Positions 1-64,000 of a DNA stretch of 64,000 bases are shown here, piece by piece. Under the pieces are notes generated by a model, which worked only from the letters and a program-made list of their open reading frames with translations, did no database searches and had not been told where the DNA came from. Source of the stretch: Promethearchaeota archaeon (GTDB lineage Archaea; Asgardarchaeota; Lokiarchaeia; Sigyniarchaeales; SOKP01). The first letter of the stretch is position 1; each line of letters opens with the position of its first letter. Location: positions 1 to 64,000 of the forward strand of contig JAFGGO010000129.1 of the NCBI GenBank assembly GCA_016930515.1, written 5' to 3'. The position numbers and the translations under genes are program-made.

Positions 1-39
1 TAAGGTAATATAAAAAATAAGAATTTTTGTTGAAAAGAA

Positions 40-915
40 TTATATGAAAGCTGTTGATGGGATTTTTTTAACAACAGTCTCGTTTAGAAATTCTTCAAAT
101 TTTCTGGGATTTTTTCTAAGCACCTCATTAAAGGTGGGTGTAATTCTTGCTGCCAATCCTTTTCTTACTGGTCGATAGAGAGATAGCATAAATTCAACAG
201 TGTCTTTCGAAATACCCTTGTTTTTGAGAACCCTTCTCATCTCTTCTTCATTTACATCCAGGTATTTTATATCTCTTTTTAAAACTTCAGCCATTGTTGA
301 TGCAGCTTGATTATAGGTAATTGCTTCGTTTCCAGTGATTTCGTATATTTTATTTTCGTGCTCTTGTTCCGTAAGAACAACCGACAAGAATTCAGCGACA
401 TCTCTGGAATCCATGAAGCTCGTCGCTCCCTCACCAGCAGATATTTTAATGGTTCCCTTGCTAACCCCATCAGAAAGAAAACCCGTCGTAAAATTCTGCA
501 TAAAAAAGTTAGACCTGACGATCGTATGAGCAATTTTCATTTTTTGAATTTTCAATTCGATTTGCCTGAGTGGGTTAGTTTCGTCTCGATCTACTCCAAG
601 AGCAGATAAGAAAACCACCTGTTTTACATATCTTTTAGGAATGTAATCTAGAAAGGGTATTAGCATTAGATACATATTTGCGTCTAATGGAGCAATGATT
701 AATATCTTATCTACATCGTCAAGCACCAGCTCAAATCCATGAGGAGATAAATAGTCAAATTTGACAACATCTGAGGAGAAGAACAAGCCCATTTTTTTTG
801 CCTTTTTAACGCTTCTTACAGCACACTTTACGAACGCTTTTTTTTCTAACAAATCTTGCACGGTTTTAAACCCTACATTACCAGTTGCACCCGTTACCAA
901 AATTTTTTCAATCAT
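40..915 (-). CDS. NmrA-like / atypical SDR NAD(P)-binding oxidoreductase
   Basis: N-terminal ILVTGATGNVG Rossmann motif, RSNFFMQNF, YEITG; 291 aa. Confidence 0.85.
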   Translation of the reverse strand: MIEKILVTGATGNVGFKTVQDLLEKKAFVKCAVRSVKKAKKMGLFFSSDVVKFDYLSPHGFELVLDDVDKILIIAPLDANMYLMLIPFLDYIPKRYVKQVVFLSALGVDRDETNPLRQIELKIQKMKIAHTIVRSNFFMQNFTTGFLSDGVSKGTIKISAGEGATSFMDSRDVAEFLSVVLTEQEHENKIYEITGNEAITYNQAASTMAEVLKRDIKYLDVNEEEMRRVLKNKGISKDTVEFMLSLYRPVRKGLAARITPTFNEVLRKNPRKFEEFLNETVVKKIPSTAFI

Positions 916-1100
916 AATTATTACCTTATTCCTTTTACATTTGTGTCTAAAGAAGGTATTTAAATCTTAGGATTTACAGAAGGAAGCCAATTTGACACTT
1001 TTAATTTAATCATTGTAAATGAAAGGTTTTTAACTACGAAAGCCCTTGAAATCCATATAATGAGGGAATATAAATTGTCATCATGTATATTCAATCTAAA

Positions 1101-1202
1101 ATGAACTTCAATATTGGAATAGAAATCGTTTTGATCGTATCTTCAATTATTTGTCTAGTTGGTGCAATCCTTTCATTTATGAGAGGAAAAAGAAATCAAT
1201 AA
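1101..1202 (+). pseudogene. 33-aa hydrophobic ORF resembling the last TM helix of an MFS (DHA2-like) transporter; remnant or small membrane peptide
   Basis: Manual translation MNFNIGIEIVLIVSSIICLVGAILSFMRGKRNQ*. Confidence 0.3.
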
Positions 1203-1280
1203 TTTCTTAATTTTAGAAATGTAAATAGCTTAATTGAATTAAGTGAGAAAAAAAGAAAAATTGAAAAAGAAAAAAGGAAT

Positions 1281-4046
1281 TTATTGTACTTTAATATTAT
1301 TCTTTCGCTTTCTTATTATAAAGCCTAATAAGACAAACATAGTTATAGAAAAGACTCCGCAAATCACGAGTAAATCGTATCCTGGAACGATGCGCTCTTC
1401 TTCTGAATCTGAATCTGAAACCTTGATAACTTCTACTTCGGCGTGAACTTCGTTTCCTGCCACATCCGTTACGTAAAATCTGATGGTAATGGTTCCGTCG
1501 TGTAATTCGTTCCACGCAGTTGAATCGATCGTGCCGTTTGTTCCTGAAAATTCAATAGGATCTCCGTCGTTTAAAGTGTACCAAGTCGAAACTACATTTG
1601 CTTCTGTTATTTCCACATCATAATCTGGCGCAGAATCACATTCTTGCCCATTTATGGGAAAGATTATCGAGATCAGGGGAGCCTGAGTATCTTTGAATAC
1701 ATAAACTCTCGCGCTTCTCTGGTTTCCAATGGAATCATTTGCGTAAAAAGCAATCTCAATTAATCCATCCTCTAATCCATCCCATATAGTCGCATTTAAC
1801 GTGCCCGTGCTAGTTCCGTTATCGCCAGAAAGTAAAATTGGAGATCTACGATTGATCTTGTACCATGTAGAATCCACATCGTTTCCTTCAATCCAAATAT
1901 CGAACGCAGGTGGAGTCGCATCGAATACTTGATCCTCCAATGGTAAATTGATTGTAATGTTTGGACCAATCAATTGAGACCACGCCACGAGAACGAATTC
2001 AATCGATGATGTACTATTCATATAACTCAATAGAACTCCCGTTGCGGTATCGAACTTCACTTCCGTATCGATTGATGCATTAAAACTGACATATTCGCAC
2101 GATCTTCCCCCATAAGTTCCAGATTGCGTGCCAAAATATAAGATGGCAAATTGTATAATTTCTGATGATATTAGTAAAGGAAATGAATTCGGACCAGAAG
2201 CGTTAAGCATTTGATTGTTCAGAGGTGCTGAAGTATCTGTAAAAATTGTTCCAAGTGGAGAAAGCGGATACTCTGGAACATCAGTCACCAGAATTCCCGT
2301 GTAATTTTGGGGCACACCGCCTTCGAGCGTTTCGTAGGTCCACTCGTCTTCTTCCTCGACAAGATAGTGCGGGCGATCTAATATGTCCCAACTTGTAAGA
2401 GTGTATACAATCGTATCCGAGGCAGTAACCATCGACATGTATAACATGATTCCCGTTTCTGTATCAATGTGAATTGTATAAGTACTTTCGTTGTAAGATG
2501 CAGACATTTGCACATATTCGCATAACTTATCTCCATATGTATCCCAGTATGTTCCCTCCGTATCAGCTAAATTAGCAATCCTATACGAATCAAAAACATA
2601 CGGGTTAAGTTCTTGATCCGATTGTACGGTACCCATCATGTTTATGTTTCCAAGAGGGTAATCTGGATATTCTGGAACCGATGTCACCTCGATACTCATT
2701 TGTATGGTCATACCAGATGCACTAAAGTCGTAAGTCCACATGTCTCCAACTTGAACCAGCCAGTGTGGTAATTCAAATAATTCCCAATCGGTGAGAACGA
2801 AAGATTGAGAGTAGTGCGTCTTATTCAAGACAATACCCGTGCTATTGTCAACATATAATGTCGTCGATGATCCATCATCAATCACGACATAATAACAAAG
2901 CCTACCACCATAAGTTCCCGAAAAGGTACCACCCGTGGCTGCTGCATCCCCAATCGTGACGTTGTCAAAAACGAACAGGTAAGAAAGAAGCAGGTCTTCC
3001 TCTCCGTAATAACCACTTGGGTCGTAGACATTTCCTCGAGGAGAGCGGGGGAATTCTGGAACGCTCTTGACTGCAACTCCTAATTCATTCCCAGTTGGGC
3101 TTCCGTTGTCCAATTCTTCATAAACCCATTCATTGCCCTCGGAAACGAGCCATTGTGTTGGTTCCGTGACCATTCCAGCAAGCGACCAATCCACCAGAAT
3201 GTACTGATCGTTTGGATATCCGTACTCCATTGTTGCGTTAAGAGTTACACCTGTGGCGTTGTCAACATAGTATAATATCCCCTCATCCACGTCTTCAATG
3301 ACGACATAATAACAGAACCTTCCTCCATAAGTTCCCGAAAAAGTACCATTAGTGGTTGCCGCGTTTTCTATCGTGATATTATCAAAAACGAGCCTGAACA
3401 AGGAAAAGCTATAAAGTCCTTCAATAGAAGGCGCAGATCCATTCCTATACAAGTCCCCAAGGGGTTCAGAAGGATAATTTTGGGCATCAGAAACCTCGAC
3501 TCCCAAATAACCCGTGAGGAGTCCGGAAGATGAGGTGTTATAGACCCATTCGTCCCCTTCTTCAACGAGCCATTCTCCAGGTTCAATTACGGGGTCCCAA
3601 TCCACGAGGGTATAATTTTCATAAGATGAAGTTTTTTCTAACACGATTCCAGTAGCAGTATCAACAACATAGGACTCGCCAGAAATCGATGCTACAATGC
3701 AATAACAAGATAGTTCATCATAGGTTCGGTATTCATAAACACCGCCGTAGTACAATAAATCGTCCATTGCCCAATCATCGAATACAAAATTATTAAGTAT
3801 TTCGTTTGGAGAAACTAACGAAGAATTCAAGAATATTGCTCCTAATGCACCCCAGGATTCAACATTAGTTACTTGGATCGTCAAATTTCCCGTGCCGTAA
3901 GCACCTTCTACATAATCGTACATCCACGAATCTCCTACTGTTACATAGTAATCTGCCGCAACATTCGTCGTTAAAATGCAACAGGATAAAAACAGGCTGG
4001 AAATAAGCATCGTTAAAAGCATTAATTTTCTTTTTAAGGTTTTCAT
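1281..4046 (-). CDS. Secreted/cell-surface repeat protein with C-terminal VPGY-TM-basic anchor (Loki-CTERM-like)
   Basis: Signal peptide; five ~130-aa repeats (W/YxVxxGDxWxY...DxxTGIxL); two Ig-like domains; VPGYDLLVICGVFSITMFVLLGFIIRKRK tail. Confidence 0.8.
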   Translation of the reverse strand: MKTLKRKLMLLTMLISSLFLSCCILTTNVAADYYVTVGDSWMYDYVEGAYGTGNLTIQVTNVESWGALGAIFLNSSLVSPNEILNNFVFDDWAMDDLLYYGGVYEYRTYDELSCYCIVASISGESYVVDTATGIVLEKTSSYENYTLVDWDPVIEPGEWLVEEGDEWVYNTSSSGLLTGYLGVEVSDAQNYPSEPLGDLYRNGSAPSIEGLYSFSLFRLVFDNITIENAATTNGTFSGTYGGRFCYYVVIEDVDEGILYYVDNATGVTLNATMEYGYPNDQYILVDWSLAGMVTEPTQWLVSEGNEWVYEELDNGSPTGNELGVAVKSVPEFPRSPRGNVYDPSGYYGEEDLLLSYLFVFDNVTIGDAAATGGTFSGTYGGRLCYYVVIDDGSSTTLYVDNSTGIVLNKTHYSQSFVLTDWELFELPHWLVQVGDMWTYDFSASGMTIQMSIEVTSVPEYPDYPLGNINMMGTVQSDQELNPYVFDSYRIANLADTEGTYWDTYGDKLCEYVQMSASYNESTYTIHIDTETGIMLYMSMVTASDTIVYTLTSWDILDRPHYLVEEEDEWTYETLEGGVPQNYTGILVTDVPEYPLSPLGTIFTDTSAPLNNQMLNASGPNSFPLLISSEIIQFAILYFGTQSGTYGGRSCEYVSFNASIDTEVKFDTATGVLLSYMNSTSSIEFVLVAWSQLIGPNITINLPLEDQVFDATPPAFDIWIEGNDVDSTWYKINRRSPILLSGDNGTSTGTLNATIWDGLEDGLIEIAFYANDSIGNQRSARVYVFKDTQAPLISIIFPINGQECDSAPDYDVEITEANVVSTWYTLNDGDPIEFSGTNGTIDSTAWNELHDGTITIRFYVTDVAGNEVHAEVEVIKVSDSDSEEERIVPGYDLLVICGVFSITMFVLLGFIIRKRKNNIKVQ

Positions 4047-4238
4047 TTTTGTTCCTAAAACTACTTTTGATTATTAATAGCTAAATCGAGATCTATTATA
4101 AAGGTGACCAGATAGTGAAAATTACTATTTTGAAGATACTAAATATGACATTGTTTAACTCATTCAAAAAAAGATTTCGAGCTTACTTTGTTGAAAAATA
4201 GAGTTTAAAAATAAAAGAAAAGTAGAGAATTATAAAAA

Positions 4239-5324
4239 TTACTTTTGGTTGAGATAATCGTTCATTTCAACAAAAGAACTGGTTCTTATCAGGGCAGACT
4301 TGAGAAATTGGAATCCAATGTCGTACGTGGACCCGTCTCCGCCTATATGAATGACATAAGGAATCTCGTTCTTGTATAATCCCTTTGATTTGAGGATCTT
4401 TTTGGTGGTTGAAATTGCGTCTGCAATGGTGGCTCCCGACTCGAATAGATGGTGCACCCATGGAACCTTCCAGGAAGTAAGATTGTCTTTAGATGTGGAC
4501 ACTTCCGAGCAGCTCGTGTTGTTCACGTACACGATGTTTTTTCCAGCAACGGCGTAAGCTGCCGTGGCCATCTGATTTAAAACCATGCCAGCACCGCATC
4601 CCGGGCACAATCCGTGACCCGGATGTAAGTGTTGTTGGGGCTCAAGAGCCTTTCGATCCACCTTGTAAAAGTCTACTGGTTTTTCCGCTCCAAACTTTTC
4701 AAACAGATCTTTTAACTTGTTGTTTCGTTGTTCGGTGTAATAAATTATCTCGTCTATGTTTTTTTCCAAGAATTTCGGCCTAAAAAGGTGCCTAAAACGC
4801 CCCATAGATTTCAAATACTCCACGAACTTATCCTTGTCAATGTCTAGACCGCGATAGTAACTAAAAATTGGACGACCGTCTTCAACGCGGACCGTATAAA
4901 GCGGCCAATAACCGCAATCAGTAGCCATTTTCGATATTTTTAAAGCGTCTTCAGCACCATGTCGCCAACCCCTCATACAATCGGAATAAGCTTGAATGAA
5001 CGCAGAACCGTTTGATTTTAAAGCGTCCGCAACCTTCCCCATGAAATCAGCGGGATACGCAGGATTCGTGGTTGCTAAAAAAAGTTTTTTTGTACCATAA
5101 AACGCAAAGGGAGTGACCAAGTCTTGTTTTACGCCAATCTTTCCCGGTATCAATTCACCTGCAGGACCTGTAGTAGTAGAGGCATACGATGGCGTTCCAC
5201 CTGATTCTTGGATTCCCGTGTTCATAAAAGCTTCATTGTCATAGTTAAAAAATAATACATTACATTTCTCCTTTCTATTAAGGATGTCTTCAAAGTTTAT
5301 TGTATTTCGTTCAGGTTGATTCAT
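4239..5324 (-). CDS. porB: Pyruvate/2-oxoisovalerate-type ferredoxin oxidoreductase beta (TPP-binding) subunit, circularly permuted
   Basis: YDNEAFMNTGIQ near the N-terminus; GHGLCPGCG, NxTSCSEV, PWVH and GGDGSTYDIG in the C-terminal half; in operon with alpha and gamma/delta. Confidence 0.85.
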   Translation of the reverse strand: MNQPERNTINFEDILNRKEKCNVLFFNYDNEAFMNTGIQESGGTPSYASTTTGPAGELIPGKIGVKQDLVTPFAFYGTKKLFLATTNPAYPADFMGKVADALKSNGSAFIQAYSDCMRGWRHGAEDALKISKMATDCGYWPLYTVRVEDGRPIFSYYRGLDIDKDKFVEYLKSMGRFRHLFRPKFLEKNIDEIIYYTEQRNNKLKDLFEKFGAEKPVDFYKVDRKALEPQQHLHPGHGLCPGCGAGMVLNQMATAAYAVAGKNIVYVNNTSCSEVSTSKDNLTSWKVPWVHHLFESGATIADAISTTKKILKSKGLYKNEIPYVIHIGGDGSTYDIGFQFLKSALIRTSSFVEMNDYLNQK

Positions 5325-6548
5325 TTATATCTCCACCTCGTGTATTTTATTCGCAGATTCTCGGGCACCAAGGTACATATATAATTGACCATTCATGTCC
5401 TTTACAGAATTCATCTTATCTCGAGCAACAGATAACTCATCTCTGGTTACATCTCTTCCGCCGAGTCCAACAATAAAGCATCTAAATAAAGTACCTAATG
5501 GATAGAGCGCCGTTGCAATGGAGCTTGAAAATGGCGGAAGCAGGTTGTTCAACGAGTCAGATTTTTCCAATATGATGAGTTTTTCAATGTTGAAATCCTG
5601 TACGATTTTTTGTAGTTCTTCGTAAGGGAAGGGTCTATAGGTACGGATCTTGATGAGACCAACATCTTTATTTTTTGTCATCCAACTTATAATATTTCCA
5701 CACATCGAACCCATCGTAATAAAGGCAGTTCGTGAGGAATTATCGAGGTTGTAAGTTTCGATGGATTTATATTCCCTACCTGTTGCTTCCTTAAATCGCT
5801 TGAAAACATCGCTAATCATTCCAAGAACTGGTTTTTTTGCTATATCAAGGGCAAGTCTTCCTTCTGTGAAATAATCGGGAGTTACGATTCCACCCCATGT
5901 TCCAGGATTTTCGGGATCAATGGTATGTCTCTTCTTTTTAGGAGTCATTTTTTTGACCGTTTCGTCTGGAATCAATTCTAGTTGTTGCACGGAATGCGAA
6001 ATGATAAACCCATCGTGAACAAACATGGTTGGAAACAAAGAATCTTCAGATATCATTACCGATAATATGGCGGCATCATAAGTCTCTTGGACATTTTCCG
6101 AAACGATGCAGTTCCATCCAAAATCTGCGAGAACAAATTCCCACGAATTCCAGATCGATAGATTTGGGGAATTAAAAGCCCTGGCCGAAATCATCATCGT
6201 TAGCGGAAGACGCCACCCAACTGGCATTGGTAACCCTTCTGCCATTAATAAATATCCTTGAGATGCTGTTGCCGTAAAGGTTCTTGCTCCAGCAGCGCAC
6301 GCAGCGGTCGCATAGCTCATCGCTGCCAATTCAGACTCAACATTAACGAAAGCCGCCTTCAATCGTCCTTGATTAACCACATCAGATAATCCTTCCACCG
6401 ATTGAGTTTGTGGGGTGATTGGGAAGGCGCAAATTACATCCGGATCTGTCTGCGTGACTCCCCCGGCCACGGCATAATTTCCTATCATGGCAGTCTTCGT
6501 GGGTTTTTTGATCTCCTTGAAAAATAATTTCATAGGTTCTATACTCAT
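5325..6548 (-). CDS. porA: 2-oxoacid:ferredoxin oxidoreductase alpha subunit (POR family)
   Basis: AFPITPQT, VESELAAMS, TATASQG, DGFIISH, GLGGRD motifs. Confidence 0.9.
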   Translation of the reverse strand: MSIEPMKLFFKEIKKPTKTAMIGNYAVAGGVTQTDPDVICAFPITPQTQSVEGLSDVVNQGRLKAAFVNVESELAAMSYATAACAAGARTFTATASQGYLLMAEGLPMPVGWRLPLTMMISARAFNSPNLSIWNSWEFVLADFGWNCIVSENVQETYDAAILSVMISEDSLFPTMFVHDGFIISHSVQQLELIPDETVKKMTPKKKRHTIDPENPGTWGGIVTPDYFTEGRLALDIAKKPVLGMISDVFKRFKEATGREYKSIETYNLDNSSRTAFITMGSMCGNIISWMTKNKDVGLIKIRTYRPFPYEELQKIVQDFNIEKLIILEKSDSLNNLLPPFSSSIATALYPLGTLFRCFIVGLGGRDVTRDELSVARDKMNSVKDMNGQLYMYLGARESANKIHEVEI

Positions 6549-6563
6549 TTTTTTCTAACCTCC

Positions 6564-7562
6564 TCATGATTCAGGCACGGCGCAGGAGCCCGGACCTTGC
6601 TTCAATTCTTTACTTATCGCTTTTACAGGACACACTTCAATACAATTTTGACACGACTTGCAGTGAAATTGATCTATGCCCGCCATCTTGTATTTTCCAG
6701 CTTTCTCATCGTCTTTTACAATTACTATGGCAAAGTCTGGACATATATACCAACATTGGGCGCAATTGGTGCATTTTTCCTCGTCCCAAATAATATTCCA
6801 TTCTCCCCAAGAACCCGTGTTGACCTGATCGCTTCCAACCTTAATAATATTAGTATCAGTATACCACACGCCTGCAAGATCGAGGTCTTTATATCCTGGT
6901 AGACCCAAACTAACTTGCTGCCACGGAACCTTAGTGTCTTTCGTAAAATCAATCTTTATCGACGATGGACTCTCGTAAAGGCATGTTTCTTCGAAGGCGC
7001 GCTTGATGGCCTTCACATTCTTTCCTGCCAATTCACCCTTGAAACGAGCCATTATGGCGTCAGCAAGTTCGTCCATTGTAAATATATTTGATACTCGCAC
7101 CAAGGCACCAAGAATGATGGTGTTTGTTATATTTCTGCCTAAAACTTCCATCGCAATATTCGTGGCATCTATGGTCGCAATATTTAAGTTTTTTTTGCCA
7201 AGAGTCATTTCGATTTCAGTCTGATTCATCGTGGTGTTTACAATAAGCCAACCACCTTCTGCCATTCCCGCCGTTACGTCAATTTCGCTCAGAAGCGACT
7301 CATCCAAGACGGAAACGAAGTGGGGACTATATACTTGTTCGTTTGATCTAACTAAGTCGTAATTTTTACTCAAGCGAACAAAACTCATGGTAGGACTTCC
7401 CATACGCTCTGCGCCAAATTTTGGTTGACTAACACCAAATCCATCGTAGGCCTCCACGCAGAGATCGGCGGCAGTGACACCTCCTTGACCGCCTCTGGCG
7501 TGAAAGCGCAAGTTCACGCAGTTATTTTTCAGGACATCCTTCATTTGATTTGCATCTAACAT
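6564..7562 (-). CDS. Fused POR gamma + delta (2x[4Fe-4S]) subunit
   Basis: RFHARGGQGGVTA, FGAERMGSP; C-terminal CTNCAQCWYICP and CKSCQNCIEVCP. Confidence 0.9.
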   Translation of the reverse strand: MLDANQMKDVLKNNCVNLRFHARGGQGGVTAADLCVEAYDGFGVSQPKFGAERMGSPTMSFVRLSKNYDLVRSNEQVYSPHFVSVLDESLLSEIDVTAGMAEGGWLIVNTTMNQTEIEMTLGKKNLNIATIDATNIAMEVLGRNITNTIILGALVRVSNIFTMDELADAIMARFKGELAGKNVKAIKRAFEETCLYESPSSIKIDFTKDTKVPWQQVSLGLPGYKDLDLAGVWYTDTNIIKVGSDQVNTGSWGEWNIIWDEEKCTNCAQCWYICPDFAIVIVKDDEKAGKYKMAGIDQFHCKSCQNCIEVCPVKAISKELKQGPGSCAVPES

Positions 7563-7974
7563 TTTATATCAATATATTCCTGTTCATACTCATGATTAAA
7601 TTTAATATTAAGAAATAGAGGCTAGGAATTAATTTAAGTTTTTTACTTATTTCTTGAAATATCTGAGAAAAATATCAAGAAAATTCTGAACGAAAGATAA
7701 TATTAATTCAATATATTTAAAACTTTTTTAATTATTCAAGGATAAAATCAATATTCTATAATTTATATCAAAGTATTTCACATTCCCCCTATGATTATTT
7801 ATGGACAATTAAAATCATCTTTTTTTTTGGTGAATTATTATAGATGAAATTAATTTCTTCAAAAAAATATCAATTGTGAAAGTTCTCTTAATAAGTTTTA
7901 ACCAGGAAATTCTTTTTATATTTTTAGAAAAGATGTAAATATGCTATTTTTACTTAAAATTAGGTGATAATAAA

Positions 7975-8091
7975 TTGGATACTAAAAATTCTAAAGATAA
8001 AAAAGTAGTCGTATTGGGATATAAAGACGAAAAAATTGATCGTTATAATCACTATAAAGACATTATTCACCATACGATGGATCCGAATTAA
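7975..8091 (+). CDS. Possible 38-aa small protein
   Basis: TTG start preceded by AGGTGA SD-like motif; MDTKNSKDKKVVVLGYKDEKIDRYNHYKDIIHHTMDPN*. Confidence 0.3.
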   Translation: MDTKNSKDKKVVVLGYKDEKIDRYNHYKDIIHHTMDPN

Positions 8092-8241
8092 AGGATCAGA
8101 TTGAGGATTGTTTTACGCACAGATTATTTTCGCATTAATTCGGGAATTATTGTACAAATTCTAAATTTTATTAAACAGATGATATTATATCCTTATTATT
8201 CTTAAGGTGATATTGTAGCAAATAACACAATTGAAAGGATA

Positions 8242-8466
8242 ATGGTCGAGAAAAAACGGTGGAAACATTCAGGTAAGTGGGTCGAAATAGACTTGGATGC
8301 GTGTTCTGGTCTTGGATTATGCGTTGAAACGTGCCCCGCAGATGTATACGATTTGTTAAACGAAAAAGTATTTGCAGATAATATAGGAGAATGTATTGAA
8401 TGCTTGGCGTGTCAGGATATTTGCCCAAACGATGCCATTACGCGTCATTTTGCCTGGAGCGAATAG
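8242..8466 (+). CDS. Dicluster ferredoxin
   Basis: CSGLGLCVETCP (second Cys replaced) and CIECLACQDICP. Confidence 0.9.
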   Translation: MVEKKRWKHSGKWVEIDLDACSGLGLCVETCPADVYDLLNEKVFADNIGECIECLACQDICPNDAITRHFAWSE

Positions 8467-8524
8467 CTTAAGAGCTCCTACTTAAAAGTATAAACTGTTT
8501 AAAATATAAAAAATTAGGGGAGAA

Positions 8525-8764
8525 AATCGTTAAGCAATAGTGATCTTCTTCTCATTTGAAGATATTTTCGAATATCCGTTTTGTTATAATATCGCCAAGT
8601 ATAATCGCTTCTAAAATGATTTCTCAGAATGATCTATTGGTGAAATTTTCAACTTCACTATCCAATTTAATAAAATCATCTATTTTTTTAATTTCTGGAA
8701 GAGTATCTATTTACGCAACTATTTTCTTTTCGATTTGGGAAATGAGTTTAATTATTATTTTCAT
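8525..8764 (-). pseudogene. Degraded ferritin-like (bacterioferritin-type) gene remnant
   Basis: Manual minus-strand translation ...SF*EIILEAIILGDIITKRIFENIFK*EEDHY resembles the GDxxT...EExH helix pair; three in-frame stops. Confidence 0.4.
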
Positions 8765-8795
8765 AATATATTTATACAGCCATTAAGACGAATTT

Positions 8796-9320
8796 TCAGT
8801 GATTATTATGAGATTGAATTGGTAAATCATCGATCATTTTAACGAAATCTGGAGTATATTGAGTTTTTAACAAGTTTGAATTACCTATTGCAATTAAGTT
8901 TCCATCTTTATCGAGGATCTCGCAATACATATTCACGATATTCTTCCCTTCCCTTAAGGTTTTTGTTCTAACTATGACCATCTCATCAATACTTATTTTT
9001 CCTATATAGTTTAAATGAGAATCGATGGAGATGAGAAACCCGGGATAGCCTAAGGTTGCAGTTGTCATTCCGATCGCATCGTCAATCAAGGCACCCTGCA
9101 TGCCACCGTGTAATAATCCCGTAGGATTAGCCCATTCTTTTTTGAGTTTAAATTCAAGTTCTAATTCACCTCTTCGGGCCCTGAGAAGCGTGCCGTTTAA
9201 ATATTTTGAAAAGGGAGGTAGTGGTCCAGGAAAATCTGCAACCCCTTGTCCCTTAAAGGAATTAAACAGGGTTAAAATTCGTTCTGATCGTTTTAAAACC
9301 TCTTGTTCGATGATATTCAT
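8796..9320 (-). CDS. PaaI-family thioesterase (hotdog fold)
   Basis: WANPTGLLHGGMQGALIDD motif. Confidence 0.9.
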   Translation of the reverse strand: MNIIEQEVLKRSERILTLFNSFKGQGVADFPGPLPPFSKYLNGTLLRARRGELELEFKLKKEWANPTGLLHGGMQGALIDDAIGMTTATLGYPGFLISIDSHLNYIGKISIDEMVIVRTKTLREGKNIVNMYCEILDKDGNLIAIGNSNLLKTQYTPDFVKMIDDLPIQSHNNH

Positions 9321-9343
9321 TTGCTATAAAAATAAGAACACCC

Positions 9344-10888
9344 TTGTTAATAAAATTACGCACTCGTTTCGAATCAATTCTGAGGATTAGTCATAAGTAC
9401 AAAATTTTAATTAAGCTACAGAATTTAGTCAACTTGGTAACAATGAACGATACGAACAATCAAGAATTAAAAGACTTATCGTTTATAAACGAAATAAAAT
9501 CAATGGCCGTGATCGGAACTTCTCAAAAACGTGAATTCTTTTTCTTAATGAGCCATAAAGAGAATTTTAAGGGAAACATTTACGCAATTCACCCAAAATT
9601 AAATCAAATTCCCGGATTTGATAATGGTTCGGAAGGTAGGATATTTTCTTCTTTGAAAGATGTTCCAGAAGACATCGATTACGCATATATAACGGTTCCA
9701 CCTTCGCAAATATTAGATGTAATGAGCGATTGTGTCAAAAAGGGAGTCAAACTAGCTAGTATTTTTACAGCAGAGTTCTCGGATTCTGGTACACATGAGG
9801 GCGAGGCGCTTGAAAAAGACTTACTTAAGAAGGCTGACAATAAAGTGAGATTATTAGGTCCAAATGGCATGGGCATGTATTATCCAAGGTTAGGAATCGC
9901 ATGGAGATATAAATTTCCAACCACCATTGGAAACATTGGATTCATATCTCAATCGGGTGGTATAAGCAATTTAGTAATATATTCGTCCATAAATTTAGGA
10001 ATTGCTTTTTCCAAGGTATTTTCTTTCGGAAACGGGGCTGATGTCGATTTTGTCGATCTTTTAAACTATCTTGAAAACGACAATGAGACGGAGATCATAA
10101 CATGCTATCTGGAAGGAATAAAACCCGAACGAGGAGAAGCGTTAAAACGCGTTCTAACAAGCTTGAAAAAACCGCTTATCGTTGTTAAAGGAGGTAGGAC
10201 AAAGGCGGGTTCGAAAGCAGCACAAACTCATACGGCAGCAATTTCAGGAAGTGAGAAAGTTTGGGACGCACTATTCGATCAATATAACATAATTAGAGTG
10301 GACACCATCGAACAATTATTGCACGCTGCCAAGCTCATGGACTTTTATGGCCTTTTTAATGTGAAAAACGTTGCGCTTTTTAGCATTAGTGGTGGCTATG
10401 GTGTAGTCCTCGCAGACTTGCTCGAAAAATACGGTTTAAAGGTCCCACAATTTAGCCCAAATATACAACAGAAACTTAAAGAAAAGTTTTTTACTCTTGG
10501 AACAAGCTCGAGAAATCCCTTGGACGTTTCAACTCAAGTGTTTGCAACCGAGAGTATGAGAGACATATTGGATATCGCCTTATCTGACGATAAAATCGAT
10601 GCATTAATCATGGACTTGCCAAGCTGGTATTTAAATCAAGACTACCACATCAGGAAGAATTCTGGATTCGAGAAAGGAATTTTAGAAGCCTTTACATCCT
10701 TGAAACAGCTCAATAAGGTTGTGGTCGTGATAATTCAGACCGCAAATTGCCTGGAAGATAAGACTCGAGCGGTTAAATTTTTAACGGAGCAAGGGATTCC
10801 CGTGTTTGAAAATCCGCTAGAATTCGTTGAATTACTTTCGAAGATTTCTAAATATACACAAAAAAAAAATGCTCGTTCTGCAATTTAA
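9344..10888 (+). CDS. ADP-forming acyl-CoA synthetase alpha-type / CoA-binding protein (true start probably the ATG at 9443)
   Basis: AVIGTS, RLLGPNGMG, SQSGG, KGGRT...AAQTHTAAISG, NPLD motifs. Confidence 0.85.
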   Translation: MLIKLRTRFESILRISHKYKILIKLQNLVNLVTMNDTNNQELKDLSFINEIKSMAVIGTSQKREFFFLMSHKENFKGNIYAIHPKLNQIPGFDNGSEGRIFSSLKDVPEDIDYAYITVPPSQILDVMSDCVKKGVKLASIFTAEFSDSGTHEGEALEKDLLKKADNKVRLLGPNGMGMYYPRLGIAWRYKFPTTIGNIGFISQSGGISNLVIYSSINLGIAFSKVFSFGNGADVDFVDLLNYLENDNETEIITCYLEGIKPERGEALKRVLTSLKKPLIVVKGGRTKAGSKAAQTHTAAISGSEKVWDALFDQYNIIRVDTIEQLLHAAKLMDFYGLFNVKNVALFSISGGYGVVLADLLEKYGLKVPQFSPNIQQKLKEKFFTLGTSSRNPLDVSTQVFATESMRDILDIALSDDKIDALIMDLPSWYLNQDYHIRKNSGFEKGILEAFTSLKQLNKVVVVIIQTANCLEDKTRAVKFLTEQGIPVFENPLEFVELLSKISKYTQKKNARSAI

Positions 10889-10970
10889 ATGAGTTTATTT
10901 TATCATTTACATACAATTAAATAAAAAAATGTTTTATTTCATGTTCTATCATAAATAATTAGGGGACGGA

Positions 10971-11580
10971 TTGCTTTTAAAAAGCGTTCAGACTAGGGAA
11001 GATGCCGAACCAGCTGCATCTCTCTTGAAGGTAGTTTTTAACGAAGAACCAAGCGTTGTTCGTTTGTACAAGAGCCTATATTATCACTATCAACTAGCGA
11101 ATCACGACTATTTCTTATTCATTAAGGACGAGAGCAGAAAATAGTCGTGTCTACTATTGAGAAAATACGGAACGAAGAAAAAAATGAAAGATGCAAAGAA
11201 AAATTTGGACTTGGGGCACGAGAGATGCAAGATGATTGAAGATTCGCCCAAGTCATTTATCGTTGCATTTAAAGGGCTTTCTTACGTAGGAGGCATTGAG
11301 CTGGGATGCGCTTAAAATAGGACTAATCGAGGAGGTCGTCCCGAACGAAATATTTCTGGAAAGAGCCATCGAGCTCGCAAGAGCTATTGCTAAAGGTTGT
11401 CCAACTTCCACGGCATTGAGTAAAAAAGCGATGAACGAGGGAATAGCATTAACTCTTAACGAGGCGTTAGAAAAAGAAAAATTCTACTTTATAGAAAACA
11501 TACTCACATTAGAATGGAACTAAGGCTTTTTGCTTTTATTGAAAAGAGAGATACAAATTTCAAGCAATTAGGATGTGAAT
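10971..11580 (+). pseudogene. Degenerate region: GNAT-like N-terminal fragment followed by an enoyl-CoA hydratase remnant with internal deletion
   Basis: IEDSPKSFIVAFKGLSYVGGIELGCA* jumps out of frame to DALKIGLIEEVVP...SKKAMNEG; the central crotonase segment is missing and there are premature stops. Confidence 0.65.
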
Positions 11581-11725
11581 AAGAAGATTGAGCAATTATT
11601 AAATGCGACGCAATTGCTTAAACCTCGTTATTAATTGGAATTTACTTTCTTATTTGTTAATTTTTTCTTTCCTTGAAGACTTTAAATAAGTTAATTTTTT
11701 AACCAAGGACAATTTATTTTAGAAC

Positions 11726-12553
11726 ATGAATGAAATCAGGATCGATAGTTGGAACCAATTAAACGACGAGTTGTTCAAGGGATGGTGGACACCAAAGATA
11801 AGACGATTTCGGGCCCCTCTTGCGTATCGAGGGGTATCAAACAGTACCTATTGCTTGGAAACTTCGCTCATGAGATTAGGAGGAAAATACGCGAAAATCG
11901 AACCACACTTGCTCAGGAACTTTAAAAAATACGCTGGAAAGGAGATCGCAAGATATTCTCGGCAGGATGTCTCGAAATTTAACTCTATATGGCATTGGTT
12001 GATAGTTGGACAGCATCACGGCCTTCCAACGAGGTTGCTTGACTGGACTTATTCCCCGCTCGTTGCGTTATACTTTGCTACGAGCAATTTAGAGAAAACG
12101 AATAAAGACGGCGCCATATGGGTTGTAAATTTCATCGAATGCAGCAAGTACCTACCCGAAAAAGTAATGAAACCGTTATTCAATAGCGATTCTAGAGTAC
12201 ACTCGATTGAGCTGCTCGAAGAGACATTCTCGGGAACCCTCAAAGCGTTAAAAAACCTTGAAACAGCCAGCGATGAAGAATACGCCATATTTCTTGAACC
12301 CCCATCGATAGACGATAGAGTGGTCAATCAATTCGCCATGTTTTCTTTCATGTCGAATCCCAAAACTTGCATGGACGATTGGCTACAAAAATATCCTGAA
12401 GAGCGGCTCTGGCGAAAAATAATCGTTCCTTCAGAACTCAAGGTCGAAATTCGTGATAAACTTTCTCAATCAAACATCAACGAAAGAACCATGTTTCCCG
12501 GACTTGACGGAATATGTCGCTGGTTATGCCATTATTACGCACCTGGAAAATGA
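11726..12553 (+). CDS. FRG-domain protein
   Basis: AYRG, QHHGLPTRLLDWTYSPLVALYFA, RVVNQ, MFPGLDG. Confidence 0.9.
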   Translation: MNEIRIDSWNQLNDELFKGWWTPKIRRFRAPLAYRGVSNSTYCLETSLMRLGGKYAKIEPHLLRNFKKYAGKEIARYSRQDVSKFNSIWHWLIVGQHHGLPTRLLDWTYSPLVALYFATSNLEKTNKDGAIWVVNFIECSKYLPEKVMKPLFNSDSRVHSIELLEETFSGTLKALKNLETASDEEYAIFLEPPSIDDRVVNQFAMFSFMSNPKTCMDDWLQKYPEERLWRKIIVPSELKVEIRDKLSQSNINERTMFPGLDGICRWLCHYYAPGK

Positions 12554-12567
12554 GGTATAAATAATTT

Positions 12568-13710
12568 ATGAACGCGTTTCAAATAGCAACTGTCCGACCT
12601 CCAACGGAGAACTTTAGCTTAGCCATTAACACCCATTCCTATTGCCCGTGGGGAAAGTGTGCTTTTTGCCCTGGTCATTTATTCGAAGAGGAGCTTCAAT
12701 TTAAAAGAAGAACGCTTGAAGAGGTTATTAACGATATAAATAATGCTCGGGACTTAAATCATGAGTTATTAAACGAAGGTCCCGTGAATCAAGCTTCGAT
12801 GTTTAAAGTAATTTCGAAATATCAAAACTTAAACGAATGCGTGTTGCATTTAGCATACTGGCATTTATACACGAATGCAACGACCGCATTTTTGGGGGGA
12901 GCGAATCCCCTTTTATATAAAAAAGAATTTCTAACAGGAGTTCTTTCGTACCTTAAAGCAACATTTCCGTCAATAAAGAGAATAACGAGTTACGGAAGGA
13001 CGCGTACAGCTTCCAAGAAAAAAAATGCTTATTTTAAAGCACTTCACGAAGAAGGTTTAGATCGGATACATGTGGGTTTGGAATCGGGTTCGGATAAAGT
13101 GTTGGAATTTATCAACAAGGGGGTTACAAGCGAGCAACACATCTTAGGCGGCTCCAACATCAAACAAGGTGGCATTTCCTTGTGTTCCTATGTAATGCCA
13201 GGATTAGGAGGTAAAAAATGGAGCGAGGAACATGCCTTAGAAACTGCTCGAGTAATCAACGAGCTTGAACCAGATTTCGTTAGGCTAAGAACGCTTGAGA
13301 TTTTTCCCAAAACACCCCTGCATCAAAAGCTCTGGTCAGGTGAATTCGAGGAATTAAAGGAAGAGGAAGTTGTCAAGGAAGAGCGCTTGCTCGTAGAAAA
13401 CATCGAATGTGAAACTACGATCACAAGCGATTCAGCCGCAAACCTTTTAACAGATATATGGGGCGATTTACCCCGCGATAAGAATAAAATATTACGGGTC
13501 ATTGATAACTATTTAGATTTAGATTCCAAGCAAAAGATCGAGTTTAGCTTGAAAAGGAGAGGCGAAGCATTTAGCAGCCAATATGGAGGATTATCCAGCG
13601 ATATTATAGAGAAGATCGAAAAATTAAAGGAATTTTCTTCAAATAACGACGATTATTACGCTGAGATGGCACATTTAATTAGATTTATTCGCGCGAAACT
13701 CATCCCATAA
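12568..13710 (+). CDS. Radical SAM protein
   Basis: RPP...CPWGKCAFC, HVGLESGSD, MPGLGG. Confidence 0.9.
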   Translation: MNAFQIATVRPPTENFSLAINTHSYCPWGKCAFCPGHLFEEELQFKRRTLEEVINDINNARDLNHELLNEGPVNQASMFKVISKYQNLNECVLHLAYWHLYTNATTAFLGGANPLLYKKEFLTGVLSYLKATFPSIKRITSYGRTRTASKKKNAYFKALHEEGLDRIHVGLESGSDKVLEFINKGVTSEQHILGGSNIKQGGISLCSYVMPGLGGKKWSEEHALETARVINELEPDFVRLRTLEIFPKTPLHQKLWSGEFEELKEEEVVKEERLLVENIECETTITSDSAANLLTDIWGDLPRDKNKILRVIDNYLDLDSKQKIEFSLKRRGEAFSSQYGGLSSDIIEKIEKLKEFSSNNDDYYAEMAHLIRFIRAKLIP

Positions 13711-13924
13711 AAACTTTGATTTTATAAAATATCTTTAATTACTTATCACTTTTTTATCCTATTTAAAAATATATTAAAGGTTATTATTAGAACCAATTTT
13801 TTAAGAAAAAAATTTCCAAAATTATTCCATGAGCTTGAAAAAGCCAAAGCTTAATAGGTTGTAATCATTAAATATACATAATTCTTATAGAATTAACCTT
13901 GTTTATTCTAGAATTACAAGTAAA

Positions 13925-14173
13925 TTGGTTTTAAAATTGGTAAATGGAACAGTAAAATGGTTTAACAACCGTAAAGGTTACGGATTTATTAATTCCGAAG
14001 ATGGAAATGATGTGTTCGTTCATTTTTCTGCGATCAACGCAGATGAAGGCGAATTTAAGTCGTTAAATGAAAACGATAAGGTCGAATTTGAGGTTGTTGA
14101 TGGTGATAAAGGACCACAAGCAAATAATGTGGTTGTTATTGAACGAGCTCCTCGACAATTCCGACAAAGATAA
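13925..14173 (+). CDS. Cold-shock domain protein
   Basis: [31 protein letters not shown]. Confidence 0.95.
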
Positions 14174-14314
14174 TTGATAAGCGAACGAATAAATCGATTA
14201 ATAAATTAAAAGCTAAAAATTAAAGTAAATAAGAATTCAGTAAAATCTTTACGGGATTGTTATTGAACTTTACTTCTTTTTTATCCTATCTTTCTTTTCT
14301 TAATTAATATTATT

Positions 14315-15163
14315 TTAGGATTTATCAAATTTAGTTTTCTGAGCTATTTTTAATTCCTTGGAAAACCGCATGAAGCCTCTGACTAATTTCATCGTTGAGT
14401 AACCCTTGATAATTTCTCCATTTTTCCTGCAAGAAGGTATCGCAAAGGGTAAGACTGCCCTGCAACTCTTTTCTATATTATTCATCACATTTTTTTTTAG
14501 CAATTCCATTTCAAGATCGAAGTCTTCTTTTTTCTTCCAAGATTCGAGAAGACTAGTTCTGCGATTCAAATTTGTATCAATCATTCCAGGAAAAAAGATA
14601 TTAATCTTAATGTCTTGCTTATTTTGCTTGAACTCTCTTGCTAAACATCTCGAGAAAGCGAGAACGCCAGCTTTTGATGCGGAATAGATGGTCATGTTTT
14701 CTTGTGGTTTTTCAGCTCCAGCCCCAGCCAACGTGATTATTCTCCCATAACCCTGTTCTTTCATATAAGGAAGGACGGCGGCGATTGAATCAATAGTACC
14801 TATTAAATTTGTTCCAATTACATCTTTTGCGTTAGCATCGACCTGTTCAAAAGGAATATATTCAAAGGGACCATATGTATGGTTGATACCAGCATTTGCC
14901 ACGAGCACGCGTACTGATCCAAACGCATTTATTGTTTTTTTCACGAAAGAATTTATGGATGATGGATCCTTTACATCACAAGCGCTCCCAATAATATTTT
15001 GACTTCCATATAGTTCTAATTCTTTGAGTGTCTTCTCAACATTCGCCTCGTTTCGAGAAAAAATAGCAATCTTGCATCCTTCTTTCAAAAAGATTTTAGC
15101 TATTTGTTTTCCAATTCCACTAGTGGATCCAGTAATAATTGCAGTCTCATTTTTCATACTCAT
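14315..15163 (-). CDS. Classical short-chain dehydrogenase/reductase
   Basis: TGSTSGIG, NAG, YSASK. Confidence 0.9.
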   Translation of the reverse strand: MSMKNETAIITGSTSGIGKQIAKIFLKEGCKIAIFSRNEANVEKTLKELELYGSQNIIGSACDVKDPSSINSFVKKTINAFGSVRVLVANAGINHTYGPFEYIPFEQVDANAKDVIGTNLIGTIDSIAAVLPYMKEQGYGRIITLAGAGAEKPQENMTIYSASKAGVLAFSRCLAREFKQNKQDIKINIFFPGMIDTNLNRRTSLLESWKKKEDFDLEMELLKKNVMNNIEKSCRAVLPFAIPSCRKNGEIIKGYSTMKLVRGFMRFSKELKIAQKTKFDKS

Positions 15164-15285
15164 AAAATTTTCACTATCATGTTTGTTATTGTAGCTAGGT
15201 GAATAAAAAACCTTTAGAAGTAATAAGAATTTGTAGTATAAATAATAAATAGATTGAAGATTTCGAGAGAGGATATAGTACGGAA

Positions 15286-16215
15286 ATAAAGAGTATATGG
15301 ATCTGTGGTGTAGGGGGCGTAGGGGGACATTTTGGAGGACGAATCGCTCATTGCATTACAGAATATTATAAGAATAAGTACGAGGTTTATTTCCTAGCCC
15401 GAGGTGCCCATTTGGATGAGATTCAGAAAAATGGCCTTCAGCTCCACACTAACAACGGGAAAAAGCTCATTTGTCATCCTAATCTTGCTTCGAATTCCGT
15501 CAAGGAGTTTCCTTCTCCAGATTTATGTTTCATATGTGTGAAGAATTACGATTTGAAAGATCTCTTGTTGTTTATCCGTCCAAAATTAAAGAATGAAACA
15601 ATTATTGTTCCTTTAATGAACGGCGTGGACATTTACGAAAGAATTAGAAAAGAAATAAAGAATTGCGTATTATTACCCACTTGCGTATATGTGGGTTCCC
15701 ACATTGAACGGCCAGGAGTTGTTATCCAAACGGGAAAGGAAGGTTTTATTTTTTGTGGACCTGATCCATCTCATCTTGACTTTAAACCCCATATCATGCT
15801 TGGTTTTTTTAAAGACATGAATATCGACATAAAATGGATGAAAAACCCTTACCCTGCAATATGGGAAAAATATCTCCTCGTAGCGTCTTTTGCATTGGTA
15901 TGTACCCATGTGGGACAAAATTTTGGAGGAGTATTAGGAGATCCGGAACATATTCGCATACTAAAAGGCATCATGAAAGAGATAATTTCAATAGCAAATA
16001 AAAAAGGAATTTCTCTCCCAGAAGGCGTTATAGACAAAACAATTGATATATGCAGGGCTGTCCCAGATATAAAACCTTCCTATATGAGAGATGTTGAAAA
16101 AGGAACGAAAAACGAAGGAGATTTATTTGGAGGTGCCATAATCAAAATGGGTGAAGAAGTTGGCGTCCCAACACCATTAACACGGTCTATTTATACAATA
16201 ATGAGAGGAAAATAA
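15286..16215 (+). CDS. Ketopantoate reductase (PanE/ApbA) family; start codon uncertain or non-canonical
   Basis: Frame is open upstream of the ORF call and encodes ICGVGGVGGHFGG...FLARGAHL; also CVKNYD, LMNGVD, WEK, PSYMRD. Confidence 0.75.
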   Translation: MKSIWICGVGGVGGHFGGRIAHCITEYYKNKYEVYFLARGAHLDEIQKNGLQLHTNNGKKLICHPNLASNSVKEFPSPDLCFICVKNYDLKDLLLFIRPKLKNETIIVPLMNGVDIYERIRKEIKNCVLLPTCVYVGSHIERPGVVIQTGKEGFIFCGPDPSHLDFKPHIMLGFFKDMNIDIKWMKNPYPAIWEKYLLVASFALVCTHVGQNFGGVLGDPEHIRILKGIMKEIISIANKKGISLPEGVIDKTIDICRAVPDIKPSYMRDVEKGTKNEGDLFGGAIIKMGEEVGVPTPLTRSIYTIMRGK

Positions 16216-16221
16216 CCTATC

Positions 16222-16881
16222 ATGCCAAGTTCAATATTTTCGCACCAAGCGCCTTGTCTCCCCTTGAAAATAAAATATCCTAATAAATTTGATGGTACGG
16301 CACTTTGTTTGGCAAGTGTTATTCCTGATATATTTTTACTAGTAAATTACATACTTGGAGTGGATCTCCGCTTGATATCTCATAGTTTGATTGGACAATT
16401 GATATTGACGGTGCCTTTTACCATTTTAGCAACCGTGCTTTTTTGTAAGTATATAGGACCACTTTGTGCCCGCATTGCAAACGGAAAATGGTTTATACTA
16501 AAACCATTAAAATACTTTGGCGTAAATGATTGGAATTTATTGAAAAACAAGCAATTTAATCGGAGATTCTTTATTGTCGCTTCGTATTCAGCTCTGATAG
16601 GGGGGATAACTCATTTATTACTGGATTGGCCTTCGCATGCTCAGGTCGAGATATTGTATCCTTGGTTTGTGTGGACAAATCCAAACTTCCTGTTGGTCTC
16701 TATAACGGATTTTAGCACGATTCCGAAGGGTTCTGTAGATAGATTCTCGGGTTTAACGGTTTACTGGCTTTTATGGACGATTGAATCGTTCGTTGGATTA
16801 TTCATCTCCTTGTATTTTCTGAGATACATTAAAAATCGGGAATTAATCAAAAAATGGTACGGTTTTTCAGAATATAAATAA
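16222..16881 (+). CDS. DUF4184-like membrane protein (metal-dependent hydrolase-like)
   Basis: SH, PD, HS, THLLLD motifs with TM helices. Confidence 0.7.
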   Translation: MPSSIFSHQAPCLPLKIKYPNKFDGTALCLASVIPDIFLLVNYILGVDLRLISHSLIGQLILTVPFTILATVLFCKYIGPLCARIANGKWFILKPLKYFGVNDWNLLKNKQFNRRFFIVASYSALIGGITHLLLDWPSHAQVEILYPWFVWTNPNFLLVSITDFSTIPKGSVDRFSGLTVYWLLWTIESFVGLFISLYFLRYIKNRELIKKWYGFSEYK

Positions 16882-16970
16882 TGAAATTTTTTCGCATTGA
16901 GGCTTCAGAGAATACTTTTCATTTATTTAAATAAAATACTTAAACTAATAGCACATAAATTGAAGTATTA

Positions 16971-17978
16971 TTGAAAGAGGATATAATTGTGGAATTTAAA
17001 ATATTATACGAAGGAAAGGGAGAAATATTTTGTAAAAACACGCCATCCGAAATGAGAAAATGGACTAAAAACAATAAAGAACGAACTTTAAAAGACAAAC
17101 GAATGAATATTAAAGAAGCCGTGAGAAAGTTCGTAAAGCATGGAGATTATGTTGCAATTGGAGGTTTTGGACATGTGAGAATTCCAATGGTCGCAATATT
17201 CGAAATCGTCCGACAAAAAAAAAGGGATTTATGCGTTGCTGGGCATACTGCCGTTCAGGATATTGACGTTCTTATGGCAGGAGGGTGTGTTAAAGCCGTT
17301 GATATAGCATATGTAGTTGGGTTCGAGCTCAGAGGGCTTTCAAGCGTTCAAAGGCGCCTTTTTGAGAGCGGACAAGTTAAATTTTGCGAATATACTAACG
17401 GTGCTTTAGCATATCGCTTGCGAGCGGGGGCCCAAGGTGTCCCGTTCATTCCCGTTAAAGTTATGTTAGGAACCGACACATTAAAGTATTCCCCCGGAAA
17501 AGTAATCGAGTGCCCATTTACGGGCGAAAAAGTCTTATTGCTTCCATCCTTAAATCCAGATGTTCTCATCATGCACGCTCATAGGGCAGATAAGTATGGG
17601 AATGTGCAGATTGATGGAACAATCGTAAAAGACGACCTTCAGGCGAGAGCATCCAAGCGAGTTGTAGTAACCGTTGAAGAAATCATCGAAGAAGAAATAA
17701 TAAGGAAGGAGCCAGGAAGGACCATTATTCCTTTTTATATGGTCGATGCCGTTGTGGAACAACCATGGGGTTCTCACCCAGGAAACATGCCTTACAAATA
17801 TTATTTCGACCATGATTGGACGGAAGCTTGGTTAGCAGCGGGAAGAGCTGAAGATCCCACCATTTTAAAAGCATTCATGGAAGAATGGATCTATGGACTG
17901 GAAAATTTCGATCAATACCTCGCTAAATTAGGTCGAGATAGGTTAGAAAAGCTAAAAAAAGCAGAGGTACGAAAATAA
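16971..17978 (+). CDS. Family I CoA-transferase subunit A (glutaconate CoA-transferase-like)
   Basis: IGGFG, RAGAQGVPF, ADKYGN, PWGSHP. Confidence 0.9.
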   Translation: MKEDIIVEFKILYEGKGEIFCKNTPSEMRKWTKNNKERTLKDKRMNIKEAVRKFVKHGDYVAIGGFGHVRIPMVAIFEIVRQKKRDLCVAGHTAVQDIDVLMAGGCVKAVDIAYVVGFELRGLSSVQRRLFESGQVKFCEYTNGALAYRLRAGAQGVPFIPVKVMLGTDTLKYSPGKVIECPFTGEKVLLLPSLNPDVLIMHAHRADKYGNVQIDGTIVKDDLQARASKRVVVTVEEIIEEEIIRKEPGRTIIPFYMVDAVVEQPWGSHPGNMPYKYYFDHDWTEAWLAAGRAEDPTILKAFMEEWIYGLENFDQYLAKLGRDRLEKLKKAEVRK

Positions 17979-18012
17979 AACAAAAATGATTTCTATTTTA
18001 AGGAGTTAAGCA

Positions 18013-18804
18013 ATGTTAAACAATAATATAAATGAAGGCTACACACTTAAGGAATTGATGGCTTGTGTCGCCTCAAGACAACTCAAGAACGGTAAATCGG
18101 TTGCTGTTGGTACAGGAATTCCCTTAGTTTCTGCCATGCTCGCTCAACAAACTCACGCACCAGATTTAGTAATCTTTTTTGAAGCCGGAAGTGTGGCACC
18201 ACAATTAGTTTCACTTCCTATTTCTGTAGGAGATTCTCGCACGCTTCACAAGGCAATGTTCGCAACAAGTTTAGTAGACATAATGGATTCCATGCGAAGA
18301 GGATTCATTGATTACGCATTTTTATCTGCGGCACAAATCGACAAGTACGGAAACCTCAATTCAACAATGATAGGAAGCGATTATATCAAGCCTAAAGTAA
18401 GACTTCCTGGTTCTGGGGGAGCAAACGATTTTGCCTCGCTGGCTTGGGAGATCATTATTATAATGGATAGACATAGTCCAGAAAGATTCGTCGAAAAAGT
18501 AGATTTTATTACATCCCCTGGTTATCTTAATGGTCCAGGTGCCAGAGAAAGCGCAGGTTTATCGGAAAACACGGGACCATCGAGAGTTGTTACTGATTTA
18601 GGTTTGTTCGATTTTCATCCAAAGTCAAAACGAATGAGGCTTATAGCAACACACCCAGGAGTAACGATAGAAGAGGTTGTCAACGCCACGGATTTTGAAT
18701 TGATTATTGCTGATCAAGTATCTAAATCCCTACCCCCAACAAAGGAGGAATTGCACATTCTTCACAATGTAATCGATACAGAAGGGAGAATATTTAATAA
18801 TTAA
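18013..18804 (+). CDS. Family I CoA-transferase subunit B
   Basis: VGTGIP, FEAG (catalytic Glu), QIDKYGNLNST, RLPGSGGA. Confidence 0.9.
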   Translation: MLNNNINEGYTLKELMACVASRQLKNGKSVAVGTGIPLVSAMLAQQTHAPDLVIFFEAGSVAPQLVSLPISVGDSRTLHKAMFATSLVDIMDSMRRGFIDYAFLSAAQIDKYGNLNSTMIGSDYIKPKVRLPGSGGANDFASLAWEIIIIMDRHSPERFVEKVDFITSPGYLNGPGARESAGLSENTGPSRVVTDLGLFDFHPKSKRMRLIATHPGVTIEEVVNATDFELIIADQVSKSLPPTKEELHILHNVIDTEGRIFNN

Positions 18805-19102
18805 TTTTTAATTTTTATTATTCGAAATTGAATTTCATCTTTTTTCTTGTTAAATTGATGTAGTATACAAATTTAAATGAAAAATTTTTCAAATTATTAA
18901 AATAAAAATTATAAATCACTCATATCCTAAAATAAATTATATACTAAACCCAAGTGAGAATAGTTAAGGTAGAAAAAGATTCTTTTTTACTCTCCTAAGC
19001 AAAATTTTATCGGGAAAATTTCAAAGAAAAAATTAATTAAGTACGTACAATTTCTTTCTTTTAACTTATATATAATAATTACTAAAAAGTAAGGAAATAA
19101 AA

Positions 19103-19390
19103 ATGAGCTATGATAAAGCGGGAAATTTTATAGAGAAACTCAACGAAACCTTTTCTGGATTCGTAGGTCAAGTTTTTGGCGATTCTGGTAAGGATTTTAT
19201 CGAAGAAACCTCTAAAAAGATTAAAGAGTTTTCGTCCGTATCGATAAAAAAATTCATGGAATTTACTGATGGCGTTTTAGAAAAACTTAACCTTCAAAAC
19301 AACGAGCAAGTCATGAAAGCAAGAGATTCAGTAGAAGACATGCTTAAACAAGCAGGCCTCTTAGAACAAGAGGACGAAGAAGATTTCTAG
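19103..19390 (+). CDS. Hypothetical helical protein with acidic tail
   Basis: Clean 95-aa ORF in AT-rich flanks. Confidence 0.7.
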   Translation: MSYDKAGNFIEKLNETFSGFVGQVFGDSGKDFIEETSKKIKEFSSVSIKKFMEFTDGVLEKLNLQNNEQVMKARDSVEDMLKQAGLLEQEDEEDF

Positions 19391-19493
19391 TTTTATAATT
19401 TTCTTTTATTTTTTAATTTCAATGAATTTAAAACCTTGATGGTTTAATTAAAGATTTTAAATAAGTGTAAGAAAATAGAAAGGAATGGTAAAT

Positions 19494-19745
19494 TTACAAG
19501 GCGTTATTCTTCTTAAGGAACGATTTTACTTGATCTGGAGTTGAGTTAAATAATTCTGCTATAACCATAAAGCAGATCGATTGATCCATGCCCATGCTTG
19601 AATAATCTTTGTATAACGAGATCCATGTTTCGTGCTTGGCGTATTCTTGAGGATGATTTTCTTGGATATGGTGCCAATAAGGTCTACTCAACATTTCACC
19701 ACAATATGGACATTCGCGGGCTTCTTCAGACACGATTCGTTTCAC
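19494..19745 (-). CDS. Small C2H2-type zinc finger protein
   Basis: CPYC-x8-HHIQENH. Confidence 0.7.
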   Translation of the reverse strand: MKRIVSEEARECPYCGEMLSRPYWHHIQENHPQEYAKHETWISLYKDYSSMGMDQSICFMVIAELFNSTPDQVKSFLKKNNAL

Positions 19746-20083
19746 TTCTTTTTGTAATGCAAAATAATGTTAAAATTGTTGTATATATCATTTCTATAAC
19801 GTTCTTTATTTAAAAATTTAGTTTTTTTAAAGTAATTATTTTTTATCTCTGGCTAATTTACCCATACATTTCGAATATTATTTGACAATTTTGATTTAAA
19901 AAATATTTAGATGATAAGTAAAACGATTAGAAGTATCTTTTAACTTTCTCTAAATCTAAAATAATCAATATTAATTCTACTGATTTCTTTTAAAAATTTA
20001 AACCATTTGATTGATTGAACTGAATGAGAAGAACTAAAAAAATAAATAAGTTAAATTAGTTGATCATACATATAACACAATAA

Positions 20084-20542
20084 TTGGACATAGAGATATT
20101 GAAAGAACTGTACGAAATTGGATTTGTATTCCGTGGGTTCGTCATCGTCCACCATAGTTTTAAGAAATTGCCCAAATTGTCGGGTAAAGAATATCAGGAC
20201 AAAAAAGACCTTAGAGGGGCGTTTGTATCCGCGATTAGCTCTTTTGTAGAATCTGCGTTTAATAACACATCGTTAGAATATTTAGAATCAGGAGATGTTC
20301 TATTCGTGTTTAAAATGGCAAAAATACAATCCTCAGATAACTATGAAAAGGAACCCATTATTTTATACGGTCTTATCGAGAAAAAAAAAAAGTCCGACAA
20401 GCTAGTTAAAAAATTCCTTGAAAAAATAGAACCACTCATGCTTTTGTTCATCCAAAAATATTCAAACAAGGATTTTTGCGAGTTAAACCAATTTGAATTG
20501 TTTAAGAAAAATATTATTGCCTATTTTAAGACCACAACATAG
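20084..20542 (+). CDS. Longin-like domain protein
   Basis: ~150 aa with DLRGAFVSAISSF helix, beta strands and F..KY...F..F C-terminal pattern typical of longin folds (by eye). Confidence 0.6.
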   Translation: MDIEILKELYEIGFVFRGFVIVHHSFKKLPKLSGKEYQDKKDLRGAFVSAISSFVESAFNNTSLEYLESGDVLFVFKMAKIQSSDNYEKEPIILYGLIEKKKKSDKLVKKFLEKIEPLMLLFIQKYSNKDFCELNQFELFKKNIIAYFKTTT

Positions 20543-20570
20543 ATTTTTTAATTATGAGAAATAAGCACTT

Positions 20571-22223
20571 TTATTGGTCGTTCAAGGACCACCCTCTTGG
20601 AGAACCGCGTGAATATTTTATAACACCATTTTCTTTCAGGGAATTAATTTTCTGTTCGATTTTATCTTTATCATGTCCTTTTTTTGCTATTGCCTCGATA
20701 AAATCGATTTTTGAAGGGATTATTTTTAATTGATTTAAATAATCAAGAATATCGTTCTTCAAATTATCGTTAATTAAATTGTTTTTTGATTCATTATATA
20801 GTACTTTACGGGATTTGCTAATTAAAGGGGGTTCTTGATAAACCAGATCCTCATTTACATTCTCATTATTGCTTATCTCACCGATTGACTCGATATCGTG
20901 AACAATATCCTTTTTATCCTCCTTTTCCTCCTTTTTTTCATATACAGGAAGATCAATCGTTTTGAATCTCAACAAATTCTCGAATTTTAATGCTTTTATT
21001 TCTTCATCTATTTCTTGAATTGAATATCCTATTTTAATTAATCGTTGTTTCACCAGATCTAAGAGAGGGGTCTCCTTTAATTCGTTCAAAATGGCAATAA
21101 TGTGATCTCTGATATTTGTTGCTATAACTAAAGGAGGATTTTTATTGTCTATTGATTTTTTTTTTAAATGTATGTGAGGTTTTTTTCTTTCAGGGATGTT
21201 CAAAAAGGGCTTTTTTCCCACTTCAAAATCGTATACATTTCTTAAAGTACGATCGTATCCACCAAAAACAATATGTTTTTTCCCATCTTTAGAGTCAGTA
21301 TAGGATGTTATTGTTTTTATTGATGATTTCATTTTTGATTTCCATTTTAAAGAGAAGTCGTGAGAGTCTAATTTAAAATTTTCAAAAACCCTCAATGACC
21401 CGTCTGCGCATCCTATAAGAAGCTCCCGAGAGTTATCACCGTCAATATCTTCTATTAAAGCTGATATAGGGCGACTATTTCGGATAGGAATGTACCTTAA
21501 TTTCTTACCATCTCCATTCAATATCTTTACATGAGAATCATCTGTACAGGTTATTATCTCGTTATATCCGTCATTACTTACATCCCCTACCTTTATCTCA
21601 TTAATTTGAGAGAATAATTTTGCTTGCCAAACAATGTTGGGAACAGCATCTTCAATGCGTACGAATTGAAGCAATCCTTTCTTCGTTCCAACAAGTAATC
21701 CAAATACTTGGTTTTTTTCTTCCGTTAATTTTAAGAACCCTGCGCATACGCTTGTTACCCAAGAATTGTAATACAAAACTATATCGGGAACTTCAGAAGA
21801 TAAATTTTTAAAAATCTTTAATGTTTTATCTTCACAACCGATTACAAGGGAAATATCTCCATCAGAATATAAGTTTCCTGCTGTACAACAAATTATTTTA
21901 GCACTAGATTTATAATGTTTTAATCCAAATAGCTTTCGGTTTGGTTTATCAATTTTTAACACTACGAAACTTCCATCGCCAGAACCCACGAGAATCTCTT
22001 CGCAACCATCCGCCGTGATGTCTATAGGATGGCTACAACGACACCACCCATCAAATGAAATATCATCTAGAATGTTTACATCAAGATCCATCAAGTAGAA
22101 ATACTTATCGTGTCCTCCAAAACACAAATAAATATCCTCTTCACATTTAACGGCACAACAGGTTAAAACAGCTTCAGGACATTCAAAAATCCACTCCTGA
22201 TGAAATCTCTTCTTGATTGTCAT
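20571..22223 (-). CDS. Beta-propeller (WD40/FG-GAP-like) protein with C-terminal winged-helix-like domains
   Basis: Repeats DITADGCEEILVG, DVSNDGYNEII, DIDGDNSRELLIG, GGYDRTLR; C-terminal ...LKENGVIKYSR...GW. Confidence 0.75.
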   Translation of the reverse strand: MTIKKRFHQEWIFECPEAVLTCCAVKCEEDIYLCFGGHDKYFYLMDLDVNILDDISFDGWCRCSHPIDITADGCEEILVGSGDGSFVVLKIDKPNRKLFGLKHYKSSAKIICCTAGNLYSDGDISLVIGCEDKTLKIFKNLSSEVPDIVLYYNSWVTSVCAGFLKLTEEKNQVFGLLVGTKKGLLQFVRIEDAVPNIVWQAKLFSQINEIKVGDVSNDGYNEIITCTDDSHVKILNGDGKKLRYIPIRNSRPISALIEDIDGDNSRELLIGCADGSLRVFENFKLDSHDFSLKWKSKMKSSIKTITSYTDSKDGKKHIVFGGYDRTLRNVYDFEVGKKPFLNIPERKKPHIHLKKKSIDNKNPPLVIATNIRDHIIAILNELKETPLLDLVKQRLIKIGYSIQEIDEEIKALKFENLLRFKTIDLPVYEKKEEKEDKKDIVHDIESIGEISNNENVNEDLVYQEPPLISKSRKVLYNESKNNLINDNLKNDILDYLNQLKIIPSKIDFIEAIAKKGHDKDKIEQKINSLKENGVIKYSRGSPRGWSLNDQ

Positions 22224-22345
22224 GTACTTATAATCAATCCGTGCTTATACGATATACTAATTTATTTAAACCTTAATCTAATAAGAACTCAACGGGTATT
22301 TAATTATTTGTGGATAGATATAAAAAAATAATAAAAAAAAAGGGA

Positions 22346-24544
22346 TTAATAACTTAATTGAGCTTCGCTTGGGCTATAGTCTCCCGAACCAGTGATCTCG
22401 TAGGTGATTTCAATTCTTTCTTCTTCTTCAAGCGTGTCAATAGACCATTTTAAAGTATCTTCACCAACCTCGTCAGTAATTTCGGGTTGCATGCTATAAT
22501 TTCCGTATTCGAAATTATCGGGTACTTTATCTAACAAGACCAAGTCGTTGAGAGCCATATTGCCAATATTCTCAATTGTTAAGATAATCTTGTATTGACC
22601 AAGACTGCCAATAGCTTCGATTTCTTTTCCAACTCTCAAGCGTCTTCTGATGTGCAACGCTTCTATGACCGGTACTTCAGGTCTATACTCTAGTTCATTG
22701 CTTAAAGGATAAGTGTTCGCAAGACAAATAATTTCTGATTCAAACCTCGCGTCTTTAGAAGGCTTGACGCAGTGAATAGGATAAATCGCTTCGAGCGTCG
22801 ATTCGGGTTCGAACATGCCCGTACTACTATTTTTCAAGTCTTTAAGAACAATACTAAGTATTCCTCCTTCAAAACTCACGGCGCTTGAATCTAATTCGAC
22901 TTCTCCGTCGTCAAGGAATAGTTTAATTTCGTCCGAAGAAGGAGGTTGATATTCTTCAGTAAAGAACTGTTGTTGTACCGTAACTTCATCTAATGGTGCA
23001 GATCCGTTGTTTAAAATTTTAACAGATGAATAAACATCCTTTTCCTTGAAGGTGGGCACTTGGATTAAATTTTCCAGTCCTTCTCGTTTCATGCCAGGTT
23101 CGATTTCTTTCAAGCTATAGATAACATCGCTTGTGATGCTCGCTATTGCCAATTCAACATCCGTAATGGCTACCGTACCGTTCACGATAGTCATAAAATT
23201 CGGCATGACGCGAAACTCGAGTTTCTTTCTGAACTGTGGATAATCTTCCGATTCTATCATCCAAGGTTTGGAATGAAATTGAGCACCCGCAGGCAATCTT
23301 GGTACATCACCTGGATCGATATCAACCAACTTATTTGAATTATCATCGGGAGAGTACACATCTGCGTTGAAGAGTTCTACGATGAATTCGGAACTATTTT
23401 CGAAGACTAATTTGCAATCCCACACTTCTGGTTCTTCGTCTCGTTCAATTATATCGACATAGAACTTGTTTCGAGTGTAAGCGTCGAATTTATCAATGTC
23501 TAATCCTCCAGAGAACGAAGAAGATGCTTGGAAGGAAACTTCGATAGGTCCCGTTTTTACCGCTTGAATCGATGAAACTTGGATCGTTGCCGTAAAAGTT
23601 AAGAGTTCAGTTGTTTTGGGATCTATTTTATCGATGTTCCAAATTAACTCGTCTCCCGAAACTTCTGCTCTACCAACGCTAGTATCTTTAATCGTAACGT
23701 TCGAATATTCGGAAAGGATGGTTTTTACAACCTTGACATTAGCAATTGGTTTTTCAAACTGGCTCCTCATGGCAATGACAAAGGTAACGGTGTTTTCTTT
23801 ATCAATCGAAATACCGTATGACTCTAAGGAATACTCTCCAGCGACTCCACCATCATAAAGGTCCTCATCTTCATCTTCATCCTTATCCTCGTCCATATCA
23901 GTTGAGGAACTCGATTCGATGGTTTCTGTTGCGCTCTTTTTGCTTTCTAGAGTGAGCAAGTGTGATTCGATGTCCTTGATATTTAAGATGTTATCAGCAT
24001 CAGGAAGAGTATTTACATATTCTTTAACGAGTAATAAGTTTTTAGCTTCTCCTGCGATTTTAAAATCGCGAGAGTCAACATTATTATCGTCGTCCGTGCC
24101 TAATTCTCGAATCTGAATCTGGTCGGATTTTAGATTAGTTTCTCCGATATTTTTCAATGTAATATCGATATCCCATATCCTATCTACTTTACTTGGATTC
24201 TCAACATTTAATTTTCCCGCAAATCCAATTGACTCGATATTAGCCTCGTGATCTTGCTTGACCTTTACATCCTCTATAATTTTAACGAGTGCTAATTTAC
24301 CTCGGCGATTTCCGTCCTTTAGGAGTATTTTTCCTTCCAGCTCTCCCGTATCCTCGTCGTAAGTCTCGATAAATGGAGTTGATGTGTCTTTATCAATAAG
24401 TTCGACGTAGCCCTCGTCCATATCGATACTTTTCATGCCTTCCGCTTCCAAAGCTTCATCTTGGTCTTCTGCGTCCCAACCCATTGTCCTGGACGAAGTT
24501 GAAGAAGAAGGTTTAATATCCTCACTTTTCTTTTTTCTCGCCAT
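22346..24544 (-). CDS. Acidic all-beta protein containing an adaptin mu-homology-like domain plus Ig-like domains
   Basis: VKIIEDVKV...GKLNV; MRSQFEKPIANVKV...VGRA...ELIWNI...GPIEVSF...SGGLDI parallel AP mu C-terminal motifs. Confidence 0.6.
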   Translation of the reverse strand: MARKKKSEDIKPSSSTSSRTMGWDAEDQDEALEAEGMKSIDMDEGYVELIDKDTSTPFIETYDEDTGELEGKILLKDGNRRGKLALVKIIEDVKVKQDHEANIESIGFAGKLNVENPSKVDRIWDIDITLKNIGETNLKSDQIQIRELGTDDDNNVDSRDFKIAGEAKNLLLVKEYVNTLPDADNILNIKDIESHLLTLESKKSATETIESSSSTDMDEDKDEDEDEDLYDGGVAGEYSLESYGISIDKENTVTFVIAMRSQFEKPIANVKVVKTILSEYSNVTIKDTSVGRAEVSGDELIWNIDKIDPKTTELLTFTATIQVSSIQAVKTGPIEVSFQASSSFSGGLDIDKFDAYTRNKFYVDIIERDEEPEVWDCKLVFENSSEFIVELFNADVYSPDDNSNKLVDIDPGDVPRLPAGAQFHSKPWMIESEDYPQFRKKLEFRVMPNFMTIVNGTVAITDVELAIASITSDVIYSLKEIEPGMKREGLENLIQVPTFKEKDVYSSVKILNNGSAPLDEVTVQQQFFTEEYQPPSSDEIKLFLDDGEVELDSSAVSFEGGILSIVLKDLKNSSTGMFEPESTLEAIYPIHCVKPSKDARFESEIICLANTYPLSNELEYRPEVPVIEALHIRRRLRVGKEIEAIGSLGQYKIILTIENIGNMALNDLVLLDKVPDNFEYGNYSMQPEITDEVGEDTLKWSIDTLEEEERIEITYEITGSGDYSPSEAQLSY

Positions 24545-24678
24545 AGTTAATTACTCTTGTTTTTTTTATTGTATATAACTCCGTTATTGAGTTAATTAAA
24601 ATTTAATCAATATACCTATAAAATACTTTTTTTTTATAGTTTATAGAGTTTATATTTAATTAAGTTACATATAAACAT

Positions 24679-26076
24679 TTACTTTTTAGGGATTAGAACT
24701 AACAACATGTCGTTTACATTACAACCAGTCAAGCCCGTAATAATGTCGGTACCAAGCTGTCTAAAGCAAAGATTTGAATTATTGTTCTTTAAATATTCAA
24801 AAAGTTTCAAATCAAACTTTAGAGCATCTTTGACAACTTGATTGTCTATCAAGGCTCCCATTGCATTGCTATTGCCATCCAAACCGTCAAAATTGATTGC
24901 CATTACGAGAAAGTCACTTTTTATTTCCTGTTCTAACGCGTATTCGAGAAAAGAAAGAAGCATTTCTTGATTTCGTCCTCCAATACCATCACCCTTGACG
25001 GTTACGGTAAGTTCACCCGATCCAATTAACGCCAGGCTTTCAGACCACAACTGAGGAAAATTTCTCGCTTTTCCAAGCATTATATCAAGCAATAAACGCC
25101 CATACTTCCTTGCTTCTCCCGAAACTTGATCTGAAAAATATACTGTTTTAAATCCATTTATATTTAAATATCTAGCGATCTCAACTACAGCATCTTTCAC
25201 GCTACCAATTAAATAATTATGAATATTATTGCTAAGTTCCATTTTTTCAAAATTTGACCTTTGTAAAATCTTTAGAATCTTTTTAGGGATTTTCTTGGCA
25301 AGATCGTATTTTTCAAGAACATTTAACGCATCTTCGGGAGAATTTTGGTTTGGAATTGTAGGGCCCGAAGCTATTACTTGTAGATCGTCTCCCAAGACAT
25401 CGGAAATAATCAGAGATATCATTGTAGCCTTGCTGGATCTTGAAAGTATTTGTGCAAGCTTCCCACCCTTGACTTTCGATAAGAATTTTCTCACGATATT
25501 GATTTCCTGTATGGAAGCTCCCGATGCTAATAATAACGAGTTAATTTGTCTTAACGATTCTATAGTTATTCCCTTTCTTGGAAGAACAAGTAATGAAGAG
25601 CCTCCTCCCGAAAACAAGCAGATCACAAGATCTTGGTCGGAGCTATTACGGAGGATATTCACCATTTGACTGGTTGCTTTCACTGTACTTTCGTCTGGGA
25701 GGGGATGAGACATCTCATTGACAGTTACTTTTATTGAGGAAAGATTTAATTGAATCTGAGAACCCTTTGGCACATTAATTACGCCGTTGAAGGCATTAAT
25801 ACCCACATCTAAAAGTCTTTTTTCCAAAGCGACAAGCATGCCAAGAATCGCTTTACCGGCACCGATTACATGAACCTTTTGAAATTGATTTAAATCAAAC
25901 GAATCACCGTTTACTTCTAATCTAGTTCCTCTGAAATATAAATTGTCGTTAATGAGTTTCTCGGGATTTATTGCAGATAAGCCTAACTCAAGAGCGTTCA
26001 AGGCCAGATTTCTTAATTTTGATAGGTTAGCATTCAAGGTTCTTGGTTCTAATCGCCATCTCTCTAAAAAATGCAT
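24679..26076 (-). CDS. Glycerate 2-kinase (MOFRL/DUF4147 family)
   Basis: GAGKA, HPLP, SGGGSSL, KVKGG, SDVLGD..IASGPT, GGRNQE, TGCNVND. Confidence 0.9.
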   Translation of the reverse strand: MHFLERWRLEPRTLNANLSKLRNLALNALELGLSAINPEKLINDNLYFRGTRLEVNGDSFDLNQFQKVHVIGAGKAILGMLVALEKRLLDVGINAFNGVINVPKGSQIQLNLSSIKVTVNEMSHPLPDESTVKATSQMVNILRNSSDQDLVICLFSGGGSSLLVLPRKGITIESLRQINSLLLASGASIQEINIVRKFLSKVKGGKLAQILSRSSKATMISLIISDVLGDDLQVIASGPTIPNQNSPEDALNVLEKYDLAKKIPKKILKILQRSNFEKMELSNNIHNYLIGSVKDAVVEIARYLNINGFKTVYFSDQVSGEARKYGRLLLDIMLGKARNFPQLWSESLALIGSGELTVTVKGDGIGGRNQEMLLSFLEYALEQEIKSDFLVMAINFDGLDGNSNAMGALIDNQVVKDALKFDLKLFEYLKNNNSNLCFRQLGTDIITGLTGCNVNDMLLVLIPKK

Positions 26077-26386
26077 GGTGTTTCACATTCTCATCTTAAT
26101 TAGCATCTTATAATAATCGCATAATAGATTTTTTTTTTTGTTTAAATTAATTAAAAGAATAATATTGTTATTGTTTTCGATCAAGAATATGATTTATAAA
26201 TATTCGATTCTGATCGTTTCCTTATTTCACTAGGTGAATTAATTAGTAGAAAAGACGATTTTTGATCCTTATCGGATGTTAATCTTGAGATAATTGTATA
26301 AATAAAGTTAATATTTTCTTCACTATTTTTCTACACAATATATATTCATAAACTTGCAAGTAATTACAATCGTCATTGATGAAAAC

Positions 26387-27877
26387 ATGAGTGAAATTTA
26401 CGATGTAGCCGTTATTGGCGCAGGTCCTGGAGGATATCACTCCGCAATTAGGGCCGCTCAATACGGTGCTAAAGTTGCGTTAATTGAGAAAGCCAAGCTA
26501 GGTGGAACATGTCTTAATTGGGGGTGCATTCCAACCAAGGCGTTATACGCCTCGGCGCACTTGATCGAGCAGATTAAAGAAGCGGGAGAATTTGGAGTGG
26601 AGGTTTCATCGTTCACGCCTAACTTCGCGAAGGCAGTGGAACGCAAGAACAAGGTGGTAAAGGAATTAGTAGAAGGTATCGATGGTTTGCAAAAAGCATG
26701 GAAAAACGATGTGTTTTTTGGTAGCGGAAAGATTGTTGGAGGCCGTTTCCCCGATGGATACGAAATTTCCGTTCAAGGACAAGACAATACCACGATAAAG
26801 GCGAAAACGATCCTAATCGCCACGGGTTCTTCTCCTGCGTTGATCCCTGCGTTTAATATCGACCACGAAAGAATATTGACGAGCGATGACATACTCAGCC
26901 CTGATTTTAAGATCGTTCCAAATAAAATCTTGATTGTTGGGGCAGGCGTTATTGGATGTGAATTTGCAAACATTTTTGCAACCTTCGGAAGTCAAGTCGA
27001 ATTACTAGAGTTTTTACCTACTCCGATAGCCACCGAAGAACCAATGATCATTAAAGAACTCCAAAAAAAGCTCGAATCCAAGGGTATCAAGATTCACGTT
27101 TCTCAAGCAGTATTATCGGTTGAAAATACGGGCTCTGGCGTTAAAGCCACCACTTGCTCTGCTGATGTACCTCGGGACAAGCAAAACGACCCTTCTACGG
27201 AAAAGTTCGTTTATGATGCTGACTTATGCTTAGTATCTATCGGAAGAGGTCGAGAATCTGCAAACATCGGCTTGGAGGGACTCGGTATCGAAACCGATAG
27301 GGGAGCCATCAAAATCGACACGAAGACTTGTGAAACTTCTGCCAAGGGAATATACGCAATTGGAGACGTGGCAGCTTCGGGTGCTCCGATGTTAGCTCAC
27401 GTGGCAAGCTATATGGGAGATGTTGCCGTTGCAAACGCCCTTTCGAGCTTAGGAGGATTTCCTGCCAAGCCCATGACAACTAATTACGATGTTGTACCCG
27501 CAACGATCTTTACTTCTCCAAACATCGGTTCGGTTGGTCTCAGAAGAAAAACCGCTAAGGACAAAGGTATCGATGTTCTAATGGGACAATTTCCATACCA
27601 ATCTCTCGGAAAAGCCAAGTGCATGGGGGAAGAAGAAGGTTTTATCATGATTTTAGCGGATAAGCAGACGCATAAGATCGTTGGTGCCTCGTGCATCGGC
27701 GCCGAAGCTCCAGAGCTCATCTCCGAAGTAGCTCTGGCAATGGAATACGGACTCACTGTACACGACATTGGTGAAACTATCCACTCTCACCCTACTATCA
27801 GCGAGATGGTCTTGGAAGGAGCAGAAGCGGTCGTGGGAAAAGCAGTCCACAAGAAGGGAAGGCCAATCCACCATTAA
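26387..27877 (+). CDS. lpdA: Dihydrolipoyl dehydrogenase
   Basis: GAGPGG, GGTCLNWGCIPTK, GAGVIGCE, HPTISE. Confidence 0.95.
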   Translation: MSEIYDVAVIGAGPGGYHSAIRAAQYGAKVALIEKAKLGGTCLNWGCIPTKALYASAHLIEQIKEAGEFGVEVSSFTPNFAKAVERKNKVVKELVEGIDGLQKAWKNDVFFGSGKIVGGRFPDGYEISVQGQDNTTIKAKTILIATGSSPALIPAFNIDHERILTSDDILSPDFKIVPNKILIVGAGVIGCEFANIFATFGSQVELLEFLPTPIATEEPMIIKELQKKLESKGIKIHVSQAVLSVENTGSGVKATTCSADVPRDKQNDPSTEKFVYDADLCLVSIGRGRESANIGLEGLGIETDRGAIKIDTKTCETSAKGIYAIGDVAASGAPMLAHVASYMGDVAVANALSSLGGFPAKPMTTNYDVVPATIFTSPNIGSVGLRRKTAKDKGIDVLMGQFPYQSLGKAKCMGEEEGFIMILADKQTHKIVGASCIGAEAPELISEVALAMEYGLTVHDIGETIHSHPTISEMVLEGAEAVVGKAVHKKGRPIHH

Positions 27878-28032
27878 TTCTATTTTTTCTTTCTTTTTAA
27901 TTTTTCTCATTTGACCTTATAATTTTTGTTTTAAAGAGATAATTATCTTAGTTTTTGTCTGAATAAACCAAGTTATTTCAATTTTAAAACATTAGGAATA
28001 TTTTTTTAAATTGCTCTAAATAGTTTGTCTTT

Positions 28033-28782
28033 ATGAATGTCAATCCTAGTGAAAGAGACTGCTATGGAGACGATTTTCAGGAAAAATCGAAATATAAAAA
28101 GGGTAAGTTACCTCAACACGATTTAAATTGGCCCAATAAGCCCAAGCAATATAAGGATTACGAGAATGCGCTCTTTCGAGTGGTGCTTCCTAAATTGGAG
28201 TTTAATACGGGTATCGAATTTTGGAAAACGCTTTTGAATCGCCACTCTACGAGATCTTATAGTAAAATACCCTTAACTCTTAAAGAGCTTGGCTTTTTGC
28301 TATTTGGGATGTGCGGTTTAACCAGAAAGTATCCCGATTATGCCTTCCGAACCACGCCTTCTGCGGGAGGCTTATATCCAATTGAGGTGTACCCGATCGT
28401 AAATAATGTAGAAAAACTTAAAGAGGGCATCTATCACTACGATATAAAAAATCACGCTCTTGAATGTTTAAAGGAAGGTGATTTCAAGGCAAAAACTTGT
28501 GACGCGTGTCTTGGTCAGAAAATGGTGCTAAATTCAGCCGTTAATTTTGCTTGGACTGCAATTATCGCCCGATCTGAGTGGAAGTACCTTCAACGCTGTT
28601 ATCGATACATTTATCTTGATTGCGGACACATCGCACAGAATTTTTGTCTCGTTGCCGAAGCGCTAAACTTGGGTGCTTGTACCATTGGAGCGTTATACGA
28701 TGACGAATTAAACGCTATTCTTGGTATTGATGGCATCAATGAGACCATAATTTATGTAGGAGTTGTAGGAAATATCAAATAA
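28033..28782 (+). CDS. SagB/ThcOx-family nitroreductase-like protein
   Basis: RHSTRSY, RTTPSAGGLYPIE, YRYIYLDCGHIAQN. Confidence 0.9.
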   Translation: MNVNPSERDCYGDDFQEKSKYKKGKLPQHDLNWPNKPKQYKDYENALFRVVLPKLEFNTGIEFWKTLLNRHSTRSYSKIPLTLKELGFLLFGMCGLTRKYPDYAFRTTPSAGGLYPIEVYPIVNNVEKLKEGIYHYDIKNHALECLKEGDFKAKTCDACLGQKMVLNSAVNFAWTAIIARSEWKYLQRCYRYIYLDCGHIAQNFCLVAEALNLGACTIGALYDDELNAILGIDGINETIIYVGVVGNIK

Positions 28783-29029
28783 CTAAATTCAATTAAAAAA
28801 AGATCTTTTTTGATAATATATCGCTATCCTATTGATCCTTTCTAATTTTATATGATTAACTCTTTTTAATGTATATATATTTTAATTTGATTAATTAAGG
28901 AATACTTCATGATTATAGAGCCGGTTTTTTTTAATATTTTTTCCTCCAATTTAGTCGCACCTAAAATTTATATAAAATGATTGATTATTTTTACAAAAAT
29001 AGTAAAATTATTTTCAATTGGTGCAATAA

Positions 29030-29962
29030 GTGAAGATTTTAGTTTACGGTGCTGGAGTTATTGGAAGCATTTTTAGCTATAAATTAAAGAATGCAGGGCA
29101 TGATGTGAGCCTCTTAGCTCGTGGAGAACGCTTTCAATATTTAAAAGAAAACGGACTTAATTTAAGAGACGACATCGCACACGAAAAATATCACATACAA
29201 ATTGATGTAGTAGAGGCACTTGATCTCAAAGACAATTACGATTTAATCTTGGTCATAATGCAAAGACAACAAGTTTCGCAAGTGCTACCTGTCCTACAAA
29301 AGATTTCGAAAGTCCCCACGATCGTTTTTATTGGAAATAACGCAGTCGGGGCCAATGAATATCTACAACAAATAGATAATGAGAAGATTTTACTAGGATT
29401 TGGAGGGCCAGGAGGTTATCGAGAAGATGGCGTTGTTGTTGGAGCCTATTTAGACAAGGCGATATTATATGTCGGAGAAATCAATGGAAGCAGGAGCGAG
29501 CGTTTAGAAGTGATTAAAAAGGAATTTACAAGAGCGGGAATTGAAGTTGATTTAGTTAAAAATATAGACATGTGGTTGAAAACACACATCTCAATAATAA
29601 GTCCGTTGGCCATGGGGAGCTACGCTGCGTTTAAGCGACAAATTAAATTCTGGCAAGATAAGCAATTGATAAATTTGGTAATAGATTCGATGAGAGAAAA
29701 TATAAAAGCATTAAAGGAGCTTAATATAGAGATTCTCCCTAAAAAATTTAAAAATTTAATTAGAATGCCTCGATTCTTTATCAGAAAAATATTAATAAAA
29801 CTCCTTGACTCTGAATTTGGTAGAATAGCACTTTCTTCTCACGCAGTCGCAGCTAAAGGTGAGATGGAACAATTAACAGACGATTTATTCGATTTTATAA
29901 AAAATTCGAAAATGGATCTCATTGCAAATAGAAAATTGTATGCTCTAAGTTTTGGAAATTAA
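29030..29962 (+). CDS. Ketopantoate reductase-like protein
   Basis: MKILVYGAGVIGS, LARG. Confidence 0.8.
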   Translation: MKILVYGAGVIGSIFSYKLKNAGHDVSLLARGERFQYLKENGLNLRDDIAHEKYHIQIDVVEALDLKDNYDLILVIMQRQQVSQVLPVLQKISKVPTIVFIGNNAVGANEYLQQIDNEKILLGFGGPGGYREDGVVVGAYLDKAILYVGEINGSRSERLEVIKKEFTRAGIEVDLVKNIDMWLKTHISIISPLAMGSYAAFKRQIKFWQDKQLINLVIDSMRENIKALKELNIEILPKKFKNLIRMPRFFIRKILIKLLDSEFGRIALSSHAVAAKGEMEQLTDDLFDFIKNSKMDLIANRKLYALSFGN

Positions 29963-29986
29963 AAAAAAAATTTTTTGGAAATATCG

Positions 29987-31366
29987 TTATTTATGAAATT
30001 GATGTCTAATGGAAATTGCGACGATTGAAAGAAGGGTTAGAACGAATATTAACTCAAGGAATGGCCCTAGTTCAAAAAAAATTCTGGATATCGTTTCGTC
30101 TTCTGAGATTTCAAGAAATTGAACCATAATATCGAAAATGTCCGTGTTATCAATCGTTGACATGTTTTTGAATTTATTTAAGTCAATCACATTACTGAAA
30201 TAAGGGACATTTTTACTCGTATGACCATTAGTAGTCCAATTTGTTGTTATATTATTAATCCGTTCCATTCTAATCTGCTTATTCTCGGCGAATGTGTTGT
30301 TTTCAGAAGGAAGGATGTCATTTAACGATTCCTCAAGTATTTCAAGCCCTCCCGTTTCGTGGTCTGCGGTCACGATTAATAAAACATCTTGGCGTGACCC
30401 GAGATACGAAATCACCTGATTTACGGCGTTTATAAATTCTATGGCTTCGAATGCTGCATTAAACTTGTTGTTTTCGTGACAAGCGTGATCAATCCTGCCT
30501 CCTTCGACCATTAAAAAAAATCCAAAAATGTTAGTATCTAATATATCTAACGCTTTCATCGTCATTTCTGATAAGGATGGCGTCATATCGACATCTCTAT
30601 CGATCTCATAGGGTTGGTGACCATCTGAAAATAGCCCAAACAACTTATTCGAGTAAGAATTTAGCATAGAAGATCGATTAATCACAATGTTATAGCCGTT
30701 TATTTCTAATGAATCTAGGTCTGTTTGTCTGAATCGAGTAAAACCACCACCCAAGACCGCATCCACATCGGATTTTTCAACTATTTGTCTTGCTATCTCG
30801 AAATAATTATCTCTCGAAGTAACATGACTCATGAATGCGGCGGGAGTTGCGTGTGTTATTTCCGTTGTGGTGACAACTCCAGTTAATTTATTATTAGCTT
30901 TAGATATTTCTAAGATCGTCTCTAACACAGAATTATAAGGCGAGACCGATATCATTCCGTTATCGGTTTTATAACCCGTAGCCATTGCAGTTGCAGCGGC
31001 GGCAGAATCGGTAATTTCGTTATTTGCGCTAGAAGTTGTTACATTTAAATGATAAGATAGATTTTCAAGCGATAATGAACCTTCTTTTCCAAATTCAATT
31101 AATCGCACTAATTCCATTTGATTAAACCCGAGTCCATCTCCTATCATAAGGATTACGCTTTTTTCGTTAAATTCTTGTGATATTGTAATGGATTGATTAG
31201 ATAAATTATAATTTGGAGATGATGTGGTAAATATGAATACCATTGAATTCAGCAACAATAAGACTATGAATCCCAATGAAAATCTAAATTTCTTTCTCGT
31301 TATTGAAACTCTCACCATTTGAAGAAAATAATAAAAGAAAGTATATTTAATTGTAACTTTAATCAA
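29987..31366 (-). CDS. Membrane-anchored alkaline phosphatase
   Basis: IGDGLG, TDSAAAATA, HATPAAF, EGGRIDHACH, TADHETGG, GHT; TM segments at both ends. Confidence 0.92.
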   Translation of the reverse strand: MIKVTIKYTFFYYFLQMVRVSITRKKFRFSLGFIVLLLLNSMVFIFTTSSPNYNLSNQSITISQEFNEKSVILMIGDGLGFNQMELVRLIEFGKEGSLSLENLSYHLNVTTSSANNEITDSAAAATAMATGYKTDNGMISVSPYNSVLETILEISKANNKLTGVVTTTEITHATPAAFMSHVTSRDNYFEIARQIVEKSDVDAVLGGGFTRFRQTDLDSLEINGYNIVINRSSMLNSYSNKLFGLFSDGHQPYEIDRDVDMTPSLSEMTMKALDILDTNIFGFFLMVEGGRIDHACHENNKFNAAFEAIEFINAVNQVISYLGSRQDVLLIVTADHETGGLEILEESLNDILPSENNTFAENKQIRMERINNITTNWTTNGHTSKNVPYFSNVIDLNKFKNMSTIDNTDIFDIMVQFLEISEDETISRIFFELGPFLELIFVLTLLSIVAISIRHQFHK

Positions 31367-31426
31367 ATAAAACTTAATGAGACCTTGTATCTATCGCAAG
31401 ATAGATTAGAACCTATATAAGTTATG

Positions 31427-31993
31427 CTATTCTATAGATCGCTTGAAACGTTCTTTTATTGCCACAGGAGATAGGGGTATGTTCTTAACAGTAGAATTCC
31501 CAGGTTCAGTTTTTATGAGCACGAATCGGCAATCATCAGAGCCCTGCTCTAATATTGGGACGATTTGTTCTTGAGAACTAATCACGACGCTCGATTTGAA
31601 ACCAGCACCGATTGCTACTTGTTCTAAACGAGTTGCTTGACTCGTGTGAGTTTTTTGTCCTCCAGTCGAACCGTAGACACCATTATCGATAACAATTAAA
31701 GTCATGTTCTTGGGATTGAGATTGGCAATGGTACACAGGCTTCCTAAGTTCATTAAAAGGGCTCCATCTCCTTCGATACACCAAATTTTCTTATCAGGTC
31801 GCGCAAGAGCTAAACCAAGTGCGATGGAGGAGGCGAGTCCCATTGATCCCATCATGTAGAAATTTTCGGGTCTATCCTTAGCGTTAAAAAATTCTTTCGA
31901 AGGAACGCCCAAATTACACACAACGAGCTCATCTTGTAATATTTTTGCTATTTCTTTTATCGCTTCGTATCGTTTCACTTCAATCCCCTCCAT
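31427..31993 (-). CDS. comE: Sulfopyruvate decarboxylase beta subunit
   Basis: NLGVPSKE, NFYMMGSMGLASSI, EGDGALLMN, DNGVYGSTGGQ. Confidence 0.88.
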   Translation of the reverse strand: MEGIEVKRYEAIKEIAKILQDELVVCNLGVPSKEFFNAKDRPENFYMMGSMGLASSIALGLALARPDKKIWCIEGDGALLMNLGSLCTIANLNPKNMTLIVIDNGVYGSTGGQKTHTSQATRLEQVAIGAGFKSSVVISSQEQIVPILEQGSDDCRFVLIKTEPGNSTVKNIPLSPVAIKERFKRSIE

Positions 31994-32484
31994 AAAGTCC
32001 TTTTTAACAAAACTCCGTGTGGTTTGTTGCTTTCTCGACTTTTTTGTACTATTTTTTCTATATTCTTAATTGTGTCAATAGAGTCCACGATTTCAAAGCC
32101 AACATCTACGCAATTTAACAAATCAATCGATACTTGTCCCATAGGCATTTGAGCTGGGATCTTTTCTCCTTCAGTTCCCCTGTGGCTCATGATAAATATG
32201 ACGGGTATCTCATATAATTGAAGCAGAGATTTAATAGCGTTAATTGAATTTCCCAAACCCGAATTTTGCATCAATAAGGCGGGAGTTTTTCCCGCAAGGG
32301 ACGCACCAGCAGCGATTCCTACACCCTCTTCTTCCCTTGTAACAGGGATGTGAGGAATCTCAGCAATTACATTAATTACTTCAATAAGACCCTTTAACAT
32401 GGCACAAGGAACCGAAAGAATGAGATTAATCCCCGAGTTTTTGATGGCCTCGTATAATCTTCGGTCAATGGTTTGAAATGGCAT
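31975..32484 (-). CDS. comD: Sulfopyruvate decarboxylase alpha subunit
   Basis: SVPC, TREEEGVGIAAGA, MQNSGLGNSINA, SHRG..GE.IPAQ.PMG. Confidence 0.88.
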   Translation of the reverse strand: MPFQTIDRRLYEAIKNSGINLILSVPCAMLKGLIEVINVIAEIPHIPVTREEEGVGIAAGASLAGKTPALLMQNSGLGNSINAIKSLLQLYEIPVIFIMSHRGTEGEKIPAQMPMGQVSIDLLNCVDVGFEIVDSIDTIKNIEKIVQKSRESNKPHGVLLKRTLWRGLK

Positions 32485-32510
32485 TTTTAAATAATATCAA
32501 CTCATTTTTT

Positions 32511-33104
32511 CTAGTTTATACGTAAAATAAGCGATTCGCTCCGTGGAAACATTTCAACTTGGCATTTTTTTTGCTTTTGAAGAAGGGTGGTAAAGTACCT
32601 TCCCCAATATTCGCTATAGGCTAAACTATGCATGTCATGATAAAACGATAACTGTAAGGAACCCTTGTTACCTACTTCGATGTCTATCTTATAAAAATAA
32701 TTCGCAGCTAGCCAGACATTTCTAATGGACTCAACAATCTCCATTAGATCCATGTCCTCGATGCTCATTCGCGCATACCATTCTAATATATCTACGGCGA
32801 TATTTTCCTTAAAAGCCTTAGTATGGTCTCCGGAAATATAAGCAAGAAAAGTCGTTTTTCCAACGAGAACCATATTGAGTTCTTCCCTAGCCCGATTCCA
32901 AATAGTATTCATATCTCCTTTTTGAGGAGTGTAATATTCATCAAGTAATTCTAAAGCCTTTTCTATCACTTTAGATTTATTGCCAAATATTTTTTCTCCA
33001 TTCTCGTCTTCAATCGAAGCGTATTTATCAAGGATTTCACTCGATTCTTCTGATATCGTGGTGTGAATAGTTTTTTTTTCTGTACTTTTTGAATTATTGC
33101 TCAT
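32511..33104 (-). CDS. Putative ribbon-helix-helix transcription regulator
   Basis: N-terminal KTIHTTISEESSEILDKY...NKSKVIEKALELL fits the RHH pattern; first gene of the comDE operon. Confidence 0.55.
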   Translation of the reverse strand: MSNNSKSTEKKTIHTTISEESSEILDKYASIEDENGEKIFGNKSKVIEKALELLDEYYTPQKGDMNTIWNRAREELNMVLVGKTTFLAYISGDHTKAFKENIAVDILEWYARMSIEDMDLMEIVESIRNVWLAANYFYKIDIEVGNKGSLQLSFYHDMHSLAYSEYWGRYFTTLLQKQKKCQVEMFPRSESLILRIN

Positions 33105-33129
33105 TTATTCTCCAACAATTTTTTTTTAT

Positions 33130-33311
33130 TGTTCACCATCATTATATATATGGACATGATAATATAAAAAAATGCTCATATTTTTATTATGAAATATTCA
33201 TTTCCACGAAAATTTGTTACTAAGAAATTCCTATAATATAGTGTTCATATGCTCGTTTAGACTGAACATAACATTTATATATAATGTTCACTTAATTATG
33301 ATCAATGGTCA
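33130..33311. promoter_or_regulatory. Three TGTTCA-N15-TGRWCA inverted-repeat sites in the divergent promoter region
   Basis: 33130-33156, 33242-33268 and 33285-33311, each with an exact 15-nt spacer. Confidence 0.55.
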
Positions 33312-33496
33312 TAGATCTGAACACACATTCAAAAATTCAAAATGATCAAAGAGCGAAAATAGGAGGATTAGTCAATCTTCCACAATGTTATTCAAACTAC
33401 AATAAAAGCGATTTGAGTTGTCGTCAATGCGCTTTTCAAGATAGTTGTAAAGGGCTACCTAGCCCAAAGGAGCCTGAATGGTGTAATTCGATTTAA
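33305..33496 (+). CDS. Small Cys-rich peptide 1
   Basis: PQCYSNY...CRQCAFQDSCK...PKEPEWC; paralogue immediately downstream. Confidence 0.75.
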   Translation: MVIDLNTHSKIQNDQRAKIGGLVNLPQCYSNYNKSDLSCRQCAFQDSCKGLPSPKEPEWCNSI

Positions 33497-33641
33497 AACG
33501 ATTGTAATTTTGCATCATTAACCTTTCAGTTCAACCAAAAGATAAAAGACTTTCATTCCAAGAGTTTTAAAAAATTCAACAATTATATAGATTACAACCA
33601 CTTTTATTATGAAATAATATTAATCCCGACTAGAAGTAGAT

Positions 33642-33815
33642 GTGAAAAAAATCGATCAAATGGATAAAATGAAAATAGGGGAAGATATACCCAGAAAAGA
33701 ATACCCCACTTGTTTTGGTAATTATTGCGAGAATCACAAAGCGTGCTCGAAATGTCCTTTTAAGGAAGAATGCAAAGAAATAAGAAATCCTAAAGAACCT
33801 GGTTGGTGTCAATAA
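33642..33815 (+). CDS. Small Cys-rich peptide 2 (57 aa, not in the ORF track)
   Basis: Manual translation (V/M)KKIDQMDKMKIGEDIPRKEYPTCFGNYCENHKACSKCPFKEECKEIRNPKEPGWCQ*. Confidence 0.75.
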   Translation: MKKIDQMDKMKIGEDIPRKEYPTCFGNYCENHKACSKCPFKEECKEIRNPKEPGWCQ

Positions 33816-33850
33816 TCGATTATTTCAATTCTCCATAATAAAAAAATATC

Positions 33851-35038
33851 GTGAGCGTAATGACGACGAGTCAAAGTAAATTTGAAAGTATTGGAGGGGA
33901 AGAATGGGATTTTAGTGACGAGATATATTTAAAGCTAACGGGAAAATCAATATTCTCAAATTATAATCCAAAAATCCCCGTGATGATTAAAGAGATTCCA
34001 GATTTAATTAAGGAGAAAAAAATATTTATGTTACGCTGGGGCATGCCTACATTTAAAGACATCGATTGTAATTATCTTCTTCACGCTTATGACAATGAAG
34101 ATATAGAATATATTGTTACAACATCTTCTGGGAACACAGTGGAAGGAATGGCAAGAGTGTTAAGAAAATACAACGAGGAGAAAAGTGCAGTTCTTAAGGG
34201 GATATTGTTAGTTCCCGCTCTTTCTTCTTTTAAAGTATCTAACAGTGCTTTTCAAAATAATCCTTATGTTAAGTTAGTAGAATTAAAGAATTCTACATTA
34301 GACAGTATTAGAGATTTCGCTTCTAAAATAGTTAAAAAATTAGGTTCTTCTCACAATGTCATTATTGCAGACGCAGATTTAAAGACCGCAGCATACGCAC
34401 AAATGGGATTGTATTTAAATAAACATGACTTATTAGACGACATATGCTTTGTTCAAACGGTTTCAGGGGGTGTAGGCCCCGCTGGTGTGATCGAAGCATC
34501 TCGTAAATTAGATCGCAAGCCTGAAATCTTAGTAGTTCAAACTACAAATGGTCCTTCATCACCAATTATTGACGCATTAGAAGAAGATTTAAAGGGAGGA
34601 GATCCATTCTCACTCCTCGAGAAGGTGAATTACGAAACAGCAAGTTTTGAAACAACTCTTGGGAGTACTAAGCCTATTTACGCCATAAAGAAATACTTAG
34701 AATGGAAATCAGGAGGAGGAAGGGTAATTGGTGTTCGTGTTTCTGAAGAAGAACTATATCAAGATCGTGAAGACATACTTAAATGCTTATTAGGTGTGGG
34801 CGTGTATCCTAACGAGGATATTGCTCTTAGATATTTCAACTTAGAAAGGAGCGGATTTATTGCTTTTGTAGGAGTGCTGAATTCAATAAAAGATATTAGA
34901 TCTAAAAACATAGTGATTAATTATACGGGAAGATATAAGGATCCCGTTGTTATTTTTCCTGAGGTCGCCAAACCACACATATCCTTTGATCCCGAAGAGG
35001 GTATTGATAGCTTTTTAAGACAGCTAAATTGGAATTAA
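33851..35038 (+). CDS. PLP-dependent fold-type II enzyme (threonine synthase / cysteate synthase-like)
   Basis: PTFKD (PLP Lys), TTSSGNT, QTVSGGVG. Confidence 0.7.
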   Translation: MSVMTTSQSKFESIGGEEWDFSDEIYLKLTGKSIFSNYNPKIPVMIKEIPDLIKEKKIFMLRWGMPTFKDIDCNYLLHAYDNEDIEYIVTTSSGNTVEGMARVLRKYNEEKSAVLKGILLVPALSSFKVSNSAFQNNPYVKLVELKNSTLDSIRDFASKIVKKLGSSHNVIIADADLKTAAYAQMGLYLNKHDLLDDICFVQTVSGGVGPAGVIEASRKLDRKPEILVVQTTNGPSSPIIDALEEDLKGGDPFSLLEKVNYETASFETTLGSTKPIYAIKKYLEWKSGGGRVIGVRVSEEELYQDREDILKCLLGVGVYPNEDIALRYFNLERSGFIAFVGVLNSIKDIRSKNIVINYTGRYKDPVVIFPEVAKPHISFDPEEGIDSFLRQLNWN

Positions 35039-35149
35039 ATTGCAATTTATCAAGGATTTTTTATAAATTCTCGGTTTTATTTATTTAGGATTAGAATTTA
35101 TAAATATTAGCGATGTTTTAATTAGCATTTAGCATTCGAGGTAATTTAA

Positions 35150-37198
35150 TTGACCGAGATTTCGAAAATATTTGAAGAAAACCCCGGAAAAGAAATATTA
35201 ATGTCGGGTAACGAAGCGTTTGCGAGAGGAATCTTTGAAGCGGGAGTAAGATTTACAGCTAATTATCCTGGAACGCCCTTAAGCGAGGTGGGAGACATTT
35301 TAAAATATTTATCTGAAACAAATTTGGATTTTACTTTTGATTACGCTTTAAACGAAAAGATTGCCCTTGAATCTTGTATAGGAGTAAGTTGGGCAGGATT
35401 AAGAAGTGTTGCAATGTTTAAACATGTGGGTTTAAATGTAGCGGCAGATCCATTGCACACATTTCCATACTCAGGAACTATAGGTGGAATGCTGATTCTT
35501 TGTGGTGGAGATCCAGGGATTTTATCTTCAACAAACGCACAGGACAATCGATTGTACTCCCTTCATACCAAAATACCCATTATCGAACCTACAACGGTTC
35601 AAGAATGCAAGAATTTCGTAATTGAATCACTTCGATTATCGGAAGACTTTCAAATACCGATTTATATTCATGTTACGACTCGTCTTTGCCATAGTCAGGG
35701 TATTGTAGAATATGGTCCTATCGATAAGCGCGATAAGATTGGTCGATTTGAAAAAAACTCTACTCGCTATGTGAACACTTTATGGAAGGCCCGTGCAAAC
35801 CAACAAAAATACTACAAAAAAATTGGAAAACTCGCAGGCAAAAAAGACCCATGCAAAACCTTCAACTCGATTAAATGGAGTAACAGTAAGGAAAATGTTG
35901 GGATCGTTTCTAGTGGAATCTGTTATAGTTACATTGTTGAGGCGTGTCACGCGCTAGAAATAAAACCTCCCATACTCAAGTTGGGGTTAATATATCCAAT
36001 TAATAGAACAGAACTCACGGAATTTGTTAGTAAGAATCGTTTAGATACTCTTTTAGTCGTGGAAGAATTAGAACCATTCATAGAAATGTCACTGAAGGAA
36101 GTGTTTTGGAAACCATCAAGCGATTTTAAAAACATTAATATACATGGGAAGGATAAATTACCAAGAACGGGGGAATTGAGCACGGAAATCGTCATCAAAT
36201 TTTTAGCAACATATTTTACTCATAAAAACGAAGAAATTTTAAAAGATATCGATAGGAAAGAGAATGTTCTCGAAGAGATTATTCCGTCTCTCCCCATTCG
36301 AGAACCAACATTCTGTCCTGGATGCCAATATCGTCCCGTTTTTTATCAACTTAAAAAGGTAGTAAACGAACTAGCAAAAAAAAAAGGATGGGAATTTATT
36401 TATTCAGGGGATATTGGTTGTTACACTTTATCCGAGGCTTATCCATATGAAATGTTGGATTGGGTCGTATGTATGGGCGCTGGGATAGGGATAGCTCAAG
36501 GAATGGCCCATGTCATCGATCCAGAAAAACAAAAACTCATCGCCTTTATTGGAGATGGAACTTTTTTTCATTCAGGTATCCAATCTTTATTTAACGCCCT
36601 AAAAAACGACCTTGATATGACTATCATGATTTTTAATAACGATTGGACAGCCATGACGGGTCATCAAGAACATCTTGCAACACCCAGGAATTTTATCAAG
36701 CGTTTTGGTACAGAAACGAGTGTTGATAAGAACAGAATCGATTTGATTCATTTTCTCGAGCATTTGGGAATTGAAAATTTGATAATTACTGACGCTTACG
36801 ACCTTCACAAGCTCGAAAGGATCTTCTTAAGTACGCTTCAAAAACATGGACTTAAAGTTATTGTTATTAAAGAGGAATGCGCCTTGGAAAAAAAAAGAAG
36901 ATTGAAATTAGACCATAAAGACTCTGAAAAGCAAGATGTGGAGACCTATTACACGCTTTCGGAATCATGCGTGAAATGCAACGAATGTATTGATGTTTTA
37001 GGGTGTCCTGCAATAAACGCAAGATTAGTAAGAAAAGATATTAACGAAAAGGATTTAAGCAAGTTCGAAACCGAAACCTTATATTATATTGACGAGGCAA
37101 GATGCGTTCCTGAAATATGCCCTGGCGTTTGTAAAATGGCGTGTCCAAATAGTTTAATACGAAAAACCACCATACTTAGAAATCTCAAAAGTCCTTAA
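35150..37198 (+). CDS. iorA: Indolepyruvate:ferredoxin oxidoreductase alpha subunit
   Basis: GNEAFARG, YPGTP, NEKIALE, KHVGLNVAADP, FCPGC, GDIGCY, IGDGTFFHSG, AMTGHQ, C-terminal ferredoxin. Confidence 0.93.
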   Translation: MTEISKIFEENPGKEILMSGNEAFARGIFEAGVRFTANYPGTPLSEVGDILKYLSETNLDFTFDYALNEKIALESCIGVSWAGLRSVAMFKHVGLNVAADPLHTFPYSGTIGGMLILCGGDPGILSSTNAQDNRLYSLHTKIPIIEPTTVQECKNFVIESLRLSEDFQIPIYIHVTTRLCHSQGIVEYGPIDKRDKIGRFEKNSTRYVNTLWKARANQQKYYKKIGKLAGKKDPCKTFNSIKWSNSKENVGIVSSGICYSYIVEACHALEIKPPILKLGLIYPINRTELTEFVSKNRLDTLLVVEELEPFIEMSLKEVFWKPSSDFKNINIHGKDKLPRTGELSTEIVIKFLATYFTHKNEEILKDIDRKENVLEEIIPSLPIREPTFCPGCQYRPVFYQLKKVVNELAKKKGWEFIYSGDIGCYTLSEAYPYEMLDWVVCMGAGIGIAQGMAHVIDPEKQKLIAFIGDGTFFHSGIQSLFNALKNDLDMTIMIFNNDWTAMTGHQEHLATPRNFIKRFGTETSVDKNRIDLIHFLEHLGIENLIITDAYDLHKLERIFLSTLQKHGLKVIVIKEECALEKKRRLKLDHKDSEKQDVETYYTLSESCVKCNECIDVLGCPAINARLVRKDINEKDLSKFETETLYYIDEARCVPEICPGVCKMACPNSLIRKTTILRNLKSP

Positions 37199-37270
37199 GA
37201 AGAAAAGAATGTTCTTTAACCTTTGTTTGTTTGTGATTAAGTTCATTTTTTAATATTTTAAAGAATTATT

Positions 37271-38455
37271 TTATCCGAGCAGCCCCCTCCTGTTAATAAA
37301 ATCTATCATGTATATGAATTCTTCAAAGTCTTGGTAATTTCCTAATTTTTTGGTAAAATCGACGATGCTTTTATCTTGGAAAAAAAATGCGAGAACGAAT
37401 ACCTTATCAATATTAAATTCAGACATGAGTTTGTTTAAAATTCGGTCAATACGATCCAAATACTTGATACGAATTCGCGAATATAATAAATCATCAAGGA
37501 GAAATCGCTTAAGGAGAGGTATTTTTTCCTTCGAAATCTCGTTTTCTTTGAAAAAGTCGCTTAACAGAAGCAAGCGCGGACAAATGGATATTAATTTATC
37601 TTGTAAGAAGGATTTTTTAAGAAATTCTGAAAGAACTGGATTTAACCACAAGATATTTCTCTCGTTCTTTAGGTTCACGCATAAAATATTCGATTGAAAA
37701 ATCCACAAGTGAAAGATTTTATCGGCAATTGAGAAGGAAAGATACGGAGGAATTTCTATATACGCACGCATCGCGTCGTGAATCCTATTATATATAATAT
37801 GCGTGAGTTCGACAGTATTAAACAATGGAGAACATACTAAATCGTAAATCCAATGGTCGGATGTATTAAAAATGATAAGCATTTCATACAATGGATGTGA
37901 TTTAACGACATCTTTATTCTCTTCACTATATTTAAAAAATTTTAGATTTAATTTTTCTTTGCTCTCGAAATTTTCCAATTTCACGGAATTAGACTTGATA
38001 ACATCGCTTACTATTCCATTTTCTTCTACTATAACCGTGTTTATGTGAATTTCGTTTTTATAATAATGGATAACCTTAAAAGAACGCAATTGTTTTCCTA
38101 AAAATTGCTCGTAAGGTTGCATAGCAAGATATGAATTTTCGTCTTCGGTCCTAAATTTAATGATTGCATTGCATATTTGACATTTAAATCGTATTGTATC
38201 GGAACCTTCAGGTACTTCAAAATCTACTTTTTGATAACCTCTTACAATAAGATTGGCGTCTAAAAATATTTGGAATTGATGCTCACAAATAGTATTTTTT
38301 GGAATTGAAATCGTTGTCAGACCAGTTCTTTTTACTATGTTTTTTGGAAGATGTATGATTTTTTTATGTTGACAAGCGGGACATTGAACTTGCACTCCCC
38401 TTTCCTCAGATTCTTTTTCATTAAGCAAGAAGACATTATCACTAATTTCAATCAC
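37271..38455 (-). CDS. Hypothetical protein with two N-terminal zinc-ribbon-like domains
   Basis: CPAC...CEH and CQIC...H..H motifs; 394 aa. Confidence 0.7.
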   Translation of the reverse strand: MIEISDNVFLLNEKESEERGVQVQCPACQHKKIIHLPKNIVKRTGLTTISIPKNTICEHQFQIFLDANLIVRGYQKVDFEVPEGSDTIRFKCQICNAIIKFRTEDENSYLAMQPYEQFLGKQLRSFKVIHYYKNEIHINTVIVEENGIVSDVIKSNSVKLENFESKEKLNLKFFKYSEENKDVVKSHPLYEMLIIFNTSDHWIYDLVCSPLFNTVELTHIIYNRIHDAMRAYIEIPPYLSFSIADKIFHLWIFQSNILCVNLKNERNILWLNPVLSEFLKKSFLQDKLISICPRLLLLSDFFKENEISKEKIPLLKRFLLDDLLYSRIRIKYLDRIDRILNKLMSEFNIDKVFVLAFFFQDKSIVDFTKKLGNYQDFEEFIYMIDFINRRGLLG

Positions 38456-38783
38456 ATCGTCTTAGTATTAGAGTAAAGATCTTAAGGTGATTAGACGAAA
38501 ATCTTTACTGTTGTTTTATCCCCGAAAGCAAGTTAATTTACTCAAGAATCTAGTGGCAATTTACTATATTTAAGCTTTTCCTTATTTTCGCGGGATATGT
38601 AGGAACTGGCAAAAATTCCGCCATATAACTTATTCCGTCCTATAAAAATAGCAGGATTAGGCTAGGAATTGTTTTTAGGCAGCATGACAAGAATAACAGA
38701 GAATTAAAGAGAATTATGACATATTTCAGACATTTTTTTTATAAACAGAAACTTAAATTCAGTGAAGTGATAAGCAATAATAA

Positions 38784-39526
38784 ATAAATTATATTTCACC
38801 TTATCCATTACCAAAGAACATCATAGAAAAAAGTGAGTTTAAAATAGGAGATATTTATAATATATTAATAACGGGCGTAGGAGGTCAAGGAGTGGTACTC
38901 TTAGGTAATATCTTACGGGAGTACGGATTGAGATCTAAAATAATTAAGAATGTGGTTGGAACGGAGACTAGAGGCGTTTCGCAGAGAGATTGTTGCGTGC
39001 TTGACAACATTCCTGCAAGGAAGGCTCGGTCTTATCCACAATTAGATACCTCATTGATGGGCGAGTTTACTCTTTAGAACAACAATACGATGTAGAAGAT
39101 TTAATCTCCCCTACAATTCCAATGAACGACGCTCACCTCGTATTAGGCTTAGAACCCCTTGAGACTTTGAGGAATATAAAATTCATTTCAGAAAAAACCG
39201 TCGTTATATTAAATACACACGAAAACGTACCTCGTAGCGTCATTTTAAAATCAAATCAAGATGTGGAATATCCAAAAATTGCTAAAATCATTGAATACAT
39301 GGATCAATTCGCAAGGCGAGTTGTTTCAATGGATTTTCACGAGTTTTCAAAAGCTAGACTTAACCATTCGGTGTTTCAAAATAGCATGATATTAGGTGTT
39401 GCCACTAAAGAATTCAAGGAAATTTTTAACAAGGAACTTATGATTAATGTTCTTAATTATTTTTTAAAAAATTCAGAAGAAAATGTAAAAGCTTTCGAGA
39501 TAGGATATGATTTAATTAATACATGA
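38784..39526 (+). CDS. iorB: Indolepyruvate:ferredoxin oxidoreductase beta subunit, interrupted by a 32-nt BHB intron (exon 1 to 38986, exon 2 from 39019); start codon uncertain
   Basis: YNILITGVGGQGV...TETRGVSQR | EGSVLSTIR...ISPTIP...LGLEPLE...NSMILG...ENVKAFEIG; both ORF-track fragments join in frame after removing 32 nt. Confidence 0.85.
38987..39018 (+). other. Putative archaeal-type (BHB) intron in protein-coding mRNA
   Basis: UUC-GCAG-AG^A-GAUUGUUG...CAACAUUC-CUGC-AA^G-GAA: 4-bp helix flanked by two 3-nt bulges, with outer and inner stems. Confidence 0.8.
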
Positions 39527-39570
39527 GAAACAAATTACTTTCAAAAAAATACATTATTTATTTGAATTAT

Positions 39571-41646
39571 TTATTCCTTGTTATTTACACTGTGAATTTT
39601 AAAAGATTCTAATTTTCCATTCTTAATTATTATCTCCCTATACGCTCCCGCAGATTTATTATCTCCATAGCTTCCTAAACCCAAGGCAGGGGTTTGTACG
39701 ATAAAAGGGCCGTATTTAGCTATTTCTTTGGCATTGTTGTAAATTTCGGAATATAAATCGTGAAAAATGGCAGCAGGATTTTCAATCTTTTTTATAATGA
39801 AAGGAGGGGCGTCGTAAACCTTGGTTTTTTCACCTTGAGGATCGGCTAATCTGTATTCGTTTAATTTGTGAGTGTGCCCTGCTAATGTCAACACGGTATA
39901 ATCCTTACAAAATTCGATTAATTTTTCCCAATTCGTTGAAATAGTGCCATATTTCACATTAAACTTACCATCTATCCTTGCACTTGAATGTTTGTCCAAC
40001 TGCTTTCCGAAAAGTGTCTCCTTGAAATCGCTAATTTTCACCTTGATGTCTTTCTTTCCAATGATTTTTGATATTCTTTGGACTATATTGCGCTTTCCTC
40101 CCGTATTAATGGGAGGCCCGTGTAAAAACAAGAATATGTTATCTTCTCGAGTATAATACTTATTAATTATATTTTCAAGGAATTTGATTTGCTTGCTTGT
40201 GAGTCCCGTAACCGATGGATGCCCCGCCATAAAATCTCTAACATTTTTGTAGGCATCTGGTCCACTATTAAGAAATATGAAGATATTATTTCCTAATTTC
40301 ATTGAAAAATCCAATGAAGCATTTATTTCGGTCCAATACCCTCTTAAGGCATTATAACTTTTGGTTATCGCATCAATTGGAGAAGACAAAAACATATCAT
40401 TTAGTGAAATCGCTTCAAACGCGTTTAATCCCATTTTTTTGTACATTCCTCCCCAATTCAAGTCGTAACTCGAGACGCGAAAATCGTGGTTGCCTAAGAC
40501 TGTAATGATAGGGCAGAGAAGTTCTTCCCCTCTTGCTACTGCTAAATACTTTGGTTTTTCCTTAAAAGGGTAATTCGTTATTATATCTCTAAAAACTTGC
40601 CAATTAGTGTTTTCGTAGCTAAAATCTGCAGTTTTGAAGATTTTCTTAGTGATTCTACTTAATAAGGTATAATCGATTATATCTCCAGTTAATACTACAA
40701 AATCTAATTGATTCTGGCGCACTTTTTTATTCATTTGCTTAATAAATCTCCGAAATTGATTATTAGGGTTTATTAATCTCTTGATCAACGATTTTAAGTC
40801 AATATCATTCTTTTTTTCCGCATTAACAGTCTTATTTTTTAATTTCTTGGAATATTTGGTTAAAGATTTTTGAAACTTTTGCGTATTAACGGTTTGTGTC
40901 CATTTTTTAATGATACCGTAAATTTTATCGTTTCTTTCCGCTAAATGCAAATCAGTGGCGTGTACAAAACACATGTTTTTCCAATCGTTTTTTGAGATTA
41001 CAATTGAATGGTAGTTAATTCGCTTCTTATTGAGAGAAATATCGAACATCACGAACATACGATCTTTTAAAAAATCGAGTATTTCTTTAGTGAGTTCAAA
41101 TTCAATGGTGGCACCGTAAAACTTATAAGAATTACTTAACGCTCCGTGCTTAAATAAAAATCCTTGAGGAAAGAACATATCACGATCGAGATATTGCGGA
41201 TCGTTAATTTTAAGCGGGATCACTTCCTTAAAATCGTAGATATTAGGAACGATGAAATCTCCCCTAATAGCTCTTGTTCTTAATTTTTTTAATTGTTTTT
41301 CTATTGCACTTTCTGAAGCCAATTCTTTTTTAATTTTCTTTTTTGCAATTTTTGCTTTAATTCTCTTCCATATACTTTTTTTTTTCTCGTACTCCTTTGC
41401 TTTATTCAATAAATCCCTTAATTTCCATTTATATTCGAATATAGGAACTAGCGCAAGTGCGTTCCTTACAGAGTCTCGAAAGCTTTTTAGATCGTTAATA
41501 ATACTAGCAAACAAGATAGGTGCTTGAAAAGTTATTTTTTTTAGTTTTGAATCTATATTGACGAAATAAGGTCGTCCCAAGTTCGGATTGATGATGTATG
41601 TGGTATCCCCTGGAGCTGTTTTATCGAATTTCTTTTTTGGAATCAT
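39571..41646 (-). CDS. Calcineurin-like metallophosphoesterase
   Basis: TDLH, TGDIID, LGNHD, LHGPP, AGHTH. Confidence 0.88.
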   Translation of the reverse strand: MIPKKKFDKTAPGDTTYIINPNLGRPYFVNIDSKLKKITFQAPILFASIINDLKSFRDSVRNALALVPIFEYKWKLRDLLNKAKEYEKKKSIWKRIKAKIAKKKIKKELASESAIEKQLKKLRTRAIRGDFIVPNIYDFKEVIPLKINDPQYLDRDMFFPQGFLFKHGALSNSYKFYGATIEFELTKEILDFLKDRMFVMFDISLNKKRINYHSIVISKNDWKNMCFVHATDLHLAERNDKIYGIIKKWTQTVNTQKFQKSLTKYSKKLKNKTVNAEKKNDIDLKSLIKRLINPNNQFRRFIKQMNKKVRQNQLDFVVLTGDIIDYTLLSRITKKIFKTADFSYENTNWQVFRDIITNYPFKEKPKYLAVARGEELLCPIITVLGNHDFRVSSYDLNWGGMYKKMGLNAFEAISLNDMFLSSPIDAITKSYNALRGYWTEINASLDFSMKLGNNIFIFLNSGPDAYKNVRDFMAGHPSVTGLTSKQIKFLENIINKYYTREDNIFLFLHGPPINTGGKRNIVQRISKIIGKKDIKVKISDFKETLFGKQLDKHSSARIDGKFNVKYGTISTNWEKLIEFCKDYTVLTLAGHTHKLNEYRLADPQGEKTKVYDAPPFIIKKIENPAAIFHDLYSEIYNNAKEIAKYGPFIVQTPALGLGSYGDNKSAGAYREIIIKNGKLESFKIHSVNNKE

Positions 41647-41780
41647 GAGACTTTACTTACCAAACGAAATATGACTAGAAGTTAATATTTGTTTATTTAA
41701 CAAGAGAACTAGCATAAAAAGATATTGAATTTAAAAAAATTTTGCGAATGGTTCAGAATTTATGTGATATGTGTAAGAAG

Positions 41781-42053
41781 TTAATCGCTGGAAAGATTCA
41801 CGAATATAACATTATCCCCGCGGATGATAACCGTGCCTAATTGTTCGTGCTCTTCTTTAATGTTTCCTTCTTCGTCTTGATATTCAAATATTTGGGAGGC
41901 GTCTTCCAAGAAAAGGTTCAAATGCTCGTCAAATCCGGATAACTTGCCCCTAAACAGCCTGTTCCTTTTAATCTTGATCAAAATCGTCTTGGTGACCGAA
42001 TTTCTCAAGTAATCGATCGGTCGGTTAGGTTTATTATGTTGTCGTCTTTCCAT
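41781..42053 (-). CDS. Sm/Lsm-like RNA-binding protein
   Basis: RP...GKLSGFDEHLNLFL...IIRGDNVIFV (Sm1/Sm2 motifs). Confidence 0.95.
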   Translation of the reverse strand: MERRQHNKPNRPIDYLRNSVTKTILIKIKRNRLFRGKLSGFDEHLNLFLEDASQIFEYQDEEGNIKEEHEQLGTVIIRGDNVIFVNLSSD

Positions 42054-42180
42054 ACTTTATAACACTAAAATAATAATTGTTTTAAAAAAAATTCTATAAT
42101 TAAATACTTTCTAAAATCTAATTAAAACCTTTTGATTTATCAAGCACTAATTATTATATTCAGAAAAAAAGTGAAAACGA

Positions 42181-42330
42181 ATGTCAGAAGAAGAAGATAA
42201 TAAAACAGTCACCTGTTGCGTGAAGAACTGTCAAAAAGAAATACTCCTTAAAAACGCCATCGTCATAAATGGAAAGTACTTTTGTGGCACATGTGGAGTT
42301 GCCTATTACAGAAGCGCGTTAAATTTATAA
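42181..42330 (+). CDS. 49-aa zinc-finger micro-protein (not in the ORF track)
   Basis: MSEEEDNKTVTCCVKNCQKEILLKNAIVINGKYFCGTCGVAYYRSALNL*; divergent from lsm. Confidence 0.7.
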   Translation: MSEEEDNKTVTCCVKNCQKEILLKNAIVINGKYFCGTCGVAYYRSALNL

Positions 42331-42479
42331 CAATACTTTCTAATTTTATAATTTGCTCTCTCAAAATATGATTTAATATTGTGTTTATTTTTATAATACA
42401 GAGGGTTTTATATGTCCTGAAAAGGAGGTGAACTTTTATTCCATGTTATCTTTTATAGATCATGCATCTTACATGCTAA

Positions 42480-42601
42480 AGGCCCGTGGCGAAGCATGGA
42501 TATCGCGGCAGCCTCCTATGCTATAAGCTGGAGAGAGCTGAAGATCGGGGGTTCAATTGTTAAAAAACTTCTTTTTAATTGAACACATCCCCTCGGGCCT
42601 G
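42480..42601 (+). tRNA. tRNA-Arg(CCU) with two introns (42519-42535 at 37/38; 42557-42586 at 58/59)
   Basis: Acceptor AGGCCCG/CGGGCCT, D stem GCGA/TCGC, anticodon CCT at 42515-42517, T arm GGGGG-TTCAA^AT-CCCCT; both inserts form BHB-type junctions; no encoded CCA. Confidence 0.9.
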
Positions 42602-42681
42602 CTCTTTAAATCATTCCTTAAAATAGGGTAAATAAGTCATTTAATATACATTATATATCGAATTAATATAGTAGTATAAGA

Positions 42682-43002
42682 CTAATAATACCACCAAAAT
42701 GAATCAAAAAAAATAAAAAATATAATGAATAAGAAAAACAAGCAAAAACAACAACAACCAATCCCTTTTTGTCCATTTCGAGAAGAAGACGTGCGAGGGG
42801 TCGTATTAATTACATTAGTTTCTCGCTTGATATTATTTGCTTGAGTTTTTAAAAAGTTAATTTCTTGCTTGATAACATCGATTTCGCTTGTATCGTTTTT
42901 ATTCTTACTTTGTACTTCTTCTTTTGGTAGAAGTTCTCCGCATAATTCGCAATATTTTTGGGTAGGATCGCGAATTTCGCTTCCACAGGATGGACAAAAC
43001 AT
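42682..43002 (-). CDS. Zinc-ribbon membrane protein
   Basis: FCPSCG...YCELCG; C-terminal Cys-rich TM helix. Confidence 0.75.
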   Translation of the reverse strand: MFCPSCGSEIRDPTQKYCELCGELLPKEEVQSKNKNDTSEIDVIKQEINFLKTQANNIKRETNVINTTPRTSSSRNGQKGIGCCCFCLFFLFIIFFIFFDSFWWYY

Positions 43003-43201
43003 CGTAATATATATCTCTCTTGACTAATTTTTTTATTCTTTTATCGCATTTAAACTTATACATATAATTTCTTTAGTAAGGCGCTATTAGCAGATAATAA
43101 ATAAAAAAGCAATGCACAAGAGGGATTCTCCAAAGTTATAAAAAATATTAGTTTTATGAAATCAATGATAATCTATTTATTCCAACAACAAGAGCGCAAA
43201 A

Positions 43202-44173
43202 TTATTTAAAACCGTTGTCTGGTGTTTTTTTTATTCTCGCTTGAGTCCTACTGAGTAAGAGCGTGGCAATGAAAATGAGGATTATACCGATCAAGAATAA
43301 GGGTAAATTCAATATTTTTTGATAAAAAACTATAAATCCACCGATAATAGGCACGATTAAATTGATACTAGTTTGTATTGGCCATAGAACAACTGCCTTT
43401 CCCTTTTGCATTCCATTGTTTTGATATATAATTCCAATAAAATTAAAAGCAATTAATCCATAAAATCCTAAAAATGCCCATAAATGAGAGTGTTCAAACC
43501 AAAAGACGCCAAATAAGACTTCTGCCCACCCAAAAGGAGAAAGCATGTTTATTGAAGCGTCAACATATGCCTGCGCTAAAATGTTCCCAAAAAGGCCTCC
43601 AAGACTGAATAATAATCCCGCAACGATGATTTTAAATAAGCTAGCTATATTTTTTTCTTTTAGTTTTTTGCCAATGAGGATGCTAATAATAACGATTAAA
43701 GAAATAACAAGGAGAAAAATCAGAAGTGGCAGGATAAAAGAATATAAATTAATATATGCGCTGGAAATTTCTGAAAGAGCAATTAGAACGGTTGAAAAAA
43801 TCAAAAGCGCAATTGCTGCAATCTCGATGAGAGTTATTTTTTCATGCAACATTCTATTTGCACAAATAACCATGACAATTAGTCCAACATTTTGGAGAGG
43901 TTGAACGATGATAATACCAACGAAACCTTGGGCAATAACATATGGAATCCATCCAGCTATGCCTAAGATAAAACCAATCGTCCAAGATTTGTTTCGAAAA
44001 TACTTGATAAAGCTTGAACTAAATGCACTCACACCTCCTTGGAGGTCAAGTTCTGGAAGTCCGTCCATCAGGCCTTTTTTTTGTAAGGCGACTCCAATAT
44101 TGACCATGCAAGTAGCTAAAATTGCTAGCGAAATCCCCAGAAAGATCGTTTCTATTTCCACCACGATTCCCAA
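43202..44173 (-). CDS. DMT-superfamily (NIPA-like) membrane transporter
   Basis: NIGVALQKKG, W.IG, IVQPL, LHEK; about 9-10 TM helices. Confidence 0.75.
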   Translation of the reverse strand: MGIVVEIETIFLGISLAILATCMVNIGVALQKKGLMDGLPELDLQGGVSAFSSSFIKYFRNKSWTIGFILGIAGWIPYVIAQGFVGIIIVQPLQNVGLIVMVICANRMLHEKITLIEIAAIALLIFSTVLIALSEISSAYINLYSFILPLLIFLLVISLIVIISILIGKKLKEKNIASLFKIIVAGLLFSLGGLFGNILAQAYVDASINMLSPFGWAEVLFGVFWFEHSHLWAFLGFYGLIAFNFIGIIYQNNGMQKGKAVVLWPIQTSINLIVPIIGGFIVFYQKILNLPLFLIGIILIFIATLLLSRTQARIKKTPDNGFK

Positions 44174-44274
44174 GCGTTTACAAGTGAATTATTCTATAAA
44201 TTACTAGATAAATAGTCTTGGTGTAGATAAATTAAAAATTATTTGAAAATTAATAACTTTAAATTTTATTTGGA

Positions 44275-44979
44275 CTATAATAAGATTTTCAAACCTTTAG
44301 ATTCCTTGTTGATAATGGAACTGGGGATAAACGAAATCTTGTTTTTAAACAACTTCAAGAGCTTTAAGGAAGGAATTTTACACACAAACGGGGGAATTTC
44401 CCCAAGTAAATTAAAGCTTAGATCGATATCTTCGAGAGCAATTAAATTAACAATGCTTAATGGTAGTTGTTCTATTTTATTACCAATTAAATCAATACTT
44501 CTTAACATTTTCAATGAACCGAAATATTCGGGAATCTCGGATATATTGTTCCATGCTAAGTTTAATACAGCTAAATGATCTAGCTCAGAAAGATATTCAG
44601 GAATTTCATTCAATCCAATCTTATAGAGCCCCAATCCGGTAATCCTTTTCTTTTCTATTACAACCCCTACAGTGTTAAAATTGATTTTTCGAACAATGGG
44701 TAATTCCAAGTTTAATTTAGATTCCAAAAATTTCATAACTTCAGCATCTCCTCCATTAATTTCGTTTTTTATAAGTGTGTTAGTCTGATTCCTATAAATC
44801 TCGTCATAACACAAGCAACAATAAAATTCTAATGATGTGTTCTCCCATAGTTCGACTCGACGAGAAACTGAAATGAATCGGTTTCTGAAACAAAAATCCT
44901 TGAAATTTATTGGTTTCTTACAGCGAAAGCATAAACGACTCTTAGTTTGTATATCGATCTCTTGAAATCTAAAATCCAT
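44275..44979 (-). CDS. Zn-finger + leucine-rich-repeat protein
   Basis: CFRC...YCCLCY; LxxLxLxxNxIxxIP repeats. Confidence 0.85.
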   Translation of the reverse strand: MDFRFQEIDIQTKSRLCFRCKKPINFKDFCFRNRFISVSRRVELWENTSLEFYCCLCYDEIYRNQTNTLIKNEINGGDAEVMKFLESKLNLELPIVRKINFNTVGVVIEKKRITGLGLYKIGLNEIPEYLSELDHLAVLNLAWNNISEIPEYFGSLKMLRSIDLIGNKIEQLPLSIVNLIALEDIDLSFNLLGEIPPFVCKIPSLKLLKLFKNKISFIPSSIINKESKGLKILL

Positions 44980-45137
44980 TTCTAATATTGAGGTGTTTTT
45001 AAGATGATTATTGGGGAAACCATTTAAAAATATAATCTTTATCTTTTAAAAAATCAAAAATTCATGACAAGTATAAAGGAAAAGAAAGAAAAAATAAATA
45101 ATTGGTATTGAAAGCTCTTTTTTTGCTTTATCGAGCT

Positions 45138-45359
45138 TTAGATCAATTTCATTGCCAAGTCCATGTCTTTAGAGGTGAGTTTCTTTCTCGATGCGTGTCG
45201 GGTCATTTCTAAAGCTTTGTTAGTGACTCCTTTCGCTAATTTCTCTAAATAGTCGATTAAAGCGTCAACTGCTTCTCGAGCAACCATCTCAGCTCCAAAG
45301 TCTTTCATTAATTTTCTGACTGGACTCCAAGCAAATACTTTTTTTGCCATATTTTTCAT
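45138..45359 (-). CDS. Archaeal histone
   Basis: PVRKLMK..GAEMVAREA...ALEMTRHASRKKLTSKDM histone fold; GGAGG SD upstream. Confidence 0.92.
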   Translation of the reverse strand: MKNMAKKVFAWSPVRKLMKDFGAEMVAREAVDALIDYLEKLAKGVTNKALEMTRHASRKKLTSKDMDLAMKLI

Positions 45360-45898
45360 TCCTCCACTTATATTATATAATTTTTTTACAGTTTATGTCT
45401 TACAATTTAAACCGTATTAAGTAATATTACTTCTTTCAAATATTTAAAGATTGCGTATTTTTCCCGAAACCAATTGATTGGGTTAATAATTTCGACCCGT
45501 CGACAAAATTGCGATGTCTAATGAGACAACTCGGAAAAGAGGGTGTGAGCCCTCTCCTCAGAGATCTCTAAATAACTCTCAGGAAAAGTGCGTTAACCAT
45601 TACCCTTTCTAACTGAACTCCTATGATGGAGTTATTGTTTATAAAAGGAAGTATGAATTTTACATTGTAGAAGACATTTATTTGATTTATCCTTATTTTA
45701 GAATTAAAATTCCAAATAAAGTTCAAGATATTTTTAGGCTTGTGGATCAATTTAAAGCCCTGATCCTTGGGTGATTGCGATGTTCTGAAGAATTTATAAT
45801 AGTTCCAAAAAAAAAAAACTAATATTTATTTTTTGAATAAAAAACTATAAGATCTTCTAACGGAAGAATTAATATTCAATTCTAAATAATTTACAGTT

Positions 45899-46963
45899 AT
45901 GAAGAAAATTATTTCGATTTGTAAGGGAGACGGCGTGGGACCAGAAGTCGTAAACGAGGGAATTAAACTTTTAAAAGTTATCGCCGATCACTCGGATTTT
46001 GAATTTGAATTTCAAGAAGCCCCAGCAGGTGGCTCGATATGGAAAGAAACAGGGGAGAGTCTTCCCGAAAAATCGTTCGAGATAATTAAAAATTCAGACG
46101 CATTACTATTCGGAGCTATTGGCATTCCTGGCCTACCACAAGGTATTGCCGAATCAGCCATACTGAAGATAAGGCAAGGACTCGATCTTTACATTAATTT
46201 ACGACCAATTAAATTATATGATGCTCTAAGAGATCGATGTCCTTTGAAAGATGAATTTATAGGAAAAGGAATAGATATAACCTTCGTTCGAGAAAATACC
46301 GAAGGAATATACAAAAACATAGGTTATTTGAAAGAAGAAGAGGCACAGAATGTGATGTTATATACCAGAATAGGTTGCGAAAGAATCATCAAATACGCCT
46401 ATGAATTTGCTAAAAAAAACGGCCATTCTAAGGTCACATCTGTTGACAAGGCAAATATATTAAAAACATCCCAATTATGGCGCAGTATCTTTCACGCCAT
46501 GGCAGTTCAATATCCCGATCTAAAGACCGAAGATATTTACATTGACGCTTTCTGTCAATGGCTTATAAGGGCACCTTATTCTTATGAAACCGTCGTTACT
46601 GAAAACATGTTTGGAGACATCATCAGCGACGAGGGAGCTTTTTTGATTGGGAGCTTGGGTATGGCGTCTAGCGGAAACATTCATCCAGGAAAAGTATCAA
46701 TGTACGAGCCTATCCACGGTTCTGCTCCGGACATTGCGGGAAAAGGGATCGCAAATCCAATAGGTACCTTATTAAGCGTGAAGCTCATGATTCAAGAATC
46801 CTTTGGACAAGAAGCAATTGGAAACGAGATTGAAAATGCCGTTGAGGACACGTTAAACGAAGGTCGAACGATCGATATTAAAAACGACGCACTCAAAACG
46901 CTTTCAACTCACGAAATGGGAAATTTAATATCGGAAAAACTAAGGGACCGACTTAAAAAATAA
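45899..46963 (+). CDS. leuB: 3-isopropylmalate dehydrogenase (isocitrate/isopropylmalate family)
   Basis: GDGVGPEV, RENTEG, DKANI, ENMFGDIISD, YEPIHGSAPDIAGKGIANP. Confidence 0.85.
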   Translation: MKKIISICKGDGVGPEVVNEGIKLLKVIADHSDFEFEFQEAPAGGSIWKETGESLPEKSFEIIKNSDALLFGAIGIPGLPQGIAESAILKIRQGLDLYINLRPIKLYDALRDRCPLKDEFIGKGIDITFVRENTEGIYKNIGYLKEEEAQNVMLYTRIGCERIIKYAYEFAKKNGHSKVTSVDKANILKTSQLWRSIFHAMAVQYPDLKTEDIYIDAFCQWLIRAPYSYETVVTENMFGDIISDEGAFLIGSLGMASSGNIHPGKVSMYEPIHGSAPDIAGKGIANPIGTLLSVKLMIQESFGQEAIGNEIENAVEDTLNEGRTIDIKNDALKTLSTHEMGNLISEKLRDRLKK

Positions 46964-46983
46964 AAATATTAGATTCGGTAGAA

Positions 46984-48549
46984 TCACATCTTTATCGAGG
47001 AAAGCATTATCTGAAGTTCATCAAATATTTCAAGTCTATACTCACCACCTATTTTGAAAAACAAGACCGAGACCATTTTGTTTTCCAACAAATAATTAAC
47101 ATTCATTTCCTCCATTAAGATGGACCAATCCGCGCGCTCAGAGACTCGAATCCCGATGAGGACGACTTTATTTTCTCGGATGGTTTTGATGACATCAATC
47201 ACTATATCCTTCCAAAACGGATCGATATGGGCTCTTTGTCGAGCATCAAAAATGCAAAGCACGCCATCATCATCCGGAGTGATGCGATAATTTTTATAAA
47301 GATAATTTTTTAAGGTCAAGCCGTTAATGTATTCGTATATTTTTTCTTCTTTAGAGTCCCTAACTTTTGCGTATTTTCCTAATTGGGGTATTTCTGTTAA
47401 AACTTGCAAACCAGGGCTCCAAAAAGGATTCTCAGCAATAAAGACGAGTGATAAACTGAATTTATCATCAAGTATGCTCTTTATTTGATTCGTCAACCCC
47501 TCTTTCAAGCGGTCTTCCTCTCTTTCCTTGCTTTTCATGATGTGGTGGTACGATATCAAGTTGAAGGCGTCTTCAATGTTCTCACCAGACAAGGCGCTTG
47601 TTTCTATGTAAGATATTTGCTTTGATTGTTGATGGGATAATAATGCCGCCTTATCTGCACCCTCTCCCTTACTAACTTGCCTTTCTTTTTCCAAATCCGT
47701 CTTATTCCCTATGATTATTATGGAAAGATCCCTGTTTTCTATAAAGTCGTTCAACTCATCCAACCAAAGTTCTATATTGTCAAAAGTTTGTCTATTAGTT
47801 ATATCAAACACTAAAAATGCCGCTTGAGCGCCCATATAATATGTTTTTCTAAAGCGCTTGAAATACTTTTGTGCTCCTATGTCCCAAAGCGATAAACTAA
47901 TTTTATTCGAGAAAGCTTCAAAATCGTGCGATAAGATATTTAAACCAATGGTTGCTCTATAATCATGCGAAAACCTATCTTCTACGAATCTTCTAACTAT
48001 AGAGGTCTTTCCCACCTCATGATCACCCAATATGATAAACTTAAACCTATATATACCACCCGATTCAAGCCTAAGCTGGTATACTTGGTGTTTTAGCCGT
48101 TCTGATTCGACACTAGCGTAGTCAAAATTAGGAAGTATGATTTGGATGACTTCATTGTCTTCAGCGTTTAATATTTGAGCAACTTTTTCAGCCAAAAAAA
48201 AAGCATAAGGACTGAACTTGTCGATAGACGCCATATTATCGATGACCAGACTGAGTGTAATACTTTCGTCAACGGAAATGAACAATAACCTATGATTATC
48301 AGTATCAAAAGAAGCGTTCCCAAATTTTCTAAAGGAAAATTCGTCTCTTATTCGTTCTAAAATGGGATTGACAATTGCCGTGAGAACGGACACTATCTCC
48401 AGATCGATGTCGGCTCGTTTTTCTCCAGAAATAATGAGACCATCCTTATCAGAGACGATTATGGCTTGTATTTCTTGATTAACTTCGATAAAATTTTGAC
48501 TCAAGTTCGAAAGCAGAACTTCTCTGTGCACACTCAAATATGTTCCCAA
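46984..48549 (-). CDS. Roadblock domain + Rab-like small GTPase + degenerate C-terminal G-domain-like region
   Basis: AIIVSDKDGLII roadblock; GDHEVGKT, ATIG, WDIGAQ, GNKTD, ETSAL. Confidence 0.88.
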   Translation of the reverse strand: MGTYLSVHREVLLSNLSQNFIEVNQEIQAIIVSDKDGLIISGEKRADIDLEIVSVLTAIVNPILERIRDEFSFRKFGNASFDTDNHRLLFISVDESITLSLVIDNMASIDKFSPYAFFLAEKVAQILNAEDNEVIQIILPNFDYASVESERLKHQVYQLRLESGGIYRFKFIILGDHEVGKTSIVRRFVEDRFSHDYRATIGLNILSHDFEAFSNKISLSLWDIGAQKYFKRFRKTYYMGAQAAFLVFDITNRQTFDNIELWLDELNDFIENRDLSIIIIGNKTDLEKERQVSKGEGADKAALLSHQQSKQISYIETSALSGENIEDAFNLISYHHIMKSKEREEDRLKEGLTNQIKSILDDKFSLSLVFIAENPFWSPGLQVLTEIPQLGKYAKVRDSKEEKIYEYINGLTLKNYLYKNYRITPDDDGVLCIFDARQRAHIDPFWKDIVIDVIKTIRENKVVLIGIRVSERADWSILMEEMNVNYLLENKMVSVLFFKIGGEYRLEIFDELQIMLSSIKM

Positions 48550-48730
48550 TAAAAATTATTTTGTATCAATAATAAAAAATCTTACTTTTAAACATATTTT
48601 TATATTGTAATTTTTATTACTAATAAAATAAGCTACAAACAAGAAACTATATATGTGAAATTTTAAGGAAAAACTGGTTTCCATCGAGCTTAATCTTACG
48701 AATACTCCCACTAACTCAATAAATCAGACC

Positions 48731-49306
48731 ATGAAGTGTTTAATCTGCCATAAAAACATCTTAGACTTGAGCCACAAGGTGGATTGCCCCAATAATCACT
48801 CCGTTCACTTGGAATGCCTTGAAGAATGGTTCACTCATTCGAAAAGTTGTCCACTTTGTAGCATGCCATATTCTGATTCTACTATAAGCGAATTTCAACA
48901 TTATTTCGATAAAAAAAAAGATGAAAGGCAACAGGCGTTAAATAAACAGATAAAGCAAAAAGAATTATCAGAAATCGAAAAAATTGCAGAAAACATAAAA
49001 TTCAAGAAATTTCTCGAAATCATCAAAAAACTTGAACTAGAAAAAAAATATGTGGACGCTTTAGACAAGTTAAATTCCGTTACGGAAAAAGTTGAAGAAG
49101 ATAATAAATTTACTTTCATGTTTTTAAAGGGAAAACTAAATTATCTCCGGGGTCGATACGACATGGCTATTAATTTCTTGTTCAAGCTAGTAAAGGAAAA
49201 ATTCGATTATCCAGACGCCTTTTTATATTTAGGTAAGGCGTATGAAGAACTAGGATTAAAAGACAAGGCTCAATGGGCGTTTGATCGGGTACCAAAAAAC
49301 GATTGA
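48731..49306 (+). CDS. RING-H2 finger + TPR protein (putative E3 ligase)
   Basis: CLIC...CPNNHSVHLECLEEW...CPLC; C-terminal TPRs (AFLYLGKAYEELG). Confidence 0.85.
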   Translation: MKCLICHKNILDLSHKVDCPNNHSVHLECLEEWFTHSKSCPLCSMPYSDSTISEFQHYFDKKKDERQQALNKQIKQKELSEIEKIAENIKFKKFLEIIKKLELEKKYVDALDKLNSVTEKVEEDNKFTFMFLKGKLNYLRGRYDMAINFLFKLVKEKFDYPDAFLYLGKAYEELGLKDKAQWAFDRVPKND

Positions 49307-49371
49307 AATTATTTATTTATGATTAAAATCACGTGAATATCTTTTTCTTTCATGCTTTCATTTGGTAAAGT

Positions 49372-50772
49372 ATGAAGTATTTTTGTTTGACCATCGCAGG
49401 AGCAGATCCTACATCGAGCGCTGGAATACAAGCGGACATTAGGACATTCGATAGATGTGGCATACATTCCTTTTCGGTCATCACTGCCATTACGAACCAA
49501 ACGGCCACTGAATTTTTTAGTTATAAATCATTATCGGATACATTAGAAAGTCAATTAAACGCCATTTTAAAACATTATCCCGTAAGACATGTAAAAGTGG
49601 GTATGATTCCTGACATAGAATCCTTAGATATAATCGCAGAATACATTCAAAAATATAATCTGATTGTTGTATACGATCCGGTTACTATTTCAAGTGCAGG
49701 TAAGAGATTATCCCTTGAAGGCATTGAACCTCACATTGAACAAAAACTATTACCTCTTGTAAAAATACTCACGCCAAACCTCTCAGAGGCTTCAAAGTAT
49801 TCTGGTATTAATCTTTTAGAAATAAAATTCAGCGACACATTAATTCTTCGCAAGGCTTGTGACACTTTATTAAACAAGATGTACGCAGGATCGAGAAAAA
49901 TAAACCAAGAAAAGGCAGTAATCGTAAAAAATGCTTTATCAACTCGTGAAACGGTCATGGATTTTTCCGTAGTTAATAGAATGACAGAGAAAGGTTTTGA
50001 AAAACAATACAAAAAATGGGAGAAACCAATGATCAAATTTAAGGGGAATGTTCACGGTACGGGATGCGTTTTCTCCTCGGCAATAACGGCCTACTTAAGT
50101 TTGGATAACGACATCGAGGAATCGCTTTGTCTCGCAGAAAAGTTTTTTGACGAAAAATTTTCAAAATTTATTGAGCTTCCCGAAGGTGGAAAAGTCCTGG
50201 ATTTAACAGTGTCTGAGGAACGAAGAAAAGTTATCAATCAAGTGAAGGAAGTGTACGATTACATATCAAAGGAAAAGAGATTTGTAAAATTGATTCCCGA
50301 GGTTCGACTTAACATATCGTGTTCCCTCCCTAACGCTAAATCGAAGATCGATATCGCAGGAATCGAAGGAAGAGTAACCATAATTAATGGTTTTCCACAA
50401 GCATGTGGCGATATTAAATTTGGAGTTACAGATCACACCGCAAGATTAATTTTAGCAGCGAAAGAATTTGATAATTCAATTAACCTTGTAATCAACCTTA
50501 AATATAAAAATAAATATGTAGCGTCTATTCAAGAAAATACAAATTTATTTACCTATGAATTCGTAAGGGAAAGCCAACCAGACGAAATTCGAGACAAAGA
50601 AAATTCCACCATGCAGTGGCTTATTAAAAAAAGCGTGGAAAGAACTGGGAAGGTTCCGGATATTATTTGGGATAAAGGAGCAGTGGGGAAGGAACCAATT
50701 ATTAGGGTTTTTGCCAAAAATTCAGGCGATTTAATATTAAAATTAAACACCATTATTTCAACCATAATGTGA
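49372..50772 (+). CDS. thiD: HMP/HMP-P kinase-thiamine phosphate synthase fusion (ThiDN)
   Basis: TIAGADPTSSAGIQAD, TPNLSEA, HGTGCVFSSA; ThiN part LIPEVRLN, DHTAR, GKEP. Confidence 0.92.
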   Translation: MKYFCLTIAGADPTSSAGIQADIRTFDRCGIHSFSVITAITNQTATEFFSYKSLSDTLESQLNAILKHYPVRHVKVGMIPDIESLDIIAEYIQKYNLIVVYDPVTISSAGKRLSLEGIEPHIEQKLLPLVKILTPNLSEASKYSGINLLEIKFSDTLILRKACDTLLNKMYAGSRKINQEKAVIVKNALSTRETVMDFSVVNRMTEKGFEKQYKKWEKPMIKFKGNVHGTGCVFSSAITAYLSLDNDIEESLCLAEKFFDEKFSKFIELPEGGKVLDLTVSEERRKVINQVKEVYDYISKEKRFVKLIPEVRLNISCSLPNAKSKIDIAGIEGRVTIINGFPQACGDIKFGVTDHTARLILAAKEFDNSINLVINLKYKNKYVASIQENTNLFTYEFVRESQPDEIRDKENSTMQWLIKKSVERTGKVPDIIWDKGAVGKEPIIRVFAKNSGDLILKLNTIISTIM

Positions 50773-50878
50773 AATCAATAAAATTCTGAATTCATTTCCA
50801 TAATTTAGCCTTGGTTTGAAAAGTTTTTTAACCGAAAGATCGTTATTAGACAAAACAACAACATGTTAGGTATGAGTC

Positions 50879-51775
50879 ATGGTTAGCGAAGCATTTAAAA
50901 AAATATTTGCGATGATTAAAAGCACACAAAAAGTTGGAGAAACTCGAAGCGTTGAGCAAATAAGAGACGGTATGAATCAAATTAGTAAGATGTCAAAGCT
51001 TCCTGATGATGTGAAGTTAGAGGAGATCCTCGCTGATGAAGTTGACGCTGTTTGGATCACCACTCCAGAATCAAGTTACCTCCCCGTTATCGTATATATG
51101 CACGGTGGTGGATATATATCTGGGTCACCAAGCACGCATTACAATTTGTGTTCTTCTATTGCCAGAGTTGTAAAAGGGAGAGTTATTTCAATTGATTATC
51201 GTTTGGCTCCAGAGCATCCCTTTCCTGCTGCTTTAGATGATGCTATCATGGTTTACAAATACCTATTAAACGCGGAAGGTATAAGTCCTGATAAGATTAT
51301 CTTTGCAGGAGATTCTGCAGGAGGAGGATTAGTTATTGCTACACTCTTAAAATTAAAAGAAATAGGCGAGATTTTACCAAGAGCTGTCGTGTGTTTTTCT
51401 CCTTGGGTTGATTTGATGTTATTGGGAAATTCATTTAAAACTCATGTTGAAAGAGACCCATTCCTCACGCCAGAAGTGTTGAAATCTGCTTCAAAATGGT
51501 ATTGTGGACAAAAGAACCCAAAAAATCCTTTAATCAGTCCGCTTTATGGAGATCTTAAAGGGTTACCCCCCATCCTTATTCAAGTAGGGACCGAAGAATT
51601 GTTATTAGACGATTCTGTGCGCCTTGCTAAGCTAGCTAAAGAAGCGAGTGTGGATGTGACCTTGGAGATTGATGAGGGGATGATCCATGTGTATCAAGCG
51701 TTCGTCGCCTTTGCCCCTGAACCCAAACAAGCACTCGATCGAGTAGGAGAATTCCTTAAAAAACAAAGTAATTAA
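50879..51775 (+). CDS. HSL-family esterase
   Basis: HGGG, DYRLAPEHPFPA, GDSAGG. Confidence 0.92.
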   Translation: MVSEAFKKIFAMIKSTQKVGETRSVEQIRDGMNQISKMSKLPDDVKLEEILADEVDAVWITTPESSYLPVIVYMHGGGYISGSPSTHYNLCSSIARVVKGRVISIDYRLAPEHPFPAALDDAIMVYKYLLNAEGISPDKIIFAGDSAGGGLVIATLLKLKEIGEILPRAVVCFSPWVDLMLLGNSFKTHVERDPFLTPEVLKSASKWYCGQKNPKNPLISPLYGDLKGLPPILIQVGTEELLLDDSVRLAKLAKEASVDVTLEIDEGMIHVYQAFVAFAPEPKQALDRVGEFLKKQSN

Positions 51776-51829
51776 TCTGTTTGTATCTTACTTTTTAGAA
51801 TAAATTCTCTGTTGCTTGCCTTTTCGTAA

Positions 51830-53140
51830 TTAATGTTTTTTATTCAATGCATCCTTGAGAACTTTAATTGCGCAAAATTCACCGCACATGCTACAGACTT
51901 CTTCGTCATTTTCACCTTCACACTTGTTTCTATAATGAATTTTTCTTGCGGTATCTGGATCAATGGATAAATCTATCATCTTGTCCCATTCTAAGTTTTT
52001 TCTGGCGATATCGACTTGATGATCCCAATTCGACGCTTTTTTCCCGTATCTCGTTATGTTTACTGTATGGGCGGCTATTTTGGAGCATATAACACCTCGC
52101 TTAACTTCTTCCTTAGTGGGCAAGCCTAAATGTTCCGAAGGGGTCACATAACACAAATAATCCACTCCAGCCATACCAGCAATGACGCCACCAATAGCTG
52201 AGACGATGTCGTCGTATCCAGGAGCAACATCAGTGACTAACGGCCCTAATACATAAAAGGGTGCACCCTCACACAAGGCTTTTTGCATCTTGATGTTCGC
52301 TTCTATCTCGTGAGCGGGAACGTGACCGGGACCCTCTACCATTACCTGAACGCCTTCTTTCCAAGCTCTTTTTACTAATTTTGATATTTCAAGCAATTCT
52401 TGAACTTGTGAATAATCAGTAGAGTCAAAAATGCATCCTGGTCTGCAACCATCCCCAAGAGAAAGCGTGAAATCGTATTCTTTTGCCATATCTAATAGAT
52501 AGTCGTATCTGCGATTAAAGGGGTTTTCTTGCTCGTTTTCGAGGATCCAAGCCGCTAAAAAAGTGCCTCCTCTTGAAACGACCCCCATGGTTCTTGGATG
52601 GGTTTTTAAATGATCAATAATTTCTCGAGTAACGCCAACATGTATCGTGAAAAAATCCACGCCTTCTTTGGCCTGTTCTTCCACGACATTAAACAGGTCG
52701 TCTTCGTCCATGTTAATAATTGCGCCTTTTTTATCGAGTGCCCGTAAAGCAGATTGGTAGATAGGAACCGTTCCTATCGGTACGGATATTTCGTTGAGGA
52801 TTCTTTTTCTGATGGATCGAACGTCATTTTCCGTGATTCCCGTGCTGAGGTCCATTACCGTGTCGGCACCAAATTGAACGGCAACTTTAGCTTTCTCTAC
52901 CTCCGTTTCTATATCACATACTTTCTTGCTTGAACCAATATTAGCGTTAATTTTTACGAATAAACCCTCTCCGATGCCAATGGGTTTCTCAAGGTTTCTA
53001 GCGTTTGATTTTAGGACGACAATTCTACCGTTTGCGATTCCACGTCGTAAAAATTCTATATCAACTTGCTCAATTTCGGCAACTTGTTTCATCAAATCCG
53101 TGGCAGATCCGTTTTTAGCTTGGTTCATCAAAGTTGACAT
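51830..53140 (-). CDS. thiC: Phosphomethylpyrimidine synthase
   Basis: KINANIG, SRGG, EGPGHVP, CYVTPSEHLGLP, CSMCGEFC. Confidence 0.97.
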   Translation of the reverse strand: MSTLMNQAKNGSATDLMKQVAEIEQVDIEFLRRGIANGRIVVLKSNARNLEKPIGIGEGLFVKINANIGSSKKVCDIETEVEKAKVAVQFGADTVMDLSTGITENDVRSIRKRILNEISVPIGTVPIYQSALRALDKKGAIINMDEDDLFNVVEEQAKEGVDFFTIHVGVTREIIDHLKTHPRTMGVVSRGGTFLAAWILENEQENPFNRRYDYLLDMAKEYDFTLSLGDGCRPGCIFDSTDYSQVQELLEISKLVKRAWKEGVQVMVEGPGHVPAHEIEANIKMQKALCEGAPFYVLGPLVTDVAPGYDDIVSAIGGVIAGMAGVDYLCYVTPSEHLGLPTKEEVKRGVICSKIAAHTVNITRYGKKASNWDHQVDIARKNLEWDKMIDLSIDPDTARKIHYRNKCEGENDEEVCSMCGEFCAIKVLKDALNKKH

Positions 53141-53286
53141 GTAATTATACCTCGAAAAGTTGCTATTTTATCTCACCTTACAAGTTAAATTTAATATAGA
53201 AAGAATTTTAACTTTTTGGCTTATACAATCATAAGAATCCTAATTTGGTTTTTTATGCTTTACTGAATTATTAAAAAGAAAATTTT

Positions 53287-54243
53287 CTAAGTAGGAATTT
53301 GTTTTAAAAAAATAATTGTATTTAATATATTTTTAGAAGCCCATATCCATTCTAAGTCTTGGTGTATTATAGCGTTGCTTCCGTAAAAAACCTCACGAGC
53401 AGTTGCGTTTTCAAATAATTGAACATAACACCAAGCCGTTAGGTATTTTCTAATTTCTCCCGCATCTCCGCCCGCTTCAAAATGATTGGCACCAATCAAC
53501 TTTCCGTAAAAAGTTGGCACGGGTGAAAGGGAATATGCCACATCGCTTCTTGTTGCTGGAGGGCATATCAAATCTTCAGTTCCAGCAATTAATAAGATCG
53601 GAGCATTTTGAGAAGACATCGAACCACCATGATTCACGTAAACATTATACGGAAGCATTAGTGGTACTATACAGGTAACATCATCACGCTCTCTGAGCAA
53701 GAGGGTAGATGCCGCCCCTTGAGAATGACCTGTAACGCAGATTTTTTCCACATCAAGGGTTTGGTAAAAAGGACTTAAAGGATCGTCGTTTTTCGAGATC
53801 ATGAGTTCCATTGCGGCTATCATCGTTTCACCCTCTCCCGTATTTTCATCGTTAGGACCAATCACCACGAAACCGTGGGATGCTAAATGTCTCAATAAAT
53901 CACTATACGATGAAGGCAACGCGCCTGTCCCATCACCCCACACGACGATCGGGTGCTTCATGCCATCGCGACCCAAGTCCGTTGGATAATAGATGCTATT
54001 TTCTTCGAAGTCTTTATTTTCCGACACATCAAACGGACCAGACTCTTCGTAGAAAATAAGATTTTCTAAAGTAGGGAGATCGTTATTTCTTGATTGCAGC
54101 ACTGTATAACCAATGGATAAAACAGATATTGTTATTAATGCTGTTATGATTACAATTACAAAGATCGATTTTTTTTTCATAAGTAATTCATACGAAATCG
54201 AGTATTTTTTTTGATTTCTGATGAAATCAATTAAAAAAATCAT
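53287..54243 (-). CDS. Membrane-anchored alpha/beta hydrolase (cutinase/chlorophyllase-like)
   Basis: N-terminal TM; HLASHGFVVI, GHSQG, GTED, ANH. Confidence 0.8.
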   Translation of the reverse strand: MIFLIDFIRNQKKYSISYELLMKKKSIFVIVIITALITISVLSIGYTVLQSRNNDLPTLENLIFYEESGPFDVSENKDFEENSIYYPTDLGRDGMKHPIVVWGDGTGALPSSYSDLLRHLASHGFVVIGPNDENTGEGETMIAAMELMISKNDDPLSPFYQTLDVEKICVTGHSQGAASTLLLRERDDVTCIVPLMLPYNVYVNHGGSMSSQNAPILLIAGTEDLICPPATRSDVAYSLSPVPTFYGKLIGANHFEAGGDAGEIRKYLTAWCYVQLFENATAREVFYGSNAIIHQDLEWIWASKNILNTIIFLKQIPT

Positions 54244-54280
54244 TTAATTTTTATTTTAAATCATTTACTTTTCAATTTAC

Positions 54281-54751
54281 CTAACAATATCCTATTTTGA
54301 GCTGCTTTAGGAGTTCAACAAGCGAATCCGTGAGATTATAATTTTTAATTTCTTTAAAAGGGACAAAACAAGCGTCTAAAGCGTCATCCTGTGCCATAGG
54401 AGGTTGATCGGGATCACCTTCGAGCTGTTCAACGAAATAGTTAAGGAGGACGTAATGATATTCCACTTCCCCATGTTTATCTCTCATGATTTTATCAATA
54501 ATTCCTGCGAGTTTGGTGACCTTTACTTTTATTCCCGTTTCTTCAAATCCCTCTCTTTCCGCCGCTTTTTGGGTTCCTTCCCCTAATTCAAGATGACCTC
54601 CAGGAATGCTCCAACGACCAGCATCGGGATCGTATTTTCTTTTAATGAGGAGTAGGTGATCGTTTCGAACTAAGATGACACCTACACCCACATGAGGTCT
54701 TACAGGATAATGTCGAGTGTCAAAAGCGGTCAGTTCTTTTTTATTCTTCAT
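54281..54751 (-). CDS. NUDIX hydrolase
   Basis: GGHLELGEGTQKAAEREGFEETG Nudix box. Confidence 0.92.
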   Translation of the reverse strand: MKNKKELTAFDTRHYPVRPHVGVGVILVRNDHLLLIKRKYDPDAGRWSIPGGHLELGEGTQKAAEREGFEETGIKVKVTKLAGIIDKIMRDKHGEVEYHYVLLNYFVEQLEGDPDQPPMAQDDALDACFVPFKEIKNYNLTDSLVELLKQLKIGYC

Positions 54752-54871
54752 AATAATAAAATTACTTTTTTAATATTACGGATAATACTTCGCTCCTTCT
54801 AAGGATTTTTATTTAGAGCTATTTCATTCCTTACGGATAAAAAATAAAAATTATTATTCATTTCATTAAGC

Positions 54872-55357
54872 ATGATACGCCCTTGGTATTGGCCCGAGGG
54901 GGGACAACCACATAGAACAGAACCGTTCACATGGATTGTAAAAGATAATATGGCAGCATCCTGGTGGCCAGACCCTCCCGTATTTAAAAGATATGAAAAA
55001 GAAGGCATCAGAGTTGTGATTAATTGTTCGGAATTCGACAATAGAAAGGATGTTCCTAATCGATTTACATATTATCACATAAATATACCAGATTATGGCA
55101 TCCCAACGGACAATCAAATTGAGAAATTTTTAGAAATTACAAAAAAACACGCAGAGAAAAAAGAATCAATAGTTGTTCATTGCGTGGCGGGCTGTGGCAG
55201 AACAGGCCAAATGATTGTGGCTTGGGGTGCTTTTAATGGACTCATTCCTAAAGGACTAGACCCTGTTCAATGGATTAGAAATTATAGGAAGTGCTCGCTT
55301 GAGACGAAAGAACAAATGTCGCTTGCAAGAAAAATTGCGAGCAAGTACCAAAAATGA
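54872..55357 (+). CDS. Dual-specificity protein phosphatase
   Basis: IPDYGIP, HCVAGCGRTG, ET..Q. Confidence 0.92.
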   Translation: MIRPWYWPEGGQPHRTEPFTWIVKDNMAASWWPDPPVFKRYEKEGIRVVINCSEFDNRKDVPNRFTYYHINIPDYGIPTDNQIEKFLEITKKHAEKKESIVVHCVAGCGRTGQMIVAWGAFNGLIPKGLDPVQWIRNYRKCSLETKEQMSLARKIASKYQK

Positions 55358-55461
55358 ACTTTAAACGATGAATTTCAAGAGTAAAACTTAATTACCTGCA
55401 ATTTCATAATTTATATATATCGCTCAAAAAAAGTGATAAATTCAAGGAAATTCGCATCCTC

Positions 55462-56586
55462 ATGGACAAATCTGATTATATATACATGATTATCGATAAC
55501 GTGCTGGTCTTTGGCATCAACACTGACCTGCAAGGAGAGAAGCTGAAAGAACACCTCAATAAATACGACGAACAGGTTATTAAGGCTGTTGCAGGATTTA
55601 GCCAGAAATTCCTCGAACATTTCCTCATCGTATCCAAGGGAAAAACACAGTCAGAAATAGAAGATCTCATTAAAAAAATGGAAAATATTTCGTACATGAT
55701 ATCACCAATGGGTTCCTTGCATTATCTCAGGGAAGAACAATTAGAGTATATATTAACCAAGTTAGGATCTCTTGAGTTAAGTGAAATTTCTGAACAGGAA
55801 ATTAGCAGGATAGCCGACGAACAAATAGAAAAGCAATTCGGAGGAACCGTAAACTATAGCGAATCACAAGCTTTAGAAGCTCAACTTTCTAGTGCTGCGT
55901 TCTATTTATCTGGGTTGGGCTTCCCACAAAGCGTTATTAACCAGAAATTAGACGAAGTAAGGAAGGAGCCGTCAAAATTAGATGCTTTATTTAATGTGGC
56001 AGCACCAAGCTCTTCAAATCACCCACCAATGTACGCAGAGGAAAGCACGGATAAGATCGTTTCGAGCCACGATGTTGAAAAAGCCATTGATGGGTATATT
56101 GAATCGATCAAGCAGGACATAACAGAGGAACGGGCTAAAAGAGTTGCAGAAATTATGGTAGAAATCAAGGATTATGTGCAAGAAAGTTTGGACGCTCGGC
56201 ACGAAAGGGTATTTAAAATGATCCACCCCGATCGACTTTCTCGAGCGTTAAAAATGTTAAAAAGCGTTAAAAAGAAGTCGAATCGAATCGGACTGTACAT
56301 AGAATGGTTTTTTTGTTCTCATCTCATAGAAAATATAGAATTTAAGGTTGAACATTGGCAAGTAAGCTCTCAGGCAGGCCATGGGAGTTCAGGAGTATAT
56401 AGCGCGGGCATTGCTTTCTCGAGATACGATCAGATCATTCGCGAATTTAACGATAGCAAGCTAACAAAAGTCGTTAATATATGTCGTAGAATTTTACAAA
56501 CTCCTTCTAAAAAAGCAATTCAAAAACTCGGACAAGATCTCGTAGCAGAGACGGGTTTTGATGAACATTTATATTTTACTGATTAA
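55462..56586 (+). CDS. Hypothetical protein
   Basis: 374-aa ORF with coding-like composition; no motif recognised. Confidence 0.75.
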   Translation: MDKSDYIYMIIDNVLVFGINTDLQGEKLKEHLNKYDEQVIKAVAGFSQKFLEHFLIVSKGKTQSEIEDLIKKMENISYMISPMGSLHYLREEQLEYILTKLGSLELSEISEQEISRIADEQIEKQFGGTVNYSESQALEAQLSSAAFYLSGLGFPQSVINQKLDEVRKEPSKLDALFNVAAPSSSNHPPMYAEESTDKIVSSHDVEKAIDGYIESIKQDITEERAKRVAEIMVEIKDYVQESLDARHERVFKMIHPDRLSRALKMLKSVKKKSNRIGLYIEWFFCSHLIENIEFKVEHWQVSSQAGHGSSGVYSAGIAFSRYDQIIREFNDSKLTKVVNICRRILQTPSKKAIQKLGQDLVAETGFDEHLYFTD

Positions 56587-56693
56587 TTTTAATATGTTTT
56601 TTATATTAAAAAATTTTATAAGGGTAAATATTCAAATAATCGAATAAAGCATTCAAGAAATGATATTCTTGCTTGAATTGAATAAAAAAAAAA

Positions 56694-59600
56694 TTATGTT
56701 GATTTTATTGTTTTTTTCTTCCTTAAAATCACCGTAGCTATGCTTAAAAACGCAATTAATATGAAGAAATCGCCAAAAGGTATGGTTCCTCCCTTTATGT
56801 GAATTGTATGTTCATTAATAGTTATAAATGCTACTTTCGTGAATATATAATATTCATAATAATAATCGTCATAAACTATTATTGTAACATTATAAATGCC
56901 AGGTGTACTATAAGCGTACGTTGTGCTTTGTCCATGACTAAAAAGACCGTCACCAAAATACCAGAGATAATCAGAAATCTTGTTTCCTCCGATGCCAGTG
57001 TAACTAAAAGAGATCGGTTCGTTCACATATGCGATTGTTTTATCGACAGTAAAGTCTGGAAATATGAGCAAGTTCATTTCTGCATTCGTACCTGTAAGAG
57101 AGAGGTAATAATTTCCACATCCATAATTAAAAGTTCCGTTTAAAAGCATACCCGTACTCCTTTCGTACCAAACTAGCCCTGATCCTGGAATACTTTGATC
57201 TTTCAAGACAATTATTTCCAATGGTCCTATTCCTGGATAATTACATACAAGTTCATCAACAAATTTAAAGCAATGATCTCCCTCTGGTCCAACGCTTATT
57301 AAGATATTCTCATCCATCGACATGTTGTTAAAGATCCAAAATGGAGTGTGTGAGTTAGATGCAAAAAGCCCTATTCTCGAAGTAAAGTACATTCTTCTTG
57401 TTTTCTCATCGAATTCCCAATCGTAGAGATCTGGAAAGTAGAATAAGTGAGCCCTGCAAGTACCATCAGGATTAACAGAATACTTGATAGGGAATAGGGA
57501 TGTCGTGCTTTCCATATCGATAATATTCAAAGTCATTGTATAATTAACATTCATGCCATTAAATGGAAATTTTTCCTTTACAGTGAAGATCTTCTGTCCA
57601 GAAGTTAAAGCGTGAGATCCATCGGAATAATCTACTTGAAAGATTTCAAATTCGCTAGCATTTTCTAGTCTAGAGCTGAAATAATAACAGCAACCGTCCA
57701 TGTAGTTATTATCTAAAGGATCTTGCTTGATCATTTGGAATTCTAGCCCTTGAATAACAGTACCAATGATATATTCTGGAGCATTGTTGTCGAGATCATA
57801 GTAATCAACTGTAAATACGAAGGTGGAGTCAACATATCCAATATTGGGAGTCACACGCAAATTTTCTAAGAATGGTTCATTGTAATTCGTAGATTCAGCG
57901 ACCGTTAAATAATATTCAGGACTAACATTAGAGAACTTACCATCGTCGCATTCAAAATGATATGGATGGTCTCCTGGTTGAAAATATTGCTTTACTTCAT
58001 ATATGCACCCATCAATATAATTCATATCGTTTAAGTCTTGTTTATTCATGGCGTATTGCTGTCCATCTATTATTAAATAAATCCATTCTGGCTCGTTGTT
58101 GTCAACATCGGAATATATAATTCTAAATGTAAATTCAGTGGCTTGATTTCCGTTGCTAGGTCCTTTTTTAGCTTCAGATAATAAAGGTGCATTTAGATTT
58201 GGTTTTGGTACGACAGGAGCGTTAGTACTCACGAGTTCGTAGGAAGTGTAATAATACACCTTATATGTGTGATACATTGCCTTGAGGAGAATTCCCGTGT
58301 TTTTTTCAAACAAGGCTACGCTTTGCTCAGATTTGTTTTCAGTATCTTTTAACACCCAGGCATCTAGTTCTCCAATTCCAGCGATCTTATAAGTAGTTTC
58401 ACCAACAACCTCAAACTCGTGATCGCCTTCATTCGAATTCATAAAAATCGGGATTTTATCTCTAATCGATACATTAGTAAATATCCAGTTGTTTGTGTGA
58501 GCCTTTCCTGTCAATCCATATGATTCAAAAGATTCTCCAGACCATAATCTCGTGCTTCTACTCACATTTCTTTCACCATAAGAAATGGATGGAGTTCCAT
58601 CCTCAGAGGTCCATGTTATTGTTTCTTCGAAGAGATCTCCTGAAATTTGAGAAAAACTGCAATTTTCAAATTCTGTAGGAGCGCAATAAGTTTTTTTCAA
58701 GTAATACAAGTACATTTCATCAAAGGGATATTGATTTCCCAATTCAACTTTGGGACCAGTCATTGGGTTTGTAGCATGGGAGTAAAGCCCATTAAAGCAT
58801 ATAAAGCTGTATGTAATTACACCTCTTTGAATAAATGTTGATCGATATTCATAAGTACACCCATCCATAAAGTTATTATCGGAAGGTGTTTGCTTTATCA
58901 TAGAGTACGCCGTAGAATTGATAATCACATAGATCTCATCAGGTTGATCGTTATCGAGATCAACATAATCAACCGAAAAAGTAAAGATGGTAGAACCTTG
59001 ATATCCCAACATTGGATTAACGCCAGCATTTGATAGAACGGGCGAGTTATCGTTTTGTGCGGAGCTTATTACGAAATTAGTGTCCCAAACTAATGATTTA
59101 ATGAATCTACCGTCCTTACAAATAAAAGTAACATTATAACTTCCGGGTTGTAAGTATGTTTCATATTGATAAGTGCAACCGTCTGCGTAATTGTCGTCGT
59201 TCGAATTTACTTTCCACATTTCATAAATTTTTCCGTTAAGGGAAAGTTGAACATAATTCGGACAAATATCGTCTGGATCTAAATACATTACGGTGAAGGT
59301 TAAAAGATCTCTTTGCGTCGGTGTTCCAGAATAAACAATATTACCATTATATAAAGTAGGTTCGGATGTATTTGTCACAATAGAGAGGGTTAAATCACCT
59401 TCTCCCGAAATGGCTTTTACGATTAGGAAGAATATTCCCGTCTGTGATGGAGTATAGGAGAGCTCCTCGATACCACCCAGGTCCGAAGATACGCTAGAGG
59501 CAACTAGGATAGGCTCCCCTGTTGATGTAGGAATTGAATTGTATAAATAAATATCGAAATCAGCATCTATTGGTACTAAGAGCTCAAATTTATATTGCTC

Positions 59601-61829
59601 GCCCGCAATTAAATTCACGTGACATCCAATTGCGTGCTTACTAGAAGGATTTATAGAACTACTAGATATGAATGAATTAATACTAGTCCCAGGAAGTAAT
59701 TCATCTATCCAAGCTTCAATTGCCACATCAATGTTGATCCTTCCATATCCCTCATGTATATCTTTTCCCCCACGATCAAGAAAAGGGCTGTTATTTGGTG
59801 AAAGTTCTCTTTGTAATGGAAATGTTTCCGTAGCACTCATAAGCAATAGTGCTTTAATGGTTTTTGCCTGTAGAGCAGAATATGACCAATTTTTAATGCC
59901 CCCCATTGCGTTTATCAACAAGTTTACCGATCCTGCGACCGCTGGAGTAGCCATGGATGTTCCCGATGCCTCGTATAGATCGTTTGTATATCCATCGAGA
60001 TATTTTCCTTCTACATCGTTGTCGTTTGTATCGGCGGAAAAAATGCCACCTGTAAATAGGCTCCCTCCAGGCGCCACAATATCTGGTTTTGTTGTAGAAA
60101 ATCCGAAAGAACGCCCACCAGAACTACTATAGCTCGTTACTTGATCTTTTTTATTCATTGCAGCAACTGTAATAACATTATCTGCCAAACCTGGGCTACC
60201 AATATTATTTAAGTTAAACCAACCACCATCATTTCCAGCAGCAACAACAACAACTAATCCATTTTCAACAGCATCGTCAACAGCTTTAAGCAAGGCTAAA
60301 TTCAACCATATTGATCCAAGGCTCATCGATAGCGTCGTGATGTTGTAAATTTCCTTGTTAACAACAGCCCATTCAATTCCACCAATGATATCGGAATAAA
60401 ATCCAAATCCCATGCTATTTAGAACCTTAATACCAACAAGGTTCGCATTGGGTGCAACTCCCTTCCAAGGATCTCCACATCCATATAATGCAGGAACAAT
60501 ATAAGGTTTATATACCTCCATTGCGTAGGAAAATTCAATCCCATCAACATAATAATCTTCATTTCCATCAACGAATATATTTTGTATTTTTATTTCATAA
60601 GAGCCAAATGTGCTTGTAGTTACATCATAACTCAAATTTCCATCCCAATTATTTGATAGACTCTCAAAAGAATCTAAAATCATATTTTCGTGAAGTAGGA
60701 AAACCTTTATATAAAACTCGTCAGGTGATGCAGCAGAAGTATTAATCTTGCAATGGACATCAATTGCTCCCTCTTTAAAGACATCAAATCTTTTTACGAT
60801 CCACCCATTGCTACCTTCAACTCCGTAAGAATTAGAGACAACATTTCCTGAAGTTTCAACGAGTCTTCCATAATTATCAAGATTAGGAACACCCTGACCT
60901 GCCGCTATTCCTGCACAATGGGTACCATGCCCGTTATCGTCGTAAGGTTCATCTAGATCGTTGACAAAGTCCTTCCATCCCACTATTTTAAAACTTGCGG
61001 TAGTATTAGAATATCCCGGAGCAAAAGAATTGTGTGAATCGTCAATACCTGTATCTAAGATCGCTATGGAACTATATTCATCACCCTTAAAATCGAGATC
61101 GTTCCATACATAGGGTCTTAAATTCATATTTCGCGTAGTATCGTAAATATTACACTTAACAACAGAATCGTGCTCAACCAAAAAAGGTATCCCTTTCAAT
61201 TTCAAATTTTCGCAATATTTCAATAAAGAGCAGTAATCTATCGTTCCCGCAAATCCATTTAAGACTTCTTTAAATATTGTCTTCGTTTTACCATTATAAT
61301 CGCTAAATAATGTGTAATATTCTTCAAATTCACTATTTGGAAAGTGAACTATTACTGGGACTTCTTCTTCCGAAATAATTTCGGTGTCGTCTGAAAACGC
61401 TTTTATTTGGTCATTCAAAATGTTAGTTAGAAGTCTTTTTTCATCGCGTGTTCTTAATGTTTTAGAAGTGTTTATTTTTTGTTCTAAAACATCACTAATT
61501 CCATTTTTGTTTATATCCTCCACTTGTTGGATGCTTTCAGTCCATTTTTCAAATCCTAGATGAGAATAGAGGGGATAAGTATCAAAAGGAGATTCCATTG
61601 AAGCATCATTTACCTTGTTTGACAAGGATCCTGGAGTAAAATCATTAAAATCATTTTCGTAATTATCTATTAATTGAGGATTTATTGAAATTTCGTCTTT
61701 ATTTGGATCATTAATTTCACTGGGTTTGTTATTTGTAAATATTTGATAAAAAAAAGTATTTTTATACGGAGACGCAATACAGAATAATATCCCTAATATT
61801 AAGATAATTGATTTTTTTTTTTGTTTCAT
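56694..61829 (-). CDS. Secreted subtilisin-like (S8) protease with repeats, PKD domain and C-terminal membrane anchor
   Basis: ILDTGID, HGTHCAG, AAGN, GTSMATP; WYFGDG PKD; TIPFG-TM-RKKK tail. Confidence 0.92.
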   Translation of the reverse strand: MKQKKKSIILILGILFCIASPYKNTFFYQIFTNNKPSEINDPNKDEISINPQLIDNYENDFNDFTPGSLSNKVNDASMESPFDTYPLYSHLGFEKWTESIQQVEDINKNGISDVLEQKINTSKTLRTRDEKRLLTNILNDQIKAFSDDTEIISEEEVPVIVHFPNSEFEEYYTLFSDYNGKTKTIFKEVLNGFAGTIDYCSLLKYCENLKLKGIPFLVEHDSVVKCNIYDTTRNMNLRPYVWNDLDFKGDEYSSIAILDTGIDDSHNSFAPGYSNTTASFKIVGWKDFVNDLDEPYDDNGHGTHCAGIAAGQGVPNLDNYGRLVETSGNVVSNSYGVEGSNGWIVKRFDVFKEGAIDVHCKINTSAASPDEFYIKVFLLHENMILDSFESLSNNWDGNLSYDVTTSTFGSYEIKIQNIFVDGNEDYYVDGIEFSYAMEVYKPYIVPALYGCGDPWKGVAPNANLVGIKVLNSMGFGFYSDIIGGIEWAVVNKEIYNITTLSMSLGSIWLNLALLKAVDDAVENGLVVVVAAGNDGGWFNLNNIGSPGLADNVITVAAMNKKDQVTSYSSSGGRSFGFSTTKPDIVAPGGSLFTGGIFSADTNDNDVEGKYLDGYTNDLYEASGTSMATPAVAGSVNLLINAMGGIKNWSYSALQAKTIKALLLMSATETFPLQRELSPNNSPFLDRGGKDIHEGYGRINIDVAIEAWIDELLPGTSINSFISSSSINPSSKHAIGCHVNLIAGEQYKFELLVPIDADFDIYLYNSIPTSTGEPILVASSVSSDLGGIEELSYTPSQTGIFFLIVKAISGEGDLTLSIVTNTSEPTLYNGNIVYSGTPTQRDLLTFTVMYLDPDDICPNYVQLSLNGKIYEMWKVNSNDDNYADGCTYQYETYLQPGSYNVTFICKDGRFIKSLVWDTNFVISSAQNDNSPVLSNAGVNPMLGYQGSTIFTFSVDYVDLDNDQPDEIYVIINSTAYSMIKQTPSDNNFMDGCTYEYRSTFIQRGVITYSFICFNGLYSHATNPMTGPKVELGNQYPFDEMYLYYLKKTYCAPTEFENCSFSQISGDLFEETITWTSEDGTPSISYGERNVSRSTRLWSGESFESYGLTGKAHTNNWIFTNVSIRDKIPIFMNSNEGDHEFEVVGETTYKIAGIGELDAWVLKDTENKSEQSVALFEKNTGILLKAMYHTYKVYYYTSYELVSTNAPVVPKPNLNAPLLSEAKKGPSNGNQATEFTFRIIYSDVDNNEPEWIYLIIDGQQYAMNKQDLNDMNYIDGCIYEVKQYFQPGDHPYHFECDDGKFSNVSPEYYLTVAESTNYNEPFLENLRVTPNIGYVDSTFVFTVDYYDLDNNAPEYIIGTVIQGLEFQMIKQDPLDNNYMDGCCYYFSSRLENASEFEIFQVDYSDGSHALTSGQKIFTVKEKFPFNGMNVNYTMTLNIIDMESTTSLFPIKYSVNPDGTCRAHLFYFPDLYDWEFDEKTRRMYFTSRIGLFASNSHTPFWIFNNMSMDENILISVGPEGDHCFKFVDELVCNYPGIGPLEIIVLKDQSIPGSGLVWYERSTGMLLNGTFNYGCGNYYLSLTGTNAEMNLLIFPDFTVDKTIAYVNEPISFSYTGIGGNKISDYLWYFGDGLFSHGQSTTYAYSTPGIYNVTIIVYDDYYYEYYIFTKVAFITINEHTIHIKGGTIPFGDFFILIAFLSIATVILRKKKTIKST

Positions 61830-62047
61830 CTTTAACTTCTCAATATTTTATTCAAATAAAGATATAAGTTTAAAAAAAACGCACAATCTATATAAAATGG
61901 GCTAGTGAATGATTGAACCAGTTAAGTTTTTAATTTCGATATTTGCTTTAGTATTTGATGATCTCTCAATTATCTTAACCAATTATTCTTGAATTACATC
62001 TATCATTAAGTAGATTAAATAAATTAAAAATTAATTAATTCAAGATT

Positions 62048-62692
62048 TTAAAAATAGCTCTCTGTTAAAAAATATAAAGTTTTTTTAGAGGTATTTTTTA
62101 TTGATATTACTCGATATCTTGTTAATATTTCTAGATATTTTTTTACTGTATTTAAGTGCATATTAAGATCCTTGGCGAATTGAGTCTTTGAAACCCCAAA
62201 ATCGTTATTTCTTAAAAATTCAATAATTTGCTTAATTCTTTTTTTTGACAAATAATAAGCTCGTTCTGCAGTTTTTAAAGGAACTGAATCTAAAAAAAAA
62301 ATTTGATGGTTTTCAACCGTGCTTTTTTTAATTAATTCAAATTTTAATAAGATCTTTATGTGCCAGTAGACGACATAATTGCTTAAATTTAATTGAGTCA
62401 CGATTTTATTGAAAAAAATTCCTGGATGTTTTTTGACATGTTCGTATATTCGCCTTCTCTTTTCGTGTTCCAATAGTTCATATTTAGTTAATATCGAACC
62501 TTCTATTACAATATTTTTTTCCATTAAGGAATTAAGTATTTGTTTTATTCCCATAGTATTCACATTTAAGGAATCTTTCAAAGTTGAATTTAAAAACGGT
62601 AGGATATCGTCCATTAGAAATGGGCGATTTTGATCCAAATAATTTAAAACTGAGCGAAAAACTACTTGTTCTTTGTTATTTAACTTTTCCAC
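62048..62692 (-). CDS. Tandem winged-helix transcription regulator
   Basis: RRRIYEHVKKHPG...YWHIKIL; second HTH LNTVKKYLEIL. Confidence 0.8.
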   Translation of the reverse strand: MEKLNNKEQVVFRSVLNYLDQNRPFLMDDILPFLNSTLKDSLNVNTMGIKQILNSLMEKNIVIEGSILTKYELLEHEKRRRIYEHVKKHPGIFFNKIVTQLNLSNYVVYWHIKILLKFELIKKSTVENHQIFFLDSVPLKTAERAYYLSKKRIKQIIEFLRNNDFGVSKTQFAKDLNMHLNTVKKYLEILTRYRVISIKNTSKKTLYFLTESYF

Positions 62693-62714
62693 TTAAAATA
62701 ATCCTCCCTTAATT

Positions 62715-64000
62715 TTAAAGAAATAAATCGTTTTTCCTTGAGTTTTTTAGCTTTAACATGTTATTTAAGATATCCTGCCTCTCTGAAGGAGACAAAAAAA
62801 GCAAATCTCTTATTAAAAGTGATTCTTCTTCAGCGTTTAATTCAAGTAACTTAATTTTTTCCATATAATTATCTTTATCTTTAATTTTAGGCTGTATATT
62901 ACCAATTGGAGTTTTTATATAGGATTTTTTTGTTTTTCTATGTAAAGCATAGGCAATTGGCATTACAACGCTAATCGTAGAACCAATAATAATACTTCCA
63001 AACACGAAAACAATTAAGATTGGGGGATTCTCAACTGAGCTAGTAGTGTAATACGCCCTAAGTGTTGGGTCGTGAACGATTCTATTTCCAGACCAAATGG
63101 GATAATTTTGGGTTTCTATGCTATAAAGGTTTTGAGGATTATTAAAAAAGGGATTGTCAGAAACTAGGTCTTCGAGGGAGAATATAATACTCGAAAATAA
63201 ATCACCCCCAAATTGGGGCCAAAAGTTCTGTTTTAACGAGCTTGTAATTATCTTGGCAACTGTTCCTCCTTGAGAGCTAAATTCTGAGATTTTTCCTAAA
63301 GAGGGATAATCATACAAGGTATAGTTTTGCTTTGCGGGGTTCATCATATCCATTTCTGCAAAATTAATACCACCTATTTCAAAATTAAAGATGTCTGCAC
63401 TTTTAGATACAAGTGATATAACGCTTTCTTCTATTTCAGAAGAGGCAATCAAATACGTGTAATGCGGTATCGACAATCCGCATCCTTTTACTCCGTCATA
63501 AAAGGATTGGTTAGTTATTTGAGGCAAATCTATCGTATAATCCAAGTTTGAGCTAGATCTCCCTATCTCGTAGTTGAACCCAAAACCAAAATCACCAGGT
63601 GAAGCTTGAGAATAGTTTAAATAATCCCATTGATATGTTGCATAATTGTACTTTCCAGCTACATAAACATCATCATCGTATTTCGAAGCGTTCTTGACAT
63701 ATCCATAAATGGGATAGTCGGGATATTCTATATCCCATTTCAAGACATTATTTTCATCTAATGGTGGCGTGAATACGATATTGTTGGAAAGGGCATCTAA
63801 GGTTAAATCATTGGGAAATGAGAAGGAGCCACTTTCTGGAGGCGATTCAAGACTATTATTATTCTTATAATAGGACCATAGGGTGGAAGAAACTGAAATA
63901 GCCATGGGATATATTACGCCTCGACATTCATTTGAGCTTCCGATTGAAACAGCTCCAATACTTCCAGAAGTGTCTGATAAATCTGCGGAATAGATTCCAT
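62715..64000 (-). CDS. Membrane-anchored extracellular protein, 5' end beyond the window
   Basis: Frame is open to the window edge; WSGNRIVHDP, single TM helix and cytoplasmic tail. Confidence 0.7.
   Translation of the reverse strand, partial: GIYSADLSDTSGSIGAVSIGSSNECRGVIYPMAISVSSTLWSYYKNNNSLESPPESGSFSFPNDLTLDALSNNIVFTPPLDENNVLKWDIEYPDYPIYGYVKNASKYDDDVYVAGKYNYATYQWDYLNYSQASPGDFGFGFNYEIGRSSSNLDYTIDLPQITNQSFYDGVKGCGLSIPHYTYLIASSEIEESVISLVSKSADIFNFEIGGINFAEMDMMNPAKQNYTLYDYPSLGKISEFSSQGGTVAKIITSSLKQNFWPQFGGDLFSSIIFSLEDLVSDNPFFNNPQNLYSIETQNYPIWSGNRIVHDPTLRAYYTTSSVENPPILIVFVFGSIIIGSTISVVMPIAYALHRKTKKSYIKTPIGNIQPKIKDKDNYMEKIKLLELNAEEESLLIRDLLFLSPSERQDILNNMLKLKNSRKNDLFL

What the first reader, a model, noticed from the sequence alone, without database searches (positions are those of the whole stretch)
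38971..39030. Bulge-helix-bulge intron in a metabolic mRNA (iorB): candidate tRNA-endonuclease-mediated mRNA splicing in an Asgard archaeon
Seen: iorB is broken by 32 extra nt inside its conserved motif (family consensus roughly HGMAQRGGSV; here RGVSQR|EGSV). The junctions fold into a strict hBHBh': outer stem UUUC(38977-80)/GAAG(39020-23), central helix GCAG(38981-84)/CUGC(39013-16), 3-nt bulges AGA and AAG on opposite strands, inner stem GA-U-UGUUG/CAACA-U-UC. Established: the archaeal splicing endonuclease cuts after the 2nd nt of each bulge. Applying that rule removes exactly 38987-39018 and gives TCG CAG AGG GAA GGC (S-Q-R-E-G), in frame with the 39122-39526 ORF. Unspliced mRNA stops at 39077. 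The well-known archaeal mRNA BHB intron is in crenarchaeal cbf5. Inference: EndA/RtcB-dependent splicing of a central metabolic gene, possibly regulatory, would suggest overlooked mRNA introns annotated as frameshifts in this lineage.
Basis: partly seen in the sequence, partly recalled or inferred. Interest (0 to 1): 0.95.

Follow-up and report, generated by a model that had tools for sequence, protein, structure and literature searches.

The report
tRNA-type mini-intron splits Asgard iorB
A 32-base insert breaks an amino-acid-catabolism enzyme gene (iorB) in an Asgard archaeon; it has the RNA shape that tRNA-splicing enzymes cut and relatives keep that shape at the same spot, so the mRNA very probably has to be spliced, which the papers I could search confirm inside only one archaeal coding sequence (cbf5).

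Summary
Observation confirmed. Window 38987-39018 (32 nt) interrupts an IorB-family gene of a Promethearchaeota (Loki-type Asgard) archaeon and forms a bulge-helix-bulge (BHB). Cutting by the EndA rule gives VSQREGSV, which matches the motif of intact orthologues. Six other genes carry an insert at the same codon: five complete ones of 29, 32 or 34 nt and one cut by a contig end. Their loops differ but the pairing is kept: in five aligned inserts 90% of cells pair and five pairs change on both sides. Exon 2 is under the same purifying selection as intronless copies. The insert lengths fall in different frames, so one frameshift rule cannot explain them. A paralogous iorB carries a second BHB insert at another site in 12 relatives. 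This genome has BHB-like inserts in VIT1, PFK and RNase HII, and two relatives have one in rtcB. A two-subunit EndA is present; RtcB was not found in this 94%-complete assembly but is in 38 of 40 relatives. Splicing is inferred, not observed. 'Regulatory' is unsupported, because most orthologues lack the intron. The scan reported the same phenomenon on other DNA, including iorB genes with 30-31-nt inserts.

The parts
38832..38837 (+). Shine-Dalgarno-like AGTGAG upstream of the inferred start
   Evidence: Sequence; most orthologues have GGTGA/AGTGA at a similar spacing. Inference.
38844..38986 (+). iorB exon 1, from the inferred non-canonical ATA start through GVGGQG to GVSQ plus two bases of the Arg codon
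   Evidence: 70-91% identity to orthologue N-termini; start position aligned with orthologues
38977..38980 (+). outer helix, 5' strand (exon 1)
38981..38984 (+). central 4-bp helix, 5' strand GCAG (exon 1)
   Evidence: pair probability 0.96-0.97; G-C to A-U change in G008
38985..38987 (+). 5' bulge AGA; predicted cut between 38986 and 38987
   Evidence: EndA rule (established); restores the orthologue motif
38987..39018 (+). 32-nt BHB intron (hairpin, inner stem 38988-95 / 39005-12)
   Evidence: absent from 46 orthologous loci; 29/32/34-nt counterparts at the same site in relatives
39013..39016 (+). central helix, 3' strand CUGC (intron)
   Evidence: CUG invariant across aligned inserts while the loop diverges
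39017..39019 (+). 3' bulge AAG; predicted cut between 39018 and 39019
39019..39526 (+). iorB exon 2 (EGSV... to stop); its first bases form the 3' strand of the outer helix (39020-23)
   Evidence: Pfam POR PF01558 E=6.6e-11; pN/pS 0.23-0.30 against G003/G004/G005/G065
39075..39077 (+). TAG stop reached if the mRNA is not spliced (77-aa product from the ATA start)
35150..37198 (+). intact iorA-like alpha subunit (682 aa), the likely partner
   Evidence: TIGR03336 E=5.7e-159, below the equivalog cut-off; iorA lies directly upstream of iorB in most orthologous loci
37271..38455 (-). unrelated 394-aa ORF lying between iorA and iorB in this genome
   Evidence: no Pfam family

Best explanation
The 32 nt are a tRNA-type (BHB) intron in the iorB pre-mRNA. 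The transcript folds the BHB. The two-subunit splicing endonuclease EndA cuts after the second base of each bulge (38986|38987 and 39018|39019), and a ligase, most likely RtcB, joins the exons. This gives a 216-aa IorB that pairs with the nearby IorA; unspliced RNA gives a 77-aa fragment. Shown here: the structure, the same-site conservation with covariation, selection on exon 2, and the presence of EndA. Inferred: transcription, cleavage, ligation and the identity of the ligase. The intron is most likely a tolerated passenger rather than a needed regulator, because it is patchily present. It is one of many such introns in protein genes of this lineage.
For: (1) Removal by the EndA rule gives VSQREGSV in all six complete intron-bearing genes, the motif of intact orthologues. 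(2) Inserts of 32, 34, 34, 32, 29 and 32 nt sit at the same codon; a seventh is cut by a contig end in G002. (3) In five aligned inserts 90% of cells pair, five pairs change on both sides, 0 of 500 shuffles reach this, and slid controls give 31-56% (few, related sequences). (4) Exon-side constraint: 6/6 intron-bearing genes end exon 1 with TCR CAG AG, against 2/46 intronless loci. (5) Exon 2 pN/pS is 0.12-0.30 among G000/G003/G004/G005/G065 pairs and 0.10-0.33 among intronless pairs, with synonymous sites near saturation; five of six exon 2 frames are open. (6) Independent site in a paralogue: 30-31-nt inserts at GSE|MHG in 12 genomes, with a U-A to C-G change in the central helix. (7) Two EndA subunits are present, one with the Tyr/His/Lys motif and one without the His; RtcB is in 38 of 40 relatives. 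(8) In a homology-filtered genome scan, 6 BHB candidates passed against 0 mirror-image decoys; VIT1, PFK and RNase HII also join correctly at BHB-like sites.
Against: Splicing was not directly observed. The strict BHB is not the predicted minimum-energy fold; it lies 1.7-3.7 kcal/mol higher in all five genes tested. G004 has an A-C mismatch in the central helix. G008's copy has a further frameshift in a T-run near its 3' end, so it may be decaying or mis-assembled. rtcB was not found in this assembly. The intron-bearing genes are related, so the covariation counts are not independent events.
Confidence: 0.88

Rival explanations
1. Pseudogene: the insert inactivated iorB, the BHB is a relic or a by-product of how the insert arose, and it is not spliced productively.
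For: A second iorA/iorB pair exists in the genome (C111), so loss might be tolerated. No ATG start. iorB is separated from iorA by another gene. G008's copy has an extra frameshift.
Against: Exon 2 is intact and under purifying selection while synonymous sites are near saturation. Pairing is kept by compensatory changes while the loop diverges. ATA/ATC starts also occur in intronless orthologues. iorA is intact.
Confidence: 0.06
2. Translational recoding (programmed frameshift or ribosomal bypass) rather than RNA splicing reads through the insert.
For: A hairpin follows the junction. In G004, G005, G065 and L107 a GAA codon lies on both sides of the insert, as matched take-off and landing codons would require.
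Against: Lengths of 29, 32 and 34 nt need shifts in opposite directions, and the paralogue has in-frame 30-nt inserts with stops. No slippery heptamer. Matched codons are absent in this genome (GAT vs GAA) and in G008. The conserved feature is the BHB geometry.
Confidence: 0.03
3. The insert is spliced, and splicing is a regulated switch that ties IorB synthesis to EndA/RtcB activity.
For: The BHB is metastable against a slipped fold. Both iorB paralogues carry introns in some lineages, and G002, G004 and G008 have both. rtcB itself carries one in two relatives.
Against: About 46 of 52 orthologous loci lack the intron, including the sister genome G003. Introns also sit in unrelated housekeeping genes. 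No conserved loop sequence.
Confidence: 0.15
4. Assembly or sequencing artefact.
For: The genome is a metagenome-assembled one with modest depth (about 10).
Against: Same-site inserts of different sequence occur in six other assemblies. A Logan contig carries the identical insert (possibly the same sample).
Confidence: 0.01

Closest known systems
BHB intron of cbf5 pre-mRNA in Crenarchaeota (Desulfurococcales, Sulfolobales; Yokobori et al. 2009, PMC2738675)
   Same: A short intron inside a coding sequence, splitting a conserved motif within a codon. BHB at the junctions with cuts after the second bulge base. Hetero-oligomeric EndA. Patchy gain and loss. Mis-annotated or confused with frameshifting.
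   Different: Here the host is a metabolic enzyme gene in Asgard archaea, not an RNA-modification gene in Crenarchaeota. It is one of several interrupted genes in a single genome. cbf5 splicing is experimentally shown, this is not. This genome's cbf5 is not interrupted at its catalytic motif.
BHB intron in the 5' UTR of Haloferax volcanii HVO_1309 (Schwarz et al. 2020, PMC7714728)
   Same: An EndA-cut BHB intron in an mRNA.
   Different: That intron is in an untranslated region and does not break a reading frame.
Non-canonical tRNA introns of Asgard archaea (bioRxiv 10.64898/2026.10.13.758758)
   Same: Same phylum, BHB-bounded inserts, repeated gains, two-subunit EndA.
   Different: That study covers tRNA genes only; the word 'mRNA' does not occur in its main text.
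IRE1/RtcB splicing of XBP1/HAC1 mRNA in eukaryotes (from own knowledge; mentioned in PMC13149111)
   Same: A short frame-shifting intron removed by a protein nuclease and a tRNA ligase, without a spliceosome.
   Different: Different nuclease and recognition structure (two stem-loops), and a proven regulatory switch.

Membership tests
Archaeal BHB (EndA-type) intron | 4-bp central helix flanked by two 3-nt bulges on opposite strands, with outer and inner helices | tested here: met
   0.22% in shuffles
Archaeal BHB (EndA-type) intron | Cuts after the second base of each bulge restore the functional sequence | tested here: met
   VSQREGSV in six of six complete genes, matching intact orthologues
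Archaeal BHB (EndA-type) intron | Structure rather than sequence is conserved | tested here: met
   five pairs changed on both sides, slid controls lower; few related sequences
Archaeal BHB (EndA-type) intron | BHB is the favoured fold of the RNA | tested here: inconclusive
   central helix 0.96; flanking helices slipped by one base; 3.7 kcal/mol above the minimum
Archaeal BHB (EndA-type) intron | Host encodes a splicing endonuclease | tested here: met
   two PF01974 genes, catalytic-type and structural-type
Archaeal BHB (EndA-type) intron | Host encodes the RtcB ligase | tested here: inconclusive
   not found in this 94%-complete assembly; present in 38 of 40 relatives
Archaeal BHB (EndA-type) intron | Excision in vivo or cleavage in vitro | not testable with these tools
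   needs RNA from the organism or a cleavage assay
IorB (indolepyruvate ferredoxin oxidoreductase beta) family | POR domain with GxGGQG motif, linked to iorA | tested here: met
   PF01558; an intact orthologue hits IorB models best; iorA linkage
IorB (indolepyruvate ferredoxin oxidoreductase beta) family | Reaches the curated equivalog cut-off (same substrate) | tested here: not met
   TIGR03334 97 bits against a cut-off of 205.8: IorB-like, substrate unproven
Group I / group II self-splicing intron or other Rfam RNA | Catalytic core, typically hundreds of bases | tested here: not met
   32 nt; no Rfam match at E<=1
Programmed -1 frameshift | Slippery heptamer and one consistent shift | tested here: not met
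   no heptamer; insert lengths fall in different frames

The most novel reading that the evidence does not exclude
Loki-type Asgard archaea routinely splice protein-coding mRNAs with the tRNA machinery. BHB mini-introns are repeatedly gained and lost in conserved motifs of many unrelated genes (two iorB paralogues, VIT1, PFK, RNase HII, and rtcB itself), giving the closest prokaryotic relatives of eukaryotes a hidden, spliceosome-free exon-intron layer that annotation pipelines truncate.
Probability: 0.8. Interest if true: 0.9.

Novelty: new variant of a known kind. Interest (0 to 1): 0.78.

Why it matters
The papers I could search confirm one archaeal coding-sequence intron (cbf5) and one 5' UTR intron. 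A metabolic gene with a covarying BHB intron, plus several more in the same genome, implies that mRNA splicing by EndA is common in an Asgard lineage. That bears on when genes in pieces appeared on the way to eukaryotes and on possible antecedents of tRNA-ligase-dependent mRNA splicing. It also means metabolic reconstructions from these genomes are missing or truncating enzymes: only a 134-aa fragment of this protein is in public collections. The claim can be tested with one RT-PCR or one in vitro cleavage.

Tried and rejected
RNA evidence: no RNA holder listed, and two metatranscriptome contig sets of the same study laid nothing on the locus; this is no evidence either way. No intronless locus was near-identical to an intron-bearing gene (best 72-80%), so none is a spliced-transcript contig. 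Ab initio BHB scans with only a coding filter did not beat mirror-image decoys (159 vs 152; 531 vs 503; 13 vs 8); only the homology filter separated them (6 vs 0), and about two of those six look real. The insert has no other copy in the genome (best match 15 nt, E=0.06); tRNA intron sequences were not compared separately. Rfam found nothing. The promoter scan was at background and uses a bacterial model. No PDB sequence match for exon 2. A single clade of intron-bearing genes is weakly rejected (AU p=0.024, quick tree, at least 4 changes), so gain versus loss is unresolved. Six literature searches found no report of coding-sequence BHB introns in Asgard archaea; subscription journals are mostly not covered.

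Full report
Observation. The sequence at 38977-39023 is as described. The outer helix is UUUC/GAAG, the central helix GCAG/CUGC, the bulges AGA and AAG each lie 3' of the central helix, and an inner hairpin follows. Removing 38987-39018 joins an upstream frame with the GVGGQG motif to a downstream frame with a POR domain. From an ATA start at 38844 this gives 216 aa; unspliced RNA stops at 39077 after 77 aa. Only four 32-nt deletion registers restore QREG, and the BHB cut is one of them. Shuffling the insert gives a strict BHB in 0.22% of trials. The folding energy alone is unremarkable. The strict BHB is 3.7 kcal/mol above a fold in which the flanking helices slip by one base, although the central helix has probability 0.96.

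Organism and gene. The closest relatives are titled Promethearchaeota MAGs, that is Loki-type Asgard archaea. An intact orthologue scores best against IorB models but below their equivalog cut-offs, so the gene is IorB-like with unproven substrate. An intact iorA lies 1.6 kb upstream, separated here by an unrelated minus-strand gene; in most relatives the two are adjacent. The missing ATG is not a sign of decay, because ATA and ATC occupy the start position in intronless orthologues too. Public collections hold only the 134-aa fragment starting at 39122.

Comparative evidence. Searches of 61 and 135 related genomes and of a metagenome collection gave 52 full loci, with some redundancy. Forty-six are uninterrupted, nearly all reading GVSQREG. 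Six carry an insert after CAG AG: this genome (32 nt), G004 (34), G005 (34), G065 (32), G008 (29) and metagenome locus L107 (32). G002's contig begins inside a seventh. In every complete case the EndA rule restores VSQREGSV. The loops are unalignable while the paired ends are kept. In five aligned inserts, 90% of cells pair and five pairs change on both sides, including G-C to A-U in the central helix; none of 500 shuffles reach this and slid structures give 31-56%. With few related sequences this is supportive, not a probability. The exon side is constrained too: 6/6 intron-bearing genes use TCR CAG AG, against 2/46 intronless loci. Exon 2 shows pN/pS of 0.12-0.30 in pairs among G000, G003, G004, G005 and G065, the same range as intronless pairs (0.10-0.33), with synonymous sites near saturation. 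Exceptions are an A-C mismatch in G004's central helix, and a further frameshift and a higher ratio (0.34-0.44) in G008.

History. The sister gene (G003, 100/99 support) lacks the insert exactly and retains TCA CAG AG. The tree needs at least four changes, and one clade of intron-bearers is weakly rejected. Shared intron ends suggest common descent with precise losses for most copies, and G008 may be a separate gain, but this is not resolved.

Machinery. The genome has two EndA-family genes, one with the catalytic Tyr/His/Lys motif and one without the His, consistent with the two-subunit type reported for Asgard archaea. RtcB was not found in this 94%-complete assembly but is present in 38 of 40 relatives, so its absence is most likely an assembly gap.

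Not an isolated case. A paralogous iorB has 30-31-nt BHB inserts at a different site, GSE|MHG, in 12 genomes, again with compensatory changes. In this genome, ab initio scans did not beat decoys. A paralogue-homology filter gave 6 BHB hits against 0 decoys, of which iorB and a VIT1-like gene are convincing. PFK and RNase HII also rejoin at BHB-like sites (leads from earlier scan notes). Two relatives have a 29-nt BHB insert in rtcB. Those notes are leads, not support.

Mechanism and rivals. Most likely EndA cuts the pre-mRNA at both bulges and RtcB ligates the exons (0.88). The structure, conservation, selection and enzyme presence are shown; transcription, cleavage and ligation are inferred. 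A pseudogene (0.06) fits poorly with intact, conserved exon 2 sequences and covarying pairs. Recoding (0.03) fails because insert lengths need opposite shifts and there is no slippery site. An artefact (0.01) is excluded by the orthologues. A regulatory role, a sub-case of splicing (0.15), is possible but unsupported given the patchy distribution.

Comparison with what is known. Yokobori 2009 (PMC2738675) states that archaeal pre-mRNA splicing was confirmed only for cbf5, with others merely predicted. Schwarz 2020 (PMC7714728) adds a 5' UTR intron in Haloferax and still names cbf5 as the only other case. A 2026 preprint on Asgard tRNA introns does not treat mRNAs. Six searches found no report of coding-sequence BHB introns in Asgard archaea, within a library that lacks most subscription journals. 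The element works like the cbf5 intron and meets every defining feature that could be decided here; the fold-energy and RtcB tests were inconclusive, and excision is untested. What is new is the host gene, the lineage and the apparent scale. Verdict: real, very probably a spliced intron, a new variant of a known kind, interest 0.78.

Noticed in passing
L089 (G017:C222, about 4232-4260) and L090 (G021:C13, about 33458-33486): The rtcB ligase gene itself is split by a 29-nt BHB insert in two relatives; removal restores PGGVGYDINCG. If real, the ligase is needed to mature its own mRNA.
   Followed up: partly
L030, L063-L071, L074, L075 (second iorB paralogue): 30-31-nt BHB inserts at GSE|MHG in 12 genomes, with compensatory changes; this genome's copy (C111) is intact. 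G002, G004 and G008 carry inserts in both paralogues.
   Followed up: yes
own genome C94 44000-44031 (-), L092: 32-nt BHB insert in a VIT1/CCC1-like gene; removal gives an open reading frame of about 240 aa that matches a paralogue across the junction.
   Followed up: partly
own genome C126 (- strand, PFK) and C58 about 3957-3986 (+, RNase HII): A 31-nt insert with a perfect central helix splits the Asp codon of TGGGDCPG; a 30-nt insert with a relaxed BHB splits DEAGRGP (leads from earlier scan notes).
   Followed up: partly
window 38844-38846 and orthologous loci: Non-canonical starts (ATA, ATC, CTG, ACG, TTC) are common at this gene's start position across the family, mostly behind a GGTGA-type ribosome-binding site.
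   Followed up: partly
window 37271-38455 (-): 394-aa ORF with two CxxC motifs near the N-terminus and no Pfam family, lying between iorA and iorB, which are adjacent in most relatives.
   Followed up: no
L018 (G008) near the 3' end of iorB: An extra frameshift in a T-run in the intron-bearing copy: assembly error or decay.
   Followed up: no
own genome C122 about 2575 (+) and C94 (-): In-frame TGA inside mvhD-like and hdrA-like genes, probably selenocysteine (seen; my inference).
   Followed up: no
own genome: ARAGORN finds only 21 tRNA genes, many with implausible introns, consistent with heavily interrupted tRNAs.
   Followed up: no
own genome C7 17415-17448 (+) and C155 9061-9097 (-): Unverified ab initio BHB candidates near gene starts; they may be chance.
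   Followed up: no
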